Shown piece after piece: positions 1 to 64,000 of a stretch of 64,000 nucleotides of DNA. Origin of the DNA: an uncultured Planctomycetota bacterium (lineage in GTDB: Bacteria > JAJVIF01 > JAPKYR01). The stretch's first letter is position 1, and each line of letters starts with the position of its first letter. The notes beneath the pieces are model-generated. The model made no database searches, was not told where the DNA came from, and saw only the letters and a list, made by a program, of their open reading frames with translations. The DNA lies in assembly GCA_964354375.1 (NCBI GenBank), contig CAYGZQ010000002.1, forward strand, positions 44,866 through 108,865. Direction: 5' to 3'. The position numbers and the translations under genes are program-made.

Positions 1-578
1 TCAAGGAACGCAAGCGACGGACCGCACGCGGGGCAGCAGGTCGGCTGCGCGTGGAACCGACGATCGGACGGGTCCCGGTACTCTCGCGAGCACATTTCGC
101 ACATGGCGAATTCCAGCATCGTTGTTTTGGCGCGATCATAGGGAACATCCTCGATGATCGTGAACCGAGGTCCGCAGTTTGTGCAGTTGAGGAAGGGATA
201 ACGATAGCGAGGGTCTGCAGGATCGTACATTTCGCGAAGGCAGCCGTGGCACGTCGCGACGTCGGGACTTATCAGCACCCTCTCGCCCTCGATTGGAACG
301 CTCCGCCGGATCTCGAAATCCCTGAAACGATCCGCATCGTCGATTTCGGCAAGCTCATGATCGATGGACACAATCTGGGCCAGCGGCGGAGGCTCGGCTC
401 TCAATGCCGAGAGGAGGGATTCGAGTTTGTCCTCAGGGCCGTCCGCTACGATCTCCACTCCGCGCGAATCGTTGACCACCCAGCCCGTGAGGTCGAAACG
501 CCCCGCGAGCGAATGCACGAATGGCCGGAACCCGACCCCTTGCACGACGCCTTTTATGTGGACATGAAGGCGATACAT
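1..578 (-). CDS. hypF: [NiFe]-hydrogenase maturation carbamoyltransferase HypF, N-terminal part (partial; gene runs off window start)
   Basis: Own minus-strand translation from ATG at 578: MYRLHVHIKGVVQGVGFRPFVHSLAGRFDLTGWVVNDSRGVEI... (acylphosphatase-like domain), followed by two Zn-finger modules CHGCLREM..CTNCGPRF and CEMCSREY..CPACGP typical of HypF. No stop before position 1. Not in the ORF track because it is incomplete. Confidence 0.75.
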   Translation of the reverse strand, partial: MYRLHVHIKGVVQGVGFRPFVHSLAGRFDLTGWVVNDSRGVEIVADGPEDKLESLLSALRAEPPPLAQIVSIDHELAEIDDADRFRDFEIRRSVPIEGERVLISPDVATCHGCLREMYDPADPRYRYPFLNCTNCGPRFTIIEDVPYDRAKTTMLEFAMCEMCSREYRDPSDRRFHAQPTCCPACGPSLAFL

Positions 579-586
579 GTCAGACC

Positions 587-671
587 TCACCCCACCTCAC
601 CCCCTAACCCCCTCTGTACCTCACCCCCTAACCCCCTCTCCACCCTGTGGAGAGGGGGACTGGGGGTGAGG
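587..671. repeat. GC-rich REP-like palindromic element (half copy 587-620 plus full hairpin 621-671: CTCACCCCCTAACCCCCTCTCCACC / GGAGAGGGGGACTGGGGGTGAGG)
   Basis: Imperfect inverted repeat seen directly. Related copies at 24945-24995 and 42893-42947. This copy is read through by the 3' end of the tgt-fusion ORF. Confidence 0.7.
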
Positions 672-2578
672 ACAAAAAACAGCTCCTCCGCAAACTCGAC
701 CTTCGTTTGACGGAACTCAAGACCATCGGTAATCGACTCAAGCGTGCTCTCGTAGTTCTCTCTCATCCCCTTGTCACGACCACCGAACGACGATGTCGGG
801 AACGAGACAACAATGTGCTTCGAATCGATTCCCTCTATCAACCTTCTGCTGGACCCTTTTTCCTGTTGCTCGAGGGTAGGGACAGTCTTGAGCAGGAACG
901 CGACATCGGCCTGTTCGGACGGCGGCTGCCCGACTACATCCCGGCATTGCGCTTCGCCCTTGATCTTTGCCGGACGGAAAAATCGGTTCAGGAGGTCCAC
1001 GATGCGTCCGTCAATGTCGAGGGCGACATACTCCGCATCTTTGCCCAGCCCCATCCAGGGAATTGCGAACGGCCCGAAGCCGCAGGCGATGTCGATTATG
1101 CGCGATGGTGTCCCGGTGATCTCGAAAAGAGAAGGGAAGATGCGGTCGAGTACGGGCAGACGCTCGGACGTCGACCGATGACCTGCCAGAATCTTCCGGC
1201 ATAACGGCTTGATTCCGTCCGGGTCGGGGTCTTTCTCGAACTCGTCAAGCAAACCCACGGCGTAGTCGTAGCCGAAGGGATCGATGAACGCAGCGTAGAC
1301 CTGGTGCAGTTTCTTCTTCGCGATCTTGACGGCTTCCTTCTCGGTCCGGGATTTCGCGGACGCCCACTGGACCGCCCTCGCGATCGTGTCCTCGCAAAGA
1401 TGCCTGTATTTCCGGCTTCGTTTCAGGGATTCGACTATCGGCTTCGTGTCGATCGCCAGTGAAACAGGCGCAACCTCGCCGAGTCGAGCTTCCCCGGAGC
1501 CGTTCGCGAGCATTCCCATCAGGCGCATGTAGAATCTGAGGTTATGGATGGTCGCGAGCCGGTATGCCAGCGGGTCGTCCACATTGAACAGGTGGTGGAG
1601 GAACGATCTCGAATAGCGGCGGCAGCAGAGGCAATCGCATGATTCGTCCACCGGTTTCCGGTCGTCGGCGTATCGCGAATCCTGGAGGAAGACTCTTGAA
1701 TGGAAGCTCGGGGCATCGAGCCTGAGAGGGTCGGGATTTCCCTGGAAGACGTACAGGCGTTTTCGTCGCGCATCGCGGGTGGGAAATGCCCCGTCGAACA
1801 GGTCGTAGCCCATGCGAACGCAGGAAACGATATGATCCGGACTCGCGATCCCCAGCGCGAACTTCGGGAACCCCTCCGGGATCAACCCTGCGACAAGCTC
1901 GACAGACTCGACCAGTCGGCGATCCTCATCGATCGGCCAGCCGCCGTAGCCGTAGCCGTCGAAACCGATCTCCAGCAGCCTCTCGGCGCATTCGCGCCTG
2001 AGGGACTCATCCTCGCCCCCCTGGATGACCGCAAACAGAAGCGGCCGGGAGTCCTGAAGGCGTTCGCTCGCGGCTATGCGTGCGACGAACTCCGTCTTGC
2101 ATTCGCGGGCCCACAGGATTGTGTTCTCGACACTCTCGCGATGCCTCTCGGGGGGCTCCCCCGGATGCATGCAGTGGTCCAGGCAGATCATCAGGTCCGC
2201 CCCAAGCTGGAACTGCCTCTGTATCGACTTCGCAGGAGTGAGAGTGACTCTCTTCGCGCCTTTCGAGGCGCGATAAGCGAAGCCATCCGGGGTCACTTCG
2301 CCCAGGGCGGGATCCTTTGCGAGGAGCGAGTATATCTGGAACCCGCCGGAGTCCGAAACAATCGGGCGGTTCCATCCCATGAATCCGTGGATTCCGGACG
2401 CGGCCAGGATTCGCACGCCGGGCCTGGTAAGAAGATGGAAGGTGTTGACCACGAGGCCCGTTACGCCGCAGTTTTCGAGGTCGGACGAGTCGACCGACTT
2501 GACGACAGCCCGGGTGGCGTCCGGAAGAAAGGCCGGCAGAGGGAGTGCGCCATGAGGTGTCTTAAGCTCCCTGGACAT
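587..2578 (-). CDS. tgt: Fusion protein: queuine tRNA-ribosyltransferase (Tgt) domain + C-terminal FmrO/Rmt-like class I SAM methyltransferase domain (16S rRNA m7G1405 MTase-like)
   Basis: 663-aa ORF. N-terminal ~400 aa carry Tgt hallmarks (VNTFHL, SDSGGFQ nucleophile region, Zn site CDCLCC...HH). C-terminal ~260 aa carry an HRSTSERL motif and the SAM-binding motif IIDIACGFGP, resembling aminoglycoside-resistance-type 16S rRNA methyltransferases. The last ~25 codons are encoded by the REP-like palindrome. Confidence 0.6.
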   Translation of the reverse strand: MSRELKTPHGALPLPAFLPDATRAVVKSVDSSDLENCGVTGLVVNTFHLLTRPGVRILAASGIHGFMGWNRPIVSDSGGFQIYSLLAKDPALGEVTPDGFAYRASKGAKRVTLTPAKSIQRQFQLGADLMICLDHCMHPGEPPERHRESVENTILWARECKTEFVARIAASERLQDSRPLLFAVIQGGEDESLRRECAERLLEIGFDGYGYGGWPIDEDRRLVESVELVAGLIPEGFPKFALGIASPDHIVSCVRMGYDLFDGAFPTRDARRKRLYVFQGNPDPLRLDAPSFHSRVFLQDSRYADDRKPVDESCDCLCCRRYSRSFLHHLFNVDDPLAYRLATIHNLRFYMRLMGMLANGSGEARLGEVAPVSLAIDTKPIVESLKRSRKYRHLCEDTIARAVQWASAKSRTEKEAVKIAKKKLHQVYAAFIDPFGYDYAVGLLDEFEKDPDPDGIKPLCRKILAGHRSTSERLPVLDRIFPSLFEITGTPSRIIDIACGFGPFAIPWMGLGKDAEYVALDIDGRIVDLLNRFFRPAKIKGEAQCRDVVGQPPSEQADVAFLLKTVPTLEQQEKGSSRRLIEGIDSKHIVVSFPTSSFGGRDKGMRENYESTLESITDGLEFRQTKVEFAEELFFVLTPSPPLHRVERGLGGEVQRGLGGEVG

Positions 2579-2588
2579 CGGGTTAAGG

Positions 2589-3299
2589 TCACGGTTCGGT
2601 CCGAATGAACTTCGGATTGTTGCCCGCGATAACTATGGTCACTTCGCCCTTCACTTTCCTGTCGACGAACTGCTTGATCAAGTCGGACAAGTACCCCCTG
2701 TGAGTCTCCTCGAACATCTTGGTCAGCTCGACGCAAACGGCGGCCCTGCGGTCGCCGAGGACCTCCAGGGCGGCCTCAAGGACCTTGGAGAGCCGCAGGG
2801 GGGACTCATAGATCACCAGCGTATGGCCCAAGTCCTTTTCCATCTCGAGGGAGCGACGTCGAGCGCCCGGTTTCCTGGGCAGGAAGCCGAGGAAAACGTA
2901 GCTGTCGGTCGGCAGCCCGGAGGAGAGAAGCGCGACCGGCACCGCGCTAGCGCCCGGCACAACAACAACCCCGATCCCCTTCTCGACGGCCTCGCTTATC
3001 AGCCTGTAGCCTGCGTCGCTGATCCCGGGATAGCCTGCGTCGGAGCAGACAGCTACCGAGTTCCCCTGCTCCAGAAGCTTGATGATGCCGGGCGCGGATG
3101 TCTTCTCGTTCGCCTCGCGATAGGAGATGATTCGTCTGGGGGCGGGGATATTGTGCCGGTCGAGGAGGATTCTGGTCCGGCGGGTATCTTCACAAGCAAG
3201 GACATCGACCTCGCCCAGAATGCGTATCGCTCGGAGGGTTATGTCCTCAAGGTTGCCTATGGGAGTGGCGATAATGTATAAAGTTACCTCGGACGGCAT
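2589..3299 (-). CDS. rsmI: 16S rRNA (cytidine1402-2'-O)-methyltransferase RsmI
   Basis: TLYIIATPIGNLEDITLRAIRILGEVDVLACEDTRRT... tetrapyrrole-methylase fold typical of RsmI. Confidence 0.85.
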   Translation of the reverse strand: MPSEVTLYIIATPIGNLEDITLRAIRILGEVDVLACEDTRRTRILLDRHNIPAPRRIISYREANEKTSAPGIIKLLEQGNSVAVCSDAGYPGISDAGYRLISEAVEKGIGVVVVPGASAVPVALLSSGLPTDSYVFLGFLPRKPGARRRSLEMEKDLGHTLVIYESPLRLSKVLEAALEVLGDRRAAVCVELTKMFEETHRGYLSDLIKQFVDRKVKGEVTIVIAGNNPKFIRTEP

Positions 3300-3444
3300 G
3301 TGCTTGCGGGGGCGAGAGTCCCGGGTGCAATTTTACACCAAAGGACGTCGAGATGCCGGATAGCGGCTGTCCGGGGCGGTCCGGCTTGCGCGATATTCAC
3401 AAACGTAATGGGAAATTTCCCTGATTTTCTTCGGTCAATCGGCC

Positions 3445-3473
3445 TTGACGAGACCGCATTCGTGAAGTATATA
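3445..3473 (+). promoter_or_regulatory. Candidate sigma70-type promoter (TTGACG - 17 nt - TATATA) upstream of rpoD
   Basis: -35 at 3445-3450, 17-nt spacer, -10 at 3468-3473, in the 400-bp divergent intergenic region between rsmI and rpoD. Confidence 0.4.
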
Positions 3474-3698
3474 ACACTTGGCTGCTAACAGAGGCGTGAA
3501 CTTGATGAGGGAAAAGGAATGGAGGCTTATGCTCTGCCGGACATAGCGGGTTGATGTGTGGCAGAGCCGCCACGGTGAGGCGCGCGAGAAGCCTTACCGA
3601 TTTTTTTTGCGCATCATGCATCTTTTGGGCAAAACAGCATCTAAGAGAATAGAAGGCGGCTAGGCCTGACCGCTGAGAAATAGCCAAAAAACGCAACG

Positions 3699-4934
3699 GT
3701 GGTGATAACCTCTATGCCCGAACGGCCCGTGCTGGTTCCTCAGAAAGTATGTAAAGACGAGCGCTACAAGGACCTGTTGGCTCGTGGACGACATAAGGGG
3801 TGGCTGACACGTAAGGAAGTTCGCGACACTGTCAGACAATGCCAGAGGGTCAGTCGCGAAGAGCTCGAAGCGATCTTCGAGTCCATCGAGAAGAAGCGAA
3901 TCGACCTCCTTCTGCGTCATCCGACTAACGGCAAGAAGGGCAACGGGGGTCTGAAGGTCAAGGGCAGGAAGACTGCTGAGGGGACCAACTCCGTCAAGAC
4001 TCCCCGACTCCGCTCGGCGCTTGACAAGCGGAAGTCCGACCCCAGGCATCTCCTGGACAGCGATGTCAAGTTCTCCCACGACATCAAGATTGACGATTCG
4101 GTCAAGATCTATCTTAGGGAGATCGGATGGGTTCCCCTGCTCAGGCCCGATGAGGAGGTCCATCTCGCCAAGATCATTGCCGGCGACAACTCCAGCGACC
4201 ACGAAAAGGATATAGCCCGCAAGAAGCTGACCACGGCGAACCTCAGGCTTGTCGTGTCCATAGCGAAGAAATACAAGACCCAGGGTCTGAGCTTCCTGGA
4301 CCTGGTACAGGAAGGCAACCTGGGCCTGATGCGCGCGGTACAGAAGTTCGACCACACCAAGGGTTTCAAATTCTCCACGTACGCCACCTGGTGGATCAGG
4401 CAGGCCATTACCCGCGCGCTTGCCGACCAGGAGGACATCATCCGCAAGCCGGTCCATATCGTCGAGAAAATCAACAAGCTCAAGAAGGCGTCCAGCGAGA
4501 TCTCCCAGAAAAAGGGCACCGAGCCGACCCCGTACGAGCTCGGCAGCAAGATGAACATGCCCGCAGCCAAGGTGCAGGAGATCCGCAAGATCGCGCAGAG
4601 ACCTATCTCATTGGAGACCCCCATCGGCGAGGATGAAAACTCCCAGCTTCAGCATTTCCTCGAGGACCAGCGAATACCTAACCCCGACAGCTCCGCGATG
4701 AAGCATCTTCTCAGGGAAGAGCTCGAGAAAGTGCTCAATACGCTTTCGGATCGCGAGCGTCGGGTGATCCGGAGAAGGTTCGGATTCGATGACGGGCACT
4801 ACTACACGCTGGAGGAGGTCGGACGGGAGTTCGGCGTCACCCGCGAGCGCATCAGGCAGATCGAGGCCAAAGCGCTGAGGAGACTGAAAAGTCAGAAGCG
4901 GAGCGTACGGGTGAAGGACTTCCTGGACCTGTGA
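3699..4934 (+). CDS. rpoD: RNA polymerase primary sigma factor (sigma-70 family)
   Basis: Regions 1.2-4 conserved: [101 protein letters not shown]. The start could be ATG 3714 instead. Confidence 0.9.
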
Positions 4935-4961
4935 CGCTGAAGTGTAGCTTGAAACAACGAA

Positions 4962-4990
4962 ACCCCTGCTGCAAAGCAGGGTTTTTTTCA
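4962..4990 (+). terminator. Rho-independent terminator after rpoD
   Basis: CCCCTGCT-GCAA-AGCAGGG stem-loop followed by TTTTTTT. Confidence 0.8.
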
Positions 4991-5024
4991 TTGCCGTCCA
5001 GGAGAATCTGCCCTGGTATCCGAG

Positions 5025-5272
5025 GCCCGAACGTAAGGGGCTGTTGAAAAACCTACTTCGATGCTGAATCGCGTGGCACCCTCAGGCGGAAAGGCTGCGT
5101 AAGCAGGCTTTCTGCCTGGGGGTGCTCGATCTATTAGCCCCTTTATTCATGCGGCATTCAGGTCGTCGGCTCAGCACCCCCAGGCTCGAGGACTCGCCTG
5201 AGGGTGCCACGCCTGATATGCCATCCTTGCGCAAAACTGGATTTTTTCAACAGCCCCTCACGGTCGGGCCCC
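5025..5272. repeat. MITE-like nested palindromic element (~250 bp)
   Basis: Perfect inverted pairs GGGGCTGTTGAAAAA (5037-5051)/TTTTTCAACAGCCCC (5244-5258) and GCGTGGCACCCTCAGGCG (5071-5088)/CGCCTGAGGGTGCCACGC (5196-5213); outer GGCCCGAACGT/ACGGTCGGGCC. Sequence modules are shared with the hairpins at 13761-13870 and 16737-16823. Confidence 0.65.
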
Positions 5273-5382
5273 GGAAACGGCGAATCGCAAGTCCACCGGT
5301 TCATCTGGATCATGCGAAGTGGTATATTGTTAATGTCAGGACCAATGGCGCTGCCCGCGTGCGGGCGGACAGGAGGAATCGC

Positions 5383-5910
5383 GTGATAGTTGAAGGATTT
5401 CGTTTCTCAAAAATCGTTTTCGCAGCAGCCCTGCTTTCGCTGATCACTGTGTCGCTCACAGCGTGCCCGCTTGGAGACCAGCGACGGGCTGCCTGGATGT
5501 CCCGCGCAAAAGGGACGCTCCGATCGATCGGCTCGTCGCAATTGGCTTACCAGAGCTCCAATGCGGACAAGTCGTACGGCACGTTCGAAGACCTCCAGAG
5601 TGCGGAGTATGTCGCGCAGGGCTATACCCTCGAAAACATGATAGAAGCGTACACCATCAGTTGGACCGCCTATTCGTCGTCCCCTGCGGAGGAAGCCGGC
5701 TCGGAGGAGGGGAAGCCGGTGTTCGAGGACACGATGGGTTCGACGAAGACGCACGGGCCCTATGACAGATTCACGATCATCGCCTATCCGGTGGCGAGCT
5801 TCGGCGCTCTCTGCACGTTCGCCGTCACGGAAGACCAGGTGGTGAGGGTCTACAATCCCGACAACCGCAACAAAGAGGCTGACATAAAGACCTGGGACCC
5901 GATATTGTAG
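5383..5910 (+). CDS. Small putative lipoprotein, function unknown
   Basis: GTG start preceded by AGGAGG (5371-5376). Signal peptide with lipobox (FSKIVFAAALLSLITVSLTAC). The upstream part of the track ORF covers the MITE-like element and is probably not coding. Confidence 0.5.
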   Translation: MIVEGFRFSKIVFAAALLSLITVSLTACPLGDQRRAAWMSRAKGTLRSIGSSQLAYQSSNADKSYGTFEDLQSAEYVAQGYTLENMIEAYTISWTAYSSSPAEEAGSEEGKPVFEDTMGSTKTHGPYDRFTIIAYPVASFGALCTFAVTEDQVVRVYNPDNRNKEADIKTWDPIL

Positions 5911-5962
5911 CGACGGTCAAGAACCTGAATCTCGAAGACCCGGAATCGTAAGATACAATACC

Positions 5963-7573
5963 ATGAGCACAATTGAACAAATCGACCTGCTGATTCGCGC
6001 TCGATATCCCGTGATTTACATCACCACCTGGGAGGAAAAGCGGGCGGTCGACGAGTTGAAGTTGCTCGCCGACAAGCAGGGCAAGGCCCTGATGGTCTGG
6101 AGCCAGTCGATCGGCTTCACGACCAAGATGGACGACGAATCGAAGCAGAAGATTCGCGATCCTCAGGCCGTGCTGGAGTACATTCTGGAAGCCGACGAGA
6201 TCGCGATCTATGTCCTGAAGGACTTCCATCCGTACATCATGGAGCCGGGCGTCATAAGGCTTCTCAGGGACCTCGCGGAGGCGCTTAAGACCAGCTACAA
6301 GACCCTGCTCATCCTGTCGCCCGTCCTGAGAATCCCCCCTGAACTCGAAAAGGACCTCACCGTCGTGGATTACACGCTCCCCGACGCCGATGAAATGCGA
6401 AGAATCCTGGGCGAGCTGATCGAGGCTGTGAAGGACAACCCCCGTGTGAAAATCAGTCTCAAGCCGGACGAAAAGGAGCGATTGATCCAGGCCGCGCTCG
6501 GGCTGACCGCTGTCGAGGCCGAGAACGCGTTCAGCCGCGTGCTGGTGTCGAAAGGTCATCTCACGGTGGACGACATCGACGACATCCTCGCCGAGAAGAA
6601 GCAGATCGTCAGAAAATCCGGGCTTCTCGAATATTTCGAGCCCGAGGATCAATTCAACCAGGTCGGCGGACTGAGACCGCTCAAGGCGTGGCTTCTAAAG
6701 CGGGGAAGCGCTTTCTCAGAGCAGGCGAGATCGTACGGACTCCCCGACCCGAGAGGCATCCTTCTGGTTGGAGTGCAGGGCTGCGGAAAGAGCCTGACCG
6801 CGAAGGCAGTGAGCAACTTATGGAAACTGCCCCTTGTCAGGCTCGATTTCGGGCGATTGTTTTCGAGCCTGGTGGGGTCGAGCGAGGAGAACATGAGGCG
6901 CGCGATGTCGGTGGCCGAGAGCATCGCGCCGTGCATCCTGTGGATAGACGAGATAGAGAAAGGCATGAGCGGCGTGGAGGATTCAGGCTCAATGGATGCC
7001 GGCACCGCCACGAGGGTATTCGGCACTTTCATCACCTGGCTTCAGGAGAAAAAGCGACCCGTGTTCGTGATCGCCACGGCGAACAACATAGACGCCCTCC
7101 CGCCCGAGCTGATGCGGAAGGGCCGTTTCGATGAGATTTTCTTTGTGGACCTTCCGAATCCCAGAGAAAGAGCGGAGATTTTCCAAATCCATCTCGAGAA
7201 GACCGGTCGCGATCCCGGGTCTTTCGACGCCCACATGCTTGTGCATGCGAGCAAGAACTTCTCCGGAGCGGAAATCCGCGAGGCGATCATCGCAGCCATG
7301 TACGATGGTTTCTCGGAGAAACGGGAGTTCACGTCGGAGGACATCAGGAGGAACATCGAGGACACAATCCCGATCGCCCGGACTATGCCGGACGACATCA
7401 AAAAACTGAGAAGCTGGGCGGGAGTGCGGGCGAGGAGAGCGAACGAGGTAATCGAGGAGGAGGAGACGATAAAGCCGGTAACCGACGACGATGTGGCGAG
7501 GGTGCACCGCACGAGGGTCGATTACCTGGCGGTCGGAGAGACCGGCGAAGAGAAACCGAAGTCGGTGCAATAG
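5963..7573 (+). CDS. AAA+ family ATPase, Ycf46-like (N-terminal non-ATPase domain + single C-terminal AAA module)
   Basis: Walker A GVQGCGKSL, Walker B ILWIDEIEK, sensor/Arg finger region ATANNIDALPPELMRKGRFDE. The ~230-aa N-terminal domain has no nucleotide-binding motifs. Confidence 0.7.
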   Translation: MSTIEQIDLLIRARYPVIYITTWEEKRAVDELKLLADKQGKALMVWSQSIGFTTKMDDESKQKIRDPQAVLEYILEADEIAIYVLKDFHPYIMEPGVIRLLRDLAEALKTSYKTLLILSPVLRIPPELEKDLTVVDYTLPDADEMRRILGELIEAVKDNPRVKISLKPDEKERLIQAALGLTAVEAENAFSRVLVSKGHLTVDDIDDILAEKKQIVRKSGLLEYFEPEDQFNQVGGLRPLKAWLLKRGSAFSEQARSYGLPDPRGILLVGVQGCGKSLTAKAVSNLWKLPLVRLDFGRLFSSLVGSSEENMRRAMSVAESIAPCILWIDEIEKGMSGVEDSGSMDAGTATRVFGTFITWLQEKKRPVFVIATANNIDALPPELMRKGRFDEIFFVDLPNPRERAEIFQIHLEKTGRDPGSFDAHMLVHASKNFSGAEIREAIIAAMYDGFSEKREFTSEDIRRNIEDTIPIARTMPDDIKKLRSWAGVRARRANEVIEEEETIKPVTDDDVARVHRTRVDYLAVGETGEEKPKSVQ

Positions 7574-7659
7574 CCCTGACTTCCGGCGGGCCGGAAAGCC
7601 TGCCCCGCATACCGGAACACAAACATTGGGGCTTCTTTATCAGTCCCGGAACAGGATAC

Positions 7660-8652
7660 ATGGTCTACAGCACAAGCGAGCCCTATGCGAGGAGAGGCGG
7701 ACTCCCGTCGCCGGAGATCGACACCTTTTCTTTATCGCTTTGCGGGGCGGAAGAGCAGGCGTTTGTTCATGGCTGCAACGCCCTGCTTCAGGGCAGGGAG
7801 GAGCGGGCGCTTTTCGAGTTTCGGAAGGCGGCGCGATGCACCAGGGAATTCATGGACGCGTGGTTCATGGCGGGATTCATCGAGCTTGCGAACGGCCGCG
7901 CCGAGAACGCCCGCCAGGCGTTCCTGCGGATTCTTCAGGACGAGCGCCCGTTTTTCGGGCTCCACATCCTGAGGTTCATGCCCCGCTTCCGGGCACATGT
8001 CAACCTCTTCGAGGATTTCGTTTTCCATATCATGCCCACGACCCCGGAGGTCGCCGCCGCGACCGCAAGGCTCTACATGATCGAGGAACGAGTCAAAGAG
8101 GCCAAAAAGATCATTCATCCGGCGTTCAGGGAGTACGGGGACAACACGGCTGTGCAGGTGATGTGGGCGCAGGTCATGATCGAGGATGATGCTCCGGACG
8201 CAGTGATCGACGAGATCGACAGGAGCATTCAGTTTCACAAGGGCAAAACCGAGACGGACCTGCTGTTGACCTACCTGGTCGGGCGCGCGTTTCTCGACAA
8301 GGGCGAATTCAGGACGGCCGTCTCGCACTGGGAGAGCATTTTCCATCACGCGACCGGCAAGAATCCGCGCCTGATTGACCGGTTTTCCATTTTTCTCGCG
8401 AAGGCATACGAATCCAAGGGATTCCTGCTGAATGTGTACGATATTCTCCGGAAGGTGAAGGACTCGACCATGCCGTACGATCCGGGCGTCTCGGTCGACT
8501 TCAAGCTCGGGCAGATCGTGGAGAAAATCAACACCTACAGGCGTCAGGGAATCAGAACCCCGCTTGAATTCGAGGGTGTTCACGACTTCCCGAGATGGAA
8601 GGATTCGGAAGGATACCTGGAGCTGGACGGTCCGGGCACCGCGATTCCGTAG
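7660..8652 (+). CDS. Hypothetical protein (helical, TPR-like composition)
   Basis: 330-aa ORF with ordinary protein-like composition. The antisense ORF 7732-8583 is Arg-rich and judged a shadow. Confidence 0.45.
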   Translation: MVYSTSEPYARRGGLPSPEIDTFSLSLCGAEEQAFVHGCNALLQGREERALFEFRKAARCTREFMDAWFMAGFIELANGRAENARQAFLRILQDERPFFGLHILRFMPRFRAHVNLFEDFVFHIMPTTPEVAAATARLYMIEERVKEAKKIIHPAFREYGDNTAVQVMWAQVMIEDDAPDAVIDEIDRSIQFHKGKTETDLLLTYLVGRAFLDKGEFRTAVSHWESIFHHATGKNPRLIDRFSIFLAKAYESKGFLLNVYDILRKVKDSTMPYDPGVSVDFKLGQIVEKINTYRRQGIRTPLEFEGVHDFPRWKDSEGYLELDGPGTAIP

Positions 8653-8672
8653 ACGACGCTTTCCGAATCGCC

Positions 8673-8996
8673 ATGGGTAACAGGCTGAAATACATCGAGG
8701 ACGGCGGCGCGAAGCCTCTCAAAATCGAGGAGCCGGAACCTCTCGAGGAGAAGGTCAACTATCCAGTCCTGGCCCGGTACGATTTCGCGGGGAACGGTCC
8801 CCGTCCCGGCGTACTGAGGGACGAGTGGATGTACACGCAGGCGGGTCTGCTCCTCACGAAGGGCGAGAGGCTCAGCCCGCCGCTCAAGAGGATCGGATGG
8901 CTCCTGATCCGGCTTGCGATCGGTCTCGCTCTGGTTTATCTGTTTCTGCACGGAAGCAGCTTCGACTGCATGGGAACGCGCCACACGTGGCGCTAG
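8673..8996 (+). CDS. Small hypothetical membrane protein
   Basis: ATG at 8673. C-terminal TM segment IGWLLIRLAIGLALVYLFL. Confidence 0.35.
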   Translation: MGNRLKYIEDGGAKPLKIEEPEPLEEKVNYPVLARYDFAGNGPRPGVLRDEWMYTQAGLLLTKGERLSPPLKRIGWLLIRLAIGLALVYLFLHGSSFDCMGTRHTWR

Positions 8997-9072
8997 GGCG
9001 TTACCCATGCGGCCGGCAGTCTGCTCTGATAATGAGAATTTCCGGGTTGTACCCGAAGAAAGGAGGAAGAAG

Positions 9073-9471
9073 ATGAGCGGAGGTTTTATGATGCCGCCGG
9101 TCCCGATCCCGTTCATGGAGATCCCGACAGCGATTGTGGCCCTCGGGATGCTCGGGTTCGAGGTGGTGCAGGGCATCAACACCCTCGTGAACGCCAACCG
9201 TAACGAGCTCGTGGAGAATATTCTTGTCAACGAGAACGGGCTGAGGATCGGGGTCCGCACGAACAGAGAAGGCAGGCTCGAACTTCTCGTCGATGAGGAC
9301 GAGCTGAGAGAGAAGGAGGGTCTGGAGATCAAGGAGTTCCATCAGCAGATCCAGAAGAACTACGCGTACGTGAAGCTGATGGAGCGTCTCAAGGCTGAAG
9401 GCTACACCGTGGTGGAGGAGACCGAGGAAGCCAACGAAACGGTCAGAGTGGTGGTGAGAAGATGGCGATAA
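9073..9471 (+). CDS. Small conserved hypothetical protein, DUF1257/Ycf35-like (tentative)
   Basis: ATG preceded by AGGAGGA. 132 aa ending ...VRVVVRRWR, reminiscent of Ycf35-family C-termini. Its stop overlaps the start of the next small gene. Confidence 0.4.
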   Translation: MSGGFMMPPVPIPFMEIPTAIVALGMLGFEVVQGINTLVNANRNELVENILVNENGLRIGVRTNREGRLELLVDEDELREKEGLEIKEFHQQIQKNYAYVKLMERLKAEGYTVVEETEEANETVRVVVRRWR

Positions 9472-9665
9472 AAGAGGAATTCGAAATCAGGATCAGCAAG
9501 GAAGGGGAGCTCAAGGTGGTCGCGAAGGGGTTCAGGGGGGCCGAGTGCGAGGTTCCGCTGAAGAAGATCCAGAAGATTCTGAATGCCGAGACCGCCCGAA
9601 TCGAGCACACGGAGGAATTCAGCAAGATAACGGGCGAGGTCGAAGCGAAGATCAAGAAGAAATGA
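9462..9665 (+). CDS. Small conserved hypothetical protein, DUF2997-like (tentative)
   Basis: 67 aa, MAIKEEFEIRISKEGELKVVAKGFRGAECEV... matches the pattern remembered for DUF2997. Start overlaps the previous gene (translational coupling). Confidence 0.4.
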   Translation: MAIKEEFEIRISKEGELKVVAKGFRGAECEVPLKKIQKILNAETARIEHTEEFSKITGEVEAKIKKK

Positions 9666-9740
9666 GTCGGAGCGAACGATGAGCGCCATGGAAGTCCGAA
9701 ACACGAGGACGTGTTCGGCACAGGACGCATCCGGCCGTTG

Positions 9741-11789
9741 CTACAGCCTGAAGATCCGGAGCCCGTTCATGTCGTCCCACATATACGCGTAGCCCCCCGA
9801 CACGGCCAGCCTGGAAGAGAGCACCTGCCAGGTCATCATCTCATCCGTCGTGAACGGACTCTCGACCGCAGATTCGGGAAGATCGATCCTGACTGCTCTG
9901 ACAGCCCGATCGCCCGGGGCGTCCGAATACGCATACCGGTCCGATAGGGCTACCGACCATCCCCACGGAGAAAGGGTGTTCACTGTGGACGCCGATTCAG
10001 GGGGGTCGATGTCAACAATGTGAAGCAGGGAGCCTGCCGGCCCCCACCCAAGATCGCCGATCACTGTGCACGCAGCGTACGCGTATCCGTCCGAAATGAC
10101 CAAGTCACCAGTCACTTCCGGCCACACGATGTCGTTCACAACGGATGCCGATTCCGGAGGATCGATGTCGATTATCTGAAGGCCGCCTCCGAAGAACTCT
10201 GCGCCTTCCTGCCAGCACATTCCCCCCACATACGCATAGCCCCCCGACACAGCCAGTGTAGAGGAAAATCCAGGAATGGCCACGCTCTTGATCACCGAGG
10301 CAGACTCGGGTGGGTCGACGTCGACTATCTGGAGCCAGGACTCTCCCGGTTTCTCCGGACCGAACTCTCCGGACCCTGCAGCCGCAACATACGCGTACCC
10401 ACCCGACGCCGCCACTCCCATCGAACCCCCGGAGATTTCAACGGTCTTCACTATGGATGCAGATTCGGGAGGATCAATGTCGATTATCTGGAGGCGGAAC
10501 TCCGTCAAGACATCGGGATCCGGACCTCCCCCCACACTGACAAACGCATAGCCACCCGACACAGCCAGACCGATGGCTCCCGCCGCATCAACGATCTTCA
10601 CTATCGACGGAGATTCCGGAGCATCGAGATCCAGTATCACAAGACCGGACTCTGTGTCCGCAACATACGCGTAGCCTTCCGAGACCGTGACGTCCGCGAC
10701 TGACCACGACTTGTCCACGCAGGCGACGATTGATGTAGATTCGGGAGGATCGATATCGACCACATTGAGACCGGCAGCCATGTCGGCCACATACGCGTAA
10801 CCCCCTTCGATCGTCACATCCACCGCAGAGGGCATGTCGACGGTCTTCACGACCGACGCAGAATCGGGAGGATCTATATCGAGTACCTGGAGGCCGAGCT
10901 CTCTATTCGCCACGTACGCGTAGCCTCCCGACACTGCTACGCAAACAGCGTCTCCCAGGGTCTCCACGGTTTTCACAATCGAGGCAGACTCGGGAGCGCC
11001 GATATCGACAATCTGGAGGCCTTCATCGAAGTCCGCCACATAGGCGTAAGGCCCTGATATGTCCACACCTTGGGCGAGCCCCGTTGTGGGCACAGTCGTC
11101 AATATCGACGCGGACTCGGGAGAATCGATGTCCACAATCTGAAGTCCGCCGAGACCGTCGGCCACATAAGCGTATTCGCCCGACACGGCTACACTTTGGG
11201 CTATGGCCGGCATATCAACTGTTTTCACGACCGACGCAGACTCGGGAGGATCAACGTCGATTAAGTGGAGTCCGCCGACGCCGGAGACCACAAAAGCGTA
11301 CCCATCCGACACGTCCACACCCTGGGCGACCACCGGTGCAGAGATGATTTTCACTACGGACGCAGACTCGGGAGGATAAATGTCAACAATCACAAGACCC
11401 GAGAAACCCGCCGCAACATACGCATAGCCACCCGATACCGCTACCCCGATGGCCTCTCCCGGCGAGGTCTCGCCGCCGGGCTCCATCGGCATGACGACTT
11501 TGTTGACCCAGACAGGGTTCGATGGGTCGGAAATGTCGAAGATGTGAAGGCCGTTTGGGCCACCGGCCACGTAGCAGAGGGTCCCGTCGACGCACATGGA
11601 CCTTACCGAGATGTTCAGCCACGGAGGGGTGATATCCACTGGGTTGAAGGATGCCGCATCCTGCGGAGCTTCAGGCGAATCCGAGCCTCCGTACGCCCTG
11701 CCGGTGAAAGAAGGGCTCACCAGAATCAGCAAGAGGACCGCGGGCAGAATCGCAATTGCCCGAGTCGCGGCCAACCTGTTCTTTCTCAT
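9741..11789 (-). CDS. Secreted LVIVD-repeat beta-propeller protein
   Basis: Sec signal peptide MRKNRLAATRAIAILPAVLLLILVSPSF. More than 12 repeats of the GYAYVA...GLxIVDIDPPESASxV type (LVIVD repeat). ATG at 11789 preceded by GGGAGGA. Confidence 0.75.
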   Translation of the reverse strand: MRKNRLAATRAIAILPAVLLLILVSPSFTGRAYGGSDSPEAPQDAASFNPVDITPPWLNISVRSMCVDGTLCYVAGGPNGLHIFDISDPSNPVWVNKVVMPMEPGGETSPGEAIGVAVSGGYAYVAAGFSGLVIVDIYPPESASVVKIISAPVVAQGVDVSDGYAFVVSGVGGLHLIDVDPPESASVVKTVDMPAIAQSVAVSGEYAYVADGLGGLQIVDIDSPESASILTTVPTTGLAQGVDISGPYAYVADFDEGLQIVDIGAPESASIVKTVETLGDAVCVAVSGGYAYVANRELGLQVLDIDPPDSASVVKTVDMPSAVDVTIEGGYAYVADMAAGLNVVDIDPPESTSIVACVDKSWSVADVTVSEGYAYVADTESGLVILDLDAPESPSIVKIVDAAGAIGLAVSGGYAFVSVGGGPDPDVLTEFRLQIIDIDPPESASIVKTVEISGGSMGVAASGGYAYVAAAGSGEFGPEKPGESWLQIVDVDPPESASVIKSVAIPGFSSTLAVSGGYAYVGGMCWQEGAEFFGGGLQIIDIDPPESASVVNDIVWPEVTGDLVISDGYAYAACTVIGDLGWGPAGSLLHIVDIDPPESASTVNTLSPWGWSVALSDRYAYSDAPGDRAVRAVRIDLPESAVESPFTTDEMMTWQVLSSRLAVSGGYAYMWDDMNGLRIFRL

Positions 11790-11839
11790 GTTTGCTTCCT
11801 CCCATTGTCGAAGCGTTGCATAGGACAACGCAAAGGACG

Positions 11840-12364
11840 CTATCTTCCCATCTCGAACAAACTCCCGGCAAGATAGATGTCTTTTTGCACCGACGAAAAC
11901 GGCTCGACGAGGGGATACCTGTGTCCGTGCGACAGGTTCTCGATCGTCGATTTCTCCAGATCGATCCGGAGCTCCTCGCCGGACTCGATGTCCGTGTCGA
12001 TAATGCCGGGACAGACCACAAGCGGCCAGCCTGAGTTGATCGCGTTCCTCTTGTAGATCGCGCCGAAGCTCTCACCGACAATCGCCTGCACACCCAGCGC
12101 GACAAAACAATCGACCGCCTGCTGTCGCGACGACCCGCAGCCGAAATTGTGCCCCACGACGAGAATATCGCCGGGCTTGCACTTCTTCGGGAAATCCTCC
12201 CATCCGGCGAGATTCCCGAACGCGTGCGGGGCCATCAGATTCGGATCGGTGATGTGCAGGTGCGCGTTGTGGAAGATCATGTCGGTGTCAATGTCGTCGA
12301 TGCGCTTGCCGTCCGGCGCGCGTACAACCCAGCACCGTCCTGTCAGTTGATGCGGTCGACTCAT
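11840..12364 (-). CDS. Aconitase-family dehydratase small subunit (LeuD/HacB-like), copy 1
   Basis: [38 protein letters not shown] swivel-domain motifs. ATGA overlap with the upstream large-subunit gene. Confidence 0.8.
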   Translation of the reverse strand: MSRPHQLTGRCWVVRAPDGKRIDDIDTDMIFHNAHLHITDPNLMAPHAFGNLAGWEDFPKKCKPGDILVVGHNFGCGSSRQQAVDCFVALGVQAIVGESFGAIYKRNAINSGWPLVVCPGIIDTDIESGEELRIDLEKSTIENLSHGHRYPLVEPFSSVQKDIYLAGSLFEMGR

Positions 12365-13629
12365 TTCAGCACCTCCCCGGGATCGATAATCTCGCCTGCC
12401 ATGATGGATGCAGCGGCGGTGGCGGGGCTTGAGAGGTAGGTGTCGCCCTTGCCCTGCTTGCCCTTGAAATTGCGGTTGGAGGTCGACACCTGCACCTCGC
12501 CCTCGCCGGTCATGCCGACCTGTCCCGCGGCGCATCCACCGCATCCGGCTGACTGCACCATCGCACCTACACCCACAAACCTCTCCAGCAAGCCCCGTTT
12601 CATCATTTCCACGTACACCCGTCGAGTCGCAGGCACCACCTTGAGCGTTCGACCTTCCGCGATGTGAGCTTCCCTCTTCAGAAACGTGGCTGCGATGTCC
12701 ATGTCGCTGAAACGCCCGTTGGTGCAGCTACCGATGAATGCCGTGTCGATCTTCCGGCCCGCGACATCCGCCACCTGAGCGATATCATTGGGACTCCCGG
12801 GTCGCGCCACGAGCGGGCGGAGATCGTTGATGTCGAACGTGAGCTGCTCGGCGTATTGCGCATCTTCATCCGCCTTGAATTCATCGTACTCGTCGGGATC
12901 GTACGGGAACCCGTCGAAATCCCTAGTCATCTCGTCGGGCATGATGAGCGCGGCGATCGCGCCCATCTCCGTGGCCATGCTCGCGAGCGTGATGCGCTCG
13001 TCGATACTCATCGCGTGGATCGCGCCGCCGTAGAACTCGACCGCCTTCCCGAGAAGCTTGGTCGTGCCGAGCTCGCCGCAAAGCATAAGGGTGATGTCCT
13101 TGGCCGACGTGGGGAACTGGATGTCGCCCTTGATCGTGATTCTGACCGTCTCGGGGACCTCGAACCATGTGTACCCGTTCGCCCAGACAAACGCGATGTC
13201 CTGGTCGCCCATGCCCTGTCCGAAGCATCCGACCGCGCCCAGGATGTTCATGTGGCTGTCGGTCCCGACCGCGGTCCGTCCCGGTTGAGCGTAGTTTTCC
13301 TCGATCAGAATGTGCGATCCGATACCCAGTCCGACATCGTAAACTTTCAGTCCGTGTTTCTGGGCGAAAACCCGGCAGGCCTGCTGGTTGTCGGCGTACC
13401 CGATGGTCGTGGCGGGCGAATTGCAGTCAAGGGTGAAGAGGGTCTTCGAGGGGTCGCTCACGGGACGGTCGGGGTAGTGCTTCTTCAAGTTGGCGACCAC
13501 GCTCGCGCCGCCGAAATCGCGGGCGGAGCGGACATCGATCATGATCCAGACGATTCGTCCGGGCTCCACCTTCTCGCGCATGTCGCGAAGGTGAGAGACG
13601 AAGATTTTCTCGATCACTGTGTGAGGCAT
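12361..13629 (-). CDS. Aconitase-family dehydratase large subunit (archaeal-type LeuC/HacA-like), copy 1
   Basis: GSCTNGRFSD, VQSAGCGGCAAGQVG (Fe-S ligand cysteines), SNRNFKGKQG. About 420 aa. Confidence 0.8.
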   Translation of the reverse strand: MPHTVIEKIFVSHLRDMREKVEPGRIVWIMIDVRSARDFGGASVVANLKKHYPDRPVSDPSKTLFTLDCNSPATTIGYADNQQACRVFAQKHGLKVYDVGLGIGSHILIEENYAQPGRTAVGTDSHMNILGAVGCFGQGMGDQDIAFVWANGYTWFEVPETVRITIKGDIQFPTSAKDITLMLCGELGTTKLLGKAVEFYGGAIHAMSIDERITLASMATEMGAIAALIMPDEMTRDFDGFPYDPDEYDEFKADEDAQYAEQLTFDINDLRPLVARPGSPNDIAQVADVAGRKIDTAFIGSCTNGRFSDMDIAATFLKREAHIAEGRTLKVVPATRRVYVEMMKRGLLERFVGVGAMVQSAGCGGCAAGQVGMTGEGEVQVSTSNRNFKGKQGKGDTYLSSPATAAASIMAGEIIDPGEVLK

Positions 13630-13760
13630 GTCTTCCCCCATCTCTCCTCGAGGTGCTGAGATTGTCTCAGAAGGAGGAAAGGGGGTCAACAGGTGGGCAA
13701 AGCATCCAAGGCCGAATGTAAGAGACTGTCGAAAAAGTCCAAGATATGGACAATCCGCAT

Positions 13761-13829
13761 GTGGGGCAGGCTTTCCAGCCTGCCATTCATGCGGTGTTCA
13801 AAGACGGCAGGCTGGAAAGCCTGCCCCAC
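13761..13829. repeat. Intergenic hairpin repeat (perfect 24-bp inverted repeat GTGGGGCAGGCTTTCCAGCCTGCC / GGCAGGCTGGAAAGCCTGCCCCAC, 21-nt loop)
   Basis: Seen directly. Arms are themselves palindromic. The loop and flank (ATTCATGCGG, TTCAACAG, CGTAAGTAAGGGCGC) share modules with 5025-5272 and 16737-16823. Confidence 0.7.
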
Positions 13830-13889
13830 AAGGCGACTTCTTCAACAGCACCGTAAGTAAGGGCGCTTGCTGGGATAATCTGATATAAT

Positions 13890-16724
13890 GTGTATATGCG
13901 AGCTGCGAAGCGGTTTTGGGTCATTTTTCTGCTTCTCATCATGGGTTGCGGCGGACGAGGGGGTATTACACTGCCGAATGCCGGTGAAAATCCCCAACCC
14001 GACCGTCCCGGATCGGCTGCAAGAACGATCTGGGGCATGTGGCATGTGAGCATCGACTCGAACACCCTCGACGCGTCGATTGATCCGATACGCGGGGCGC
14101 AGTTCACGGCCAATGTCACCAGGTTCATGCAGCCGCCGATCAGCCCGATCAATCTCCTCAGCATCACAGTCGACCCGGAGAGCGATCCGCCGAACGGCTA
14201 CTTCGTGCTGTACATCAGCGCCCATCATCCGTTCCCGGGGATTGCCAGGCTGAGCGGGTTCGATGTGAGGGGGATTCTGTTCTCGGACGGATCGATCCAG
14301 GGAATCCACGACCCGGGCGTGCTTCGCGCAGGTCCAGGGGACACTCGGCTGGTGAACGCGGACGGCTACACCCGCTGGTGGAACTGGCCGGAGTTCATGA
14401 CGTACGGGAAGATTTTCGGAGCCACTCAGGGTGCATCCGCTCCAGTATGCCAGCCGACATCCACCGTGAACGGCTACAAGTACTTCGCGGACGGTCTCGA
14501 TTCCGATCAGCCTGTCGCGTCTCTCGATCCCCTGTCCAGAGGATTCTTCAGGACCGTGCCGGGAGTGAACACGCGCCGCTACGAAGTCCGGTTCAAGCAG
14601 GTGGGCGGACAGACGGTTTTCGCTTTCAACTACGCGATCGACGCGAGCTGGTCGCTGCCCGACCCTGCGTATGAGCCGGACTATCCGGTCGAGGCATTCG
14701 ATCTGTCGGCGAACTGCCGGGAAGCGTTCAATGTGTCGGTGGACGACACCGGATCGACCGCTTGGTACGTGGACGAGACGCATAGCGGTGGCGAGTTGGC
14801 GCTCCGGATAGAGGTATTTGACTGGCAAGGCGGAGCAAGCGGAAATGTTCCGGGCGAAGTGTCCGGCATTTTCCTTGAGGGCGGAGTTTTGCCGGGCGAG
14901 TATGATGTTTTAGCGAACGCGGCGATCCTTCCGGGCACAACCGCGAACTCGTCGATTTACGAGGTGGAAATCGCCGATTTGAGCCTGACAAGCTCAGGAC
15001 TATTCGAGCTTTTCGGGACTGTGGAGAGCTCGAACCCCAACACTTACAAACCCCAGGTACCCAATGGGGATGCGTTTGAGTATCCCGCCGCACCGCTAGC
15101 GGCTTACTTCACGTGCAGGGTTTCGGTGCTCGACGCCGCGCCTTTGGAAATCAGCATCACCGGGATCGAGCCGGACGAGGGCGTCCCCGACTGCACTCCG
15201 GAGCATGTGGTGATCACAGGCGATGGTTTCATCGACGGCGCCACAACATTCCGGCTGGAACGCGCAGCCGAGCCGGATATCGCAGCGGAGAATGTCCAAT
15301 GCATCAGCGTGAGCACGATCGAGGGCGATCTTCTTCTCGCCGGAGCTCTTCCGGGACCGTGGGACGCGGTGGTCGAGAATCCCGGGGGAGCAACCGACGC
15401 GCTTGATGACGGTTTCACCGTTTTGCCCGCGATCTATGTCGACGGCGACAACGCCGGTGACCCGCTCATGGACGGCACGCCGGATCATCCGTTCGACACG
15501 ATCCAGAAGGGGGTCGACGCCGCGTACGGGTCGAGCGACGAGCCGGTCATCGTCGATCAGTGCCTGTCGAACTATGCCCCGTTTACGCTCCACGATAACA
15601 GCCATGTCATCGGCTGCAACTGGAACGACGGATCGGGATGGCCCACAGTCACGCAGGAAGACCAATTCACCTACGGACCCAATGTCAATAACGTCACGAT
15701 CGAGGGGCTGTTCTTCGATCTCTACCTTCACACCGGCACGTACGATCCCAATTGGCACTATTATTATTCATACGGTGTGTATTTCGATCAGGGCACCGGC
15801 ATCACAATTACGAGATGCAAGTTCTCGGGATACGGGACGGTGCAGTTCACCTATTTCGTGCATTTCCTCCGCTCGTCCGATGTGGAAATCTCGTACTGCG
15901 AGTTCACGAATCTGTTTCGTCGCGGACCGACCAACGAGGCCCGGATGTTCAGCGTCCTGGATTGTGAGAGCGTAACGGGCCTCCTGTGCCATCATTGCGA
16001 GTTCCACCACATAGGTTACGATCAGGCGGATTCGGGCGAGTACGGCAGCCAGACCGAAGTGATAAGGACCTACGGCTGGGACCCGCATACATCGAACGAG
16101 GACTTTCACAATCTTCTCATCTACGATCTTTTTGACAAGACAAACGCCGTCGGGCAGACTCAGAATTACCTTTCCGCTTTCGGCATTTATCAGCCATCGG
16201 GAGACTATTTCAAGCTCCATAACGTTACGGTCGACGACATACGTCACGCGGACCCCCCGTCCGACACGATCGTGGAGTCGGGACACGTGAACGCAGCATA
16301 TATGGCGCAGGTATGGGCAGAGGTCAGGACATGGAAGAACAACATTGTCTCGAACATCCAGCCCACGGATGAAAGCATGGAGAGCGGGGTCAGCTCGTAT
16401 TATGGCTGGTGGGTCGACAACTACTGCGATCCGCCCCCCTCTCCTCAGCCAATGGACTATTCTCTCTGTTCCAGCCTGGGGAAACCGCTGCCCAACGGAG
16501 CGAATACGTGGCAATGGGATTCGGGATTCATCAACCAGTGCAGCGCGGGTGTTGGGTGCTACCAGAATTCGCAGGATATCGATCCGATGTACGACATGAC
16601 CCCCGGTTCCGGCTTCTACCATCCGACCAATCCGCTGATAGCGTCCGGCGCGGACGATGGGTCCGAGATGGGGGCGTTTGGAGGTCCGGAAGGCGACTGG
16701 ATTCCGCCGAGCCAGTTGGAGTAG
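13890..16724 (+). CDS. Large surface lipoprotein, paralog A: conserved N-terminal domain + C-terminal right-handed beta-helix (PbH1-like) region
   Basis: Lipobox LLIMGC. N-domain motifs HHPFPG..SGFDVRGI, ADGYTRWWNWPEF, NGYKYFADGL, NYAIDASW, FDLSANCREAF are shared with four other ORFs in the window. The C-terminal part has NVTIEGLFFDL / GITITRCKFSG / VEISYCEFTN beta-helix-like repeats. Confidence 0.7.
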   Translation: MYMRAAKRFWVIFLLLIMGCGGRGGITLPNAGENPQPDRPGSAARTIWGMWHVSIDSNTLDASIDPIRGAQFTANVTRFMQPPISPINLLSITVDPESDPPNGYFVLYISAHHPFPGIARLSGFDVRGILFSDGSIQGIHDPGVLRAGPGDTRLVNADGYTRWWNWPEFMTYGKIFGATQGASAPVCQPTSTVNGYKYFADGLDSDQPVASLDPLSRGFFRTVPGVNTRRYEVRFKQVGGQTVFAFNYAIDASWSLPDPAYEPDYPVEAFDLSANCREAFNVSVDDTGSTAWYVDETHSGGELALRIEVFDWQGGASGNVPGEVSGIFLEGGVLPGEYDVLANAAILPGTTANSSIYEVEIADLSLTSSGLFELFGTVESSNPNTYKPQVPNGDAFEYPAAPLAAYFTCRVSVLDAAPLEISITGIEPDEGVPDCTPEHVVITGDGFIDGATTFRLERAAEPDIAAENVQCISVSTIEGDLLLAGALPGPWDAVVENPGGATDALDDGFTVLPAIYVDGDNAGDPLMDGTPDHPFDTIQKGVDAAYGSSDEPVIVDQCLSNYAPFTLHDNSHVIGCNWNDGSGWPTVTQEDQFTYGPNVNNVTIEGLFFDLYLHTGTYDPNWHYYYSYGVYFDQGTGITITRCKFSGYGTVQFTYFVHFLRSSDVEISYCEFTNLFRRGPTNEARMFSVLDCESVTGLLCHHCEFHHIGYDQADSGEYGSQTEVIRTYGWDPHTSNEDFHNLLIYDLFDKTNAVGQTQNYLSAFGIYQPSGDYFKLHNVTVDDIRHADPPSDTIVESGHVNAAYMAQVWAEVRTWKNNIVSNIQPTDESMESGVSSYYGWWVDNYCDPPPSPQPMDYSLCSSLGKPLPNGANTWQWDSGFINQCSAGVGCYQNSQDIDPMYDMTPGSGFYHPTNPLIASGADDGSEMGAFGGPEGDWIPPSQLE

Positions 16725-16736
16725 TCGCCAGTGTAT

Positions 16737-16823
16737 CCAAGGCCCGAACGTAAGTGAGGGCGCATTCCTAATCGGCCAATATAGCTGCGGTTGACAGCGC
16801 CCTCACTGACGTTCGGGCCCTGG
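16737..16823. repeat. Intergenic hairpin (27-bp arms CCAAGGCCCGAACGTAAGTGAGGGCGC / GCGCCCTCACTGACGTTCGGGCCCTGG) between convergent lipoprotein genes
   Basis: Seen directly. Arm sequence is related to 5022-5040 and 13845-13866. It could act as a bidirectional terminator. Confidence 0.65.
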
Positions 16824-16841
16824 ATATGGATTCCGGGATGT

Positions 16842-19800
16842 TCAATACAGATCGTAAATCTTGAGACCGATCCGCGTGTGCATTTCGTAAAGGATGCCCT
16901 TGTTGTCAAGAAGTCCGGTGTTGGGGAAACCGGGGCAGGGAGTGGTCACCTCGCCGAAGACCTGCGGATCGTTGGGCGGCCAGAGATTGACCGCGACCGT
17001 CGGGCTGACGTCATCGGCGACGTAGGCATTCTGGCTGTCGATTGCCATGAATTTCATGCTGGGCGCGTACGGAAGCGTGACTGATCCGACAACGCTGGGC
17101 GCATTGCCGGTGCTGATGTCGAGGACCTCGAGGGTATCGCTTGTGAGCATGTACAGGTAGTCGCCGCGCACCTTGAGCTCGTTGATATTATGAGCCATTG
17201 GAAGGCTGTTCACCTGCTGCGGTGCATCAATGTTGCTGAGGCTGAAGACCAGGAGGGTTTGTCCGTTCGAGCCATACATGTAGGAGCCTTTGAGCGCCAA
17301 ATGCCACGCCGGCCAGGGAATCATCACGGGCCCCAGCGCTGTAACCGTCGGGAAAGAGCTGATGTCATAGACATATATCAGCCCATTGAGCAGACTGACG
17401 TAGCAGCGGGCGTCCGTAAGGGCCGGGGAGATGACATCCCCCCCGAGGTTCTCACTATATACGGCAAGCAACTCAGGGATGGCCCCCCCGTCGACGAGGG
17501 CAAAGCTCTGTCCCTGGCTGGATCCGATCGCAAAGACATCACCGAGTACAGCGATAGAATCGAAGTACAACCCCGGGATGGGCCAACTTACTGCGACAAC
17601 CGGGTGAAGGACATCGGTGTTGTCCAGGAAAGTGAGCGCCCCGAAAGAGCCGTCGCTCTGGCAGAAAATGCCGTAGTCTCCTGTGAAGGCACCGCAAATG
17701 GGGGCGTTCACGCATTGGGCGTAGGTCATCAGTATCGGACTCAGCGGTATGCTGAGATCATAGACCGCGAAGCCGCCATGCTCACAAACACACATCAGAA
17801 TATCCCCGTCCGCGTCCAGGGATATCGGGAGGGAAAACGTATCCTCGCTGGTCACCACAGTGGGATTATCAGGACTGGAAAAGTCGACGACCGTGACGCC
17901 TTCGTCACCGTCGGCTGCGTAGCACGTGGTTCCATGGACACAGATGTTCACTCCGTCACCCGGCAAATCGGCATAGCCGTGAGCATTAAGCTGCGTAACC
18001 GGCGAATAGCTCAGGACACTCACTCCGGAGACGGGACCGGGCATCACGTAGCTGTGGACAAGATACCAGCCCGAGACCTCAAGGTCCTTGAATTCAGCTC
18101 CCCCACCGGAATAGGCATTGCCGTTCGGGGTGACATCCAGAGGGTTCTCGACCACGAAAACCCTGAGTTGGGCTGGGAATAACACGGCAAGCGAAGTATG
18201 GGAACCCTCGGGGTCAATGACTTCGAGGTCAATGGGTTTCTCGTCGATCACGAAGTCGCTCACCCAGACGGGAGCCGCGGGATTGACCAGGTAATCGTAG
18301 ATGCTCACGCGCCAGTTGAGGCCCGTCCCTGCGGCTACATACATGTATCGGGAATCCATCGCGATATCCGCCACCCCGCTATTAACCACGAGCGCATCCT
18401 CGGTCAGCTCGGGCGCGGCCGGATCCGTGAAGTCAACCATGTCGATTCCCGCCGGATTCGCGGTGGGGTCCTCCCACGAGTACATGTAGGGATAATCAAA
18501 CGCCGGCTCGGAGCCACATTTGTCGTAGATTCGGGACACAAATACAGCACCGCCATAGTCGGACACGTCGTAAACCCAGTATCCGACCACTCCTGCCAGA
18601 AAGGCGTAGTCGCCATGCTTCTTGACCCAGATTGCGTCACAATCAAGATTCCAGGGCGTGATGTCGACCGGATTGTCGGGAATGGTGTCGACGATGCTGA
18701 AGTCCGATTCCAGAAGGTAGACCATTGCGCCCCCTCCGGAGATAGTGAACTGGTCGACTCTGAGCCTTACGTAGTAAGTGCCGGGACCCAGGTCCAGCGG
18801 ATCAAGCTCGATTTTCAGGATGCCGCCGCCCACGATGGTCGATTTGTCGAGCAGTTGCGCCTGTGAATCGTAGAACTCTATCTTGGCCTTCTGGGCATCT
18901 TGATACCATCGGATTTCTCCTTCCGGTCTGAAGCCGGGGGCGATCTCGAAGAAGTACCAATCCTCGTAATCGACAACGTCGCACAACGTGTCCTCGATCT
19001 GATCGCCGGGCCCGATCGGCTCCGCCTCCGGCATGGAGTTGTTCATGTCGGCGTCGCACGGGGGATCGACAATGTCGACCGTAAGAGCCTGCCAGGATGA
19101 AATCGCCGATGATACTGCCGCTGGGTAGCCGAGGCCCTGGTCGTAGGTCTGGCCGTCGTTGGATTCTGCCCTGACCGCGACCAGGGCAGTTCCCGGCTGC
19201 GACGGAACCGCCTTGCCCGTCAGGTCGACTGAGTACTGCGCCTTGATCGGGGTCTCGCCCACCAGCGTGCCGTCAACCACTCCCGCATAGAGATCGGGGG
19301 CGTACGCGCGCACGAGATTGACCTGTCCGGCGATGTCAGCCGCAGCCTGTCCCTGCCAGTCATGGACATTAGTCGCAAGCCTCAGAACTCCGCCCTTCAT
19401 GCCGGTCTCGCTGTCATAGAATAGCGTGTTGACCGTCGGCACGACGACCACATCGTACGGCTCGGGCTCATTCGCACTCAGCGGGAAATCATCCGGGACA
19501 GCGGAAGGCGGATTCGGACTCGGCGCGGCCCACGATGCATCGACGGCATAACCATAGATAACCTGGGGTCCGGGGTTCATCGGAAATCTGATCAGGTACC
19601 TTCTCGTGTTGCTGCTTCCCGCGGTGAAAACACCGCGTCCGGTGTCGGCATCCATCGCGGTGTTGTGGACAGAGCCCATGCTGTCCGTCGCCTCGAGCGC
19701 GTCGGCGAAATATTTGTACGGGTTCACAGTCGCGGTGAGGCTGCTCGCCGACGAGTTCGTCAGGACCCCCTGCGTGTAGCCGAACATCCCCGACTGAGTG

Positions 19801-20291
19801 AATTCGGTCGGATTCCACCATCGCGTATACCCGTCCGCGTTCTCAAGCCTTGTCTCGTCCCAGTCGGCGAATTTCAGAGAGCCGATATCGAGCGTGCCCG
19901 GCGTCATGAGGATGCCCTTCACGTCGAATCCCGCGAGCTGGGGCTTGGTTCCGAACGGGTGCTTGAGAGTGATGTCAAACGCGAAGAGGCCGTTCGGAGG
20001 ATCGGATTCGCTCGGGACCGCAGCCGCGCTGACTCCCATCGTGGTGTTCAGGATGCCGGTGACATTGAGGTGCAGGTCGGCGGATCGAGCGGGCAGGGCG
20101 GTGATCGACAAGCTGTCTGTATCTACACTGAGCGACCAGAAGCCAAGGCATCGATGTCCTGAGCCCGACTCAGTTGCACGGACCGGGGTGGCTTGTTTGT
20201 CGAAATCAGTGTCGGGAATCGTCGGATTCCCCTGGCAACCCGTCACCACGACCAGAATCGCCGGCAGCAGAGATAAAAGCCGCTTGAGCAT
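16842..20291 (-). CDS. Large surface lipoprotein, paralog B (1149 aa): conserved N-domain + beta-propeller-like C-terminal repeats
   Basis: Lipobox VVVTGC. N-domain motifs KHPFG..AGFDVKGI, ADGYTRWWNPTEF, NPYKYFADAL, GYAVDASWAAP, DFPLSANEPEP. Confidence 0.7.
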   Translation of the reverse strand: MLKRLLSLLPAILVVVTGCQGNPTIPDTDFDKQATPVRATESGSGHRCLGFWSLSVDTDSLSITALPARSADLHLNVTGILNTTMGVSAAAVPSESDPPNGLFAFDITLKHPFGTKPQLAGFDVKGILMTPGTLDIGSLKFADWDETRLENADGYTRWWNPTEFTQSGMFGYTQGVLTNSSASSLTATVNPYKYFADALEATDSMGSVHNTAMDADTGRGVFTAGSSNTRRYLIRFPMNPGPQVIYGYAVDASWAAPSPNPPSAVPDDFPLSANEPEPYDVVVVPTVNTLFYDSETGMKGGVLRLATNVHDWQGQAAADIAGQVNLVRAYAPDLYAGVVDGTLVGETPIKAQYSVDLTGKAVPSQPGTALVAVRAESNDGQTYDQGLGYPAAVSSAISSWQALTVDIVDPPCDADMNNSMPEAEPIGPGDQIEDTLCDVVDYEDWYFFEIAPGFRPEGEIRWYQDAQKAKIEFYDSQAQLLDKSTIVGGGILKIELDPLDLGPGTYYVRLRVDQFTISGGGAMVYLLESDFSIVDTIPDNPVDITPWNLDCDAIWVKKHGDYAFLAGVVGYWVYDVSDYGGAVFVSRIYDKCGSEPAFDYPYMYSWEDPTANPAGIDMVDFTDPAAPELTEDALVVNSGVADIAMDSRYMYVAAGTGLNWRVSIYDYLVNPAAPVWVSDFVIDEKPIDLEVIDPEGSHTSLAVLFPAQLRVFVVENPLDVTPNGNAYSGGGAEFKDLEVSGWYLVHSYVMPGPVSGVSVLSYSPVTQLNAHGYADLPGDGVNICVHGTTCYAADGDEGVTVVDFSSPDNPTVVTSEDTFSLPISLDADGDILMCVCEHGGFAVYDLSIPLSPILMTYAQCVNAPICGAFTGDYGIFCQSDGSFGALTFLDNTDVLHPVVAVSWPIPGLYFDSIAVLGDVFAIGSSQGQSFALVDGGAIPELLAVYSENLGGDVISPALTDARCYVSLLNGLIYVYDISSFPTVTALGPVMIPWPAWHLALKGSYMYGSNGQTLLVFSLSNIDAPQQVNSLPMAHNINELKVRGDYLYMLTSDTLEVLDISTGNAPSVVGSVTLPYAPSMKFMAIDSQNAYVADDVSPTVAVNLWPPNDPQVFGEVTTPCPGFPNTGLLDNKGILYEMHTRIGLKIYDLY

Positions 20292-20406
20292 ATGGCACCT
20301 GCCTATCGATCAGTATCGCCGTGGAGAAAGAGTAGCATTAGCGGCTGCCCACCGAAAGGCAAAGCCATGACGAACCACATCGGTCCCGGGGAGTCCTAAA
20401 TGCAGG

Positions 20407-20412
20407 TATAAT
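20407..20412 (+). promoter_or_regulatory. Candidate -10 element (TATAAT) 35 bp upstream of the 20447 gene
   Basis: Sequence inspection only. Confidence 0.25.
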
Positions 20413-20446
20413 GAAAGTGACAATCGGGAGAGTCTGACCAACGACG

Positions 20447-21109
20447 ATGGCCGATTATCATCGAGCAGTTCTCCACAATTTCCTGTTTTTCGCTTCCTGG
20501 CTGGTGCCACTTGCGGTCTCCATCGTAGTTATGCTGGTGGGGTTCATCAGGTGGCGTTCGCCGTCATCCTGGAGACTCCGGTTCTGGGGAGGCTTCGCAG
20601 CAGTCATTATCTTCGCGGCCTTCATTCTCTTTTCATCTTCCAATGACCATTCCTGGCGCCCGATCCCGGTAGTGCCGCCCTGGCATATGACGAGGGACAA
20701 TCTGAGCACAATCCAGATTGCTGTCGAACGTTACGCCGATCACAACGATGGCCACTACCCTCTGACGATTGAGGATCTGTTCACTGAGCCGATCCTGAAC
20801 TCGACCCCAAGGAACCGCTACACCGGTAAACTGATGGTGGAAATCCCGTTCGGAGCAACTCCCTGGGAAGGCGAGTTCACCTACGTCCCAGTCAAGCAGG
20901 GCGAGGATGTGATTGGCTACTACCTTATTGCCTACGGCGGCAAAGATTGGCGAGGAGACGATATCGACGGAGACGGGCAACCCGACCACGTCCTTCAGGT
21001 CCTCTCGAGCAAAGATGCGCACCCGGAGACACTCCTGCCTCCGCTGGAAGAGCTGCTTCGCGCCTCAAAAGCCTCGTCCAGATCCAAACCCCAGGGCAAC
21101 GGTTCCTGA
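20447..21109 (+). CDS. Membrane protein with pseudopilin (GspG)-like periplasmic domain but no prepilin leader
   Basis: Two N-terminal TM segments. Segment LSTIQIAVERYADHNDGHYPLTIEDLF resembles the conserved core of type II secretion/type IV pilin-like proteins. Confidence 0.35.
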   Translation: MADYHRAVLHNFLFFASWLVPLAVSIVVMLVGFIRWRSPSSWRLRFWGGFAAVIIFAAFILFSSSNDHSWRPIPVVPPWHMTRDNLSTIQIAVERYADHNDGHYPLTIEDLFTEPILNSTPRNRYTGKLMVEIPFGATPWEGEFTYVPVKQGEDVIGYYLIAYGGKDWRGDDIDGDGQPDHVLQVLSSKDAHPETLLPPLEELLRASKASSRSKPQGNGS

Positions 21110-21266
21110 ACTGTGAGTTGTCCGTTCGTCCGTCCCGGCGAGTGCATCGCCGGGCTACTTCGAGTAACGGCTGTGATAGTGCGGCTCGGCGGGAGCCTCG
21201 CCCTCCCGATCCAACTCCTTTGTCACCAGTTCATTGAGTTTTGAGACAGCCTCGTGCATCGCCGGG

Positions 21267-22391
21267 CTACTTCGAGACGTACTTCGCCACTTCCTGGGCT
21301 ACCTCGAGCGTTGTGTTTGTGCCGCCCATATCGTAGGTGCGTACGCGGCCCTCTTTGATCACGCGGGCGATGGCGTTCTCGACGCGAGCGGACATCTCTT
21401 TCTCCTCGAGCCAGTCGAGCATCAATTTCACCGTGAGGAGCATCGCCATCGGGTTCACCTTGTGCATCCCGGCGTATTTCGGCGCTGAGCCGTGCGTGGG
21501 CTCGAACAGCGCGAGACCGTCGCCGATGTTCGCGCTCGACGCAAACCCCAGTCCGCCGACAAGCTGGGCCGCGAGATCGCTGATGATGTCCCCGAACATG
21601 TTGGACGTGACCAGCACATCGTAATCGAGCGGGTTCTTCAAAAGCCACATGCACATGGCGTCGATGTTGGTCTCCCACAGAGGAATTCCGGGATATTCCT
21701 TCGCGATCTTCCTCGCCTCGCGGATCATGAGACCGCTGGTCTCGCGTATCACGTTCGGCTTCTCGACGATGGTCACGGATTTCCGTGAGTGCTTTTTCGC
21801 GTACTCAAACGCCGCTCGGATGATTTTCTGCGCTCCGGGACGCGTGATAATGCGGCACGATATCGCCATGTCGTGGTTGGGCACGCTGTCGAACTTCTGG
21901 AAAGCTTTCGAGCTCTCGCGCAGAGCCTTGCGAACCCCTTCCGGGACCGGATGGAACTCCACGCCCGAGTACAGGTCCTCCGTGTTCTCTCTGAAAACGA
22001 CGAGGTCGATGCCTTCCTTGTAGTTGAGCGGGTTGCCCGGGTAGGCCTTGCAGGGTCGGAGGTTGGTGTGCAGGTTGAAAAGCTGCCTCAGACGAACTAT
22101 CGGGGAGCGATAGACAAAACCCTTCCCCTGCAGCTCCGGGATAAGCTCATTCTCCGCCTCTTCCTTGGGCTTTGACGTTATCGCGCCAAAGAGACAGCAG
22201 GTCGTGTTTTTCAAAAGGTCGATCGTACGCTGGGGAAGCGCGTCTCCCTCGGTGCGCCAGAACTCCCAGCCGATGTCGCCGGGGATGTATTCCGCGTCAA
22301 GTTTGATGGCGTCGAGGACGATCTTCGCCGCGTCCATTACATCCCTGCCGACCCCGTCGCCGGGAAGCCACGCGATCTTGTACTTCGGCAT
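21267..22391 (-). CDS. Isocitrate/homoisocitrate dehydrogenase family enzyme (beta-decarboxylating dehydrogenase)
   Basis: NLRPCKAYPGNP...VVFRENTEDLYSG, NMFGDIISDLAAQLVGGLG, EPTHGSAPKYAG. The RENTEDLY signature is closer to prokaryotic IDH/HICDH than to LeuB. Confidence 0.75.
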   Translation of the reverse strand: MPKYKIAWLPGDGVGRDVMDAAKIVLDAIKLDAEYIPGDIGWEFWRTEGDALPQRTIDLLKNTTCCLFGAITSKPKEEAENELIPELQGKGFVYRSPIVRLRQLFNLHTNLRPCKAYPGNPLNYKEGIDLVVFRENTEDLYSGVEFHPVPEGVRKALRESSKAFQKFDSVPNHDMAISCRIITRPGAQKIIRAAFEYAKKHSRKSVTIVEKPNVIRETSGLMIREARKIAKEYPGIPLWETNIDAMCMWLLKNPLDYDVLVTSNMFGDIISDLAAQLVGGLGFASSANIGDGLALFEPTHGSAPKYAGMHKVNPMAMLLTVKLMLDWLEEKEMSARVENAIARVIKEGRVRTYDMGGTNTTLEVAQEVAKYVSK

Positions 22392-22431
22392 TTAGTTCTC
22401 CGTATGTGGTGAAGATCAAGAAAAAGAAAGA

Positions 22432-22547
22432 CTAACCACGAAGACACTAAGGACACCAAGAACACAAAGAGGAAGTCAAGCTAGCGATGTCCGATTTCTC
22501 CCGTTCTTCTTTGTGTCCTTCGTGCCCTTAGTGTCTTCGTGGTTACT
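22432..22547. repeat. Long imperfect inverted repeat (~38-bp arms AACCACGAAGACACTAAGGACAC.../...GTGCCCTTAGTGTCTTCGTGGTT) in the intergenic region between the dehydratase small-subunit gene and the IDH-family gene
   Basis: Seen directly. AT-richer than the surroundings. It lies inside an apparent operon, so it may be an attenuator, RNA processing site or terminator. Confidence 0.55.
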
Positions 22548-22553
22548 CTTCTC

Positions 22554-23051
22554 TTATCCCCTTTTCGACTTGACCCACTCAACGAGTCCGCCGCATTCGA
22601 GAATGCCCCTGACCTCTTCGGGCAGTGGCGGGAACGGGAATTCCTCTCCGGAGGACGAGATGATCACGCCTCTTTCGAGGTCGACGGTAATCTCCTCGCC
22701 CCTCTCGATCGCGTCGACCGCATCGGCCTGCACGATGACCGGCAGTCCGGCATTGATGCAGTTGCGGTAGTAAATCCGCGCGAAGCTCTTGCCTATCACC
22801 GCCCCCACACCGGCCGCCTTCAGGCAGAAAACCGCCTGCTCACGGGACGACCCGCATCCGAAATTGGTGCCTGCGACGATGATGTCGCCCGGCTTGACAG
22901 CTTTGGTGAAGGACGGGTCGAGGTCCTCGAACGCGTGCTTCGCCATCTCGTCGAGCTCGGTCACCGTGTAGGTGTATTTTCCGGGGAAAATGACGTCGGT
23001 GTTGACATCGTCCCCGTATTTCCACGTTCTGCCTTTGATGGATTTAGACAT
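22554..23051 (-). CDS. Aconitase-family dehydratase small subunit (LeuD/HacB-like), copy 2
   Basis: [38 protein letters not shown]. Confidence 0.8.
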
Positions 23052-23071
23052 GTTCGATCCTCGCCTTTGAG

Positions 23072-24322
23072 CTACAAACCCCTCGGATCGGTGATCTCGC
23101 CCGCGATTGCGCTCGCCATGACGGTCTCGGGGCTCGCGAGATAAATCTCCGATTCCGGGTTACCCATCCTTCCTTTGAAATTACGGTTGGCCGTCGAGAT
23201 GCACACTTCGCCGGTCGCAAGCACCCCTTCGTGTGCCCCCAGACATGGCCCGCAGCCGGTGTTCATTATAACACCGCCGGCCTGACTTATCTGCATCCAT
23301 GTGCCGTCCATGAGCGCCGCCTCGTAGATCTCCCGGGACGCCGGGAAGACAAGCAGGCGGACGTCCGGGTGAATCTCGCGTCCGTTCAGGACCCCCACAG
23401 CGGCGTGGAAGTCCTCCAGACGCCCGTTCGTGCATGTTCCGAGCACCGCCTGGTGGATTTTCGTTCCCGCTACATCCGCCACATCTGCGACATTGTCCAC
23501 CGTGTGCGGCTTCGCCACTTTCGGAGACAGCCTGGAGACGTCGAAATCGAGGTTCTGGAAAATGGCCGCGCCCTGATCGGTGTCCACCACCTCGAACGGC
23601 TCGCTTGTCCGGTCCATGAGCCATTCGATGACCTCCCGGTTGGGAATGCAGTAGCCGACCTTCGCGCCCATCTCGGCCGACAGGTTGCAGAGCACCATGC
23701 GTTCGCCCACCGACATTTTGTCAACAGTGTCGCCGTTGAACTCGATCGCCCTGTACAGCGCACCGTCCGCGCCGATTTTTCTGATAATCTCAAGGGCCAA
23801 ATCTTTCGCGCCCACCCGCTTGGGGAAACTCCCCTTGATTGTGATCGTCATCGTGTCCGGGCAGAGAAGCCAGAGCATGCCGATTGCCATGATGGACGCA
23901 AGCTCGCTTCGACCGATCCCGGCGGCGAACGCTCCGAAAGCCCCGTGGGTGGTCGTATGAGAATCCGAGCCCAGAATGAGTCTCCCAGGGAGGGCGAGCC
24001 CCTCCTCGGGAAGCACCTGGTGACAAATCCCCCGCTGGATATCGAAGAAATGCCTGATCCCCTGCGCCTTCACGAATTCCCGGATTTTCTTGTGGTTGGC
24101 GGCGTGCTTCGAGTCGGCCGCCGGGACGCAATGATCGAGGATCATCACGTGCCTGTCGGGGTTGTCGACCTTCCCGCCGCCCATCTTCTCGAACGTCGAG
24201 ATGATCGCGGCGGTATTGTCATGGGATAGCGCGATGTCGGGCGTGAGCATCGCGATCTCGCCCGCCTTCACCTCGCGTCCAGCGTGCTGAGAGAATATCT
24301 TCTCGGAGAATGTCTGTGGCAT
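23072..24322 (-). CDS. Aconitase-family dehydratase large subunit (LeuC/HacA-like), copy 2
   Basis: [41 protein letters not shown]. Confidence 0.8.
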
Positions 24323-24355
24323 GGCGTTGTCTCCGGTTCTTGGCGGTTTACGGCG

Positions 24356-24898
24356 TCACGTAAGCTTGAACGGCTCGAAGTTGAGGAAATCCGCGTGGTT
24401 GATGATTATTGCTTCGAGAGTCGCGCGCGACTTGTCGCCTTCGTGGGAGTGGTACGCGACTATGTGCTGGACCTCCTCCGGAAGTCCCGCCGCGCGCGCG
24501 ATCCCCATTCCGCTCAGGGGATGCCTGAGGAGTTTCCCGGATTTGGCGACAACAAAACGTCCGTCCTCCTCTTTGTACTCCACCAGCTTCCCCACGTCAT
24601 GGAGAAGAGCACCTGCGAGGAGGATATCGCGATTCGCAAGCATCTGGGGCTTGCCCGGATGCGCGGCTTCGATGGCGTCCGCGATCGCAAGCGCGACCCT
24701 GGTGACCCCCCTGATGTGCTCGAGCATTGTGGCCGGGCACGGACTGATCAAAAGCGTGAACGGCATCCTCTTCAGATCGGACGGGGTCCATCCGCCGGTC
24801 TCGAGCGCGTCGACATAGGCGTTCAACGCATCGGTTCTCAATCCCTGGTCCTTGATAAGGTTGAACTCCGGGATCAGCTCGATAAGTTCGTTGTGCAT
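24356..24898 (-). CDS. HD-domain phosphohydrolase
   Basis: H..LLHDVGK motif region, about 180 aa. Confidence 0.6.
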   Translation of the reverse strand: MHNELIELIPEFNLIKDQGLRTDALNAYVDALETGGWTPSDLKRMPFTLLISPCPATMLEHIRGVTRVALAIADAIEAAHPGKPQMLANRDILLAGALLHDVGKLVEYKEEDGRFVVAKSGKLLRHPLSGMGIARAAGLPEEVQHIVAYHSHEGDKSRATLEAIIINHADFLNFEPFKLT

Positions 24899-24944
24899 TT
24901 GAGTTCCACCTGTGACCCGGCAACCCGTTACCGGGATTTTTCTT

Positions 24945-24995
24945 TCTTCCCTCTCCCCTCGCCACGGGGTGGAGAGGGGTCAGGGGGTGAGGTGT
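24945..24995. repeat. REP-like GC-rich palindrome (partial copy: CCCTCTCCCCTCGCCACGGGGTGGAGAGGGGTCAGGGGGTGAGGTG)
   Basis: Shares GGAGAGGGG..AGGGGGTGAGGTG with 621-671 and 42893-42947. Intergenic between two minus-strand genes. Confidence 0.6.
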
Positions 24996-25759
24996 CTTTC
25001 CGAGGGACCCGCATAGCCGTAGTCCGACGGATCTATCTTCCGCATCGGCTTCTGCTCGGTAAGTTCCTCGTACACGTGCGCGAGAAGTCCCGGCGCCCTC
25101 GCGACCATGAAAAACCCGTTCATCATCATTGGGGGCACCCCGAGATCGCCCAGAATCGCGCCCAGCGCGCCGTCGACGTTCAGGGGGAGCGGCTTGCCCG
25201 ATTTCTCGAACTGCCGCTCGATCGCCTGCGCCATTCTGAGATGATCGCCGACATAACCCATTTCCTCGCACGTCTTGGTGAGCTTGACGGTGCGAGGATC
25301 CGCGGTGTGAAGCCGGTGACCGAACCCGGCGATGCGCTTTTTCTTTTCCCTGAAGTCCGCGAGAAGCTTCGCCGCCGCATCGTCAACCGAGATGCCGTCC
25401 TTTTTCATCATCTCGAGGGCCTGATGAAGGGCGTGGAAGCAGTCCTCCAGCGCGCCGCCGTGGTGACGATTGATGCTCATGATTCCTGCCGCGACGCTGG
25501 CGGAAAGGCTCGCGCCGGTGGACACGACGGTCCGGGCGGCAAGGCAGCTCGGCGGCGACGCGCCGTGATCGATCGACGACACAAAGATGACCTCAAGAAG
25601 CTTCGTCAGCTTCTCGTCCGGAAGCTCGCCCATGAGGATGAGCCATATCGCCTGCGCGAACGACACTTTCCCCATGAGCTCATCGATTCTGTAGCCGCGC
25701 ACCATGACCTTGTTCGGCGCGACGTCGGTCACTTTGGTGTCCCAGTGGTTCTCACCCAT
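24980..25759 (-). CDS. Citrate synthase-family short protein (citryl-CoA lyase-like)
   Basis: About 260 aa, corresponding only to the C-terminal catalytic half of citrate synthase. GFGHRLHTADPR motif (the GHRVY..DPR equivalent). Confidence 0.6.
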   Translation of the reverse strand: MGENHWDTKVTDVAPNKVMVRGYRIDELMGKVSFAQAIWLILMGELPDEKLTKLLEVIFVSSIDHGASPPSCLAARTVVSTGASLSASVAAGIMSINRHHGGALEDCFHALHQALEMMKKDGISVDDAAAKLLADFREKKKRIAGFGHRLHTADPRTVKLTKTCEEMGYVGDHLRMAQAIERQFEKSGKPLPLNVDGALGAILGDLGVPPMMMNGFFMVARAPGLLAHVYEELTEQKPMRKIDPSDYGYAGPSERHLTP

Positions 25760-25970
25760 TGCGTCTGTCCTCAAACATGTCCGAATTAGAGGGAGATAGT
25801 TTACCGTAAAGATTCGATTAAGGCGATAGCCTGCGCGCTATGTAGCATGCGCGTCCCTGCGCATGGTTCTTCTCCGACAGCAAAACCGTCCGCCAATTGG
25901 GATGGGAAACCGCCCCTTTGGAGCCAAAGAGCTCTCCTCGAAGACAGCCATCTGGTTGCACAGGAAATCA

Positions 25971-25979
25971 TGGTATAAT
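25971..25979 (+). promoter_or_regulatory. Candidate extended -10 promoter element (TGgTATAAT) 44 bp upstream of the lipoprotein C gene start
   Basis: TG at 25971-25972, TATAAT at 25974-25979. GAGGAGG RBS at 26010-26016. Confidence 0.4.
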
Positions 25980-26022
25980 GATTAACGCTGAACGCTGATT
26001 AGAGTATTTGAGGAGGGGCTCC

Positions 26023-28917
26023 ATGTTGGCTCGATACGTTCCAGTCTGCGCGGTGATCACGGCCATTCTGACCGCCGGACTCTCATGCTCAGGACAAAGC
26101 GGTGGACCCGGCCCGACAACACCCGATCTCGTCTCCGGGGCTGCAATCCGGCCTGTCCCGGGTTCGCGCCTGCTGCTGTCGGTCGGACGCATCTCCGTGG
26201 ATATTCCCTCAGGTCGGGCGGAGGTCATCCCGTTCCGCCGAGCGCCGTCACACCTGAATGTCGTGCAATGGCTGGAGAAGAACCCGTGCTCTGACTGTGT
26301 CAGGGTGGCAGACATATCTGTCCACTCGGACGGGACGGTCGATCTCGACATTGCACTCAGACACCCATTTTCTTCCCTCAATTTCACCTGCTTTGATGTC
26401 CGCGGAATATTGATGTTTGGCGGGAGCCTCACGTTTCCGACCGCGGGGTTGAACGCGCCCGACCGCGACCTGGGCGACGGAGAGCTTCTCAATGCCGATG
26501 GGTACACCACTCTCTACAATCCCCTGACCTCCGGCCACGGCATGGAGAGCTATCTCAAGGGAGAGCTTGCGTCCGACCCTCCTCCCTCCTGCATCCTGAA
26601 CGCCTTCAGACGTTTCACGAGCAAGGGCTCCGGAAACCTTCGCAATGCCTTCTACGCCGAGGACGAAGTCACTGTGAGATACACGATCAATCCTCCGGCG
26701 CCTTTTGTCTTCGCCTACGCCGTCGATGCGTGCTGGGCGCCGCCGACCACAAAGCCTGTCGAAGACCCCATGACCGACTTCCCTCCCGAGGCCAATTGCC
26801 CCGAGCCGTGGAGAATCCTGATCAGCGACCTTGGTCCGGGGCTCGACACGGAATACGGCCAGACCAGACTGCAGATCGATGTCTATGACCACCAGGACAG
26901 CGTCAATTCGCCTCCTCGCATTGAGGCCCCCTCGCTGTTCGAAGGCATCGTCACGGCGGACCTCAAGGGCGTATACCAGGGATCAAGACGGTATGAGGCC
27001 GTCATCCAGAACCAGAAAAATGCCTCCCCCGGACAGCACAAGTGTCTCGTTTGCGTGGAATCGGACGAGAACGATCCCGCCGCCAAGCCCTGGCTCAATC
27101 TCACGGCGTACCAGATCGCCTCAGTCACAGTGACGGGGACTCCGATCAATCCGGTCGACATAACTCCGGGAGGGCTTCATGTCGAGCCCGTGGAGGTGGC
27201 GGTTGAAGGCGACACAGCCTTCTTTGCCTGCGGCAATGATGGTTTGCATATCTTCGACATCTCCGATCCCTTGAATCCCGTATGGATAGCGAGGCTTGAA
27301 GGAGCAGTCGACTACGTGACAGTAAGCGGGGGGTATGCTTATTTGACGAGCGAGTTCGGTAGCTGGATGGGAATAGCCGCCATAGATCCGCCCGGCTCGG
27401 CACACTTTGTGTCTGGCATCGAGGCGGGCGGCAACTGCGTCGCGATATCCGGTGATTATGCGTATGTGGGCGGCTACGACGGCCCGTCTATCGTCGACAT
27501 AAGCTCCCCGGAGTCACCGAGCATTGTCAAACAGATCGGACTGCCGTATACAAGCGATGTGGCGGTATCAGGCGGGTACGCATACGCTACGACCAGCGAA
27601 TATGATCAGACTCTGGTCGTGATAGATGTAGACCCGCCCGGCGAGGCCTCGATTGTGAAGAAAGTGAAGCTTGACCATCCCGGCGGTTATGTCGAGGTGA
27701 GCGGCGATTGCGCGTATGTGACTATCGGGAGTAAATGGGGCTCGTCGGCTCTGGGCCTCTACATAGTGGACATAAACCCGCCTTCCGACGCACATGTCAT
27801 CAAGACCTGCGGGACCCTCGGGCAACCTTATTCCCTGATGCTCAGAGATGGGTACGCGTTTCTTTCCACGGAATACGCCGATATCGAGGTGATCGACATA
27901 GACCCGCTCGCGGACGCTCATACTGTTGCGCTTGCCGAGCTTCCTCAGCAGGCCCAAAGCATCGCCTTGCGTGACGACCTTGCCTATCTCGCGGCGGGGG
28001 AGGACGGCATCCTCGTCTGCGACATCGATCCGCTCGAGTCGATCCATGTCGTGTGGAACAGCCTGGTGCTGCACGAGTCTGTCACGATCGCGGTGTCGGA
28101 CGGACATGTCCTCCTCGGAACCCCACCTTATGGACTGCAGATTGTCGACATCGACCCGCCCTACAAGGCAAGGCTCGTCGGGGACATCGAGCTTCCCGAT
28201 GATCCCCGTGACATCGCTGTCTGCGACGGCTACGCGTATCTGGCCGATGGTGGCGGGGATCTGCAGGTTGTGGACATCGACCCACCCGACTCAGCGTGCG
28301 TAGTTGGCTTTCTCCCCGTAGAAGGTTCCGTTAACAGAGTCGCAGTATCCGGAAGTACTCTTTGCAGCCTCTCGTACGCGGGAGGGGCGAGTTCGCTGCG
28401 CGTTCTGCGACTAGGGCCATCAGGTTCCGTCTCGCCGGTCTCAGTAATAGCTCTTCCACAAGGCGCGGATTCGCTGGTGGTTGCCGGTGGTTACACCTAT
28501 TGCTCGGGTGGCTGGCCCTGCAGTCTTCAGATCATCGACATCGACCCACCCGAATCGGCGGCTATCGTGTCGACCCTGGATGTATATGCCCGCATTTGCG
28601 CTGTCTCAGGCGGTTACGCCTACCTCGCGGCAGATTCAGATGATGTCTTGGTTGTCGACGTGACTTCCCCCCAGTCGCCTGCACTCGCCGAGACTATTTC
28701 TCTCCCGGAATCATGCCGGGACATTCGAGTCTCCGGCGGCTATGCCTACGCGCTTGGAGATACGAATCTGTACGTGATCGATATCGATCCTCTCGATTCC
28801 GCATCGGTGATCGCCTCTTGCCCGGTGGCGGACTACTCAGCCGCAGGGTTGGAGATTTCCGGGAGATACGCCTACATCGGCGGCAGCGCGGGTCTGCAGA
28901 TCATCAGGCTCTGGTGA
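26023..28917 (+). CDS. Large surface lipoprotein, paralog C: conserved N-domain + LVIVD beta-propeller repeats
   Basis: Lipobox TAGLSC. N-domain motifs RHPFSS..CFDVRGI, NADGYTTLYNP, AYAVDACWAPP, DFPPEANCPEP. The C-terminal half has GYAY...IVDIDPPxSA repeats. Confidence 0.7.
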   Translation: MLARYVPVCAVITAILTAGLSCSGQSGGPGPTTPDLVSGAAIRPVPGSRLLLSVGRISVDIPSGRAEVIPFRRAPSHLNVVQWLEKNPCSDCVRVADISVHSDGTVDLDIALRHPFSSLNFTCFDVRGILMFGGSLTFPTAGLNAPDRDLGDGELLNADGYTTLYNPLTSGHGMESYLKGELASDPPPSCILNAFRRFTSKGSGNLRNAFYAEDEVTVRYTINPPAPFVFAYAVDACWAPPTTKPVEDPMTDFPPEANCPEPWRILISDLGPGLDTEYGQTRLQIDVYDHQDSVNSPPRIEAPSLFEGIVTADLKGVYQGSRRYEAVIQNQKNASPGQHKCLVCVESDENDPAAKPWLNLTAYQIASVTVTGTPINPVDITPGGLHVEPVEVAVEGDTAFFACGNDGLHIFDISDPLNPVWIARLEGAVDYVTVSGGYAYLTSEFGSWMGIAAIDPPGSAHFVSGIEAGGNCVAISGDYAYVGGYDGPSIVDISSPESPSIVKQIGLPYTSDVAVSGGYAYATTSEYDQTLVVIDVDPPGEASIVKKVKLDHPGGYVEVSGDCAYVTIGSKWGSSALGLYIVDINPPSDAHVIKTCGTLGQPYSLMLRDGYAFLSTEYADIEVIDIDPLADAHTVALAELPQQAQSIALRDDLAYLAAGEDGILVCDIDPLESIHVVWNSLVLHESVTIAVSDGHVLLGTPPYGLQIVDIDPPYKARLVGDIELPDDPRDIAVCDGYAYLADGGGDLQVVDIDPPDSACVVGFLPVEGSVNRVAVSGSTLCSLSYAGGASSLRVLRLGPSGSVSPVSVIALPQGADSLVVAGGYTYCSGGWPCSLQIIDIDPPESAAIVSTLDVYARICAVSGGYAYLAADSDDVLVVDVTSPQSPALAETISLPESCRDIRVSGGYAYALGDTNLYVIDIDPLDSASVIASCPVADYSAAGLEISGRYAYIGGSAGLQIIRLW

Positions 28918-28937
28918 TAGACTCGCGATTCGATCGG

Positions 28938-30245
28938 TCAGCCGGCGGTGGCGATGGTCATCCCGTCGAACATCACGGGCGGGATGAGAAGGGTCGTGTG
29001 CTTGAGCTCGCTGCCGATCTCCCTGAGCTGGATCTGCAGCATCCGGAAGATGTTCCCGGCCAGCATGGAGTCCTTGAATCGCCCGACGATTTTGCCGTTT
29101 TCGATCATGAACCCCAGCGATATGGAGACCGAGAAATCACCCGAGAACGGCGACGCCTGGTGCGCGCCCATGATCTGCTCGATAAGAACCCCCTTGTCAA
29201 CGTGGGAGATCATTTCGTCGAGGGTCCGCTTCCCGGGCATCAGGGTGAGAGTTGTGAAACCCGCGCGCGGGGTCGCCGCGAGACCGGCCCGCAGTCCGTT
29301 ACCCGTCGGCTCGACTCCCATTTTGCCTGCCGTGTGAAGATCGTGAATGAAGCCCTTCAGGACGCCGTTTTCAACGAGCGTTGTCCTCCGACCCGTCACG
29401 CCCTCGTCGTCGACCGGCTGCGTACCCGTCATGGACTCATGCAGACCGTCATCGATCAGACTGACCCGCTTGTCGAACACCTGCCGCCCCACTTTATCCC
29501 TGAGGGGGGACATGTCCTTCAGCACCATCCTCGCGTTCAGGGCGAGCTGGAGGGGTCCCAGGATTTCCATCGCCATGGGTCCGAGGATGCACGTGTACTC
29601 GCCCGCCTGGAGCCTTGAGATCCTTGCGGCCTCATTGAACCTGCGTATCGTCCAGTTCGCCCACTCGTCCGGTTGATTTTCGAACCTGGTCGAATCATCG
29701 TAATCCCAGATCGACAGAACGTCCCCTTCCCTGGTGATGGATCCTCCGAGGAAACCGGTGAAAACCGTCTTGGGGAAGTCGGCGCGCGCGCCGCAGGAGT
29801 TGGCGATAGCCACCCGGACAACCGACCGGCTGAGCTTCGCCTCATACATCGCTTCACTTTTTGCCGCCTTGGCCTTCGACACCATGCTGTTGCCGGCATC
29901 GACCAGCCTGTCGGCTCCGACATTCGCCGTGGGCTCATGGAACGCCGACACTTCCGCTGGGCGATACGACTCGGGGAATTCCCCTGCGAAATCTGTGCCG
30001 AGCGGAGCGAGCTCGCAGGCCGTGTCGACAATCGTGTCGGGGTCGTCGATCCTGTTGGTGGCGAAGAACCCGATCTTCCCGCCGATCAGCACCCTCAGAG
30101 CCACCCCGCTTGTCTCCTTGGCTTCGGCGAGCTTGAGCTTGTCGGACGCCCACTCGCAGGAGGTCGTCTCGCTGGTTGTATGGAAGACCTCGGCCGCTTC
30201 CGATTTCTTCCCTGCCTTCTCAAGAATCGCGTCTATCACTGTCAT
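28938..30245 (-). CDS. pmbA: Metalloprotease TldE/PmbA
   Basis: PmbA/TldD-family motifs. ATGA overlap with the upstream tldD. Confidence 0.8.
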   Translation of the reverse strand: MTVIDAILEKAGKKSEAAEVFHTTSETTSCEWASDKLKLAEAKETSGVALRVLIGGKIGFFATNRIDDPDTIVDTACELAPLGTDFAGEFPESYRPAEVSAFHEPTANVGADRLVDAGNSMVSKAKAAKSEAMYEAKLSRSVVRVAIANSCGARADFPKTVFTGFLGGSITREGDVLSIWDYDDSTRFENQPDEWANWTIRRFNEAARISRLQAGEYTCILGPMAMEILGPLQLALNARMVLKDMSPLRDKVGRQVFDKRVSLIDDGLHESMTGTQPVDDEGVTGRRTTLVENGVLKGFIHDLHTAGKMGVEPTGNGLRAGLAATPRAGFTTLTLMPGKRTLDEMISHVDKGVLIEQIMGAHQASPFSGDFSVSISLGFMIENGKIVGRFKDSMLAGNIFRMLQIQLREIGSELKHTTLLIPPVMFDGMTIATAG

Positions 30246-31639
30246 GATTCACCCCCGACCACGCAGTTCTGAATTCTGATGTGGGGACCGCCGGTGCCGA
30301 CAGGCAGGGGCATCTGGGCGCCTTTGCCGCATCCGCCGATCGATTCCCACTTCCGATCGTCGCAGATCATGTCGATGTTCTCGAGGGTTCTGAAGAGGTT
30401 TCCGGAGATGCTGACGTTCCGCAACCGTCGACCGACCTTCCCGTTCACGATCTCGAATCCCTCGCCGGCCCCGAACGTGAACTGCTCGAGCGATGTCTGT
30501 CCGCCGTGCGCTTTCACAGCGTAGATGCCGAACTTGATGTCCGAGAGCACCTCGTTGAACGTGTGAGTCCCGGGCTCGATCGAGGTGTTGGTCATGCGGA
30601 CGATAGGGGGGAAACGGTAGTTCACCGCGCGCGCGTTTCCGGTGGGCTTCTCGCCCATCGCTTTTGCCGTCTCGCGCGAGTGGAGCCGCCCGGTGAGAAT
30701 CCCGTCCTTCACAAGGTAGGTGAGTTGGGTCGGTGTTCCCTCGTCGTCGTATTTCATGGACCCGCCCTCGTTCGGCACGGTCGCACCGTCCGTGATATTG
30801 AGGTGCGGCAGGCCCATCTTGCGGCCCATGGTCAGGATTTTCTGCCAGTCGGGATTCTCGTGGACGAAGTCCGCCTCGCTGAGATGTCCGAATGCCTCAT
30901 GGATGAAGGTCCCGGTGAGCATCGGATCGACCACGACCGTGTAGGTCCCGGCTTTCACCTTCGGCGCCGCGGCGGTTTCGACCGCCCTCTTTGCGACACC
31001 CTCGGCGACACTCTGCTTGCCGAGAAGGACATCGTAATCCACGAGGCTGTTCGCGAAGTCCATCGAATCCTGCAGCATCCCGTCGGTATCGACGGCCATC
31101 GCGAACAGGACAAGCGTAACTCTCATCTTCTCCTGCTCGATGAAGCTCCCTGACTTGTTTGCGAAAATCCTGCGATAGTGGAAATGCACGTAACGGGACA
31201 TGGTGGATACAATCCCGGGACTGTGGAGCATGATGCCGTTGTACGTCTCCACGAGCTTGAGGGTGTCCGAGACAGGGACGGCGCGGGGATCCCGCGCGAT
31301 CTCGATGGACACCCTGTCGGTGCAAGGCTCCTGTTCGGAGAGGGCCGCGTCGGACGGCCCCAGAGCCCGCGCCATGGTGATCGCCTGACGCACCCGGTCG
31401 GGCAGGTTCTGGAGGGAGTTGAAGCTCGAAAATCCCCAGCTGCCGTCCACGAGCGCCCGCACGCAGCCTCCTTGGGAGACCCCCTTGTCCAATGTATCGA
31501 GCGAGTCCTTCTGGAAAGCGATCTGCGTCGTCTCGATTTCCTCCAGCCGGATTTCCACCTCGGATGCGTCCGCCCCGGCTTTCAGAGCCTCGTCGACCCG
31601 CTCCCGTACGTCGGGCAGGAGAGCGACTTCCTTGGTCAT
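30242..31639 (-). CDS. tldD: Metalloprotease TldD
   Basis: TldD-family conserved blocks (GGQTSLEQFTFGAGEGFEIVNGKV, GGCGKGAQ). Confidence 0.8.
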   Translation of the reverse strand: MTKEVALLPDVRERVDEALKAGADASEVEIRLEEIETTQIAFQKDSLDTLDKGVSQGGCVRALVDGSWGFSSFNSLQNLPDRVRQAITMARALGPSDAALSEQEPCTDRVSIEIARDPRAVPVSDTLKLVETYNGIMLHSPGIVSTMSRYVHFHYRRIFANKSGSFIEQEKMRVTLVLFAMAVDTDGMLQDSMDFANSLVDYDVLLGKQSVAEGVAKRAVETAAAPKVKAGTYTVVVDPMLTGTFIHEAFGHLSEADFVHENPDWQKILTMGRKMGLPHLNITDGATVPNEGGSMKYDDEGTPTQLTYLVKDGILTGRLHSRETAKAMGEKPTGNARAVNYRFPPIVRMTNTSIEPGTHTFNEVLSDIKFGIYAVKAHGGQTSLEQFTFGAGEGFEIVNGKVGRRLRNVSISGNLFRTLENIDMICDDRKWESIGGCGKGAQMPLPVGTGGPHIRIQNCVVGGES

Positions 31640-31782
31640 TCCGTCACCTCTTCTAACGCTGCCGTCTCAGGCTAGTCCCCACCCGGCCTTGTTAGTTGAA
31701 ATTGTCAACCATATTAGTGGAACCTGTCAACTTTTTCTGCAATAATACCCAGGGGCATCATGCGGAGAGGATTGGGTCTCAA

Positions 31783-32292
31783 GTGGCGAAAGATCGACGT
31801 ACACCGAAAAGAGGAAAGCTGAGGGAGCAGAGCAGAAGGCTCCGCGACGCCTTCATATGGCTTTTGAGAGGGTTCACACTGCAGGATCCCAGAAAGAACT
31901 ACCCCGGCTTCTATCTGTCCCCGCAGCAATCCTATGTGCTCGCCGTTATCCAGCGTTGGGACAACATCAGTCCGGGCGAGGTGGCGAAAGAGCTTCGTCT
32001 TGAGAAAAGCCATCTCACCAAGATCGTGAACTCCCTTATTCAGATGGGCGCAGTGGAAAAGCGGATCGATGACATGGATCGCAGGCGGCTCGTGCTTACT
32101 CTCACCGAGAAAGGCCGGCAGGTATTCAAGGAGCTTGACAAACTCGGTGTCGACTCGTACGTCGAGCTGATGGAACTGGTGCCGGAGAAAGAAAGGGAAG
32201 AGGTTGTCCGCGCAACGGAGGTACTTCTGGACGCCATGCAGGAGCTGAGAAAAAAGATGGGGATCGGCATCGGCCACTCGAAGAAAAGCTAG
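31783..32292 (+). CDS. MarR-family transcriptional regulator
   Basis: Winged-helix segment SPGEVAKELRLEKSHLTKIVNSLIQMGAVEKRIDDMDRRRLVLTLTEKGRQ. Start uncertain (track ORF begins at 31696; GTG at 31783 is proposed). Confidence 0.6.
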   Translation: MAKDRRTPKRGKLREQSRRLRDAFIWLLRGFTLQDPRKNYPGFYLSPQQSYVLAVIQRWDNISPGEVAKELRLEKSHLTKIVNSLIQMGAVEKRIDDMDRRRLVLTLTEKGRQVFKELDKLGVDSYVELMELVPEKEREEVVRATEVLLDAMQELRKKMGIGIGHSKKS

Positions 32293-32453
32293 AGGTGGCA
32301 GTGTCGGCAGACCCGCGGGAACCTGCTCGACACCTATCGGTGCGAGCACGACCATGTGCTCGCCGGTGGGGCTCCTGACAAGGGACACGCACTCATATCA
32401 GGGGCGATTTAGCCGCTGCGTTTGTGCTAACATGCACCGGAGGGATTCCTTCC

Positions 32454-33314
32454 ATGGCCGATGCACGCGTGCTTCTGGGCAGACCCGTTGCCAGAAACCT
32501 CAACGAGGCTACTCTCGAAAGAGCCAGGGAATTCGCTGCGAAGCGTAAGCGCCACCTTACGCTCGGCGTGCTTGCGTCCGCCGATCCCGCGGGGAAAAGC
32601 TACCTGAAGACAATACAGTCCACTGCCGAAGCGGTCGAGGTGAGAGTGCAGACGGTCGCGGTCAAAGCCGACTGGAAGGTAACCGAGGTCCACAGCGAGA
32701 TCAGACGTCTGAACGACGATAGGACAATAGACGGGATTCTGGTGCAGGAACCGCTTCCGGAAGGGATGAGTCTCGAGAAGGTGGGGAGGGCCGTGGATCC
32801 GGCCAAGGACGTAGACGGGATCACGCCGTATCAGTCGGGACTGCTCTTCAGGGGTGCGAGAACGGCATTGGTTCCACCGACCGCACGGGCTGTTCTCGAG
32901 ATTCTGGATTTTTACCGATATGGGCTTGAGGGTCTGGAGGTAGTGGTTCTGGGCCGGAGCCTGGTGGTCGGCAAGCCCGTGGGAGTCCTGGCGCTGTCGC
33001 GCAATGCGACGGTGACGTGGTGCCATTCACGCACCAAGGCATTGCCCGCGATATGTAAGCGGGCCGAGGTGTTGATTGTCGCTGTCGGCAAGGCCCGGTT
33101 CGTGGATCACAGATATGTCCGACCGGGCGCTACCGTCATCGATGTCGGGATCAACGTGGATGAGAAGGGAAAGCTCGCGGGGGATGTCGACGCCGAGAGC
33201 ATTTTATCGATGGCCACGGCCTACACGCCGGTCCCCGGCGGTATCGGACCCGTAACCACCGCCTGTCTCTTCGATAATCTTCTCAAAGCCGCGAGACTGC
33301 GGCAGACAGCCTGA
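32454..33314 (+). CDS. folD: Bifunctional methylenetetrahydrofolate dehydrogenase / methenyl-THF cyclohydrolase
   Basis: VVVLGRSLVVGKPV, PGGIGPVTTACL and other FolD blocks. Confidence 0.85.
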   Translation: MADARVLLGRPVARNLNEATLERAREFAAKRKRHLTLGVLASADPAGKSYLKTIQSTAEAVEVRVQTVAVKADWKVTEVHSEIRRLNDDRTIDGILVQEPLPEGMSLEKVGRAVDPAKDVDGITPYQSGLLFRGARTALVPPTARAVLEILDFYRYGLEGLEVVVLGRSLVVGKPVGVLALSRNATVTWCHSRTKALPAICKRAEVLIVAVGKARFVDHRYVRPGATVIDVGINVDEKGKLAGDVDAESILSMATAYTPVPGGIGPVTTACLFDNLLKAARLRQTA

Positions 33315-33418
33315 GCCTGACCCGTCTTCAATTGGCTGGTGCAGCACCCCTGACATGGTCGCTTGTGGAAAATGGCACCTTCTCAATGGTCCGAAAATGT
33401 TAGTATTACCGCGGTGTC

Positions 33419-34693
33419 ATGCTGGATCCCGAGATCGACATAGAATCCGATCCGCTCGAGCTCTCCGGCGAGAGAATCTGGACTGTGAGCCAGGTCACAT
33501 ACCGCCTCAAGAGTCTGATCGAGAGCGATCCCGCGTTCGTCGGTATCTCAGTGCGCGGAGAGGTCACCAACCTGTCGGCATCGAAGGCCGGACACGTGTA
33601 TTTCGGTCTGAAGGATGCTCAGAGTTATCTGAAGTGCGTGGCGTTCCGAGCCTCGGCAGCCAGGCTGAAGGTGCAGCCCGCCGAGGGAAGAGAAGTGGTG
33701 GCGACCGGACGGATAAATGTCTGGGCGGCCGGAGGCAGTTACCAGCTGATAGTCGATGAGCTGCAGGACGTGGGTCTCGGCGCGCTGTGGCTTCAATTCG
33801 AGGAGACGCGACGGCGGCTTGCGGAGGAAGGTCTGTTCGACGAAGACAAGAAGCGGCCGCTGCCCGAGTTTCCACGGTCGATCGGGATCGTTACGAGCCG
33901 TACCGGCGCAGCGATACGCGACATGATCAGGATTTTCCGAGAGCGGTCGCCATATATCTCCCTCATACTCTCGCCGTCGCTGGTGCAGGGGGAAAATGCT
34001 CCCCAGAGTCTTGTCGCGGCGCTCGATCTTCTCGAGATGTGGAACGATACGGAGCGCGCGTCGGGGCGAAGTGGCCTGGACCTCATCATTATCGGGCGCG
34101 GTGGGGGGAGTTTCGAGGACCTTGCCTGCTTCAATGATGAGACCCTGGTCCGAAGGGTCCGCGAGACAGAGGTGCCTGTGATAAGCGCGGTGGGGCACGA
34201 GGTCGATTTCACAATCGTGGATTTCGCCGCCGATGTCCGGGCTGCCACACCTACCCAGGCGGCACAGATCGCGGCGCCCGCGGCTGGTGAGCTTCTGCTC
34301 GAAGTGATCGGGAGGCTGTCGGAGTTAAGGCAGGCTGGGGAAATGAAGGTCGAGACATACCGGACCGGACTCGAGAACGCTCTCTCCAGGCCCGTATACA
34401 GGCGTCCGGTCGACCGCATCAACGGCCTCAGGCTGAATGTCGACGCTCTGGCCGGACGGTGCTCACGCGCGGCGTTGTCGGGACTGAAGGTCCTGAGGCA
34501 TCAGTTTATTTCGGTGGAGAGCCGTCTCGAAACGCTCGACCCCTCCGCTATCCTGGCGCGGGGATACTCGCTTGCCTTTCAGCGAGAGACCGGAAAGCTC
34601 ATTTCGCGCACTGCGCAAGTGAGCCCAAGCGACAAGGTCGATCTTCGCGTGTCGGACGGGATTATAAAGTTGAAGGTGGATGAGGAGAGATAG
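33419..34693 (+). CDS. xseA: Exodeoxyribonuclease VII large subunit
   Basis: OB-fold N-terminus and the conserved SAVGHEVDFTI... block. Confidence 0.85.
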   Translation: MLDPEIDIESDPLELSGERIWTVSQVTYRLKSLIESDPAFVGISVRGEVTNLSASKAGHVYFGLKDAQSYLKCVAFRASAARLKVQPAEGREVVATGRINVWAAGGSYQLIVDELQDVGLGALWLQFEETRRRLAEEGLFDEDKKRPLPEFPRSIGIVTSRTGAAIRDMIRIFRERSPYISLILSPSLVQGENAPQSLVAALDLLEMWNDTERASGRSGLDLIIIGRGGGSFEDLACFNDETLVRRVRETEVPVISAVGHEVDFTIVDFAADVRAATPTQAAQIAAPAAGELLLEVIGRLSELRQAGEMKVETYRTGLENALSRPVYRRPVDRINGLRLNVDALAGRCSRAALSGLKVLRHQFISVESRLETLDPSAILARGYSLAFQRETGKLISRTAQVSPSDKVDLRVSDGIIKLKVDEER

Positions 34694-34698
34694 AGGCC

Positions 34699-34968
34699 AT
34701 GAAGAAAAAGAAGAACACCGCTGAGATTCCCGAGGATATCGGAAAGATGTCCTTTGAAGAGGCTTTTTCGGCATTGAAAGCCGCCACAGACCGCCTCGAA
34801 GCGGAGGAGGTGGACCTGGAATCGACGCTGGTGGAGTACGCGAGGGCTTCCGCGCTTGCGCTTCACTGCGCGAACCTGCTTGACGATGCGGAGAAGCGGA
34901 TACGGGTTCTTATTGAGTCCGAGGGGGTTATCGAGCTGACCGATCTTGACACTGAAGAGGTCGAATAG
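34699..34968 (+). CDS. xseB: Exodeoxyribonuclease VII small subunit
   Basis: 89 aa, FEEAFSALKAATDRLEAEEVDLESTL. Immediately downstream of xseA. Confidence 0.8.
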   Translation: MKKKKNTAEIPEDIGKMSFEEAFSALKAATDRLEAEEVDLESTLVEYARASALALHCANLLDDAEKRIRVLIESEGVIELTDLDTEEVE

Positions 34969-34976
34969 GTCCAAAA

Positions 34977-35483
34977 ATGACTGATTTCTTCTCAGCGCTT
35001 TTTCATAATCAGCCGCTTGTCTCGGCGGTCATAGGATGGGCCCTTGCAGCGCTCATCAAGTTTCTTCTTGTCGCGATCCCTTCCCGGCGGTTCGACTGGG
35101 AGAGGCTTCTGGGCCCCGGCGGAATGCCGTCCACGCACACTACGCCTGTGGTCGCGTGCACGACCAGCATAGGGCTGGTGGCGGGTTTCAACAGCCCGGT
35201 TTTCGCGCTGGCGACGGTCATCACGTTTGTCGTGGCCTACGATGCCGCAGGAATCCGTCGCCATGCCGGCGAGCAGGCCAGGGCGATAACCAGTCTTATC
35301 AGAGATCTCACCAAGTTAGGTCCCTACAAGGACCAGACCATCGCCGACTTCTTCAAACGCTGGAACATCAAGGAACTTGAGACACTTCTCGGGCACAACC
35401 CCATAGAGGTCTTCATGGGTGTCATTCTCGGCATCGCGTCCGCGGTGGTGATTCACTACGAGTTCGGGCACCTGTTCCATTGA
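34977..35483 (+). CDS. Divergent PAP2-family membrane protein
   Basis: GGMPSTHT motif, polytopic, about 168 aa. Confidence 0.65.
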   Translation: MTDFFSALFHNQPLVSAVIGWALAALIKFLLVAIPSRRFDWERLLGPGGMPSTHTTPVVACTTSIGLVAGFNSPVFALATVITFVVAYDAAGIRRHAGEQARAITSLIRDLTKLGPYKDQTIADFFKRWNIKELETLLGHNPIEVFMGVILGIASAVVIHYEFGHLFH

Positions 35484-35580
35484 TGCTGCCGCAATTTCGG
35501 TAGCAGCTACTTTTCGAAGACGAAAAGGTAGCAGCTACCGAAATCAGTCTTCGAAAAGCAGCTGCTACCGAAATCCGCCT
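35484..35580. repeat. Palindromic repeat family GTAGCAGCTAC-CTTTTCGAAGACGAAAAG-GTAGCAGCTACC (three GTAGCAGCTACCGAAATC-like units)
   Basis: Seen directly. A second copy is at 40118-40165. Confidence 0.65.
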
Positions 35581-36419
35581 TGGTGTCATCGAAAAAAATC
35601 CGACTCGACCAGCTTCTCGTTGAACGTTGCCTGTTCCCGTCGCGGTCGCGCGCCCAGGCGGCGATAATGGCCGGAAGCGTTATCGTAGACGGACGTCGCG
35701 GGTCGAAAGCGGGCGACCGCGTGTCCCCCGACGTTGTAATCGAGCTATTGGAGCCGGACTACCCGTACGTCTCGCGCGGCGGAGTGAAACTCGAAGGCGC
35801 CCTCGACCTTTTCAAGATTGACCCCGCCGGATGGAACGCGCTCGACATCGGGGCATCCACCGGCGGCTTCACGGATTGCCTTCTGAAGCGGGGAGCGTCG
35901 CATGTCACGGCCCTGGACGTCGGGAATGGACTCATCGCGTGGTCGCTCAGAACCAACCCGTCGGTGACCGTAATAGAGAATTCCAATGCCCGGAATCTCA
36001 CGCCCGATCGGGTCCCCGGACCGTTCGACGGCACCGTCATCGATGTGAGTTTCATCTCGCTGAAACTGATCCTTCCGAACCTTCCCCTTCGCCTCAAGCC
36101 CTGCGGCGTCATTCTCGCCCTGATCAAACCCCAGTTCGAAGCGGGAAAGGGAAAAGCCCCGGGGGGAGTCGTTCGCGATCCCGAGGTATTGCGCGAAGTG
36201 CTGCAGTCGTTCGTATCGCCCGAGGTCTTCGATTTGCCGGATCGACTCTTGACGCCGGGATTGGTAGGTTTTGTTGAGAGCCCGATAACCGGGAGGGAAG
36301 GGAACAGGGAATTTTTCGGCTTCTGGAAAATGGGACAGGAGCAGCCGGATACTGCCGACATCGAACGCTTGATCGAATCACTGATTTCGCAAGTCGAAAA
36401 TGACGGGAATTCTTCATGA
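35580..36419 (+). CDS. tlyA: TlyA-family rRNA 2'-O-ribose methyltransferase (hemolysin A homolog)
   Basis: S4-like N-terminus, YVSRGGVKLEGAL, DIGASTGGFTDCLL, VIDVSFISL. Starts with TTG/GTG. Confidence 0.8.
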   Translation: MVSSKKIRLDQLLVERCLFPSRSRAQAAIMAGSVIVDGRRGSKAGDRVSPDVVIELLEPDYPYVSRGGVKLEGALDLFKIDPAGWNALDIGASTGGFTDCLLKRGASHVTALDVGNGLIAWSLRTNPSVTVIENSNARNLTPDRVPGPFDGTVIDVSFISLKLILPNLPLRLKPCGVILALIKPQFEAGKGKAPGGVVRDPEVLREVLQSFVSPEVFDLPDRLLTPGLVGFVESPITGREGNREFFGFWKMGQEQPDTADIERLIESLISQVENDGNSS

Positions 36420-36459
36420 GGTGAGACACCCATCCGCGCCCGCCGGAGCGGGCACGTAT

Positions 36460-36497
36460 GGGCGCCACCAGTATCGTGAACTCTCTGTGGCGCCCGT
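36460..36497. repeat. REP-like hairpin GGGCGCCACC...GTGGCGCCC
   Basis: Seen directly. Same GGCGCCAC stem motif as the terminal repeats of the RAYT element. Confidence 0.5.
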
Positions 36498-36582
36498 ACG
36501 TCCGCCACGAGCTTGTCGAGGGGCCGACGGACGGGTGTTTCCCTTATAGCTACCGTCACCCAAAAATGCTAAATTCATTTCC

Positions 36583-37509
36583 TTGCAGATGAACGGAAAT
36601 CGATGCATTCCAGTGAGACGGTTGGGTCTGAAGATGCATCCGCTGCACGAGCCTGCCGAGGAGGCTCTCGAGCGTTTGAGGAAAGCTGCGTCGGACCGCC
36701 GGATCGATATTGTATACCTGGATGAGGACCCGCAAGGGATCATTAATCCCCCGTGCCAGGCGGTTGCATCCATCGGAGGCGACGGGACGCTCCTGTCCGC
36801 CGTCCGATGCGCGTACCCGTCCGACATCCCGGTCTGGGGCATCAATGTCGGCGGCCTCGGCTACCTCACCACGTCCGGGACCGACGAGATCGAGCGCGGC
36901 GTCGAGCGCATCTCCAAAGGCGAGTATCAGGTTGAAAAGCGCACGATGATCGAAGCGGCGATCACGGGCACATCCGGACGTGAGACGCGCCTTGTCGCGC
37001 TCAACGACATCGTGGTCCATCGCATGGTGCCGGGCGGAGGGCTTATGGTGCTGGATGCGGAGCTTGACGGCAGGTTCCTTGCCACCTACGAAAGCGACGG
37101 GTTGATCGTATCAACGCCCACGGGCTCGACCGGGTACAACATCTCCGCAGGGGGATCCGTTCTCTCGCCCACGGTGCCCGCGTTCATTATCACGCCGATT
37201 TGCGCGCATTCCTTCAGTGCGAGAAGCCTGGTGATCGACGATTCGAGCGTCCTCGTGGTCAGGCCCAGGCTCAAGATGGCGGGCGAGATCGCGTTTGCGA
37301 CCGCGGACGGCCAGGACGTGGCCGAGCTTGTGGATTGTCCGCTGAGGAGCGGGCAGGGCGGCGCAGACAGTTGCCAGGTTGTCATTCGTCGCGCGGAGCG
37401 CTCGGCGGGACTTGTGCGATTCGACGAGGTGTTTTTCTCGGACGTTCTGAGGGACAAGCTCGGCTGGGCGGAAGGCGCGTCGGGCAACAGGAAAAAGTCC
37501 TCCGACTAG
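36583..37509 (+). CDS. nadK: NAD kinase
   Basis: GGDGTLL, NDIVV, TPTGSTGYNISAGG blocks. Start uncertain (ATG 36634 also possible). Confidence 0.8.
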   Translation: MQMNGNRCIPVRRLGLKMHPLHEPAEEALERLRKAASDRRIDIVYLDEDPQGIINPPCQAVASIGGDGTLLSAVRCAYPSDIPVWGINVGGLGYLTTSGTDEIERGVERISKGEYQVEKRTMIEAAITGTSGRETRLVALNDIVVHRMVPGGGLMVLDAELDGRFLATYESDGLIVSTPTGSTGYNISAGGSVLSPTVPAFIITPICAHSFSARSLVIDDSSVLVVRPRLKMAGEIAFATADGQDVAELVDCPLRSGQGGADSCQVVIRRAERSAGLVRFDEVFFSDVLRDKLGWAEGASGNRKKSSD

Positions 37510-37524
37510 GAGAAGGGTCGAAAC

Positions 37525-39231
37525 TTGCTGAAGGAGCTTTGCATACGGGATTTCAAGCTCCTGAGAGACGTGGATCTCAGATTCACGTCCGGCCTGACCG
37601 TTCTCACGGGCGAGACGGGCGCAGGGAAAACGCAATGCCTCGAAGCTCTGACGGCCGCTTTGGGAGCGAGGTCGGGCGACGACACGATCTCGAAGGACTC
37701 CGACAAGGCTGTCGTTACCGCGATCTTCGATCTTGGCGACCGGGCCGATGTCGCACTCACTCTGAAAAGGGGCGGCTGGCTCGACAACGACGAAACGGAG
37801 GTCGTGCTGGAGCGGACCATCGAGCGCGGCGGCCCGAGCAGGGGGCGTCTCAACGGCCGTCGAGTCCCCATCGGCACGCTGCAGGAAGTCTCCGACCGCC
37901 TCGTCGACCTCCTGGGTCAGAACGCGCGCGCCGACCTCCTCACTCGTCCGGCGCTCGAAATTCTCGACTCTCTCGGCGATGAATCCCACCAGAGCCACGT
38001 AGCCGCGGTCAGGAAAAATCACGCCGCATGGCAGGAGGCAAAAATCGCATATGAGCGGGAGGAGGCCGAGATCGAGCGGGCGAAGGAGCGTCGGGAGCTT
38101 GTCGAGTTCCAGTATTCAGAGCTTGAGAAAGCGGGCCTGAGAAAGGGCGAGGAGAAGGAGCTCACAAGAGAAGCCGAGCTTCTTGAGAGTGCGCGGGAGC
38201 GGATCGAGGAAGCTCTGAAGGCGGCATCGACACTGTCGGGCGAGACCGAAGGGGTTTCCAGCTCGAGGGATCTTCTTCAGGAAGCGCTCGACTCGATGGA
38301 GCACCTTGCGTCCGTGGACGCGGGTTTGAAGGGCGAGGCCTTGAGACTTCGCGAGATGGTGTTTCTCGCCGAGGAGCTTGCGGACACTCTCAGGCGCTAC
38401 GCGGAGGGGATAATAGACGATCCTGAGCGACGGTCGTGGGTCGAGGAAAGGCTCGGCGTGCTGCATCGTCTCGCCCGAAAGTACAAAATCGACGAGGCCG
38501 GACTGATCGAGCTTCGCGACAAGCTTGGGGAGGAACTCGAGAGGGTCACGAGCGCGTCCGACAGGCTCGGCAAGCTCGCGAAGGTGCGAGACGAAGCCCG
38601 AGACGAATATCTCAAGCAGGCCCGGACTCTGTCGAAGTTGAGAGAACGGCTCGGGAAGCGGATCTCCAAAGAGGTCAAAATACATCTCGCCGACCTCGAT
38701 CTGCCCAAGGCAACGTTCATTGCTGATTTGAAATCGGACCCGGACGATGAGAGCTCTTACAGGGCCGACGGAATCGACCGGGCCGAGCTTTTGATCGCGA
38801 CCAATCCGGCGCAGGAACCCGGTCCGCTCAAAAAGGTCGCCTCGGGCGGCGAGCTTTCCCGCCTTCTGATCGCACTCAAAACTGTGCTGGCGAAGCGCGA
38901 CAGGGTGCCGGTTTTGGTGTTCGACGAAGCTGAGGCCGGGATCGGGGGCGAGACCGCATTCAAGGTGGGAGAGAAACTCCTCGAGCTGAGCAAGAGCCAT
39001 CAACTGATACTCGTCAGCCATCTGCCGCAGATCGCGAGCCAGGGGGACGATCACTGGGTGATAGAGAAGGCGACGGTGAAATCCGACACGCGCGCTCTGG
39101 CAAGGAATGTCGCGGGCGAGGAGCGGGTGAAGGAAATCCAGCGTATGCTCGGCGCGCGCGGCGACCTCAAGGCGCTCGAAAAGCTCGCGCGCAGCTTCAT
39201 CAAGGGCACAAAACCCTCGACCTCACCCTGA
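37525..39231 (+). CDS. recN: DNA repair protein RecN
   Basis: N-terminal Walker A GETGAGKT, coiled-coil middle, C-terminal ASGGELSRLLIAL...LVFDEAEAGIGG. TTG start. Confidence 0.85.
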   Translation: MLKELCIRDFKLLRDVDLRFTSGLTVLTGETGAGKTQCLEALTAALGARSGDDTISKDSDKAVVTAIFDLGDRADVALTLKRGGWLDNDETEVVLERTIERGGPSRGRLNGRRVPIGTLQEVSDRLVDLLGQNARADLLTRPALEILDSLGDESHQSHVAAVRKNHAAWQEAKIAYEREEAEIERAKERRELVEFQYSELEKAGLRKGEEKELTREAELLESARERIEEALKAASTLSGETEGVSSSRDLLQEALDSMEHLASVDAGLKGEALRLREMVFLAEELADTLRRYAEGIIDDPERRSWVEERLGVLHRLARKYKIDEAGLIELRDKLGEELERVTSASDRLGKLAKVRDEARDEYLKQARTLSKLRERLGKRISKEVKIHLADLDLPKATFIADLKSDPDDESSYRADGIDRAELLIATNPAQEPGPLKKVASGGELSRLLIALKTVLAKRDRVPVLVFDEAEAGIGGETAFKVGEKLLELSKSHQLILVSHLPQIASQGDDHWVIEKATVKSDTRALARNVAGEERVKEIQRMLGARGDLKALEKLARSFIKGTKPSTSP

Positions 39232-39250
39232 AGACGCGCGCTGCGCGCCG

Positions 39251-39937
39251 GGTGGCGCCCACAGCCGGAGCGTCAGCGTAGGCTGTGGGTGAGCCCAGAT
39301 CACAGTCCTTTCAGTATCTCCAAATCCAACGGGATTTCCCCCTTCTCACCAACCAGCCATCCACGCGCGCTTCCCCATTTCCATTCTGTCGCTGTCATCA
39401 CCAAACCCTTCTTCACCGGATTATCGTGTATATATTGCACTTCAGCAAGAATGGCATCCTGTGTCCTCAGGTTTCTGTCATAGCCCCCTCCATCCTGCCA
39501 GAATCTGTATCTCGGTCTTGCTAAGCCCGTCTCGATACGCGCCAACAGCTTCGGACTTCTCTCTCTGATGACTGGAATCGCCTTGTTAGCCGACGATTGC
39601 TTGATTGACCTGAGTATGTCAGAGATTGAATACTCCTCCCGCCTCGGGAATATCAACAGGTGAACATGATCCGGCATGAACAGCCATGCCACAATTGCGA
39701 AATCATGCAGACGCCCCGCTCGTATTATAGCCTGCGCCACAATCTGCTTTGTGAAGGCATATTTCAAAAGGGGAAGATTCCTGAAGCACGAAAAATTGAG
39801 CGCGTGCGCGTGGCCTGGGACATTGAAATGCTGATACTTCCTGCCAAGCTCATTCGAAGGTCTCATAGGTAGTATTATATATCTTCTATTGAGGTCACCC
39901 ACAGCCTACGCTGACGCTCCGGCTGTGGGCGCCACCC
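39251..39937. mobile_element. Compact RAYT/IS200-like element: tyrosine (HUH) transposase gene flanked by perfect 42-bp terminal inverted repeats, each internally hairpin-forming
   Basis: Left end GGTGGCGCCCACAGCCGGAGCGTCAGCGTAGGCTGTGGGTGA (39251-39292) is the exact reverse complement of the right end 39896-39937. GC of the interior is about 50%, against about 61% for the flanks. Confidence 0.8.
39300..39902 (-). CDS. REP-associated tyrosine transposase (RAYT) / IS200-family TnpA (HUH Y1 transposase)
   Basis: HUH motif HVHLLI and catalytic Tyr region EVQYIHDNP. About 200 aa. Confidence 0.75.
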   Translation of the reverse strand: MGDLNRRYIILPMRPSNELGRKYQHFNVPGHAHALNFSCFRNLPLLKYAFTKQIVAQAIIRAGRLHDFAIVAWLFMPDHVHLLIFPRREEYSISDILRSIKQSSANKAIPVIRERSPKLLARIETGLARPRYRFWQDGGGYDRNLRTQDAILAEVQYIHDNPVKKGLVMTATEWKWGSARGWLVGEKGEIPLDLEILKGL

Positions 39938-40067
39938 CGAGAATAAGTCATCGATGTCCGGGTGCCCGTCACAAGCGTAGCTTGTGGCTGTTTTGTCCTA
40001 TGTAAAGAGTCCCGACAGTCGCAGCCTCCGCTAACGGGGTTGTTGAAAAAGTCGAATTTGTAAAGGC

Positions 40068-40086
40068 ACGGCATGCCGTGCCCTTT
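40068..40086. repeat. Short perfect palindrome GGCACGGCATGCCGTGCC (second copy at 51044-51062)
   Basis: Seen directly in two intergenic locations. Confidence 0.6.
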
Positions 40087-40117
40087 CTGATGCCGAATGA
40101 ATGGCAGGCTGGTAGCT

Positions 40118-40165
40118 GCCGGTAGCAGCTACTTTTTCGAAGACGAAAAAGATAGCAGCTACCGG
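40118..40165. repeat. Second copy of the GTAGCAGCTAC / CTTTTTCGAAGACGAAAAAG palindromic repeat
   Basis: Matches 35496-35540 nearly exactly. Confidence 0.65.
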
Positions 40166-40277
40166 CGCCACCCGGAAAGCACCCGCGCTTGTATGATTTC
40201 CCCGGCTGGAGTATGTTAAAGGATTACACGCGGGCAGGGACAATACTGCATGAGCTTTGCGCAGAAGGAACCGTAAG

Positions 40278-42905
40278 TTGGAGACGTCAAGGCTTAGAGA
40301 GCTGTTCATCGACTTCTTCCGCTCGAAGGATCACCACATAGAGCCGTCGGCGAGCCTTGTTCCGCCCGCGGACGACCGCTCGCTTCTCCTCATAAACGCG
40401 GGGATGGCACCGTTGAAACAGTATTTTCTGGGTATGGCGAAACCGCCGTCCACGCGCATCGCGTCGTGCCAGAGATGCCTCCGCACGAACGATATCGACG
40501 AGGTCGGCAGGACTCCCCGACATCTGACGCTCTTCGAGATGCTCGGCAATTTCTCGTTCGGCGATTATTTCAAGAAAGAGATCATCGTCTGGTCATGGGA
40601 ATTCGTGCGCGACTGGCTGGACATCCCCGAGGACCGGATGAGGGTGAGCGTTCACGAGAAGGACGATGAGGCCTACGGAATCTGGGAGAAAGAGGTCGGC
40701 GTAAGACGAGACTGGATTTATCGACTCGGCGACAATGATAACTTCTGGTTCATGGCTGAGACCGGACCGTGCGGTCCGGACAGCGAGATTTTCTACGATC
40801 TGGGCGAGGACCTGGGCGCTGACCTCACCCCCGAAACCGGCGGCGACAGATGGGTGGAAATCTGGAACCTCGTTTTCACGCAGTTCGACCGTCAGCCGGA
40901 CGGGACTCTGATCCCGCTGCCCAAGAAAAACGTGGACACCGGCATGGGCCTCGAAAGAACCGCCATGGCGCTGCAGGGAAAGCAGTCGGTGTTCGAGGCC
41001 GACTGTTTCGCCCCGATTATCGGGACTTTCCGCAACGACACTCCCGCGGAGATCCTCGAAAGCCGAAGTTACATCAAGGCCGGAATCAACTCGCTCTATG
41101 TCGTGGCGGATCATGTCCGCGCAGTGACGATGCTGATCGCGGACGGCGTGTATCCGGGCAACGAGGGTCGCGGGTATGTTCTGAGGCGATTATTGAGACG
41201 CGCGCTGGTGCACTTGAGAAGACTCGGTCAGCCGGAGGGCGGGCTACTGAAGGCGTTTCCCATCGTGCTCGATCTTCTCGGCGAAACCTACCCTCTTCTT
41301 GTGGAGCGCCGGGAGCATATCGAGAAGCTGGTCACGGTCGAGGAGGACAATTTCCTGAAGACCCTGGGCGCAGGCGTGGCGCGACTCGAAAGCGCAATAG
41401 AGAACCTGTCCCAAGCGAATGTGATCCCCGGCGAGATCGCGTTCGAGATGTTCGACACGTACGGTGTGCCGCTCGATGTGACGGTCGAGATGGCGCAGGC
41501 TCGCGGCATGAAGGTCGACGAAAGAGGCTATCAGGAAGCGCTGGATGGAGCGCGCAAACGCAGCCGGGTGGTTACCGAGGAACTCCTGGGCGCCGATCAG
41601 GATGCTCGCCATGCCGTTCAGACCACCGGCAAGACCGAGTTCACCGGCTACGGGGAGCTCGACGAAACCGCCACTTTGGTCGAGTACAATCCCGAGCATG
41701 GTTTCGTTCTGCTCGACCGTACGCCTTTCTATGCGGAGAAGGGCGGACAGGTCGGGGACACGGGAAAGATCCGATTCAATGGCGGCGAGCTCACTGTGGT
41801 CGACACGCAGTATGTCGGGGATGTCGTGGTGCACAAAATCGATCCCTCCAAGACCGAGGGGGACCCGTCGGCGATCAAGCCGGGCGACCCGGTTGAGGCA
41901 ATCGTGGATGGGAACCGCCGTCGCGCCATCCGTCGCGCTCATACGGCCACTCATCTCCTTCACGCGGCGCTGAGGCATGTTCTGGGCGAGCATGTACATC
42001 AGGCCGGATCGGTTGTCGAGCCGGACCGCCTGAGGTTCGATTTCTCTCACTTCCAGCCGCTGACCAGGGAGGAGGTCCGAAAAATCGAGGACTGGGCGAA
42101 CGAGAGAGTGTTTTCGGAAATCAGTGTTCATTGCAGGGAAGTGCCGTACGATGAGGCGGTGAAAGCGGGCGCGATGGCGCTGTTCGGCGAGAAGTACGGT
42201 GAGAGGGTGCGCATGGTCTGGGTGGGCGAGCATGAAGACATGCCTGTCAGGGGGAGATCGGAGACGATCGAGCTTTGCGGCGGAACGCACGTGGACAATA
42301 CGGGCGTTATCGGGATGATCAAGGTGATCGGCGAGGAGTCGGTGGCGAGCGGGGTAAGGCGTATCGAGGCGGTCACGGGTCGACGGGCGTACGAGCTTGC
42401 GCAGGGCGAAGATGCAACCCTTCGTGTAATCTCGGATGAGCTGCGAGTGCCGCTAACCTCTATCGAGCGCGGCGTCGCCAGGCTTGTCGAAAACATGAAG
42501 CGTCTGGACAAAGAAAAAAAGGACCTGGAGCAGAGACTGATAAACGGTCAGACGGGAAACGTCTCCGAGCAGGTCTCGATCGGATCGGCTACGGCGGTTA
42601 TTTTTCCGGCCCAGACACTGGCACCCGACGCTGTGGGGAAAATGCTCGATCGGGCTGTCGAGAAGGAAGCGGTCGTGATCGCGTTCGCAGTCACTTCTTA
42701 CGAGGACAAAGGCACGTTGCTGATAAGCTGCTCAAAAGCGGCGGTAAATGCGGGTTATCATGCGGGAAACCTTGTGAAGGCGGTGTCGGAGTCGATGGGC
42801 GGTCGAGGTGGCGGCAAGGCTTCATTTGCGCGCGGCGGTGTCGATGCATCAAAGTATGAAGAAGGCAAAGCGGCTTTCCTGAAGGCGCTAGACCTCACCC
42901 CCTGA
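40278..42905 (+). CDS. alaS: Alanine--tRNA ligase
   Basis: LRELFIDFFRSKDHHIEPSASLVP, TNAGM-like block LINAGMAP, FEMLGNFSFGDYFK, editing-domain HTATHLLHAAL, C-terminal DHHA1. TTG start after a GAAGGA RBS. Confidence 0.9.
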   Translation: METSRLRELFIDFFRSKDHHIEPSASLVPPADDRSLLLINAGMAPLKQYFLGMAKPPSTRIASCQRCLRTNDIDEVGRTPRHLTLFEMLGNFSFGDYFKKEIIVWSWEFVRDWLDIPEDRMRVSVHEKDDEAYGIWEKEVGVRRDWIYRLGDNDNFWFMAETGPCGPDSEIFYDLGEDLGADLTPETGGDRWVEIWNLVFTQFDRQPDGTLIPLPKKNVDTGMGLERTAMALQGKQSVFEADCFAPIIGTFRNDTPAEILESRSYIKAGINSLYVVADHVRAVTMLIADGVYPGNEGRGYVLRRLLRRALVHLRRLGQPEGGLLKAFPIVLDLLGETYPLLVERREHIEKLVTVEEDNFLKTLGAGVARLESAIENLSQANVIPGEIAFEMFDTYGVPLDVTVEMAQARGMKVDERGYQEALDGARKRSRVVTEELLGADQDARHAVQTTGKTEFTGYGELDETATLVEYNPEHGFVLLDRTPFYAEKGGQVGDTGKIRFNGGELTVVDTQYVGDVVVHKIDPSKTEGDPSAIKPGDPVEAIVDGNRRRAIRRAHTATHLLHAALRHVLGEHVHQAGSVVEPDRLRFDFSHFQPLTREEVRKIEDWANERVFSEISVHCREVPYDEAVKAGAMALFGEKYGERVRMVWVGEHEDMPVRGRSETIELCGGTHVDNTGVIGMIKVIGEESVASGVRRIEAVTGRRAYELAQGEDATLRVISDELRVPLTSIERGVARLVENMKRLDKEKKDLEQRLINGQTGNVSEQVSIGSATAVIFPAQTLAPDAVGKMLDRAVEKEAVVIAFAVTSYEDKGTLLISCSKAAVNAGYHAGNLVKAVSESMGGRGGGKASFARGGVDASKYEEGKAAFLKALDLTP

Positions 42906-42947
42906 CCCCCTCTCCGCAATTGCGGAGAGGGGGCTAGGGGGTGAGGT
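42893..42947. repeat. REP-like perfect palindrome CTCACCCCCTGACCCCCTCTCCGCAA/TTGCGGAGAGGGGGCTAGGGGGTGAGG overlapping the alaS stop codon
   Basis: Seen directly. Likely acts as a transcript-end hairpin (no T-tract). Confidence 0.7.
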
Positions 42948-43033
42948 GTTGATGGGATTATAATATCAGGAAGATTCGGTAACGGATGAATGCTGCCGTT
43001 CTGAACCCACGAACCAACGAGGCGGTCTGGCTA

Positions 43034-44830
43034 ATGGTGAAACCTGCAATGATGAATGGCAAACGAGGGGCCCGGGGGTTGATCCTCGGATTGATTGCGG
43101 CGCTCAGTTTCCTTGCGGTCGCTCAAGCCGCCGGGGCACAGCAGGTAAGGCAGTTCGCCCCGATCCCGCGAACCGATCTCTATGAGAGGGAGTTTATCAG
43201 CGATTTCTTCGATGCTCTCGGGTCGCGGCCGGAGGGTTTGTCGTGGGTGGAGGACAGCGCGACGGTGCGTGTTCTTGTCGATGGCGGCGTGCTCGCCGAG
43301 CGCGGAGATGTCGAAGGCGCTATAACGTCGTTCAGCGCCCTCCCCGAAAATATCTCGTCCGCGTTCCCGTTTCTCGCGACGATGAAGGAAGACCTGCACG
43401 TTCCGGTTGTCCTCGAGCCCTGGTATCGGCAGGACGAAGCACGGGAGATGCTCTTCACTTTCTACGAGGACGTGTGGCTGCCTCATCCGGAATATCGCGA
43501 CGATTACCTGAGTTTCAAGGAAGACACCATGGGTCGGGCGAGCAGGCTCAGTGAGACCACGCCGGCGGTCTGGATAATGGGTCATCTCGCCGACTACGGA
43601 TTCATCGCCGACAGGCAGCTCACCGAAGATGATCCCTATCTCTTCCTCTGGGACCTTCTCACCGGAGTGTCCTTCTACGCTCAGCGCGCGACTTTCTATG
43701 GGCTTCAGTGGGACAAGTACGACGAGAACAAATACAAGATAGCGGTGGTCGCGAGGGTCGGACAGCTGATTCACGGGGCGCATGACGAAGCGGCCCGGCT
43801 CGAAATGGGTCGGGGCTTCTGGGGAGACCTGATAAGCAGCCACAAGCCCTTCGAGACGCAGACCCGTGGAGTTGAGAGCACGGGCGAGGTTCGTCCGCCC
43901 GCGGAGACGGGCCCGACATCCCAGACCGGCACCGCCGGGACAGTGGTTCCTCCCATAGAGAGAACAGCGGAGGAAGTCGACTACGCCGACCTCTTCAAGG
44001 CGCCCGGGGAGTTGGTTCAGCCTGCCGGCGAACGAGCGGCGAGGATCAAATCGCTGGTCGACGAACTGGAGCGGAAAGTCCAGGCGGCCGAGACCGCTGC
44101 GCAGACCCCGTCCGGTGAGGAGACCGCTCCTCCTGAGGTGCGCGTGACGCCGCCTGTAGAGCAGCCACCGACCGAACAACCACCAGCTGAGCAGCCTCCA
44201 ACCGAGCAACCACCGACCGAGCAGCCTCCGGACGAGTTCCAGTATGAGCCGGTGCCTGAGCAGGTTCCCTCGGAAGCGGCGCAGGAAGGCCAGGCGCCGA
44301 CCGAACTGACACCCTATGCTGCGGCGAGGCTGACCGAGATCGCCGACAAGCTTGCAGTCGATATCGGGGCGCTTGCCGGTGAGCTGGGTCGGGAGACGAT
44401 TGATCTTGTTGTGATCTACAACGACGTGAATGTATCGGAGGAGACGGTCGGCGCCGCCGAGGAGCGGTATGTTGCGAAGCGCGAGGAATTTCTGGCCGGA
44501 CTCGCTCTTTGGGATCGGTTCAACATGGAGATCTACTCGCCGCTCACGCTGAAGGACTTCAACGACCTCATAATGGCCGATCTCAGGGCGCCGTACGAGG
44601 AACTGAAGACAAAGCCGACCCAGTGGGAGGGCTACAAGGCGTTCGAGTCTCATTTCGAGGAAGCCCTGGGTCAGATCGAGCACGGCACACGCAACCGTCG
44701 CGACCAGGCGGATGTCCAGGCTGCGGAAGCTGCGGCGCTGACGGCGTTCCTGGGCGACTACCAGGACCTCGTCGAGGAAATCGAAGACCTTCTCTCCGGA
44801 GCGGTCACATCGGCTCCGGTGGGACAATAG
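43034..44830 (+). CDS. Secreted hypothetical protein with Pro-rich PPTEQ pentapeptide tandem repeats
   Basis: Signal peptide GLILGLIAALSFLAVAQAAGA. Repeats EQPPTEQPPAEQPPTEQPPTEQPPDE at 44158-44236. Start uncertain (track ORF begins at 42986). Confidence 0.5.
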   Translation: MVKPAMMNGKRGARGLILGLIAALSFLAVAQAAGAQQVRQFAPIPRTDLYEREFISDFFDALGSRPEGLSWVEDSATVRVLVDGGVLAERGDVEGAITSFSALPENISSAFPFLATMKEDLHVPVVLEPWYRQDEAREMLFTFYEDVWLPHPEYRDDYLSFKEDTMGRASRLSETTPAVWIMGHLADYGFIADRQLTEDDPYLFLWDLLTGVSFYAQRATFYGLQWDKYDENKYKIAVVARVGQLIHGAHDEAARLEMGRGFWGDLISSHKPFETQTRGVESTGEVRPPAETGPTSQTGTAGTVVPPIERTAEEVDYADLFKAPGELVQPAGERAARIKSLVDELERKVQAAETAAQTPSGEETAPPEVRVTPPVEQPPTEQPPAEQPPTEQPPTEQPPDEFQYEPVPEQVPSEAAQEGQAPTELTPYAAARLTEIADKLAVDIGALAGELGRETIDLVVIYNDVNVSEETVGAAEERYVAKREEFLAGLALWDRFNMEIYSPLTLKDFNDLIMADLRAPYEELKTKPTQWEGYKAFESHFEEALGQIEHGTRNRRDQADVQAAEAAALTAFLGDYQDLVEEIEDLLSGAVTSAPVGQ

Positions 44831-44892
44831 CCGCCATAATCGATTCCGGTCATTTTCTATCGTTACATCCCGTGAATCCTGGATGACAAGCC

Positions 44893-45732
44893 ATGCGCGT
44901 CGCCTTCGTACAGACATCGCCCCGGCTGGGTCTCACCTCCCTGAATCTTCGGGAGGCTTTCTCACTTGTCGAGAAAGTGCGCGACGCCGATCTGATCGTT
45001 CTCCCCGAGCTTTTCCATTCGGGGTACGCGGTGAGGGATCGCGGGGAGTCCGAGGCTCTCTCGGTATCGCCGGACGAATTGAGCGATCCGCTGCAGATGT
45101 GCGTGGACGCGTGCCGGGGTTTCAACACGGCCATTGTCGGCGGATTTCTCGAGCGCGACGATTCGGGCAGACTCTACAATTCGGCATGGCTTGTGGGTCC
45201 GGACGGAGTTTCGGCAACATATCGGAAGGTCCATCTTTTCAACCATGAGAAGGACATTTTCGAGCCTGGAGACGCCGAGGCCCCGCCGCCAGTAGCCAGG
45301 GTCGGGGGAGCGGGCGGCGGAAGGGTCGGGATGCAGATTTGTTTCGACTGGATTTTTCCCGAAGGCTGGGGCAGGATTGCATGGGGCGAGGGCGATGGAA
45401 GCGGCGCGCAGATCATCGCGCATCCCGTGAATCTGGTGATACCCGATGCCTGTCCGCTTGCAATTCGGACGCGGGCAATGGAAAATCGTGTTTTCATCGT
45501 CACGGCGGGACGAGTGGGTACCGATCCCGGTCCCGAGGGCGTCATCGAGTTCAGGGGGGGAAGCCGGATAGTCGCGCCGGACGGCTCGATACTGGCGGCG
45601 GGTTCCGACTATCGTCCCGGGTGCGACATGGCGACAATCGATCCCGCCTGGGCGGACGACAAATACGTCACTCCCCGAAACCATGTCCTGAAAGAGCGTT
45701 TCGGCGTGACCGATGGCATTGAGCCATCCTAG
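44893..45732 (+). CDS. Carbon-nitrogen hydrolase family protein (nitrilase/amidase superfamily)
   Basis: Catalytic triad context LPELF (Glu), KVHLF (Lys), QICFDWIFPE (Cys). Confidence 0.75.
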   Translation: MRVAFVQTSPRLGLTSLNLREAFSLVEKVRDADLIVLPELFHSGYAVRDRGESEALSVSPDELSDPLQMCVDACRGFNTAIVGGFLERDDSGRLYNSAWLVGPDGVSATYRKVHLFNHEKDIFEPGDAEAPPPVARVGGAGGGRVGMQICFDWIFPEGWGRIAWGEGDGSGAQIIAHPVNLVIPDACPLAIRTRAMENRVFIVTAGRVGTDPGPEGVIEFRGGSRIVAPDGSILAAGSDYRPGCDMATIDPAWADDKYVTPRNHVLKERFGVTDGIEPS

Positions 45733-45746
45733 AAAGCTGTTTCCTG

Positions 45747-48524
45747 ATGAGCGAGAATCAAGACACGAGCGGGACGCCCGGGGGAGGTCCCCCAGAGGCA
45801 GTTCGCAAGATCCCCGATTTCACGCTATTCGTGGCAATCGATCTTGAGACTACGGGCCTGGACCCCGGCGAGGGCGAGATAATCGAGCTGGGGGCGGTTC
45901 GATTCGTCGACGGGAAAGAGTCGGATGCATTTCGCTCGCTTGTTAAACCGCAGGCGGGTTTCCCGGAGCGCAACCGCCGTCTCACCGGCATCGATCCCGC
46001 CGACCTCAGGGAGGCGCGTTCTCCAAAGGCCGCGCTGGAGGAATTCAAAGCTTTTCTGCGGGACGATCTTCTCGTGTCGCACAATGCGCCGTTCGACCTG
46101 AGTTTCCTTGCGACCCATCTCGGGAGGCACGGAATCGGACCGATCGAGAACCCGGCTCTATGCACACTTCATCTCGCGGCTTTCATGAATCCCGAGGCCG
46201 AGACGCTGCAGCTCGGCACGCTTGCGAAAAACCTCGGCGTGACGGTTATCGATCCTCATCGGGCCATGCAGGACGCCCGCATGGCGGGACGTGTGTTTCT
46301 CAGGCTGAAGGACGAGCTGGCGCGCTGGCCAGGCGTTTTCATTCGCCATCTCGCGGAATACCGGGGAAAGAGCATTGATCCTCTCTTTGACCTTCTGGAC
46401 TCGCTTGCAGGCGAAGGATCGCCGGAAGGCAATGCGTGGCGTCTGAGCGATGCGGTCCTGGGCCATCTGGCTGATCCCGAAATCCCCAGCGCACTTCCCC
46501 CGCTGCGAGTTCTCGCAGAGACTGAGGAGAGAAGAGAGACCGACGATCCGGCTCTCGCGGCCGAGGTCGCCCAAGCGTTTGGTCGTGGCGTGTTGACGCT
46601 TCTCGAGGACGCCCGTCCCGGCGCACCGCCGGTTTCCAGCTCGGTCCCTCCGAATGCGGCTGACATCCCGCGCTTTGTCGTGGGGATTCCCGATGAGAGC
46701 GCGCTTTCGACACTGCTGGGCTGGGACGACGGGGCCGACGGGGCCGATGATCCGAGTGGGCGATTCTACCTGGGATTGCGCAGCGAATACATATGCCTGA
46801 GGCGAGCGTTTGCCCCGGACGGACGTCCAGCCGGATGGCGCGAGCTGAGCCCGTACGAGCGTATCGTGCTCGCAAGATGGCTCGCGGGCACGCGTACCGG
46901 CCGGTTCGCGCGCGTGAACTGGTGGCTTCTCAACAACTACTCAGGTCTGAAAGGGCACCTCAACGCCCTGAGCGGCACCGAGGTCGAGTGCGTGGGTCCG
47001 GATGCTCCGCACGACGGGCCGTGCTTTGCGGAGAGGGCTCGGGAAATCGCTCGGTCGTCCGCCGGAGTGATTGTCCAGCAGAGGCATCTCTGCGCAAGGC
47101 CTCCAAGCTCACCGTCGTCCGAGCGGCTGCTCGACCCGTTCGATGCGTGCGTGATCGAGGGCGCGTCCCGGCTTGTGCACTCGGCGCGCGCAACCGAAAG
47201 CCGCGTGCTGGAGCTCGACTCGATCAAGCGACGGCTCACGCAGCTTAGCGAGTTCGCCGAGGGCGACGATACAGGCTTTGCGGATGCCTTGAACTCCGCC
47301 CTGTCCTCGATGAAAGACCTGCTGGAAGCGTGCAGGCGAACCATAGGTGCATTCCGCGACGCACGGTCGCGCGACAATCTCGGACCCATCACCGTGGACG
47401 ACGAATCATGGACCACCGACATCTTCAGCGAGCTTTCCGGCACCCTCCAGGTCGCTCAAGAGTCGCTTTACAAGGCCTCCGAAAGGATCGGCGAGATTCC
47501 CGCGTTAACTGAAGATGCGGCGGCGGTCGGCGTGATGCTGTCCAGGATCGCGGAGACGCTGAGGATGTTCAGAGAGGCGCAGGCTGTGTGGGCACTATCG
47601 CTGGAGGGTGCGCCCGCGCGAAATCCGAAGCGGATCACATTGCGACTGGAGCCTGTCGATGTCAGCGACGTAATCCGAAGGATCACGTCCGAAGCGAAGC
47701 TGGGCGTCATCGCGTCCGACCGGCAGTTGCGATACGCCGACTCGTTCGACCATCTTCGCTCGATGTGGGGATTGCAGGCCGATGTCGCGGTCACCGAGCG
47801 AGTTCTGACGGACCCGTCGCACATACCGCCCCCTCTGTTCCTGCCCGAGGATATCAACGCCCCGGCGGCGAGGTCGGGTCGGCGGTATCACTGGGAGAAG
47901 TACATGGAGCGCACCGCCAACCTCCTCAGGATGGTTGCCGATACGCTGGGGGGCAGGACCGTCGCAGCGTTCAGCGCGCACCACGAGCTGAGAAGGGTCC
48001 GCGAGCTTCTGGAACAGAACCCGCCAAGAGAGGCGATCGTTCTCGCGCAGTACATGGACGGCACGAAAAGCGCTCTCATCCGAGAATACCTCGCCAATCC
48101 AGCGACGCTGCTGCTGGGTGGAAGGAGTTTCCTTGACGGAGTCGATTTGCGTCCAGCCGGATTCACCGCGCTGATCCTGGTGAAGCTTCCGTTCGTGTCG
48201 CCGGAGGAGCCGCTGCATCGAGCGGCCCTGCGGCTGCAAGAGGCCCAGGGTCTGGACGGCATGACGTCCTATCTTGTTCCCCTTGCCGCCGAGACCTCCA
48301 ACAGGTGGATCGACAGCCTCATCAGCGGACCGATAACCTCTCCTGCGAACGCCGACAGCGACGCGTCCGCGGCGGAACCCGCAGGGGCAGTGATTCTTCT
48401 CGACCCCCGCGCCGTGCAAAACGAATGGGGAGACGAGCTGGTCTCGTCGCTCAATGCCCGCCCGGCGTACAGGCTTTCATTCCGCGAAATGCTCGCCAGG
48501 CTCAGCGAAATGGTCAGGGGATGA
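45747..48524 (+). CDS. DinG-family protein: N-terminal DEDDh 3'-5' exonuclease domain + degenerate helicase-like region with DinG-type C-terminal helicase domain
   Basis: Exo motifs FVAIDLETTGL, HNAPFDLSFL, HRAMQDARM. C-terminal LLLGGRSFLDGVDLRPAGFTALILVKLPFVSPEEP matches the DinG/XPD HD2 motif. No recognisable Walker A. Confidence 0.5.
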   Translation: MSENQDTSGTPGGGPPEAVRKIPDFTLFVAIDLETTGLDPGEGEIIELGAVRFVDGKESDAFRSLVKPQAGFPERNRRLTGIDPADLREARSPKAALEEFKAFLRDDLLVSHNAPFDLSFLATHLGRHGIGPIENPALCTLHLAAFMNPEAETLQLGTLAKNLGVTVIDPHRAMQDARMAGRVFLRLKDELARWPGVFIRHLAEYRGKSIDPLFDLLDSLAGEGSPEGNAWRLSDAVLGHLADPEIPSALPPLRVLAETEERRETDDPALAAEVAQAFGRGVLTLLEDARPGAPPVSSSVPPNAADIPRFVVGIPDESALSTLLGWDDGADGADDPSGRFYLGLRSEYICLRRAFAPDGRPAGWRELSPYERIVLARWLAGTRTGRFARVNWWLLNNYSGLKGHLNALSGTEVECVGPDAPHDGPCFAERAREIARSSAGVIVQQRHLCARPPSSPSSERLLDPFDACVIEGASRLVHSARATESRVLELDSIKRRLTQLSEFAEGDDTGFADALNSALSSMKDLLEACRRTIGAFRDARSRDNLGPITVDDESWTTDIFSELSGTLQVAQESLYKASERIGEIPALTEDAAAVGVMLSRIAETLRMFREAQAVWALSLEGAPARNPKRITLRLEPVDVSDVIRRITSEAKLGVIASDRQLRYADSFDHLRSMWGLQADVAVTERVLTDPSHIPPPLFLPEDINAPAARSGRRYHWEKYMERTANLLRMVADTLGGRTVAAFSAHHELRRVRELLEQNPPREAIVLAQYMDGTKSALIREYLANPATLLLGGRSFLDGVDLRPAGFTALILVKLPFVSPEEPLHRAALRLQEAQGLDGMTSYLVPLAAETSNRWIDSLISGPITSPANADSDASAAEPAGAVILLDPRAVQNEWGDELVSSLNARPAYRLSFREMLARLSEMVRG

Positions 48525-50214
48525 AAACGATCAGCCTTTCGTCCTGGTAGGCTACCTTGTACCCCGCGATGTCCCGGAAGAACTCGAGCGGCGGCACCTC
48601 CCAGTCGCCCACATCGAAGTGCTCGCCGAGCGACGTCTTAGCGGCCCACGGATGATACAGCACCATGTCGATCCCCAGGTCCTTCACAATCCGGGGATTC
48701 CAGTTGAAATCAAGAAAGAATTCCATCGCGCCGGGCGGAGGATAGGAGAGCTCTCCATCCATTGTGGGAATTTGATGGATCGTCTGCTGCAGGAGGAAGT
48801 GTCTTCGCTGGGGAAGCAGCGGATAATTGATAATCAGATCGGGGGGATTGGGGTCGCCGGTCGCGTCGGAGTAGATCTCTGCCAGGTTTTTCAGTGCGGG
48901 ATGACGATACTCATTTCCCGAGATCGGAATCGGCGCGACCGTTGTTTCCAGCACGATCAAAACCGGCAACAGCCACAGGAGGATCGCACGTCGCCATCCG
49001 GTCCGCCACACCGGCCCGAGTCCCGCGACCCATCCGGCCGCCCCGATTCCCAACGCCAGTGTAAACGGCCCGACAAACCTCGCCGGCACTCTGACCAGGT
49101 TCAGACCCGGGATCTCCGACCACAGTCTGAACGGTCCCCAAATCGGAACTGAGTGCCCGAACAACGGGATTTTCGGCTGCAAACTCAGGATCGTCAGGGT
49201 GGGTCCGAGCGCGAGAATGAAGAGGATCAATCCGAGCCAGCACCATGCGCGGGTCGTGGGATTGCGCCGGAACCACGAGAGGAACCCAAGCACGATCGCG
49301 ATCATTCCAAGCGACGCCACTCCCTCCGTCGCGTTGCCCGGGATGGTCGCAGCCAGCGGTTTCGAGAGCGCTCCAAGGAATGGATGGTCCGGCGGTGGAA
49401 GAACGGCCCATGTGGGATCGAGAACATACATCTTGCCCATCTCCACCTGCCACGCGGTCCCCAGGATACGCGATTCGTCCCAGGCCGCGATAATAAGCGG
49501 GCTCAGAATCAGAGTCGCCGCCAGCCAGGGCAGAATCGCCCTCGTCCAGCGCTGCATGCCGCCGAGGTGGTCTCTCAGGCCAAATTGTCCAATCAACATC
49601 AGGCCAAAGAACACGACTGCAGAGAACGCCAGTTGGTACCAGTGCGACAGAGCGGCGGCAAGGAGCATCAGAATCGACAGGACGCCGTCCCGCCATCCGC
49701 CGTCGCGCGTGAACTTGAGCAGGTAATAGACGCTGAGCGGGAGCCATCCGCTCGATACCGTGCCGAGCTGCGAGAGGTGCATTGCGTGATACACGCTGAA
49801 ACCATAGATAACGCCTGCGATCACACTCGCGGGACGGTTCCCGGTCAGGTACCAGGCGAGTATGTATGCTCCCCACGCTCCCAGAACATAATGGAAGATT
49901 ATGAGCAGATTGTATGACGCGAAATCCCCGACAAACGGAATCAACAGCTCCTGGATGAACGAGTTGAGCGGGCTCAGGTCATGGAGGATGAGCGATGTAC
50001 CTACGGGAGCGTACTGGCAGGGGGTCCACCAGACCGACAGATTGGGATCCGCGAGCGCTTTCCGGAACCACCATCCGTTCCAGATGAACTGGAACGCATC
50101 GCCGCCGTACGGAATCCCCTGATTGAACCTGAGCGCGAGCGGCCACGTGACCGCGATCGCGGCGACGACGAAGGACAGAAGGACGCAAAGGTGCGATCTA
50201 TTGTGGGGGTTCAT
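48514..50214 (-). CDS. Polytopic integral membrane protein, putative GT-C-type glycosyltransferase
   Basis: At least 12 predicted TM segments with a large periplasmic C-terminal domain. The assignment rests on topology only. Confidence 0.35.
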   Translation of the reverse strand: MNPHNRSHLCVLLSFVVAAIAVTWPLALRFNQGIPYGGDAFQFIWNGWWFRKALADPNLSVWWTPCQYAPVGTSLILHDLSPLNSFIQELLIPFVGDFASYNLLIIFHYVLGAWGAYILAWYLTGNRPASVIAGVIYGFSVYHAMHLSQLGTVSSGWLPLSVYYLLKFTRDGGWRDGVLSILMLLAAALSHWYQLAFSAVVFFGLMLIGQFGLRDHLGGMQRWTRAILPWLAATLILSPLIIAAWDESRILGTAWQVEMGKMYVLDPTWAVLPPPDHPFLGALSKPLAATIPGNATEGVASLGMIAIVLGFLSWFRRNPTTRAWCWLGLILFILALGPTLTILSLQPKIPLFGHSVPIWGPFRLWSEIPGLNLVRVPARFVGPFTLALGIGAAGWVAGLGPVWRTGWRRAILLWLLPVLIVLETTVAPIPISGNEYRHPALKNLAEIYSDATGDPNPPDLIINYPLLPQRRHFLLQQTIHQIPTMDGELSYPPPGAMEFFLDFNWNPRIVKDLGIDMVLYHPWAAKTSLGEHFDVGDWEVPPLEFFRDIAGYKVAYQDERLIVFIP

Positions 50215-50257
50215 GAATCCAAGCCGGGGAGATTATAGCATTCGTCGCGCGGGGAAT

Positions 50258-51019
50258 TCAGAAGTAGACATTCATCTCGGCATATCCATCCCATGTATCG
50301 TCGTGCTCGACCCACGGGCACGGCCCGCCGGTCATTTCGATCATCTCGCCGACGGTAACGATCGTGTAGCCGCGCTCTCTCAGGCGATTGACGATGGACG
50401 GGAGCGCCCTCCGTGTATTGTCCACCCCGTCATGAAGCAGGATAATCGCGCCGGGACTGACCCGGGTCACCACGCGGCTGTAGATATCGGAGCTCGAGAT
50501 ACCCTTGTAGTCCGACGTGTTGACGCTCCAGAGAACGGTCACCATCTCCCTTGCATAGGCCTCGTCGCTGACTCGCAAGTCGTAGTGTCCGCCCGGGGGC
50601 CGGAAGAGATGCGGGATGACTCCGGTCAATGTCTGGATCAGCTCGTTCGTCGAGTCCAGTTCGTCGGCCAGGGTCGCATCGCTCACCTTCGTCACGTTGG
50701 GATGGTTGTAGGTGTGGTTGCCGATCTCGTGACCGGCGTTCACTATGTCCTGAAGGAGGCTTGGACGCCAGGAGGCGAATTCGCCCTCGACGAAAAAGGT
50801 CGCCCTGACGTCCAGACTGTCGAGAACGGCAAGCAACTCGCCAGTGTCCGGAGTGGGGGCGTCATCGAACGTGATAGCCACGTAACGTCCGTCGCCGGGA
50901 CCCTGCCTGTAAACGTGGGGCCATTCGAGGCCGTCCTGCGCCAGGCTTACAGAAGCTGGGTCTCCGATCAAAGCGATCAGAAACCCAAGGAAGCCGAGCA
51001 TTGCGATTCGAAGTGTCAT
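50258..51019 (-). CDS. Polysaccharide deacetylase (NodB homology / CE4 family), secreted
   Basis: FDDAP, HTYNHP, FRPPGG motifs. Signal peptide. Confidence 0.75.
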   Translation of the reverse strand: MTLRIAMLGFLGFLIALIGDPASVSLAQDGLEWPHVYRQGPGDGRYVAITFDDAPTPDTGELLAVLDSLDVRATFFVEGEFASWRPSLLQDIVNAGHEIGNHTYNHPNVTKVSDATLADELDSTNELIQTLTGVIPHLFRPPGGHYDLRVSDEAYAREMVTVLWSVNTSDYKGISSSDIYSRVVTRVSPGAIILLHDGVDNTRRALPSIVNRLRERGYTIVTVGEMIEMTGGPCPWVEHDDTWDGYAEMNVYF

Positions 51020-51062
51020 TTTCCCTCGGTACAAGTAGGGGCACGGCATGCCGTGCCCTACA

Positions 51063-51878
51063 TTATGCATTTTTCTCGGCTCTTAGCATCCTCGAGAGGG
51101 TCGCGAAGCCCTCGACCGTCACTTCCTGCGCGCGCGCGGATGGGCTGACCCCCATGCGTTGAATGATGTCCTCGATTTTCGCCGCCGGCATTTCCGGGAA
51201 TCCGGCGTGCAGATTGTTCTTGAGCGTCTTACGTCTCATGTGAAAGGCAACCTGCACCGTCCGCTCGAAGGTGTCGACAAGATCCGGCTCGACCAGCGGC
51301 GTCTTGCGGGGGGTCATCCTGATGAGCGTGCTCGTCACCTTCGGAGGCGGCTTGAACGCATCGGGAGGAATGTTGAACAGGATTTCGGTTTCGAGAAATG
51401 CGCCCAGTGAGACCGACAGCCGACCGTAGCTGTGATCGGACGGTTTCGACGCTATTCTCTGGGCGACCTCTTTCTGAATCAGGAGAATCGCTCGCCGGAA
51501 ATCGAGCCCGCTGTAGGCCAGCCTGAGGAGCAGAGGAGAGGTGATGTAGTACGGCAGATTCCCGGTGATGACGAGCGGCTCGACAGGTTCGAGGCCGAGT
51601 GCGGTCCGATCCCACTCGATCTTCAGCGCGTCCGCCTCGCGGACTTCGACATTCCCTCCCCAGGACGGCGCGAATTTCCTGAGATGCTCCGCCCATCCGG
51701 AATCGATCTCAAAGACGATGAGGCGTTTGCATCGGGACGCGATGACGCGCGTGAGTGCGCCCCTGCCGCCGCCGATCTCGACGCAGGCTTCCTCCTCGCG
51801 AAGCTCGATCGCGTCGGCGATTCGGCCGGTCGCGCGCTTGTCCACAAGCCAGTGTTGTCCCAGTTTCGCCCGAGTCAT
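51063..51878 (-). CDS. rsmA: 16S rRNA (adenine1518/1519-N6)-dimethyltransferase
   Basis: GQHWL, EIGGGRGALT, NLPY motifs. Confidence 0.85.
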   Translation of the reverse strand: MTRAKLGQHWLVDKRATGRIADAIELREEEACVEIGGGRGALTRVIASRCKRLIVFEIDSGWAEHLRKFAPSWGGNVEVREADALKIEWDRTALGLEPVEPLVITGNLPYYITSPLLLRLAYSGLDFRRAILLIQKEVAQRIASKPSDHSYGRLSVSLGAFLETEILFNIPPDAFKPPPKVTSTLIRMTPRKTPLVEPDLVDTFERTVQVAFHMRRKTLKNNLHAGFPEMPAAKIEDIIQRMGVSPSARAQEVTVEGFATLSRMLRAEKNA

Positions 51879-51950
51879 TGATCGAAAGCATATCACGTCC
51901 CCGACATGCGGGACACACTAGCCAGGTGCCGCCTATCCGAGCCGTGTGGC

Positions 51951-52050
51951 ACCCTTAAGAATCGTCCTCGATTCTTAAGGGTGCTGCTATGGAACGAGGC
52001 ATATCAAAGCCACCCATAAGAGGCCGGGAAGCCTCTTATGGGTGCCACCC
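51951..52050. repeat. Two adjacent REP-like hairpins with GTGGCACCC bases (GCACCCTTAAGAATCG/CGATTCTTAAGGGTGC and GCCACCCATAAGAGGC/GCCTCTTATGGGTGCCACC)
   Basis: Seen directly, immediately upstream of the AT-rich island. Confidence 0.65.
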
Positions 52051-52201
52051 CAGCTTTCGTATGCTAGACTGAATGGCACCAAGAACCGTCCTCGGCGTGC
52101 CGGCGGAGCACCACTGCTTCACAGACGAGGAGCTGAACTTCATCGTCAACTATGACATCAAGTACCGGGTGGGGAGACGGTCGGGGGAGGAAGAAAAACG
52201 A

Positions 52202-52921
52202 GTGACTGCCAAATTGCTGTATAACATATACTGCGACGAGAGCTGCCATCTGGAATCTACTGACGCTTATGGAATGGTTATCGGCGCGATATGGTGCCCA
52301 ATCAACAGTTCCAGGGCTATAGCTGATGAGGTGCGCGAACTTAAGACAAAACACGGAATGGGTGTAAGGCGCGAGATAAAGTGGACTGGATTATCATCCG
52401 CGAAACTGCACTTTTATCTGGAGGTGTTGGATTACTTTTTCAAGAGGGACGACCTCAATTTCAGAGCTATTGTCATTCCTGATAAAGGAATTCTGGACCA
52501 CAAAGCATTTAATCAGGAGCACGGGACCTGGTATTACAAGATGTTCTATGACCTTCTAAAGATGCTGTTTGTTCCGAACTCATCATACAGGATATTTCTA
52601 GATGTAAAGGACACACATTCAGGATACCGGGCAGAGCAACTGCGAGGGATTCTGGAACGTCGCGCAAACCAAATGGAGAACTGTGTTATTGAGCTTATTC
52701 AGAATGTCCGTTCTCACGAAGTCCAGCAGATTCAGCTTGTTGATTTGTTGATCGGTGCAATCAGTTACGCCAGCCGCGGTCTGAAATCAAGCGATGCCAA
52801 ACTTGAGTTTGTTACCCGTTTCGAAAGATTGGTGGGAGGGTCAATAATAAATACAACACCGGCATCCCGAACAAAGGTAAACATTCTTAGATGGGATCCT
52901 GATCGGGGGCGGCAAAGCTGA
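52202..52921 (+). CDS. DUF3800-family protein (low-GC island gene 1)
   Basis: N-terminal NIYCDESCH motif characteristic of DUF3800. GTG start after a GGGAGGAAG RBS. Local GC is about 45%. Confidence 0.6.
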   Translation: MTAKLLYNIYCDESCHLESTDAYGMVIGAIWCPINSSRAIADEVRELKTKHGMGVRREIKWTGLSSAKLHFYLEVLDYFFKRDDLNFRAIVIPDKGILDHKAFNQEHGTWYYKMFYDLLKMLFVPNSSYRIFLDVKDTHSGYRAEQLRGILERRANQMENCVIELIQNVRSHEVQQIQLVDLLIGAISYASRGLKSSDAKLEFVTRFERLVGGSIINTTPASRTKVNILRWDPDRGRQS

Positions 52922-52922
52922 T

Positions 52923-53399
52923 ATGGATTGGCTGCCACCACTGGTACATATTAATGAAACTGGTGGAAATGTCGCTCAATATTACGAGCTGCTATATCGG
53001 CACTATCTAAATGACCTTGTATATGATCCACCGGAATTTGAGGGTACTCAGATCAGAACCATGGTAAATCCGTTGAAACAGGAAAAGGAAGCAGGATTCT
53101 GGCATATCCTAGAAGGTGGGAACGAACATGTTCTCGATGATTCACTGAGGCGTCATGAGAGAATTCGATGGGTAAGACCTATCATTCAGGCTGTTGGCAC
53201 AAAGGAGGTTCTGATGTGGAAAAGGCCTGTGAGGGAAGGTGTCACAAAACCACATGTTGTTCTTCCAGATTTCAGTTATATCGTTATTCTTCAAGAAGGC
53301 AAGGTGGCAGTAACTCTCATAACGGCTTTCCCAGTGGATCGTGCGAGGAGGAGACAAGACTATCGTAAGGAATGGGAGAGATGTCAACAGGGAGTCTAA
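52923..53399 (+). CDS. Hypothetical protein (low-GC island gene 2), translationally coupled to the DUF3800 gene
   Basis: ATG 1 nt after the upstream stop. 158 aa, no recognised domain. Confidence 0.5.
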   Translation: MDWLPPLVHINETGGNVAQYYELLYRHYLNDLVYDPPEFEGTQIRTMVNPLKQEKEAGFWHILEGGNEHVLDDSLRRHERIRWVRPIIQAVGTKEVLMWKRPVREGVTKPHVVLPDFSYIVILQEGKVAVTLITAFPVDRARRRQDYRKEWERCQQGV

Positions 53400-53587
53400 A
53401 AAAGCAATGCCGCCGAAGCGACATTTAAGCTGTGCTTACAACATGGTAAGTCAGCAATGTTCTTATACCACAAACCAGGCTGTTTGTCAAGAGAGGAAAG
53501 GTCTGCTAACAGGTTGGAAATCCAAGCCCGTCATCGAGCACATCGAGTGGGTGCCACCCGACCACGTTGTTGCCGTTATGCGGGACT

Positions 53588-53670
53588 TCAATAGTCCGCC
53601 CGGATTCGTGCGTAGAAGGGCTGCGGCGGGAACGGATAACCTCTCCAGAAGGCGATGGTGCTCGTGTCGC
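53588..53670. repeat. 83-bp direct repeat copy A (duplicate of the 3' end of lipoprotein gene D, 1 mismatch)
   Basis: Identical except one C/T to 55206-55288. Encodes ...TIAFWRGYPFPPQPFYARIRADY-stop on the minus strand. Confidence 0.8.
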
Positions 53671-53687
53671 CGGCCGGCAGGCGGCGG

Positions 53688-54188
53688 TTACAAATCCGAG
53701 AATCGGTCGTCTGCGACGGTCCGGTCCACCGGTGAGCTGTCGAGCCAGCCGCTGTGGCTTTCGGGAAAAGCATCAAACCGGGGGCAGTAGGGTTTGATGT
53801 CGAGAAGCGGTGTCCCATCCACAACATCGATTCCGGCCACATGAAGCCGACCGCCGTCGATCCGCAGAAGGCGCACGGCGGACAAGCCGATGGGATTTGG
53901 ACGGCATGGTGCGCGAGTGGCGAACAGGCCGCGCTCCCGGACTTCCCGGAAGGGCTGGACCAGAAGTCGCGATCGTGGAGCGCGGTGGAGCCAGTAAACA
54001 AGCCAGACGCGTTCAAAGCCCTCCAGGTCCTGAAGCCCTGCCAGGTACTCCGGGAACACCTCTACGATGCCCTCTGTGTCGCCTGCATATACCGGCTGGA
54101 TGGGGACGCTCTCTATCTCCTTGAAAGGCGAATGAATTACGCCGATGGCCTTAAGCTCCGGAATTCTCTCTGAGTGGCGTTCAGTCAT
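53688..54188 (-). CDS. tsaA: tRNA (adenine37-N6)-methyltransferase TsaA/TrmO (YaeB family)
   Basis: IGVIHSPF...ERVWLVYWLH...RPNPIGLS..L..I.G..L.V.G.D.VDGTPLLDIKPY hallmark blocks. ATG at 54188. Confidence 0.75.
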   Translation of the reverse strand: MTERHSERIPELKAIGVIHSPFKEIESVPIQPVYAGDTEGIVEVFPEYLAGLQDLEGFERVWLVYWLHRAPRSRLLVQPFREVRERGLFATRAPCRPNPIGLSAVRLLRIDGGRLHVAGIDVVDGTPLLDIKPYCPRFDAFPESHSGWLDSSPVDRTVADDRFSDL

Positions 54189-54585
54189 GGTGACAACACT
54201 CACCGGTCGTGCTGCGGGTGGCAAGGTCACCCCGATAGTATGCAAGCGCCGCCGCTTCCGGATCCATTGGCTCGGACAGGATGAGGGCCCTGATCCCGGA
54301 AGATTCCAGGGCGGCAACGGCCCGCGGTCCCATACCGAGGCAGATGACCGCCTCGCAATCGGCGAGCATTGCCATACGATCCTGGTGGCCATGTTCCGTC
54401 TTACCATGGCAGTTGCGCTCACCGTGTCCGTGCTCGCCCTTGCCGTCGCCGCACGAGCCAGCAGCCCGGCGCACTTCGCGATGCGACACCTTGCCGTCCT
54501 CGACCTCGAGAACAAGGAAACCGTCGCAATGGCCGAAGTGCGCCGCGATGCTTCTGCCGTCATCCGTAGCACACGCTAGCTTCAT
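54181..54585 (-). CDS. NifX/NifB-type dinitrogenase FeMo-cofactor-binding-domain protein with His-rich insert
   Basis: MKLACATDDGRSIAAHFGHCDGFLVLEV typical of the NifX-NifB (PF02579-like) fold. Insert GDGKGEHGHGERNCHGKTEHGHQD. Confidence 0.65.
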   Translation of the reverse strand: MKLACATDDGRSIAAHFGHCDGFLVLEVEDGKVSHREVRRAAGSCGDGKGEHGHGERNCHGKTEHGHQDRMAMLADCEAVICLGMGPRAVAALESSGIRALILSEPMDPEAAALAYYRGDLATRSTTGECCHHD

Positions 54586-55121
54586 TTGGATTCACTCCCG
54601 GTCGGTGTTGGGCTGTCCTTGGACGTGCGACGGGGGGTCGCCCGACCGCCGCCCTTGCGGCTGCAGCCCTGACCGCGCCCTCCCGGGCCACCGTGACGCG
54701 CCCGGCCGCGGTCCTCTTCCGCACGGTGCAGATTCTTTCCGCTGCATTGGGGGCATTCGCGGGGTCTCCCGGTGCCGTGCGGAATCTCCCACGTGTGTTG
54801 ACAGTCCGAGCAACGGAAACGTCTCATAGTCGTGAGCATGATGTTTCCTCCTTCCAGTTTGAGCGCCTTGCCTTTCACAACGGCCTCGGCGACCTTTCGC
54901 CGAGCGGACTCGATCAACCGAGTGAAAGTGGGGCGTGATATGTTCATTTTACCGGCCGCCTCCTCCTGGTACAGGCCTTCAAGGTCGGCCAGCCGTATCG
55001 CCTCCAGTTCATCGAGCCCCAGGACGACTTCCTCAAGGGCCGTCATTGGCACGCCCCGGGGCTTGAAGTAGACGCACACGGGCTGATAGGCGATTCGACG
55101 GCAGCAAGGCGGACGAGGCAT
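54582..55121 (-). CDS. DUF134/UPF0251-family protein with C-terminal zinc ribbon
   Basis: MPRPPCCRRIAYQPVCVYFKPRGVP...LEAIRLADLEGLYQEEAAGKMNISRPTFTRL. CxxC...CxxC at the C-terminus. ATGA overlap with the downstream gene. Confidence 0.7.
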   Translation of the reverse strand: MPRPPCCRRIAYQPVCVYFKPRGVPMTALEEVVLGLDELEAIRLADLEGLYQEEAAGKMNISRPTFTRLIESARRKVAEAVVKGKALKLEGGNIMLTTMRRFRCSDCQHTWEIPHGTGRPRECPQCSGKNLHRAEEDRGRARHGGPGGRGQGCSRKGGGRATPRRTSKDSPTPTGSESK

Positions 55122-55205
55122 ATGCTATCTTCTCACTACCCCACATTATGAACAAAAGTTCAAAATAGTCAAGCCCGAAATTGCACTTTCGCCGACAAAC
55201 AACAC

Positions 55206-55288
55206 GTCAATAGTCCGCCCGGATTCGTGCGTAGAAGGGCTGCGGCGGGAACGGATAACCTCTCCAGAAGGCGATGGTGCTTGTGTCG
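55206..55288. repeat. 83-bp direct repeat copy B (native 3' end of lipoprotein gene D)
   Basis: See copy A. Confidence 0.8.
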
Positions 55289-57864
55289 CTGTCCCAGCAG
55301 GGATCGGTGATTCCGGCAAACGAGCACCAGGTTCCCTGATAGGGGGTGTTGTCGTTGACAGATCCCATTTCGATCAGGTTGCCGTTGCGATCGATCAGAG
55401 CGACATCGGTTCTCCAGCCTGATGTCGCGGCATCGTGCCAAAAATCGATATATGCGTTGCCGTCGGGGTCGCATGCGATGCCGGTGACATTCTCGGACTG
55501 TGAGCCGGGAATGATCTTTCCCTGCCATGAGCCCGAGCGATTGTTGGTGTATGCGGCCTGGGTCATTGTGACGCACCAGGCGACATGGACCGTCCCGAGG
55601 TAATCCACCGCCACTGCGGCGAAGTTCGGATATCCCGACACGCCCGAAGATGCCACTTCGATGGAGCCCCATGTGCCGGACGCATTGCGTTTCATGTACA
55701 TGATGGTGGATGCGCCGGGACCGGTCCAGACGAGATGAAGGTTGCCGAACCGGTCGGCGACCATGTCGGGACGCATGTGGTAGATGTCGGGGTTGACCTG
55801 GGTTGTGAGATCGACCGGCGCAGACAGACTCCCCGGCTGTCCATGAACATAGACCAGCTTGTAGTTGCCGCTGTACGAGGGCATGACGATGTGGATCTCG
55901 TCGTCGGGAGTGACGGCGATCGTCGATTCTCCTTCATACCCGGACGGGGAAGTGAAGGTATGAATCGTGGTGAAGTTCTGGACGGCATTGCCCGGCGTGA
56001 CCATTGCGTAGTAGTAGGCGTGCGACGTGCTGTAATAGCTCGTCCATACGATGTGCGCGTTGCCCTGCGAATCCGGGGCGACATCGGCGACCTCACCGTA
56101 CGCATACGAGCCGAGACTCACCTCCTGGAAGCTGGTGGGATTGGTCATGGAGGACCGTACGAACCTCGTGGGAAGGGCGTAGACCAGGTAGATCGTCCCG
56201 TCCGGTGTGACGAACGAGTTGACGAAATTGGAGGCCCCGACATTTCCCATCTGTCCGTCGGGATTTTCGAGGTCGGTGAAACCCTTCGGCGCGACGTAGA
56301 CCGGGGTAGCGGACGTCATCGCGGACGCATTGGACTCGGTCGCGTCGATATCGACAGCCTTGACCACATAATCGTATGTCGTGCCGGTCATGAGAACGGC
56401 GGTGTCGATGTAGTCGGTATCGGTGAGTATCGTGGGGTTGAGGGGGTCCAGAAAGTCGAAACCGGGAGCGGTCGAGAGTTTCCGGTAGACGTTGTAACCG
56501 GCGAGCGTGGGCCAGTCGACGGGATCCCAGAAGAGATGGACCACTCCGGCAGCGGCGCAGTTATCGAGGCCGGTGGGCGTGGGGATCGAAACGGGCTCCT
56601 CGGTGAGGATCGGCGCGTCCCAGAACAGGAAAGCCGCAAGAGGCTCCTCGGGATAATCGAAGCCCGAGATGCCCTCGAGATTCGGCGCATAATCGGAGGG
56701 GGACTCGGACTCGACCGCGACCATCAGAGTCTGACCGGTCAGGCCGGATGGAGTAACGTCCGCGATCTCCACATGGAACACCGATGAAGTCGGGCCGTCC
56801 GGAGACACGACGGCTGCGGGCAGAACATCTATCGGCGTATCGAAGAGATCAGGGGACTCGACCCATATCGCGGCGACTTCCCCCGGAACCCCGAGCGGAT
56901 TTTCCACAGCCTGCCAGTCGTAGACGGTAATGTCGAGGACAAGATCGCCGCCGTTCTCGGTCGGCGAGACATACCATGCGTCGGAGCCGGCATCGGCGAC
57001 GGCCAGCATGTACGCTTCCTGGCAATTCGCGCTGAGAGAATAGTCCTCGGGGAGATAGACCGGGCCGTCGCCTGTCGGCGCGTCCCAGCTCGCATCGACC
57101 GCGTAATTGAATTCCACCACCGGCGAGCCCGCGTCCATCGGGAAATGAATCATGTAGCGCCGCTCGTTGAAGCCAGGGGATGTGGCGAAAAATCCCCGGG
57201 TGGCGGGATCGATCACAAGCTCGTCCTCGCTTTCAAGATCGTCCGCGAAATACTTGTAGGGGTTCAGCGTCGCCGTCGCCGTGAAACCGGGAGAGGCCAG
57301 CGCCCCCTGAGTGTATCCGAAGATCGTATTGTATGTCGTGAATTCGGTGGGATTCCACCAGCGCGTCCAACCGTCGGAGTTCAGGAGCCTCGCTTCATCG
57401 CCTGCAGCGTAAAGGAGATTGCTGTAATGGTCGCTCAGGACGCTGCCGTCCGACATGAAAATCCCCCTCACGTCGAAGCCGGAATACATCGATATCCCCG
57501 GAAACGGATGATGGAGCATGACGTCGACCGCGAAGAGGCCCTCAGGGATGTCGCTTGCGAACGGGTCGATCGACACGGTGATGCGGTTGATCGGCGAGAT
57601 CGGCTTCTGCATGAACATGGTCACGTTCGCGTTGAACTCGGCCGTTCTGGACGGTTCAACCGTCACCTCGAGCGTACGTGTGTCGATGCCGATTTCGTAG
57701 ACGCCCCACACGACGCGAGAGCTGCCCAAGCAGGATGCCCGGTGACCGCTGAGGTCGGGCGCCGCCGTTGGACCGAGAACTGAATCACCTGCGGTCGAGC
57801 AACCGACGATCATCGACACGAGCAGAATAATCCCCAGCCAAATAATGTTTACACGGGTGTTCAT
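55207..57864 (-). CDS. Large surface lipoprotein, paralog D (885 aa): conserved N-domain + beta-propeller/YVTN-like C-terminal region
   Basis: Lipobox MIVGC. N-domain motifs LHHPFPG..SGFDVRGI, SDGWTRWWNPTEF, NPYKYFADDL, NYAVDASWDAP, YSLSANCQEAY. Confidence 0.7.
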   Translation of the reverse strand: MNTRVNIIWLGIILLVSMIVGCSTAGDSVLGPTAAPDLSGHRASCLGSSRVVWGVYEIGIDTRTLEVTVEPSRTAEFNANVTMFMQKPISPINRITVSIDPFASDIPEGLFAVDVMLHHPFPGISMYSGFDVRGIFMSDGSVLSDHYSNLLYAAGDEARLLNSDGWTRWWNPTEFTTYNTIFGYTQGALASPGFTATATLNPYKYFADDLESEDELVIDPATRGFFATSPGFNERRYMIHFPMDAGSPVVEFNYAVDASWDAPTGDGPVYLPEDYSLSANCQEAYMLAVADAGSDAWYVSPTENGGDLVLDITVYDWQAVENPLGVPGEVAAIWVESPDLFDTPIDVLPAAVVSPDGPTSSVFHVEIADVTPSGLTGQTLMVAVESESPSDYAPNLEGISGFDYPEEPLAAFLFWDAPILTEEPVSIPTPTGLDNCAAAGVVHLFWDPVDWPTLAGYNVYRKLSTAPGFDFLDPLNPTILTDTDYIDTAVLMTGTTYDYVVKAVDIDATESNASAMTSATPVYVAPKGFTDLENPDGQMGNVGASNFVNSFVTPDGTIYLVYALPTRFVRSSMTNPTSFQEVSLGSYAYGEVADVAPDSQGNAHIVWTSYYSTSHAYYYAMVTPGNAVQNFTTIHTFTSPSGYEGESTIAVTPDDEIHIVMPSYSGNYKLVYVHGQPGSLSAPVDLTTQVNPDIYHMRPDMVADRFGNLHLVWTGPGASTIMYMKRNASGTWGSIEVASSGVSGYPNFAAVAVDYLGTVHVAWCVTMTQAAYTNNRSGSWQGKIIPGSQSENVTGIACDPDGNAYIDFWHDAATSGWRTDVALIDRNGNLIEMGSVNDNTPYQGTWCSFAGITDPCWDSDTSTIAFWRGYPFPPQPFYARIRADY

Positions 57865-58138
57865 TTCGTGACCTCTCTCGTTTGTCTGTTACTGAATCAC
57901 GAGGTTCTGCCGGGAGTAATGATACCACAGTATGGCAAGGCGCCGCACGCTAAGGAGGCACCGGTCCCCGCCGGTGCACGAGTTCAGTAAGCGCATACTT
58001 ACACCATTCTGGGATTCGCAGAAATCATTTTTTTGGTATTCCAGTCAGGGCATGGTAAAATGAGATCGGTGCCGGGTCGGTTAAGAGTGCGTCCTCTTTT
58101 CCCGACGACCCTCCACAGAGACGCAGGGAGGAACGGCA

Positions 58139-59715
58139 GTGTTCTACAAATTAACCTTCAGTTTCAGGGGGGGGGCAGGTATGCGCCTGCATGCCTGACA
58201 CCAGCAGTAGTCCTTGCACTTATCATTTTGAGCGGATGTAATGGGGGAGGAAGTCCTATCAGCGGAGATAATCCGGCAAGCCTTCAAAGGACAGCGCAGG
58301 CATTCGCAGGGGGAGAAGAATGGGGGGAAGCCTACAAAATGGATTCCGCATCGTCGATCTGGGCTCATCCGGTACCGGACGGAATCACACCGGGCGATAT
58401 CGCCGTGTCGGATCCGGGGCTCGGCGATGTCTCCACACTCGCAACTGCTTTCGTAAAGCATGGAAGCTCGGGAGCGCCGTCCGAGATCGACCTGATCGTT
58501 TTTGACGAGGGCGGGGAGTTCCCGCGGTACTTGGATACTTTCAGCGCGCCCGAGCTGATGACAGGCTATCATGACCCGCTGTGCCGCTATCCGGCGGTGG
58601 AAGTGACTTACTCGCGCAACGAAGGCGTGAACGCGGGGATATTGGTGGTCGAAGTCATCTGGTCGCAACTCACGAACCTAGAGGCTCCTCACTGGGACCT
58701 GTATTACCACCAGGTATCTTTCAGGGTCTTCGCTGATGGTATCTGGTGGTTCCTCCCGATGGAGAGTCCGATTGTCCAGATTGAGTCGACAGCTTCGGGT
58801 TTCGACGAATTCCAGCCGGATCTGTCCGTGCATGCGGAAAGCGGCGACCTGTATGCCGTGTTCAACCGCAGAGACCCGACCGACCCGACGCTGGACAAAA
58901 TCTATGCCGTCCGTCATCCCGATTGGGGCCAGGTGATGAAATGGTCGCCGCTTTGGGCCATGCCGTACAAGATATGCGGCTCCGATGCGAGACCCAGGTC
59001 GGCGCCGAAAGTCGACGCCGGGCCTGTCGAGTTGGATGAGGGCATACCGGTGCCGCGGGTTGCGGCGACCTGGTCGGAGCTCTACGATGAGCATACCTGG
59101 CAGGTATGGTACAACGACTGGGATCCGGGGAATCCCGGCACCCCGTCGCAGACGGCAGAGCCGGTAACTCAGTACGCCATGTACCGGGTGAACGCTCTTC
59201 CGCAGATTGACATCACACCGGATTCCTCGGGGATACATCAGGCCGTGATAGCCTGGTTCCATTGCCGATGGGTCTTGACCCCGGAGCCCGCTCACTATGA
59301 CGAGTTCGCAGTCTGGATGACTGCAACGCCGGATATTGACGACTTCACAGCGATCCCGGAAACGAGCATCTGCCCGGATGTGGCGTGCTATCAGATGTCC
59401 GACCCGGACGAGCACTGGTTCGGGCTCAGCTATTATCTTCCTGCGGGGGAGGAGCCGTGGCTGGTGCGCGCTCATCGATTCACTTTCTCCGTGGACTGGG
59501 AGACCGAGAGCGTGACTATCACTCCTGTGTTCTCGACTGACGTGCTGGGCTCGAATGGCCGCTGGAACCTTGATAACCCCTTCACAGGTTCGACATTGAA
59601 CCTGAGGATCCCCGATGACGATGACCTCGAATCGTCAAACTTTGGGATCGGCTGGGTTGACAAGGAAGACGGCGATGAGTTCATGGCCTACCTTTCGGCA
59701 GGGACCATCGACTGA
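58139..59715 (+). CDS. Surface lipoprotein F (not a member of the A-E family); translation from the RBS-linked GTG start depends on the length of a G9 tract
   Basis: GGGAGGA RBS at 58125-58131 followed by GTG 58139. With the observed G9 run (58167-58175) this frame stops at 58196. With G10 it reads VFYKLTFSFRGGGRYAPACLTPAVVLALIILSGC (lipoprotein signal) into the long ORF. The track ORF starts at TTG 58033 without an RBS. Confidence 0.5.
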
Positions 59716-59732
59716 CTCAGGGAGGTCTAACC

Positions 59733-60986
59733 ATGAAAGCAACCGCGCTTTGTCTTGTTGTGGTAGCGCTCCTCGTCGAGGCGCTGTCATGCGCGACGGG
59801 GGATCGTCCGACCGCTCCTGGTTTGCATCCAGTTCCGCAGGCAGGCGGTGAGCCGTGCTGCGACCAAGCCGGTGGCCGGTATCTGGACTGGGGAACGTAC
59901 AATATCGAGATCGCCAGTGACGCCTCATACGTTCGCGTCGTCCCTGAGCGCAGCGCATCCGGTAAGTACGGAATTCATCTGAATGCTACAAAGCTTCTGG
60001 AAGCAGGGCCCTGCTACGACTGTCTGTCAACCAGCAACCTCTATCTGCTACCCAACGGGGATATCTCAATCGATATCTCGATAACCCATCCATATAGTGA
60101 TGCACGTTACAGTGGTTTCGATGTAAGGGGGATCATTATGTTCCCCGCGAGCCAGGACTTCCCCGATGTCGAGCTTCGAAAAGCAGCCGGATGGGATGAC
60201 AACTATGGGGGTTATGTCATCAGGATAGCCAGCAGTGAAAAGGGCGATGCGGAGTTGATGAACCCGGACGGCTGGACTACGATTTGGTCGCCAGATGTTG
60301 AGGAACTCTGGCATTCGTGGGATCAGATTGAGGAGGGAGACTATCCTATCCTCAAGTACTATCCCGGTAAGTACGCCTCAGGCGATAACCTCAGTGTTAT
60401 CAGTCCGTTCAGACGGTTTCACTCAAACGAGATCCGTCACATGTTCGAAGTGGGGAAGACCGTTACGCGCACGTATATCCTGCGGCCACCGGCATCTGGA
60501 CCGATAAAGGCATCTTATGCGATTTGCGCCCACTGGGCGCCGGCCACTAATGTTCCCGTCAGCGACCCTGCGGTCGATTTCCCGCCGGAAGCGAATTCGC
60601 CGACGCCTTACGAGTTCACGATCACACAGGACGCGCCGATAGATCCGGACGATATTTCCTGGGAATCGGCGAAACATCTTCACTACCACATCAAGGCATG
60701 GTACAGCGACTTGTCGTCATGGGTAGGTACTCTTTTGGACATAGGGTGCATCTCGAATCCGGGTGGAGAGTTCGAACCATATCCCGGAGGAGAGCCAGAC
60801 GAGTACTATTTCGCTGGATTCACAGCTCTTCCCTGGGAGAACATCCCGGGATGCTTGCCGGCAGATTGCCTCTATGTCTTTCGACTCGAGATGCGTGATC
60901 CGGAGCATGTCTGGGGCACAGGAAAGCCTCTCGGCACTGATTTCTATATCTTCAAGATCGCAATAGAAGCCTCGGACGGGGAGTAA
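59733..60986 (+). CDS. Surface lipoprotein, paralog E (417 aa): conserved N-domain only
   Basis: Lipobox EALSC. Motifs THPYSD..SGFDVRGI, NPDGWTTIW, YAICAHWAPA, DFPPEANSPTP. GGGAGG RBS; 18 bp after the preceding gene. Confidence 0.65.
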   Translation: MKATALCLVVVALLVEALSCATGDRPTAPGLHPVPQAGGEPCCDQAGGRYLDWGTYNIEIASDASYVRVVPERSASGKYGIHLNATKLLEAGPCYDCLSTSNLYLLPNGDISIDISITHPYSDARYSGFDVRGIIMFPASQDFPDVELRKAAGWDDNYGGYVIRIASSEKGDAELMNPDGWTTIWSPDVEELWHSWDQIEEGDYPILKYYPGKYASGDNLSVISPFRRFHSNEIRHMFEVGKTVTRTYILRPPASGPIKASYAICAHWAPATNVPVSDPAVDFPPEANSPTPYEFTITQDAPIDPDDISWESAKHLHYHIKAWYSDLSSWVGTLLDIGCISNPGGEFEPYPGGEPDEYYFAGFTALPWENIPGCLPADCLYVFRLEMRDPEHVWGTGKPLGTDFYIFKIAIEASDGE

Positions 60987-61185
60987 GCGACACGAACGCA
61001 GTTCGGACCGGCTAGCTTGTAATCAGGCATGGGATTGTTGTGTCTCCGTCTCTGAGGCATGTGCGAGTGAAGCCGTCCTTTTCAGGGTCCTCTATTTCTG
61101 CTATACTCCCGCAACGTATTTTTTCGACCTCCGGAGTACTGCCGGGGCAAGTTTTGTGTGCGCTTTCGCGAGGGAGGATTTCACA

Positions 61186-63000
61186 GTGGGCACCCAACCT
61201 CAATTCAACCGATGGCTCGTAGTACTGGGGGCCATCCTCATTCAGCTATGCCTTGGAGCGATCTACGCGTGGTCGGTTTATACGCCCGCGCTGACAGCCA
61301 AGACGGCTGCACAGCTTGCGCAGGAAGAAGCGGCGGCGAAGGTTGTCGAGCAGGCGCCGGCTCCTGTGATCGAGCAGCCCGAGGTCGAAAATGTTCCTGT
61401 CAACCAGCCGACAGGCGCTGCAGGCGAACCGGGTACGACACCGACACCGGTCGGTGAGGACAAGACGGTGGAGTCGGGCGGAATGGTCAAGCCCGGCTCG
61501 ACCGGTGAGACGGGAGCGACGGGTACAGTTCCGCCGGATGCGTCGGGCAACGCGACACCCGCTCAGCCCGCTCCAGGCGGCGAGCCACCGAAGACCGAAG
61601 AACCGCCCGCAGGACTGGTGACGCCCACGTCACCCGCCACGCAGACTCCGGCGACGCAGCCCGCGCAAGTGCCTCCTGCGGTCAAGGAGAAGCCGAAGCC
61701 CGGGCTGTACGGATGCTCCACCAAGGAGTCTCAATGGCCGTTTTCGATCGGACTGGTGACGTTCGCAATCGTGATGGTGCTGGCGGGCAACTGGCAGAAG
61801 AAGGTCGGTCCGAAGAAGGTGGCGCTTACCGGCGGGATACTTCTGGGCCTCGGCTACATACTGGCAGGTCTGGTCGGGAGCACAGTAACCGCTCAGATCA
61901 TCCTGATCGGTCTTGTTGGAGGAGCCGGGATCGGGTTGGCGTACGTGTGCCCGATCGCGGTCGGCGTCAAATGGTTCCCGGACAAGAAGGGCCTCATAAC
62001 CGGTCTTGCGGTCGCCGGATTCGGTTTCGGCGCCACCATCTGGGTCATGCTGGCGAAAGGTATCAAAACCATAGCATTCCCCGGCCTTCTCAACATGCTT
62101 CATTTCTCATTCGCCAACGACTGCGGGGTGCGGTCCACCTGGTTTGTCTACGGCATTGTTTATCTCATCCTGGTCAGTATCGGATCCATCTGGATGGTCA
62201 ACCCTCCGGACGGATACAAGCCCAAGGGCTGGACCCCGCCGCCCGCGGCCAAGGCTGCCACGACCGGGGGAATCGAGTTCGGCCAGTTCCGGATGCTCAG
62301 TACGCTGCAGTTCTACATGATCTGGTTCTGTTTCATTGCGGGCGCGGCTGCAGGTCTCATGGTGATCGGGGTTATCGCGCTGTTCGGGACCGATGCGCTC
62401 ATGGTTTCCGGTATGGCGAAGGTTGACGCGGAGGGCGCTGCAGCGATCGCGATGGGCGTGTTCTACGCCTTGTTCAACGGGCTGGGCCGCATCATATGGG
62501 GCGTGGTCTCGGACAAGATCGGCAGGAAGCCGTCGATTTTCCTTATGTGTCTCATCCAGGGCATCGCGATGCTGCTGTTCTTCTTTGTGGGCGGCACGGT
62601 GTGGGGGCTGTGGCTGATGGCTGCACTGATCGGCTTCAACTTCGGCGGCAACTTCGCGTTGTATCCTGCAGCGACGGCGGACTATTTCGGCAACAAGAAT
62701 GTCGGGGTGAATTACGGCTGGATGTTCACGGCGTACGGAGTGGGCGGGCTTCTGGGTCCGCAGATCGCGGCGTATTTCAAGGATGGGGCGACTGAGCTCG
62801 TGAAAAACACCACGGATCAGCTCAAGTTGATCGCGGACCAGACGTCGCCGCAAGCGCTCGACCTCTTGCACAAAATAGCGAGCACGCGTTATGAGGCGTG
62901 GCACATGCCGTTCATGATCGCAGGCATCGCCAGCATCGTGGCCGCGGCGGTCATCCTCCTCACTCAAAAGCCGAAGGCCAAATCGACCGAGGCCGGCTAG
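61186..63000 (+). CDS. MFS transporter, oxalate/formate antiporter (OFA) family, with ~150-aa Pro/Thr/Ala-rich insertion between TM1 and TM2
   Basis: WFPDKKGLITGLAVAGFGFGA OFA signature, 12 TM. GTG start after a GGGAGGA RBS. The track ORF starts at 61156. Confidence 0.7.
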   Translation: MGTQPQFNRWLVVLGAILIQLCLGAIYAWSVYTPALTAKTAAQLAQEEAAAKVVEQAPAPVIEQPEVENVPVNQPTGAAGEPGTTPTPVGEDKTVESGGMVKPGSTGETGATGTVPPDASGNATPAQPAPGGEPPKTEEPPAGLVTPTSPATQTPATQPAQVPPAVKEKPKPGLYGCSTKESQWPFSIGLVTFAIVMVLAGNWQKKVGPKKVALTGGILLGLGYILAGLVGSTVTAQIILIGLVGGAGIGLAYVCPIAVGVKWFPDKKGLITGLAVAGFGFGATIWVMLAKGIKTIAFPGLLNMLHFSFANDCGVRSTWFVYGIVYLILVSIGSIWMVNPPDGYKPKGWTPPPAAKAATTGGIEFGQFRMLSTLQFYMIWFCFIAGAAAGLMVIGVIALFGTDALMVSGMAKVDAEGAAAIAMGVFYALFNGLGRIIWGVVSDKIGRKPSIFLMCLIQGIAMLLFFFVGGTVWGLWLMAALIGFNFGGNFALYPAATADYFGNKNVGVNYGWMFTAYGVGGLLGPQIAAYFKDGATELVKNTTDQLKLIADQTSPQALDLLHKIASTRYEAWHMPFMIAGIASIVAAAVILLTQKPKAKSTEAG

Positions 63001-63032
63001 CCCGCCAGGAAAATCGGTAACAATCGAACTAT

Positions 63033-63059
63033 CCCGCCCGGCTCCCGGGCGGGTTTTTG
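63033..63059 (+). terminator. Rho-independent terminator after the MFS gene, followed by a second hairpin (63060-63086)
   Basis: CCCGCCCGG-CTC-CCGGGCGGG followed by TTTTTG. Confidence 0.75.
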
Positions 63060-63149
63060 TAGCAACGCGCGAGACGCGCATTGCTACGTTTTGTTTCCGT
63101 GGTCCATTTATGTGAACGGGCGGGAATCAGACGAGAGAAGGAGGCCCAT

Positions 63150-64000
63150 ATGCGGAGCCTGAGTTTGCTTTCAATTCTTGCCGGACTGGTGCTGATTTTG
63201 GCGAACCCGGTCCGAGCCGATTCGGACAGAGATTACATCGAGAACAAACTCGACGAATGGATCCAATACGCCGAGAACCTCGGGTACGAGGTGATCGAGT
63301 TCGACATAGGGACGGTCGATGAGGACTCGATATTCTATTACGGCCTGGGACCCGGCAGGTATCATGTCTATTCAGAGAGCAGCGAAGGGATCACCGACCT
63401 CGATATGATAGCCAGAGACGATTGGGGCAACGAGATCGCCGGCGACACCATGGCCGACAGTTTCCCGGTCCTCGAGTTCAGACTGAATGACTGGCAGGAA
63501 GTCGAGTTCGAAATTGACGTGTATGCGTCCGAAGGAGATTACGGTCGAGGCTACTACTGTTTTGTTCTGGCAATTGAACCGGACTATAGTGGAGGGTGGT
63601 ACTCGGACGACTATCAAGACACAAGGGACAGGGATGGAAACCGGGATCGGGACCGCGATCGTGGTCGCGATCGTGATCGTGATCGGTGGGGCGGCGACGA
63701 CTCGTGGGGAGGCGGAAACGAAAGAGGCCACAATCGGGGCCGGTGGTCGGATGAGTGGCAGGAATGGTGGCGGGACTGGGACGATGGGCGGTGTTGCGAC
63801 GGTAGCGATAATTGGTCAGGGAACCAACGTCAACGATACATGGAGGATAAGCTGGATTACCTCTACGAGTTCGCGTCGCATCGGGGACTCAGCCCGATCA
63901 TGGACAGGATCGATGAGATTGAGGACACGAGGACGTATTCGATCACGCTGCACAGGGGATACTACGTAGTGTTCGCCGCGGGTGGGCCATGGATCGACGA
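63150..64000 (+). CDS. Secreted hypothetical protein with RD/DR dipeptide repeat tract (partial, runs off window end)
   Basis: Own translation: AGGAGG RBS, ATG 63150, signal peptide MRSLSLLSILAGLVLILANPVRA, RDRDGNRDRDRDRGRDRDRDRWGGDDSWGGG. No stop before 64000. Absent from the track because it is incomplete. Confidence 0.6.
   Translation, partial: MRSLSLLSILAGLVLILANPVRADSDRDYIENKLDEWIQYAENLGYEVIEFDIGTVDEDSIFYYGLGPGRYHVYSESSEGITDLDMIARDDWGNEIAGDTMADSFPVLEFRLNDWQEVEFEIDVYASEGDYGRGYYCFVLAIEPDYSGGWYSDDYQDTRDRDGNRDRDRDRGRDRDRDRWGGDDSWGGGNERGHNRGRWSDEWQEWWRDWDDGRCCDGSDNWSGNQRQRYMEDKLDYLYEFASHRGLSPIMDRIDEIEDTRTYSITLHRGYYVVFAAGGPWID

Follow-up and report, generated by a model that had tools for sequence, protein, structure and literature searches.

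The 5′ end of a lipoprotein gene in the 64-kb window (the whole stretch of DNA analysed here; the elements given below with coordinates lie on its forward strand) raises the question of why a strong ribosome-binding site and its start codon are separated from their long open reading frame (ORF) by a run of nine G's. The first-pass annotation of the sequence proposed two options: a switch for phase variation, or an error in the sequencing of the homopolymer. Judged from sequence, the comparative data favour the switch; an assembly error and a pseudogene are both less well supported.

Anatomy of the 5′ end and predicted lipoprotein

The Shine-Dalgarno sequence (SD) GGGAGGA was read at 58126-58132, 6 nt 5′ of the start codon; the first-pass annotation had the right sequence but placed it one base off, at 58125-58131. 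The GTG start codon of the preprolipoprotein (58139-58141) is the sole start common to the type-A alleles (the window and its relatives L001, L003 and L012). As previously claimed, and as verified by direct reading and by script, the GTG frame crosses the proposed switch, a tract of exactly nine G's (58167-58175), and comes to a dead end at the TGA stop codon 58196-58198. It encodes the 19-codon peptide MFYKLTFSFRGGAGMRLHA. The addition of one G (or of four, or the loss of two) yields MFYKLTFSFRGGGRYAPACLTPAVVLALIILSGC followed by NGGG..., in continuity with the ORF ending at 59715. For GTG 58139 the reading-frame check gives G9 as OFF and G7, G10 or G13 as ON, i.e., a stop after 19 codons with G9 and a full preprolipoprotein with G10. 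Its position, 3′ of the SD-linked start but ahead of both the h-region of the signal peptide and the functional domains, is one at which a change in length would alter expression.

The G10 reading joins a lipoprotein signal peptide to the 1.5-kb ORF, as had been proposed. It displays the n-region (basic residues K4, R10 and R14), the h-region (LTPAVVLALIIL) and the lipobox (LSGC; pattern [LVI][ASTVI][GAS]C) expected of a bacterial Lgt/LspA substrate, with a cysteine at position 34 (expected at about 15-35), and it passes a PROSITE PS51257-type lipobox test (Cys34, K4). In the long-ORF frame, the remaining part of the signal peptide, RYAPACLTPAVVLALIILSGC, occupies 58177-58239 and ends with the lipobox (58228-58239; predicted lipidated-Cys codon at 58237-58239), which is kept in the homologues.

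The predicted mature lipoprotein (58240-59715, stop codon at 59713-59715) consists of a beta-propeller that a disordered linker, some 20 residues long, separates from the cysteine. The AlphaFold model has a pLDDT of 84.8 and a pTM of 0.87, with query residues 1-41 below pLDDT 50. Foldseek retrieved sialidase-like propellers (TM 0.3-0.5, about 10% identity), and scans against Pfam and NCBIfam returned no family match. We rejected an identity as a sialidase/GH33 enzyme on these grounds (no Pfam/NCBIfam match, TM at most 0.5), the propeller fold class alone being in common.

The public annotation P0001 (458 aa) begins at the internal ATG 58339 and thereby drops the signal peptide. P0001, P0002 and P0003 are all called from an internal methionine, and other members are called from the lipobox. 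Gene callers shorten these genes, and public databases therefore hold proteins that lack the signal peptide and are assigned to the wrong location. We dropped the choice of start by gene callers as evidence of frame disruption, since L017, L031 and L032 are called internally despite in-frame upstream starts.

The lipoprotein gene is followed by a gene encoding a 417-aa partner protein (59720-60986), which has its own SD (GGGAGG, 59720-59725) and an ATG start at 59733. The partner lies 9-18 nt 3′ of the lipoprotein gene wherever the region was recovered intact, except in L027, where a 53-nt gap precedes a truncated partner homologue. The two genes probably form an operon. Homologues of the partner fall into more than 100 clusters, all unnamed; its structure model is a beta-sandwich (pLDDT 76.8), with which a structural search of the PDB gave no informative match (TM at most 0.2). 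The partner is related to the neighbouring 885-aa protein. We discarded paralogy of the lipoprotein with these neighbours, as it is unrelated to both of them; the window harbours a single copy of the lipoprotein family.

Upstream region and alternative starts

In the upstream direction, the long-ORF frame stays open as far as 57991 and includes two possible starts, TTG 58033 and ATG 58060. If the gene were expressed as sequenced from ATG 58060 (or TTG 58033), the protein would carry a 60-residue leader, and both the GTG codon and the G9 tract would be irrelevant. We regard this as extremely unlikely, even though the ATG is in frame in L001 too. First, neither codon is preceded by an SD, as the first-pass annotation stated, and this point is strengthened by their overlap with a promoter-like site, at its predicted -35 and -10 hexamers. 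Second, the lipobox cysteine would become residue 60, too far from the N terminus for the lipoprotein rule (15-35). Third, the corresponding frame in L003 and L012 has a stop and no upstream start (these two loci have no alternative in-frame start at all), so that the upstream start is not conserved, unlike the SD-linked start. In the window, no ATG, GTG or TTG occurs in the long-ORF frame between ATG 58060 and TTG 58228, a codon located three codons ahead of the lipobox cysteine.

The predicted sigma70-type promoter (58033-58061) consists of a -35 hexamer TTGGTA (58033-58038), a 17-nt spacer and an extended -10 element TGgTAAAAT (58053-58061). It is the only promoter-like site in 57800-58300 (9/12 matches, TG present; shuffled sequences average 0.4 sites), and the four type-A cassettes all have TGgTA[A/G]AAT conserved at positions -86 to -88. 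A strict scan of L003, L012, L014 and L010 found no full sigma70 promoter, and the promoter argument therefore draws on the window site and on the type-A extended -10. The consensus match and the -10 conservation lend the predicted promoter moderate support; the dismissal of ATG 58060 through the promoter assignment is based on the consensus match only.

The 5′UTR contains a conserved motif, GTGCCG (58069-58074), which may be a regulator binding site. Thirteen of 16 family loci carry it 35-72 nt ahead of the start codon, as compared to 3.9% of background 100-nt windows, and it is frequently close to a hairpin apex. Scanning 57850-58350 against Rfam (E ≤ 1) gave no match, and RNAalifold found no consensus structure among 12 UTRs, owing to their poor alignment.

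A pure G tract conserved in a divergent family

The G9 tract is the longest homopolymer in the window and reaches the length (poly-G/C of at least 9) that PhasomeIt uses as its threshold for candidate phase variability (PMC5953494). A base-composition model predicts about one run of at least nine G's in 64 kb, although long G runs are depleted in the window (two runs of at least seven G's observed, 10.6 expected), so that the window considered alone is compatible with chance. What excludes a chance origin is that 17 related lineages carry this tract at the homologous position.

The 18 alleles (the window and its 17 relatives) share a common layout: a strong SD, a start codon, about nine codons, a pure G tract, an h-region and a lipobox. 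Seventeen of the 18 loci checked carry a GGAGG/GGGAG motif 12-14 nt ahead of the start codon, and L032 has AAGGAGG. The start codon is ATG in L001 and L003, and GTG in L012. K4 and R10 are kept in the type-A alleles, with synonymous changes (AAA/AAG, TTA/CTG, AGG/CGG) in the GTG frame. The mature domains are highly divergent, and there are at least nine types of signal-peptide sequence. The 66 nt from the tract to the lipobox are 86-98% identical between lineages, whereas the mature regions are only 49-84% identical; between lineages with 51-83% identity in the mature region, the segment is 92-98% identical.

The pure G run is maintained in at least nine cassette types even though GGG accounts for 21% of the family's glycine codons (3% in L017 and 7% in L010), as expected of a repeat maintained by selection. 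Moreover, 188.5 kb of non-redundant loci (the 64-kb window plus about 125 kb of related flanking sequence) contain 15 G/C runs of at least nine, every one of them at the 5′ end of this lipoprotein family. In L013 the tract is interrupted (TCG GGG CGG, in frame; GGGCGGGGA), and this allele can be read as a locked-ON variant.

The family is rare: 1.84 billion representatives yield only 35 clusters at E ≤ 1e-30. It has been found only in environmental metagenomes, one distant member being found in a cold-seep MAG catalogue. A distant member lacking the tract (L025) is labelled Planctomycetota, and L024 is a 1.4-kb contig labelled Woesearchaeota, which is probably mis-binned; we gave neither label any weight in placing the window.

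Tract length varies between lineages

Across the family, the tract is G8, G9, G10, G11, G12 or G15. Eleven of the 18 alleles are OFF (the window, L001, L003, L012, L026, L024, L010, L019, L027, L030 and L034) and seven are ON (L014, L015, L016, L017, L020, L032 and L033). About 61% of the alleles are thus out of frame, near the two thirds expected of a freely slipping tract or a random frame. All four type-A alleles are OFF, but three of them share G11 and nearly identical cassettes and may not represent independent events. Close relatives can also differ in state: L014 and L026, taken from two different assemblies, share 99.85% identity over 5,868 nt and are separated by eight SNPs and a single indel, which is the tract itself (G10, ON, in L014; G9, OFF, in L026), the remainder of the gene being identical.

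Such length differences could also be produced by sequencing or assembly errors, the true tract being in frame (G10 in the window) and the gene constitutively expressed. Poly-G runs are indeed error-prone, the L011 contig terminates exactly at the tract, and some contigs have a low coverage (2.4-4.6x, according to contig names, for L027, L028 and L033), making a homopolymer miscall possible there. In addition, two assemblies from one sample disagree at the last tract base (G11 in L001, G10 plus C in L002), which shows some noise at the site. On the other hand, independent assemblers or samples returned the same tract length in five lineages; both the window and the Logan assemblies have G9, L003, L004, L005 and L009 all have G11, L019 and L028 both have G9, and L034 and L035 both have G11. 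Furthermore, errors would have to affect 11 of the 18 alleles, some by gain and others by loss; AlaS and RecN match their models end to end and the housekeeping genes in the window are full length, with no other frame break evident; and errors would leave unexplained the conservation of a pure G run against codon usage. With lengths reproduced by independent assemblies and frame errors needed in both directions, the homopolymer error raised in the first-pass annotation is disfavoured as the main explanation, and we consider it quite improbable.

OFF alleles are under purifying selection

If the gene were dispensable, the tract could be a mutational hotspot at which it was irreversibly knocked out, and the rest of the gene would be decaying. 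The window and its three closest relatives are all out of frame, as such pseudogenisation would have it, but these OFF lineages (the window, L001, L003 and L012) have dN/dS values of 0.18-0.26 at dS 0.45-2.4 and intact ORFs of 507-523 codons, i.e., no internal stops in more than 500 codons. OFF alleles therefore stay under purifying selection. Furthermore, the SD, start codon and signal peptide are all conserved, sister lineages hold ON alleles, and the L014 and L026 genes differ at the tract alone. Consequently, we find the pseudogene explanation very hard to sustain.

The four type-A alleles are all OFF and yet under purifying selection, which would also fit a constitutive, low-level rescue at the RNA level, through RNA-polymerase slippage or ribosomal frameshifting on GGG GGG G. 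According to this explanation, the tract is real and every allele makes some in-frame product, the DNA length tuning expression rather than switching it. Bacterial transcriptional slippage is possible at runs of at least nine identical bases, although it is best documented for A/T. Against this explanation, G9 requires the gain of one nucleotide, G11 and G12 require the loss of one, and seven alleles require no correction; as the direction differs by allele, there is no conserved programmed shift. We found no downstream stimulatory structure or Rfam element, and a programmed ribosomal frameshift site was rejected, the shift being +1, -1 or none according to the allele, with no known RNA element. 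RNA-level rescue is therefore unlikely as the whole explanation, and it might coexist with DNA slippage instead of replacing it.

Proposed switching mechanism

The conserved pure tract, the length differences between lineages and the purifying selection on OFF alleles support the phase-variation option of the first-pass annotation. We think it probable that the G9 tract is a hypermutable simple sequence repeat through which the translation of a surface lipoprotein is turned ON and OFF, a phase-variation switch. Most likely, the switch is genuine and has been conserved during the evolution of a rare gene family found in uncultivated bacteria from the environment.

In the model that we propose, of which we infer the slippage rate, the reversibility within populations, the surface location and the selective agent, transcription would probably start a few bases 3′ of the -10 hexamer at 58056-58061. 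Ribosomes would bind to the strong SD and begin translation at GTG 58139, as suggested by the conservation of these elements. In the G9 OFF state, translation would produce MFYKLTFSFRGGAGMRLHA and halt at TGA 58196, and no lipoprotein would be exported because the beta-propeller ORF lacks a usable start ahead of its signal peptide. Slipped-strand mispairing during replication would add or remove G's, and tracts of G10, G7 or G13 would be ON. The GTG start would then be fused to the n-region MFYKLTFSFRGGGR, the h-region and the LSGC lipobox, and the product would be exported, lipidated on Cys34 and displayed on the cell envelope. As slippage is proposed to be reversible, both states would always be present in the population, and selection, exerted for instance by a phage or predator for which the protein is a receptor, or by requirements for a nutrient or for adhesion, would shift the ON/OFF proportions.

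Comparison with known switches and biological significance

By analogy, the closest known system appears to be hpuAB of Neisseria meningitidis, in which a poly-G tract in the hpuA ORF is ON at 7, 10 and 13 G's, and of which natural isolates show a mixture of ON and OFF states, as well as tract substitutions giving "effective length" variants (PMC3786947). As in hpuAB, the window tract lies inside the lipoprotein ORF that leads a probable two-gene operon and has the same 7/10/13 ON periodicity; the effective-length variants resemble L002 and L013. Unlike the window protein, HpuA is a haemoglobin-receptor component of an obligate human commensal/pathogen, and its switching was measured. The window locus, known from sequence alone, encodes an unrelated beta-propeller in uncultivated environmental bacteria, with a tract kept across a divergent family, and would add a further case of a known device in an unusual, non-host setting.

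The locus also resembles the contingency genes of Campylobacter jejuni and Helicobacter pylori and the Neisseria phasome, which have intragenic G/C runs of at least nine in genes for surface structures. Such genes have been recognised from differences in tract length and reading frame between genomes, the PhasomeIt threshold being a poly-G/C of at least 9 (PMC5953494). Those host-associated bacteria possess tens of tracts per genome, whereas here runs of at least nine occur in one family only (in the window and about 125 kb of flanks), in a setting that is not host-associated. Similarly, an intragenic G-tract of a Bifidobacterium breve pilus gene is reported, from deep sequencing, to be a replication-slippage ON/OFF switch (PMC9187656). 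As proposed for the window tract, it controls a surface structure; the B. breve case concerns experimentally verified, sortase-dependent pili of a gut commensal. In Treponema pallidum, poly-G tracts of variable length are reported to modulate the expression of tpr genes for candidate outer-membrane proteins (PMC7864442). These tracts act mainly at the promoter/transcription level, upstream of the ORF, whereas the window tract lies inside the ORF and would act through the reading frame. The phase-variable lipoprotein families of Mycoplasma (Vlp, Vsa and Vpma types) combine a conserved 5′ region and signal peptide with divergent mature regions. The window family likewise joins a conserved tract-to-lipobox segment to divergent mature regions. 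The Mycoplasma switches are promoter poly-A tracts or site-specific inversions, not poly-G in the signal-peptide coding region.

Tentatively, the window gene may be one member of a multigene family that encodes variable beta-propeller lipoproteins of the cell surface in a sediment-dwelling lineage of uncultivated bacteria. All members would share a homogenised 5′ cassette (extended -10, GTGCCG UTR motif, SD, start, poly-G and signal peptide), passed between divergent mature domains by gene conversion. If so, independently switching copies would generate a combinatorial population surface, and a free-living environmental bacterium would make use of pathogen-style antigenic or receptor variation, presumably directed at phages or grazers. 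The distribution of tract lengths in reads could serve as a marker of ON/OFF population dynamics in situ. To our knowledge, nearly all known cases of phase variation through homopolymer slippage come from pathogens and commensals adapted to a host; the conservation of the tract in an environmental lipoprotein family points to stochastic surface switching outside hosts.

Anatomy of the poly-G lipoprotein gene

The ribosome-binding site GGGAGGA reported by the first-pass annotation at 58125-58131 is present, one base further on (58126-58132). It is followed, as the annotation had it, by a GTG codon (58139-58141) and a run of exactly nine G's (58167-58175). As sequenced, the GTG frame encodes MFYKLTFSFRGGAGMRLHA and is terminated by the TGA at 58196-58198, the stop originally placed at 58196. 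The addition of one G does join the GTG start to a lipoprotein signal peptide and the long open frame (58033-59715, + strand, 1.68 kb), and this G10 reading, MFYKLTFSFRGGGRYAPACLTPAVVLALIILSGC followed by NGGG, satisfies the PS51257-type lipoprotein pattern (Cys34, K4). Hereafter, ON and OFF mean that the start linked to the Shine-Dalgarno (SD) sequence is in or out of frame with the signal peptide and long ORF.

The 1.68-kb frame has no ATG, GTG or TTG between ATG 58060 and TTG 58228, the latter being three codons 5' of the lipobox cysteine (58237-58239), while the publicly annotated start, ATG 58339, yields a product without any signal peptide. Expression from ATG 58060 is disfavoured, as it would place the cysteine at position 60 and this codon overlaps a predicted -10 hexamer. 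The only sigma70-like site in the scanned 57800-58300, at 58033-58061 (TTGGTA, 17-nt spacer, TG-TAAAAT; a consensus match only), has TTG 58033 as its -35 hexamer and ATG 58060 at its -10 hexamer, so that both would sit 5' of the transcript. Strict sigma70 scans of four other family loci found no full site; the extended -10 TGgTA[A/G]AAT is kept at -86 to -88 in each of the four type-A cassettes, i.e. the 5' regions of the window and of the related loci L001, L003 and L012.

A short motif, (G)GTGCCG(G/C), occurs at 58069-58074. Of 16 family loci, 13 (the window, L001, L003, L012-L015, L024, L027, L028, L030, L034 and L010) carry it 35-72 nt 5' of the start codon, compared with 3.9% of background 100-nt windows. 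It is frequently close to the apex of a local hairpin and may be a site for a regulator or RNA-binding protein in the 5'UTR, which gave neither an Rfam match nor a consensus fold.

Conservation of the tract across the family

The window's longest homopolymer is G9, and long runs are clearly depleted here (two runs of at least seven G's, against 10.6 expected). A composition-only model expects about one run like G9, so that the window by itself leaves room for chance. The DNA of relatives was retrieved through exact-protein look-ups and pattern scans, and each locus was analysed from promoter to lipobox. A common layout emerged in 17 distinct lineages: a strong SD 12-14 nt 5' of an ATG or GTG, about nine codons forming a basic n-region, a pure G run, the hydrophobic h-region and the lipobox. 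The signal peptides fall into at least nine unrelated-looking sequence types (such as MF.K.TFSFRGGGRYAPACL..., MFRK.....GGGNALTAF..., M..SVKALHGGGSICKYLL..., MSGRFNNAFGGGYASGS..., MSNKTKSTAVQRGGGRYVAL... and MSIEAGIHPNAGGGGGRKPRL...), every one of which keeps the G run.

Eleven alleles are OFF: G9 in the window/L006, L026, L024 and L019/L028; G11 in L001, L003/L004/L005/L009, L012 and L034/L035; G12 in L010; and G8 in L027 and L030, the latter scored by its SD-linked start (15 nt further 5' there is an in-frame ATG without an SD). Seven are ON: G10 in L014 and L032; G9 in L015, L016, L017 and L020; and G15 in L033. The OFF share, 61%, is near the two-thirds predicted for free drift among frames. 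L014 (JGI 3300031952) and L026 (ENA ERZ27247977) are 99.85% identical across 5,868 nt. Eight SNPs separate them, and the tract is the sole indel (G10 in frame versus G9 out), apart from which the two genes are identical.

In the 188.5 kb of non-redundant sequence (window plus loci), all 15 G/C runs of at least nine lie at the 5' end of the lipoprotein family, with only two G/C8 runs elsewhere, even though in the mature regions GGG encodes just 21% of glycines (3% in L017, 7% in L010). These counts indicate that tract conservation is not due to chance or codon usage. The tract of L013 is interrupted (TCG GGG CGG) and in frame, making it a predicted locked-ON variant. L025, a distant tract-less member, belongs to a MAG with a CSMAG name that corresponds to the cold-seep MAG catalogue (PMC10491686). 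L031 carries an in-frame G9 (1640-1648) after the lipobox cysteine (GC-SGGG-H), not before the h-region, which may mean that a slippery tract was gained at another position too in this family.

Possible alternatives: sequencing error, RNA-level rescue and gene decay

A homopolymer sequencing or assembly error, the other explanation in the first-pass annotation, is disfavoured as the main cause of the frame disruption. First, independent assemblies or samples agree: the window and a Logan contig of ERR3804373 on G9, L019 and L028 on G9, L034 and L035 on G11, L011 and L012 on G11, and L003, L005 and L009 on G11 together with L004 (separate assembly, strain 99.3% identical). Second, frame errors occur in both directions. 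Third, the window's housekeeping genes align with their models over the full length (AlaS 2-846/847, RecN 1-561/563). The site is not free of noise. Several short contigs are low-coverage by their names. One sample was assembled twice, giving G11 in L001 and G10+C in L002 (5837, last tract base), and the L011 contig (1-21) breaks off right at the tract, the sequence 5' of it being unrelated; the latter two observations point to ambiguous assembly or heterogeneous reads at this position. Transcriptional slippage or ribosomal frameshifting may contribute. Such RNA-level rescue is no conserved, programmed event, since some alleles would need a positive and others a negative correction, and seven need none.

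The four type-A alleles (window, L001, L003 and L012) are OFF without exception, yet their ORFs are intact (507-523 codons), with pairwise dN/dS of 0.18-0.26 (dS 0.45-2.4) in the mature regions. Pseudogenisation is thereby disfavoured. Upstream of the tract, the SD-linked frame is the only one common to the four loci; it conserves K4 and R10, and several of the differences in it are synonymous (AAA/AAG, TTA/CTG, AGG/CGG). In L003 and L012 the long-ORF frame 5' of the tract has a stop and no start, which leaves the SD-linked start as the sole possible one.

The 66 nt from tract to lipobox (window 58177-58242) were compared between the window, L001, L003 and L012, and between L017, L020 and L010. 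They are 86-98% identical between lineages, as against 49-84% for mature coding regions (window versus L012, 92% and 51%; L017 versus L020, 88% and 50%). The contrast points to a 5' cassette, conserved or homogenised, on divergent mature domains, and to concerted evolution or cassette exchange among divergent members. The arrangement recalls variable lipoprotein families; the window holds only one copy.

The lipoprotein, its partner and neighbouring ORFs

The target protein matched no Pfam or NCBIfam model. A search of 5.8 billion proteins returned 19 relatives, and when 1.84 billion cluster representatives were searched exhaustively with a profile, only 83 passed E <= 1e-3 and only 35 passed E <= 1e-30; the family is thus rare. 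Full-length members possess the lipobox (...GC[NS]G...). The public entry for the target, P0001 (458 aa), begins at an internal Met (MDSASS), as do its closest relatives P0002 (80% identity) and P0003 (72%). Gene callers systematically shorten family members, at internal Mets or the lipobox (also P0004, P0007, P0008, P0011, P0014, P0015, P0018 and P0020), including the in-frame alleles L017, L031 and L032, so that the signal peptide is missing from database entries. A confident AlphaFold model from the family alignment (pLDDT 84.8, pTM 0.87) places an all-beta propeller behind a disordered N-terminus (query residues 1-41, the remaining signal peptide plus a mature linker of some 20 residues). 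Its nearest Foldseek matches are sialidase-like and GH43/PL24-like propellers (TM 0.3-0.5, about 10% identity), so the modelled protein is assignable to the propeller fold class only.

A 417-aa partner gene with its own SD lies 9-18 nt 3' of the lipoprotein gene wherever the region was recovered intact, except in L027 (53-nt gap, shortened homologue). One may speculate that the OFF state also reduces partner expression through polarity. The ~300-aa N-terminal domain composing the partner protein is shared by five window ORFs (59733-60986, 55207-57864 (-), 13890-16724, 16842-20291 (-) and 26008-28917), two of the large ones carrying LVIVD beta-propeller repeats, which suggests that a second family, of secreted proteins or lipoproteins without assigned function, has expanded. 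A 78-nt exact direct repeat, on the same strand, pairs the final 26 codons of the gene for the 885-aa lipoprotein, 55207-57864 (-), with 53591-53668 (-), ~1.6 kb away. Elsewhere, a 663-aa ORF (587-2578, - strand) is an unusual fusion of Tgt (tRNA-guanine transglycosylase, residues 5-360) to an aminoglycoside-resistance-type methyltransferase, its Rmt-family 16S rRNA G1405 N7-methyltransferase domain (381-637) scoring 226 bits, slightly below the 250-bit cut-off.

A candidate phase-variation switch

The family-wide tract, the L014/L026 length polymorphism and the purifying dN/dS support the switch proposed in the first-pass annotation, and we consider it quite probable that the G tract is a phase-variation switch of the lipoprotein gene. 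Slipped-strand mispairing at the intragenic poly-G would produce translational ON/OFF variation of a predicted exported lipoprotein, the sequenced G9 being OFF and G7, G10 or G13 ON. PhasomeIt uses a poly-G/C cut-off of at least nine (PMC5953494). The closest documented analogue is hpuA of Neisseria meningitidis, a lipoprotein gene with a poly-G in its ORF that heads a two-gene operon and is ON at 7, 10 and 13; isolates mix ON and OFF, and 'effective length' variants exist (PMC3786947). The target resembles it in its in-ORF poly-G, lipoprotein product and downstream partner gene, but differs in that this partner has no assigned function. Poly-G slippage switching is itself already known and the target would be a further example, of moderate interest because the tract is conserved family-wide and the setting is environmental and uncultivated.
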